The notes beneath the pieces are model-generated. The model saw only the letters and a program-made list of their open reading frames with translations, made no database searches and had not been told where the DNA came from. The position numbers were made by a program, and so were the translations under genes. A stretch of DNA of 11,421 nucleotides from Desulfobacterales bacterium (GTDB lineage: Bacteria > Desulfobacterota > Desulfobacteria > Desulfobacterales > UBA5616): positions 1-11,421 of the forward strand of contig JAWODC010000008.1 of the NCBI GenBank assembly GCA_046483495.1. The letters run 5' to 3'. Shown here in pieces: positions 1 through 11,421 of the stretch. Positions within the stretch are counted from its first letter, which is position 1; the number at the start of each line of letters is the position of its first letter.

Positions 1-1
1 C

Positions 2-523
2 AGGGATACTTCTGCCGCTATCCGTGGAATTTGGCATTCACCCAAGAGTTTAAAAGCCTGGGAGGGTTTAGGTGTCGCAGCCTTAAGTTGGGCCGCAGTT
101 GGAGATTGGATCAAGGCTGGTAAAAATATTTCTAAAGTTGATGATGTCCTAAAGGAAACTTCCGGTCAAACTAAAAAGGCTACAAATAACGCAGGCATTC
201 AAAATTATTATCCTGAAAACAATGGATTCTTAGGTGTTACAGAAAAAAAATTCTTGATGGAAGGAGATAAAATAGATCGATTCGGCGGTAGCGACTACTC
301 ACGATTTTTTTCGCCGGAAGGTACACCAGGATGGGCTCGTTCGCTTCCATCAGGAAGCGAAAATCAACCCTTGAGAACTTTTGAAGTTTTGAAGCCTTTT
401 GAGGTTGAAAAGGGAACCGTTGCCCCAGCTTTTGGAAAGCTTGGATTAGGTATTCAATATAAATCACCAGTTAAAATGAAAACCCTTATTGACCGAGACA
501 TAATTCGTGAGATAACGCCGTAG
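2..523 (+). CDS. Polymorphic toxin, 3' part (5'-truncated by the window), with C-terminal TNT/DUF4237 NAD+ glycohydrolase domain
   Basis: The frame is open from base 2 to TAG 521-523, longer than the listed 254..523 ORF. TNT motifs: YPENNGFLG, GDKIDRFG, FFSPEGTP, RSLP, FEVLKPFEV, VAPAFG...GIQY. The upstream segment (RD...WEGLGVAALSWAAVGDWIKAGK) resembles a pre-toxin TG-type linker. The region is AT-rich. Confidence 0.9.
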   Translation, partial: RDTSAAIRGIWHSPKSLKAWEGLGVAALSWAAVGDWIKAGKNISKVDDVLKETSGQTKKATNNAGIQNYYPENNGFLGVTEKKFLMEGDKIDRFGGSDYSRFFSPEGTPGWARSLPSGSENQPLRTFEVLKPFEVEKGTVAPAFGKLGLGIQYKSPVKMKTLIDRDIIREITP

Positions 524-532
524 GAATTACCT

Positions 533-715
533 ATGAATGGAGAACACAAAAAATTGAAAGATTGGGTGTTCGAAATAGATGAGATATCTGCAAATGTTTA
601 CAGAATAAGAGGGGTTGATAAAAAAGGAAGGAGCATTGAAAGAACTGGAAGTGATTTAGAAACCCTGCTAAAAAAATGTGAAGCTGATGCAAAGAACCTG
701 GATAGAATGGGATAA
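533..715 (+). CDS. Putative cognate immunity protein (60 aa, family not recognised)
   Basis: Starts 9 nt after the toxin stop. An AGGA SD overlaps the toxin stop codon. Same strand and similar AT-rich composition. The function is inferred from position only. Confidence 0.65.
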   Translation: MNGEHKKLKDWVFEIDEISANVYRIRGVDKKGRSIERTGSDLETLLKKCEADAKNLDRMG

Positions 716-728
716 AGCTTGTCCCCGT

Positions 729-827
729 GGGTTTGGGCATTTGTGCAGGGACGTGGAGGTGTACGGCTCTTACTTCGATTTCGAGGGTGCGGAGATCGAA
801 TACCAGAGCCACAACGTCAAGTCGTGA
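729..827 (+). pseudogene. Possible 3' remnant of an unidentified gene (…DVEVYGSYFDFEGAEIEYQSHNVKS*)
   Basis: Coding-like, GC3-rich codons end at TGA 825-827 with no start. A degenerate homologue (EIGYRSHNVT) lies at about 3468-3497. Confidence 0.3.
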
Positions 828-1123
828 TTCCGGATTAAGTTCCAGGAGTCATTATTGACAGCGGGGAAAAGGGGAAGAAAATTTTTCCCCCTTTCTCACT
901 TAAGGCTTCGCTCCTCATCCCTTAATCACCGGCCGCTTTCATCTTCAAATCCCTTGAACGGTCCGCTTAATGATATTGTCCTGTGTTTTTCGGCTGATGT
1001 CCACGAAATAGGCGCTGTACCCCGCCACCCGGACGATCACCTCCGAGTATTTTTCCGGGCCTTTTTGTGCGGCCCGGAGCGTTTCGTCGGAAACCATGTT
1101 GAACTGGACGTGGTCCAATCCCA
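776..1123. repeat. Direct repeat copy 1: assA 3' end plus downstream region (partner about 3450-3797)
   Basis: 945-1123 aligns without gaps to 3619-3797 with 9 mismatches in 179 nt. 776-944 is clearly but more weakly similar to 3450-3618 (shared GGAGATCG, AGCCACAA, GATTCCGGATTAAGTT, AAAAGGGGAAG, CCCCTTTCTCAC). Confidence 0.95.
866..895 (-). terminator. Intrinsic (probably bidirectional) terminator downstream of the assA C-terminal module
   Basis: GAAAAGGGGAA-loop-TTCCCCCTTTC imperfect hairpin, homologous to 3545-3571. Confidence 0.6.
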
Positions 1124-1124
1124 T
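945..1124 (-). CDS. Stand-alone glycyl-radical domain of AssA (59 aa): GrcA-like mini-protein or truncated assA paralog
   Basis: ATG at 1124 gives MGLDHVQFNMVSDETLRAAQKGPEKYSEVIVRVAGYSAYFVDISRKTQDNIIKRTVQGI*. The RVAGY radical motif is intact. The first 36 aa of the listed 95-aa ORF are mostly IS-end sequence. Homology to assA is certain; expression is not. Confidence 0.6.
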   Translation of the reverse strand: MGLDHVQFNMVSDETLRAAQKGPEKYSEVIVRVAGYSAYFVDISRKTQDNIIKRTVQGI

Positions 1125-1251
1125 AGATAAACCTGTGTTCGACAGTGATAGGCATGTTTTCACGAAAATTACGTTATAAGCCCTTGAAATCACGTGTCCC
1201 GGTCTCTTCTGAGGTTCAAAAGTAATAGGCACACGTATTATTATATTAACC

Positions 1252-1281
1252 TTGACATGGAATTTAATACATGCTTAATAG
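1252..1281 (+). promoter_or_regulatory. Candidate sigma70 promoter for the transposase
   Basis: Perfect TTGACA at 1252-1257. Only a weak AT-rich -10 (TTAATA/TAATAG, about 1275-1281) just before the ATG at 1288. Confidence 0.4.
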
Positions 1282-1287
1282 ATAGGC

Positions 1288-2922
1288 ATGTACATACGAA
1301 CCATCAAACGCAAAAATAAAGACGGCTCCGTGGTAGAATACGTCCAACTGGCCCATAATGTCTGGAACAAGGAAAAAGGCTTTGCACAAGCCCAAGTAAT
1401 CCATTCGTTCGGTCGGCGCGAAGAGTTGGACATCGATGCACTGAAGCGGCTTATTAAAAGCGTCAGCCGATTTTTGGATCCCGAGGATGCCATTAGACTG
1501 GAGCATCAGAGCGAGGACCTCAAGTTTGTCAGTTCCCGTCCGGCCGGGGGCGCCTATCTGTTAAGGGCGCTGTGGGATCAGCTTCATCTTGAAAAATGCA
1601 TTGAGAAAGCACTCCATCAGAGATCTTTTACGTCGCCCATTTCGGATGCCCTTTTTGCGATGGTGGCCAATCGGGCCCTTGCGCCTTCCTCTAAACTGGC
1701 TATTGAACAATGGGCCGGCGAAGAAGTCTATCTGGGCAATGAACAGCCGCTTCAGGTTCAGCATTGTTACCGGGCCATGGATTTTCTGCTGGAGCATGCC
1801 GAGACGGTTCAAAAAGAAGTCTTCTGGTCTACGGCGAGTTTATTGAACTTAACCGTGGATTTGATCTTTTTCGATACGACCAACACCTATTTCGAGATTG
1901 AAGAGCCCGGACCGTCGGAACTCAAGTCCTACGGTAAATCCAAACACAAGCGCGACGATGTGCCCCAGGTGACCATCGGTCTTGCTGTCACCCGCGAAGG
2001 CATACCCGTCCGATGCTGGATTCTGCCGGGCAATCAGCACGACTCCAAATGCGTGGATCAGGTTCAAAAAGATCTTAACAGCTGGAACCTGGGACGCGTG
2101 GTCTGGGTCATGGACCGCGGGATGAGCAGCGAAGAGAACCAGAAAATTCTGCAGCGTGCCGGCGGCCAATACATCCTGGGCGAGAAGCTTCGGGGCAACC
2201 ACCTCAATGAAGCAGCCTTGGCTCATCCGGGCCGCTTCAAGGTCCTTGCAGACAACCTGCACATCAAAGAAGTCTTTGCCGGTGAAGATACAGGCCGTCG
2301 CCGCTACGTGATCGCCTATAATCCCGAACAGGCCGAATATGACCGCATCCATCGGGAGCAAATCCTGGATCGATTGAACTGTGAACTCAAGGTTCTCAAC
2401 AAAAAGCGCAAAACCAAAGCCCAGTGCAAGGTGATGCTGCACCAGTCGATGGGACGCTATGTCAAAGAGCTTAAAAACGGCACCCTGAAAATCGACAAGG
2501 CCAAAGTCAAGCAGGAAGAAAAGCTTGACGGAAAATATCTGCTTTCCACTTCCGATCAGCATTTGTCCGCCGAGGATATCGCTCTGGGTTACAAGCAGCT
2601 GATGGAAGTCGAACGCGCCTTTCGCACACTAAAAAGCACGCTGTGCCTTCGGCCGGTGTATCATTCCAAAGACGACCGCATCCGATCTCACGTGATGATT
2701 TGCTGGCTGGCCCTTTTGCTGGTCCGCATTGCCGAGGTGGAAACCGGACTGACTTGGCCGAAGATTCGCCGCAAAATGCAGCAACTAAATTTGATCGAAT
2801 TTTTTGACCAAAATGGGCGTATTCTACAGCACACTGAACTCACTCATGATCAACGCAATATATTGAACAAATTGAAAATAAAGCCTCCTAAGCGCGTCTT
2901 GAAAGTGGATTTGAACGCCTAA
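1288..2922 (+). CDS. IS1634-family DDE transposase (544 aa)
   Basis: N-terminus MYIRTIKRKNKDGSVVEYVQLAHN; catalytic motifs FFDTT, VMDRG, VERAFRTLK; also YGKSKHKRDD.PQV and LRPVYH...RIRSHV. Confidence 0.95.
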   Translation: MYIRTIKRKNKDGSVVEYVQLAHNVWNKEKGFAQAQVIHSFGRREELDIDALKRLIKSVSRFLDPEDAIRLEHQSEDLKFVSSRPAGGAYLLRALWDQLHLEKCIEKALHQRSFTSPISDALFAMVANRALAPSSKLAIEQWAGEEVYLGNEQPLQVQHCYRAMDFLLEHAETVQKEVFWSTASLLNLTVDLIFFDTTNTYFEIEEPGPSELKSYGKSKHKRDDVPQVTIGLAVTREGIPVRCWILPGNQHDSKCVDQVQKDLNSWNLGRVVWVMDRGMSSEENQKILQRAGGQYILGEKLRGNHLNEAALAHPGRFKVLADNLHIKEVFAGEDTGRRRYVIAYNPEQAEYDRIHREQILDRLNCELKVLNKKRKTKAQCKVMLHQSMGRYVKELKNGTLKIDKAKVKQEEKLDGKYLLSTSDQHLSAEDIALGYKQLMEVERAFRTLKSTLCLRPVYHSKDDRIRSHVMICWLALLLVRIAEVETGLTWPKIRRKMQQLNLIEFFDQNGRILQHTELTHDQRNILNKLKIKPPKRVLKVDLNA

Positions 2923-3026
2923 AACCATAGGCACTACGCTGAATTTGATTCATTTTGCAACTTCATGAAATGTATTGGTATTTGCTTTTTTGTTAACCTA
3001 TGACTGTCGAACCCATAAAAAAAAGA

Positions 3027-3223
3027 GGGACGTTCTCAATATTTAAACATTTGCATACACTCGTTCTTTGATATAAAAAAAATGCGTTATGGCAATGATC
3101 GTTCTATAAAAAAGATTTGCAATGTCTGCAAAGGCGGTTGTTCAAACATATCTTAGAGGGAAAAAGATAACCTCGGAAAATTAATTGAGTTTGGAGCAAA
3201 TGTTTAAATATTGAGAACGTCCC
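3027..3223 (+). mobile_element. MITE-like non-autonomous element with perfect 28-bp terminal inverted repeats
   Basis: GGGACGTTCTCAATATTTAAACATTTGC (3027-3054) is the exact reverse complement of 3196-3223. The interior is AT-rich and carries a degenerate HTH-like reading frame. Confidence 0.75.
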
Positions 3224-3232
3224 CTTTTTAAA

Positions 3233-3255
3233 CATGCGGGAGTGTGGATTGAAAC
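3233..3255 (+). CRISPR. Solitary 5'-truncated type I-C-like CRISPR repeat (no array)
   Basis: CATGCGGGAGTGTGGATTGAAAC matches the 3' 23 nt of the I-C repeat pattern GTCGCTCCCCATGCGGGAGCGTGGATTGAAAC (recalled). No second repeat and no cas gene in the window. Confidence 0.55.
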
Positions 3256-3313
3256 AATTGATTTGCGGTCGATCCTGACGATTTCCGAGGAATTTTAGAC
3301 ATGGGAAATAAGC

Positions 3314-3425
3314 GGGTCATTCTCAAGATTTAAACATTTGCTTCCACTCGTCTTGAATATAAACAGGGTACGGGGGGCGATATTGTCCGGGAGACAAAAA
3401 GATAATCTCAAAAAAATAACTGGAT
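3314..3425 (+). repeat. Second, degenerate and partial copy of the MITE-like element
   Basis: GGGTCATTCTCAAGATTTAAACATTTGCTTCCACTCGTCTTGAATATAAA resembles 3027-3077. AAAAAGATAATCTCAAAAAAATAACTG resembles 3161-3187. The right IR is missing. Confidence 0.7.
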
Positions 3426-3544
3426 AGCGGGTTGCACCGGTGCAGGTGGCGATTTCAATGCTGCCTGGAGATCGGCTATAGAAGCCACAATGTCACGCCG
3501 GGATTCCGGATTAAGTTGGAGGCGGCAATTCTGACAAGCAAGTA

Positions 3545-3571
3545 AAAGGGGAAGGTATTTTCTTCCCCTTT
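3545..3571 (-). terminator. Intrinsic terminator of assA (probably bidirectional)
   Basis: Perfect 10-bp stem AAAGGGGAAG / CTTCCCCTTT with a 7-nt loop, about 47 nt after the assA stop. Confidence 0.75.
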
Positions 3572-3618
3572 CTCACCTATGACTTCACTGATCTCCTAAT
3601 CGCCGGTCCCCTTCATCA

Positions 3619-6114
3619 TCAAATCCCCTGAACAGTCCGCTGAATAATATTATCCTGTGTTTTTCGGCTGATGTCCACGAAATGGGCGCTGTAACCCGCC
3701 ACCCGCACGATCACCTCCGAGTATTTTTCCGGGTCTTTTTGTGCGGCCCGGAGCGTTTCGTCGGAAACCATGTTGAACTGGACGTGGTCCAATCCCAGAT
3801 CGGCCCAGGTCTTCATGTAGGCCCGCCAGAGCTGGTAGCCTTTCTCCCCCTTGAGCTGGGTGGGGGATAATCGCTGGTTTAAGAGAAAAGCCCGTCCGTC
3901 CGTGACGTGGTCGATTTTGCCGCAGGACTTCAGCACGGCGGTGGGGCCTTTCTTGTCCAGGCCCGGTCCGGGTGATATGCCGCCGTCGTACAGGGCGTCG
4001 CCGAGACGCCGGCCGTTGGGCAGCGCGCCCACGATACTGGAGTAGTGGATATTTCCGCTTACGTTCTCCGGAAGGATCGGCCAGCTGTTGCCGCTGGGGT
4101 CCTTGAGATTCCGGGAAACCCTTGCACATTCCCTCAGGCAGCGCAGCATGATCTCATCCACGTCGTCGTCGTCGTTGCCCCATTTGGGTGCGTTGTTGAC
4201 GAAGTCGAGCCGCATCTCTTCGTACCCTTCCCAGTTGGCCTTCAGCGCTTCCATCAGCTGCGCCATGGTGTATTTCTTTTCGTCGAAAACCAGCTTTTTC
4301 ACCGCCGCCAGGCTGTCCGGGTTTTCCACCCAGGTGAACGCGGTGATCCAGGCGTTGCCCCGCTCCCCGTCGGGCCGCATCACGTCGATTCCACGTTCGA
4401 CCGCCCGTTCGGAAATGGCGGACAAAAACGGCCGCGGCGCCACATCGGACTGCACGTACCGGGCGAAGTTCACCGTCCGGGTGAGAAGGCTGAACAGCCA
4501 CTCCATCTGGGTGACCCATGCCTGAAACAGCTGCTCGAAATCGGTGAAGGCGGCGGCATCGCCCGTTTTCGGCCCCATCTGCATGTTGACGACGTGATCG
4601 TATCCGTTCCAGAGAGCGTACTCCATGATTTTGGCGCAGTTGGCCGTGGCCGAGGCCATCCGCATCGGCTGGGTTCCGTTTTTGGTGGTGGGACAGGGGG
4701 ACATGCAGGCCTGGTGCACCCAGGTCCTGGCCTCTTCCACCGGATGCCTGTGCCAGTGCATGGCATTGGCGATCAGAACCGGGTCGTTTCTCATGGCCGG
4801 ATATCCCAGACCGTGTCGAATGCATTCGAAAATCTCCCGCATGACCTCGTCCTTGACCTTGGGATGCCAACGGAATGCAAATGTGGGGTTCGGGGTCCGG
4901 ACCAGGCGTGCCGCCTGCATGAAGGCGACGGTCAGGTCGTTGCAGGCATCCGATCCGTCCGGCTTTATGCCGCCCAGTGTCCACACCCAGGTGCCGGCAA
5001 TACCCTGCAGCCCCTCCCGCCCCCACCGGGAAGCAGTCACCGATGTGGGTATATCGAAAGCCCGGATCAAAAATTCGCCGATCAGATCCATGGCCTGTTC
5101 CCGGGTCAGGTTCTTTTCGATGTTGACGTCCTTGTCGTAATAGGGCCAGTGGTAGTAATCCGGTCGTGCGGGCCAGGCCCCTTCACGCTGCTCCATCCGC
5201 GCCATCACCTGGATGAAATGATCGAACTGGAGCGACTCCTGGAAGCTCTGGGGCGGCTTGGCCGGAACGCGCTCGCAGACGGCGGCGGTGCGGAGAAGCT
5301 CTTCCTTCCGGTAGGGATCGCTTTCGAAGTTTTCGGCGATGATGCGGGCCAGCCGACTGTAGCGCCGGGCGAGCCGGATGCCTGCCTCGAGCATGATCTT
5401 CATGGCCTCCCAGTTGATGATCTTCTTGTACAGGGGCAGGATGTCCGGGCCTGCCCAGCCCTGGATTTGGTTTTCGGCGTCCTCGATCTTCTCATCGATC
5501 TCCGCGATGATATCCTCGAACCCGCGCTTTCCCGTCAAAAAGTATTCATAATTCTTGCCGGAGTAGCCGCCGATCAGACTCCCCCACGCAATGGCGCCGG
5601 AATGGAACTTGGCCATGTCCTCCGGGTCCCCCATATCCACCAGCTTTTTGATGGGATCGCCTTCGGCGTTCCAGAATTCTCCCACCTCGTTGACGATCTT
5701 CAGGGATTCGCTCAAGGGCTCGGGAAGGATCTCCGGGTAATTGTAAACCATGGCATTGGCCATTCCGCCGGCTCCGAGCCAGGCCTCAGTTGAAGGACTG
5801 GGCGTGATGGACCCCACGATCTGGGACTGATCCACGATGTAAATCCGGCCGGCATCCCACATGGCCGCGTGGATCTTCGCCACCTTCAGGCTTTCCGGTT
5901 CTCTTTTGAATTGCTTGTAAAAATCGATGCGTTGGAGAGCGGGTTCAAGATCCAGCTTTATCGGGGAAATGGGGGCGCCGCCCGTGGACCCCTTCCGCCA
6001 AACGGCCTTACGGAGGTAGTCCAGCCTTTTGGAGCGCTTCCGCTCGGCGGCCCACCACCACTGCTCGTTGCTCTCGAATTGTTCGATCTTTTTTTCAACA
6101 GACGGTTCTGCCAT
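3619..6114 (-). CDS. assA: Alkylsuccinate synthase / (1-methylalkyl)succinate synthase alpha subunit (glycyl radical fumarate-adding enzyme), 831 aa
   Basis: AssA/MasD-type motifs: QWWW.AE.KRSKRLDYLRK, EGAWPARPDYYH, GTWVWTLGG, Cys loop WVHQACMSPCP (Cys470), QPMRMASATAN, LPENVSGNIHY, and Gly loop RVAGYSAHF (Gly807). Strong SD AAAGGAGG 6 nt upstream. GC-rich. Confidence 0.93.
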   Translation of the reverse strand: MAEPSVEKKIEQFESNEQWWWAAERKRSKRLDYLRKAVWRKGSTGGAPISPIKLDLEPALQRIDFYKQFKREPESLKVAKIHAAMWDAGRIYIVDQSQIVGSITPSPSTEAWLGAGGMANAMVYNYPEILPEPLSESLKIVNEVGEFWNAEGDPIKKLVDMGDPEDMAKFHSGAIAWGSLIGGYSGKNYEYFLTGKRGFEDIIAEIDEKIEDAENQIQGWAGPDILPLYKKIINWEAMKIMLEAGIRLARRYSRLARIIAENFESDPYRKEELLRTAAVCERVPAKPPQSFQESLQFDHFIQVMARMEQREGAWPARPDYYHWPYYDKDVNIEKNLTREQAMDLIGEFLIRAFDIPTSVTASRWGREGLQGIAGTWVWTLGGIKPDGSDACNDLTVAFMQAARLVRTPNPTFAFRWHPKVKDEVMREIFECIRHGLGYPAMRNDPVLIANAMHWHRHPVEEARTWVHQACMSPCPTTKNGTQPMRMASATANCAKIMEYALWNGYDHVVNMQMGPKTGDAAAFTDFEQLFQAWVTQMEWLFSLLTRTVNFARYVQSDVAPRPFLSAISERAVERGIDVMRPDGERGNAWITAFTWVENPDSLAAVKKLVFDEKKYTMAQLMEALKANWEGYEEMRLDFVNNAPKWGNDDDDVDEIMLRCLRECARVSRNLKDPSGNSWPILPENVSGNIHYSSIVGALPNGRRLGDALYDGGISPGPGLDKKGPTAVLKSCGKIDHVTDGRAFLLNQRLSPTQLKGEKGYQLWRAYMKTWADLGLDHVQFNMVSDETLRAAQKDPEKYSEVIVRVAGYSAHFVDISRKTQDNIIQRTVQGI

Positions 6115-6572
6115 GATGTCCCTCCTTTACAAGGTGTTGGATGGATAAATCCGGGTTCAGCCGGAGAGGGCCGAATGCTCGATTCGAAATGATACCCTCG
6201 ATTGGCCAAAAACGATGCAAAAGCGGCCGGTCGGGCTTCGATCGCAGAACGGATGAATTTGGAGGAGCATCAGGCTGAGCTGTGAGTTTATGCCGGAAAC
6301 GGTTGTATTGGGAGAGCGTGAAGGCCGGCGTCTAATCGCGGCATCGATAGCGGTAAAGAAGGAAGAAGAATTGAGCGGTTGTCGCGCGGTCAGGCGGAGG
6401 GCCGGGACGTTTGCCTTTGCATGATTGCCTCCAAACGGGATTGCGTCATCCCCTCCGGAGGCCTTTCGGGCATACTTTCAAGCATGCTTTCATGAATCAT
6501 CCTCCCCATCAGGTCATTCCTGTAAGGTCATATAGATAACTCATTAAACACCGAATTCTCTGTTTAGTCAAT

Positions 6573-6602
6573 AAAAATACGGATGCACAAAAATACGGAT
6601 GC
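6573..6602. repeat. 14-bp direct repeat AAAAATACGGATGC x2 (16-nt period)
   Basis: Exact copies at 6573-6586 and 6589-6602. Confidence 0.85.
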
Positions 6603-6836
6603 GCGGCCGAAAGGTCGGATGTCGAAAATATTGAATGGCCCTCTATAGTTTTGATCGTCAGGATCGTTTAGAGCGTTCAGGGCGCGTTCTAAACGAACAT
6701 GACAGTCCCAGCTCAACAATCCTGAAAAGGATGACCGCGATCCAATCAAGGGATTAAGTAAAGCATATACATTCAATCACCCATTCACAGCTAATAAAAG
6801 TTTGTCATACGATTCGAATCTTTAGAAGGGGGTGCT

Positions 6837-6989
6837 ATGAACTCCGTAAGGATGACATTTACCATAATGCTGCTGCCGTTTAGCCGTGCAGCGGCAGTTG
6901 CCTGGATTGCTGAAAGTGCGCCAGGACAGCTGAAGAGGGCGGACCGCGCAACTGGAGAGCCGCCGGTGAAAATGAGAAACACGGTATAA
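6837..6989 (+). CDS. Possible small ORF (50 aa) with a hydrophobic N-terminus
   Basis: MNSVRMTFTIMLLPFSRAAAVAWIAESAPG…RNTV*, preceded by AAGGGGGT. It stops 4 nt before the ZIP start. No family recognised. Confidence 0.3.
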   Translation: MNSVRMTFTIMLLPFSRAAAVAWIAESAPGQLKRADRATGEPPVKMRNTV

Positions 6990-6993
6990 TTGG

Positions 6994-7722
6994 ATGGCTG
7001 AATTCACGACATTTACCTGGATTGCAATATTCGCAATTGGTGCAGCCATCTTTAATGGTTTAGGAATTTTTGCTGTCTACAAACATAAAGAATTTGCTCA
7101 AAAAGCTAAAGTTTATTTGATGTGTTTTGCAGCCGGTGTATTGATATCTGTACCCTTAACGTTCGCCCTGCCTAATGCTCTACAGAAAAATGCCTATGCC
7201 GGGTTCGCGGCTCTTATGGGATTTCTATTCATGTTTTTTAGTAATGAAATCATAAAAAATAAAACCAAACGGAAAACACTGGCTTTTGGCATTACCGCCG
7301 CAGAAGGGATTGGAATTCATTCTTTTATGGACGGCATTATTTATGCAGTAACTTTTAGTGCCAGCATTGCTATAGGTATTCTGTCCGGAATAGGTTTAGT
7401 GGTTCACGAGTTTGCGGAAGGAGTCGTAACCTTCTCAATCCTGATTAAAAGCGGGATTAGGGAGAAAAAGGCAGCTCTATATTCTCTATTCATAGCCTCA
7501 TTAACTACTCCTATAGCAGCTTTCATTGCTTATCCATTCGTAAACCGATTGAGCAGTTCTGTTTTAGGGATTGCTCTTGGATTTGTAGTGGGGGTTTTAA
7601 TTTATGTTTCAGCGTCACACCTTTTACCGGAAGCTCAAGAGCAGGGAAAAGAGCATTCTATTCTCGCTTTCCTGGCAGGAGTCGCCCTGGCCTTATTCAT
7701 TGTCTTTACTAAACTGGTCTAA
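6994..7722 (+). CDS. ZIP (ZupT/GufA) family divalent metal transporter
   Basis: Polytopic hydrophobic protein with FAAGVLI, TM4 HSFMDG, TM5 HEFAEG and LIYVSASHLLPEA motifs. AT-rich. Confidence 0.92.
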   Translation: MAEFTTFTWIAIFAIGAAIFNGLGIFAVYKHKEFAQKAKVYLMCFAAGVLISVPLTFALPNALQKNAYAGFAALMGFLFMFFSNEIIKNKTKRKTLAFGITAAEGIGIHSFMDGIIYAVTFSASIAIGILSGIGLVVHEFAEGVVTFSILIKSGIREKKAALYSLFIASLTTPIAAFIAYPFVNRLSSSVLGIALGFVVGVLIYVSASHLLPEAQEQGKEHSILAFLAGVALALFIVFTKLV

Positions 7723-7867
7723 CGTATTCAAATAAGGTTTAAAACCAGAAAGATACATTTGATCATCCATTCACGGGCTGATCACGACAAGGTATCTTAA
7801 AAAAGATATTTCCAATCAAGATCAAGACGGAACCTATTGGGGTCGATCCATTTTAAGGAGCATCGTC

Positions 7868-10129
7868 ATGATGTATAAAAAAGAATCCCTCCGGTATCAT
7901 CAATACCCCCGGCCGGGGAAAATTGAAGTCGTGCCCACCAAGCCCTGCCTTTCCCAATCCGATCTCAGTCTGGCTTATACGCCGGGGGTGGCCGTGCCAT
8001 GCCTCGAAATTCAACAAGAAAAGGACCGGTCCTTCGATTATACCGGCCGGGGCAACCTGGTGGCGGTCATCACCAACGGCACCGCTGTACTGGGACTGGG
8101 CAACATCGGCCCACTGGCGGCAAAGCCGGTCATGGAAGGCAAGGCGGTGCTGTTCAAACGGTTTGCCAATCTAGACGTCTTCGACATCGAGGTCAATACA
8201 GAAGACCCGGATGAGTTTATCCGGACCGTCAAGCTGCTCGAACCCACCTTCGGCGGCATCAATCTGGAAGACATCAAGGCGCCGGATTGCTTCTATATCG
8301 AAGAGCAGCTGATCCGGTACATGTCCATACCGGTTTTTCACGACGACCAGCACGGCACCGCCATCATATCGGGTGCAGCTTTGCTGAATGCCTGTTTTCT
8401 GACCGAAAGGAAAATGGCTGATCTGCGGATCGTCATCAGTGGCGCGGGGGCCGCCGCCATCGCCTGCGGCAATATGTATATCCGCCTGGGTGCCCGCCGG
8501 GAAAATATCATTTTTGCCGATTCCAAGGGGGTGATCTACAAAGGCCGGCCCCACGGCATGAATCCCTATAAGGAGGCCTTTGCCGCCGATACCCCTTTAA
8601 GGACGCTTACCGAGGCGGTCCGGGACGCGGACGTTTTGGTCGGCCTGTCGGTCAAAGGGGCTTTCACGCCGGAGATGATCGCCCGGATGACCCCTCACCC
8701 GATCATATTCGCTTTGGCCAACCCTGAACCCGAAATCGACTATGACCTGGCCAAAGAAGTGCGCCCGGACGGCATCATCGCCACCGGCCGTTCGGATTTT
8801 CCCAACCAGGTCAATAACGTCCTTGGTTTTCCATTTATTTTCCGCGGGGCACTGGATGTACGCGCCACCACCATCAATGAGGAGATGAAAACCGCTGCCG
8901 TCCGGGCCCTGGCGGAAACGGCCAGGGAAGATGTTCCCGATTCCGTGATTCGGGCCTACGGGGGGCGCCCGATCCAATTCGGCCCTGATTACATCATCCC
9001 CAAGCCCCTGGACCCGCGCATGCTGTTGAAAGTCCCCCCGGCGGTGGCGGAAGCGGCGGTAAAGAGCGGTGTCGCCCGTATGGAGCTGCCGGGCCGAACG
9101 GAATACATACAGGTGTTGGAAGCCATGCTGGGAGCGGAGCGGGAGATTATGCGCAAGATGAACACACGGGCCCAGCAAAGCCCCAAGCGGATCGTGCTGC
9201 CCGAGGGCAGAAGCCCGGTTATTATCAGGGCCGCCGTTCATGCCCGCAATGAAGGCATCGCCCATCCGATTCTGATTTGTACCCATAGTGATGAGATCTA
9301 CGGCCCGGCCCAAGAAATGCACCTCGACCTGAACGGCATCGAAGTCATCGAAAACCAGAAAAGTCCGCTGATGGACGCGTTTGTCGACAAATTGTTTAAG
9401 AAACGCTCCCGCAAGGGTTGGTCCATGGCGGAAACCCGCCGGCAGTTGCGCAGCCGATATCTCTTCGGAGCCATGATGATCAGCGAAGGGCTGGCCGACG
9501 GGCAAGTCCACGGCATCGAGTGCTATTACAATTATGCCATCCGTCCGATCGTGTGGACCATCCCCCTGAAACCCGGCATCTCGAAACTCTCAGGGCTTTA
9601 CTTGATGATCTGCCGGGACCGCTCCCTGCTGTTTGCCGATACCACCGTCAATATCCATCCCACGGCCGAAGATCTGGCGGAAATCGCCCTGCAGTCCGCG
9701 GACATGGCCCGTTTTTTCGACATCCATCCCCGGGTCGCGATGCTCTCTTTTTCAAATTTCGGGAGCACCCAACATCCGGATACGCTGCGGGTCAAGGAAG
9801 CGGTCGAAATAGTGCACGCTAAAAATCCGGATCTGGCCATCGATGGTGAAATGCAGGCCGATACCGCCGTAAACGAAGAAACGCTCATGAACGTGTATCC
9901 TTTCAACCGGCTGGGCGGGGCGGCCAATGTTTTGATCTTTCCGGAACTGGCCAGCGGCAATATCGCCTACAAGCTTTTGGAACGGCTGGGTGGCGCCAAG
10001 GCGGTCGGCCCTCTCTTGATGGGCATCAGCAAACCCTTCAACGTACTGCCGCGGGGAACGGATATGGAGAATGTGGTCAACGTTATCGGGATTACGGTGG
10101 TGCAGGCTCAGGAAATGATGGGGCGTTAG
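7868..10129 (+). CDS. maeB: NADP-dependent malic enzyme with C-terminal phosphotransacetylase-like domain
   Basis: [69 protein letters not shown], then the PTA-like region ([25 protein letters not shown]). SD AAGGAG at 7855-7860. Confidence 0.97.
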
Positions 10130-10316
10130 GATCGCTGGCTATCCTCACCAGAAAAAGCATGACGGGGACCTCCACCAGAACGCCGACAATCGTCGCCGGG
10201 ACAGCAGGAGAAGCCTGCCCGGACAGGGTGCCGGCAACGGCCGCGGCCGATTGGAAAAAATTCGAACTGCCGGCCATGCCGCCGGGTGCGGCGATTTCAT
10301 GGGGTATTTTCAACCA
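10130..10316 (-). pseudogene. acr3: 3' remnant of an Acr3 arsenite efflux permease
   Basis: [28 protein letters not shown]…[20 protein letters not shown] corresponds to the Acr3 C-terminal motifs ASNFFELAVAVA and [11 protein letters not shown]. Only about 60 codons remain, with substitutions at normally conserved sites (E to Q in NFFE). Confidence 0.85.
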
Positions 10317-10368
10317 TATTTCGATATTTCTAAAAATATAGTTGATTAATTCCGGCATATGGTATATT
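10316..10368 (+). promoter_or_regulatory. Candidate ArsR operator and arsR promoter
   Basis: Imperfect palindrome ATATTTCGATATTTCTAAAAATAT (10316-10339), TTGATT (10342-10347) and extended -10 TGgTATATT (10360-10368) ending 8 nt before ATG 10377, consistent with a leaderless mRNA. Confidence 0.5.
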
Positions 10369-10376
10369 CGTGCCTT

Positions 10377-10697
10377 ATGAAATACGAGGATAAAAGAGCG
10401 GCCGAGCTGCTGAATCAGCTCGGATATGTCACCCGGCTTAAAATAGTACGCGTGCTGGTGCGGGCCGGATTTTCCGGGATGCCGGTGGGCGAAATCCGGA
10501 AAAAGCTCGGGATTCCAAACTCCACCCTGTCTCATCATCTGAATCATTTAAAACGGGTGGGCCTGATCCGGCAGGAACGCGAAGGCACCGTTCTGAGGTG
10601 CTTTGTGGATTATGAAATAATTTTCGATATCGTCCGGTTTCTTACCGAAGAATGCTGTTCGGGGGACCCGATCAAAATAACTGAAAAGCCGGTTTAG
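10377..10697 (+). CDS. arsR: ArsR/SmtB family repressor with a C-terminal vicinal Cys pair
   Basis: [19 protein letters not shown]...[15 protein letters not shown]...GLI...REG...FLTEECC. ATG 10377 is preferred to the listed start at 10359, which overlaps the -10 box. Confidence 0.9.
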
Positions 10698-10715
10698 GGC
10701 GGATTTTTTTGGCCT

Positions 10716-10726
10716 ATATTTCTAAA
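10716..10726 (+). promoter_or_regulatory. Possible second ArsR box upstream of arsM
   Basis: ATATTTCTAAA is identical to 10324-10334 within the candidate operator. Confidence 0.35.
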
Positions 10727-10756
10727 TTACCGGCAAAACAAAAATTGGAGGATGCA

Positions 10757-11323
10757 ATGCCGTTGAAAATCGACGATCCTATTCGAAAAGCAGTCCGGGA
10801 CGTCTACGCCAGGATTGCACCATCCCAGGGTCTTCCGCCTGCAAAAGCAGAAGGCGGTTCCTGCTGCGGAATCCTGGAATCACCGCCTGAAAAAAGTGCC
10901 GCCTGCTGCACTGCCGGTCCTTCCGCCAATACCGGTTCCGGCCTTGGATGCGGCAACCCCATGGCAATCGCCTCGCTCGAGCCCGGCGAAGTCGTCGTGG
11001 ATCTTGGATGTGGAGGAGGGTTCGACTGTTTCCCGGCGGCTGAAAAGGCAGGGGCCTCGGGCAGGGTCATCGGCGTGGATATGACGCCGGATATGATAGC
11101 AAAGGCCCGGTCCAATTTGCATAAAACCGCGGCAAAGAATATTGAATTCAGGCTGGGCGAGATCGAACATCTGCCCATTGGGGATAATACTGCGGATGTC
11201 ATTATTTCAAACTGTGTGATCAATCTCGCCCCTGACAAATCGGCCGTCTACAGGGAAGCCTTCCGGGTACTGAAGCCGGGCGGAAGGATAGCCGTTGCCG
11301 ACACCGTGGCGAGGAAACCCCTA
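10757..11323 (+). pseudogene. arsM: Arsenite S-adenosylmethionine methyltransferase, apparently damaged and 3'-truncated
   Basis: Not in the ORF track because there is no stop inside the window. GGAGG SD at 10747-10751, ATG at 10757. Motifs: VRDVYARIA, two CC pairs, GLGCGNP, DLGCGGGFDCF, VIGVDMTP, EFRLGEIEHLP, DVIISNCVINL, EAFRVLKPGGR. Homology is lost after RKPL, although the frame stays open to the window end. Confidence 0.85.
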
Positions 11324-11421
11324 GCGTCACTGTCTTTCAGATGCACGGTGTGTCTGGGGATATCGAAGGTATCAATCACGGTTTCAAGGAAAAGGGAAAG
11401 TGGATTGGTCGCAAGGGTCTT
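11323..11421 (-). other. Possible fragment of an unrelated convergent gene (KTLATNPLSLFLETVIDTFDIPRHTVHLKDSDA)
   Basis: Open, protein-like minus-strand frame entering from the window edge and meeting arsM where its homology stops. Confidence 0.3.

Follow-up and report, generated by a model that had tools for sequence, protein, structure and literature searches.

The window analysed here is the whole contig C25 (11,421 nucleotides), which forms part of a 4.19-Mb assembly of a Desulfobacterales bacterium (G000). The features of its first part are as follows.

2..523, forward strand: Rhs protein truncated at the contig edge, of which the C-terminal tip with its TNT-family domain is present
533..715, forward strand: ORF of 60 residues, a probable immunity gene by its position alone
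776..944, reverse strand: copy of the DNA downstream of assA, identical to 3450-3618 in 126 of 172 columns, with a hairpin at about 866-895
945..1124, reverse strand: orphan duplicate of the assA 3' end, 59 codons long (residues 773-831), with ATG, RVAGY motif and stop, likely a decaying remnant
1127..1131: left copy of the IS1634 target-site duplication ATAAA
1131..1134, reverse strand: AGGT, a weak Shine-Dalgarno (SD)-like site in which AGG belongs to the IS end and T is the first base of the target duplication
1132..3014, forward strand: IS1634-family element with the transposase gene at 1288-2922, the right inverted repeat lacking its last 3 nt
3015..3019: right copy of the target-site duplication ATAAA
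3020..3229: miniature element of 210 bp with 34-nt inverted ends
3306..3450: degenerate element end with spacer, which nt 1-145 of contig C48 match at 96.6% identity
3619..6114, reverse strand: full-length gene of an assA/masD-type alpha subunit of 831 residues

The rest of the window (6994-11421) encodes a ZIP transporter, a malic enzyme with a phosphotransacetylase-like domain and an ArsR-type regulator. A methyltransferase-like gene starting at about 10757 is apparently out of frame and is absent from the ORF list as a single ORF. The 60-residue ORF at 533..715 has no family match in profile searches. Seven matches to the glycyl radical domain have been identified in the genome, five in long frames and two in short ones. 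The contig of the 3619-6114 assA carries no small-subunit or activase gene for it; such genes are situated on contig C56, together with a paralogue that is 84% identical to this assA.

The orphan piece reads ATG, 58 further codons and TGA, and encodes 59 residues in which the RVAGY motif and the stop are intact. It is matched by the Pfam family Gly_radical (E-value 3e-15) and is a stand-alone glycyl radical domain with an intact Gly loop. Its similarity to the resident assA forms a 210-nt direct repeat of 92% identity, which is far above chance. Ten codons differ between the two copies, namely the boundary codon (CTG in assA, ATG here), three codons that change the amino acid (D22G, H39Y and Q53K) and six synonymous ones. 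The boundary ATG could be read either as a single C to A change or as an insertion of 2 nt at the junction. Identity falls to 73% in the adjoining non-coding copy, which would be expected of a donor gene that was functional, and the divergence of the whole copy from assA and its flank ranges from 5 to 27%. The original prediction had described a 59-codon copy of the AssA C-terminus with RVAGY and stop intact and with CTG replaced by ATG exactly where the homology ends; the codon comparison bears this out and all the counts hold. It had also taken the terminator to be kept. The hairpin is indeed preserved with 11 pairs, but a terminator scan calls the assA copy alone as terminator-like and not the hairpin of the window piece.

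The 544-residue ORF of the mobile element is an IS1634 transposase (NCBIfam NF033559, 382 bits against a cut-off of 100), and the transposase model, the terminal inverted repeats and the target duplication together place the element in this family. It is present as a single copy in this assembly; in relatives, six distinct full copies of 1885-1902 bp with 5-bp duplications have been identified among 14 loci examined. The neighbouring repeated element end occurs at 13 places in the genome, in miniature elements of 200 bp and as single ends. The 34-nt inverted ends of the 210-bp element also flank a Y1 (IS200-like) transposase gene on contig C18 (G000:C18:10499-11615; Pfam Y1_Tnp), which we take to be of RAYT type.

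When the IS and one copy of the 5-bp duplication are removed, the window piece comes to lie directly behind the poly-T of the repeated element end. The occurrence of ATAAA on both sides of IS1634 means that the IS arrived after the piece already abutted this end. The SD-like AGGT at 1134-1131, situated 6 nt upstream of the ATG, takes AGG from the IS end and T from the target duplication, and is younger than the truncation. That an AGGT lies at this distance and is largely supplied by the IS had been correctly predicted, but the target duplication, the repeated element end and a second assA piece on contig C48 had been missed in that account of the junction.

This second orphan piece (C48:146-277) comprises residues 788-831 and is preceded by the first 145 nt of C48, that is, by the same element end. 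Its start lies 15 codons further on than that of the window piece; it has no ATG, lacks the HVQFN strand, carries two private amino-acid changes and has a convergent Rhs tip after it. In the final 132 nt, pairwise identity among the window piece, the C48 piece and the resident assA is 91-93%, and nothing else compared, the C56 paralogue included, exceeds 85% with any of them. A TTG within the element end is in frame with the assA piece at both junctions (window 3020-3050; G000:C48:86-160), which is probably a matter of chance (about 1 in 9).

Rhs tips, each with a probable immunity gene, are observed at window 1-715 and at G000:C48:310-6161. The two tips differ, and the 62 residues upstream of them are common to both (92%). 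The starts of C25 and C48 overlap exactly over 147 and 122 nt, which suggests either that one locus is present in two strain versions or that the modules are in tandem. Exchange of Rhs tip and immunity gene through recombination in the conserved core is described in the accessible text of PMC10539506. The Rhs-assA locus was not found in the five genomes of the same family that were searched.

These observations lead us to regard the window piece, with a probability of about 85%, as a non-functional remnant, namely the 3' end of a sister-allele assA cut at a repeated mobile-element end. It probably arrived with an exchanged Rhs toxin-tip and immunity module. Homologous recombination in the Rhs core and a non-homologous event at the element end would have brought in a donor stretch made up of an Rhs tip, an immunity gene, a terminator and the end of a convergent assA. 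Drift of the piece would have followed, and IS1634 would have inserted 2 nt upstream of its ATG. The same picture would result if a deletion had run from the element end into a second copy of assA. Truncation by the adjacent mobile elements had been offered earlier as the alternative to a function, and it agrees with the finding that the piece abuts a repeated element end just as the C48 piece does. Against a remnant speak the intact frame, start, RVAGY and stop, and a pair of proteins described below (P0003 and P0123) that share its boundary.

The two assA ends could also be attachment-site duplications, left by an integrative element that inserts at the 3' end of assA and in doing so rebuilds the gene. 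The prophage e14 leaves icd fragments in this manner, and two copies of the 3' end, both with a stop codon and both adjoining variable cargo, would fit such a process. Their boundaries are 15 codons apart, both fall at the same small element end, and no integrase-like ORF is present among the long ORFs of the window, which makes this origin very improbable. A possible integrase link through the protein cluster of the C48 piece has been discarded. The two integrases of that cluster, and an unrelated 623-residue protein met in these protein clusters, share no AssA sequence, and the integrases look like clustering noise.

An assembly or binning artefact, to which the exact overlap of the two contig starts as a strain bubble or as tandem modules would lend itself, has against it an independent sequencing run that contains 882-1032 with zero differences. 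Long target repeats are known for some members of the IS1634 family, and the direct repeat might accordingly be one of these. The present IS group makes duplications of 5 bp, which rules out a long target duplication, and a copy that is 5-27% diverged from assA and its flank argues against both explanations. Taken together we give the two of them hardly any weight.

The changes in the window piece have been compared with natural AssA tails taken from 156 loci, which were drawn from the best 80 of 141 and the best 80 of at least 118 confirmed stretches, and which gave 152 different tails that align without gaps and reach 75% identity or more. G22, Y39 and K53 each occur in none of the 152 tails; H39 and Q53 are invariant, and Met is found at the boundary codon in five. 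Other glycyl radical enzymes often have Tyr at position 39 and Lys at position 53, and these residues may accordingly be tolerated. Four of the six synonymous differences are also carried by the C48 piece, leaving three non-synonymous and one or two synonymous changes private to the window piece. The two full-length genes differ by 0:21 (non-synonymous:synonymous; Fisher p 0.004 against the window piece, the counts being small), and 60 non-independent pairs from the loci gave 51:643; under neutrality 73-77% of changes would be non-synonymous. When the C48 piece is left out, the tree places nearly all change on the fragment branch (0.061 against 0.006). Polarisation by this tree gives 3:6, with a hand-calculated Fisher p of about 0.02 against 0:21. 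Purifying selection on the window piece as a separate gene was not detected, with three private non-synonymous changes and small counts. The earlier count of six synonymous changes among nine internal differences is right, but this synonymous excess is explained by the descent of the piece from a full-length allele.

The SD energy of the window piece is -3.7 kcal/mol with the IS and 0 without it, as against -12.1 for assA. An equally good score is found at 35% of 2135 internal Met codons, and an equally poor SD at 25% of 1889 control starts, for which the best-scoring of up to three ATGs was taken. No minus-strand promoter-like site was found by a scan of 1125-2968, which is a weak test in this group. 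Four of the ten listed sequencing runs have been compared with the window. The RNA run X7 contains two contigs of 151 nt identical to 714-864 and 882-1032; they are strandless, span the hairpin and probably derive from one molecule. The same run has no near-identical piece of the full-length assA. These contigs record the presence of the allele in another data set, not its expression, and may be of DNA origin.

The recurrence of the boundary has been examined in 163 AssA C-terminal rows from the 156 loci. They comprise 119 full-length genes, 37 contig edges and seven interior rows (four orphan, three split); none of the seven starts at residue 773, in a score-ranked set that is biased against shorter pieces, and the other interior pieces bear stops or deletions. 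A further sample of 50 assA-bearing genomes, out of 54 selected (150 matches listed and 54 more), yielded ten short-frame places, of which four are contig edges, five are remnants or disrupted genes that have acquired stops, frameshifts or deletions, and one is a clean small gene. In the protein set, two related calls of 83 residues, P0003 and P0123, on contigs of 982 and 992 bp, are similar to AssA from residue 773. They have V or M at the boundary and keep D, H and Q, and neither another relative nor a source of their N-terminal 23 residues was found. The search for short ORFs with the glycyl radical domain alone, as proposed with the original prediction, has thus yielded a family in Chloroflexota, described below, and with regard to the boundary only this one pair.

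Other short tails have been observed as well. P0189, P0205 and P0206 are AssA-related tails of 61 residues with the unrelated start MFSRFY, found on 16, 2 and 2 contigs. At L208:3436-3821, on a contig with ambiguous bases, a strong RBS and an ATG precede AssA residues 740-831 in broken frames, following a full succinate-synthase-like gene of 825 residues and a small-subunit remnant, which suggests a pseudogene or a sequencing error. The genomes G463, G457, G458 and G730 have 14 to 24 matches each to succinate-synthase tails, mostly in long frames, and show large paralogue expansions with broken copies scattered among them. A literature search found no truncated assA associated with a transposase.

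The original prediction had proposed that the window piece may be a spare part for oxygen-cleaved AssA, in the manner of E. coli GrcA/YfiD. The window piece aligns with residues 70-123 of YfiD (PDB 6owr), its residue 3 corresponding to YfiD 70, and its boundary falls immediately ahead of the strand supplied by YfiD. A working or newly recruited spare part would use the IS-supplied SD, would bind oxygen-cleaved AssA and would be activated by the AssD-like activase of C56. Such a role would be served by the intact frame and Gly loop, by the coverage of the GrcA-matching region, by the same-boundary pair P0003 and P0123, and by the support for the concept in other genomes. It would also find a precedent in truncYfiD, for which the accessible text of PMC8683613 describes normal catalysis once activated. 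The window piece is about 7 residues shorter than this construct, for which that text already gives nearly fourfold lower activation and no binding measurable by calorimetry, and 16-21 residues shorter than the Chloroflexota family. Its SD is younger than the truncation, no promoter-like site lies nearby, the C48 sister piece has another boundary, and of the three changes unseen in 152 tails those at D22 and H39 are absent from the 75-80-mers of that family. We therefore consider a function of this kind improbable. The proposal is not supported for this locus, with its IS junction, younger SD, different C48 boundary and altered conserved residues, but as a concept it gains support from a conserved family next to a PerR-like gene in five Chloroflexota genomes.

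In the current analysis we have identified the following stand-alone tails in Chloroflexota.

L237:1201-1428 (G463): ORF of 75 residues, followed by a PerR-like gene on the same strand
L256:2767-3009 (G730): AssA-type ORF of 80 residues, preceded by a perR-like gene
L260:214-456 (G819): AssA-type ORF of 80 residues, preceded by a perR-like gene
L280:1685-1927 (G987): perR-linked ORF of 80 residues
L281:475-717 (G986): perR-linked ORF of 80 residues

The G463 ORF is the clean small gene mentioned above. It is 93-97% identical in protein and 75-84% in DNA to the full-length paralogues of the same genome, and compared with eight of these it has six synonymous private changes and one amino-acid change. 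MasD and BssA come nearest to a full-length member of its cluster. The adjoining regulator has PerR as its best models, below their cut-offs, and matches Pfam FUR above the cut-off.

A search of the class (401 genomes, 26 with a match) gave 13 places, which comprise the two new perR-linked 80-mers of G730 and G819, ten contig edges and one remnant. Among the 36 genomes of the order, seven have a match and six have AssA-type tails, and a perR-linked 80-mer is present in four of these six (G730, G819, G986 and G987). It is followed by a CO dehydrogenase-like gene in at least three of the four. G642 has a perR-like locus without the 80-mer, and the short frame of G985 is a contig edge. The protein set holds seven distinct 80-mers starting with MIAG, one of them on 17 contigs and another on 8, and five 75-77-mers of the MEKT type; P0224 (NCBI MGB2799554.1) is an 80-mer of the family. 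These proteins are named glycine radical domain-containing protein or benzylsuccinate synthase at source, where they are assigned to Chloroflexota, Dehalococcoidia. No further mini gene was found in a phylum-wide sample (4 of 401 genomes with a match), and no 80-mer-like interior ORF is evident in the match table for the 116 genomes of the family of G443, eight of which have a match. Viral contigs gave one weak match of 17 residues alone, and the ESM Atlas gave generic Gly_radical and GrcA3 clusters alone. In the Desulfobacterales genome, the contig C12, which carries a PerR-like gene, has no match to the glycyl radical domain.

The properties of a separate conserved gene, namely a start, an RBS and purifying selection, are all found in the Chloroflexota 75-80-mers. 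Over the last 70 codons, comparisons of the four 80-mers gave synonymous to non-synonymous counts of 11:0, 11:0, 15:0 and three times 26:1. The SD energies of the 75-80-mers range from -8.7 to -12.5. All five genomes and G642 have in common a TTGACA promoter whose -10 box is followed by a conserved AT-rich site. This site resembles a Fur/Per box; a literature search on such a box found no paper. A partner enzyme with a matching tail is present in G730, G819 and G986 (96% to full-length or long-frame genes) and in G463 (93-97%), and G987 has only a short-frame match of 100% and a full-length match of 68%. The sequence of the small protein tracks the local enzyme type, which is AssA-type in four genomes and related MasD-like in the fifth. 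The assemblies are not complete, four of the five genomes are related to one another, and the tree does not group the 75-80-mers as one clade.

The 75-80-mers begin about 13-20 residues earlier than the window piece, and residues 19-76 of the 80-mer align with positions 19-76 of the GrcA2 model, which has 80 positions. Their scores of 34-54 bits (GrcA2, 51 against 145) reach none of the GrcA-family cut-offs of 145-170, and by analogy they may at most be GrcA-like in their working, without being classed as GrcA. From these comparisons it appears fairly probable that fumarate-adding enzymes have GrcA-like spare parts in the Dehalococcoidia 75-80-mers, which are encoded in genomes carrying several succinate-synthase alpha genes and would share one operon with a PerR-like regulator, be induced under stress and rescue the oxygen-cleaved enzyme. 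Peroxide or oxygen stress would induce the 75-80-mer, which would bind the cleaved enzyme and receive the radical from the activase, and alkane activation would be restored. The stand-alone domain could also serve otherwise, for instance by holding or priming the activase.

Spare parts for glycyl radical enzymes beyond pyruvate formate-lyase are described as yet undetermined in the accessible text of a 2026 review (PMC13450708). Our literature search, within the accessible articles, found no description of one for succinate synthases. The Chloroflexota genes provide small, expressible spare-part candidates for the enzyme family responsible for the first step of anaerobic alkane degradation and, judged by their sequences, are better candidates than the window piece, which is ordinary when taken alone. 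If the proposed role is true, the 75-80-mers would explain how degraders survive oxygen pulses and would offer a route to stabilised succinate synthases as biocatalysts. The window piece serves as a caution that truncated assA tails with a start codon readily arise, and the polarisation of changes is a way to tell such debris from a selected gene.

Among known systems, the window piece resembles GrcA/YfiD and the T4 protein Y06I, the spare parts of pyruvate formate-lyase, in being a stand-alone C-terminal glycyl radical domain. It differs from GrcA/YfiD in being of AssA type and in lacking the N-terminal part, a native SD and conservation, and it reaches none of the curated cut-offs of GrcA, GrcA2 and GrcA3 (36.3/170, 46.5/145 and 49.9/158 bits). 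Its best match among solved structures (E-value 5e-25) is MasD/AssA, the alpha subunit of (1-methylalkyl)succinate synthase (MASS; PDB 9o8u; PMC12358834). The neighbouring gene of 831 residues is of this same type, whereas the window piece consists of the last 59 residues alone. According to the accessible text of PMC12358834, the glycyl radical domain of MASS is in contact with the delta and beta subunits, and these contacts are a constraint absent from the rescue of pyruvate formate-lyase. The element at 1132..3014 has the CC..GG ends and the 5-bp duplication of the IS1634 family but lacks 3 nt at its right end. The two differing Rhs tips behind a shared conserved stretch are like the displaced Rhs C-terminus and immunity modules described in the accessible text of PMC10539506, and they differ from these in that each module here would terminate, at a repeated element end, with a fragment of the convergent gene next to it.
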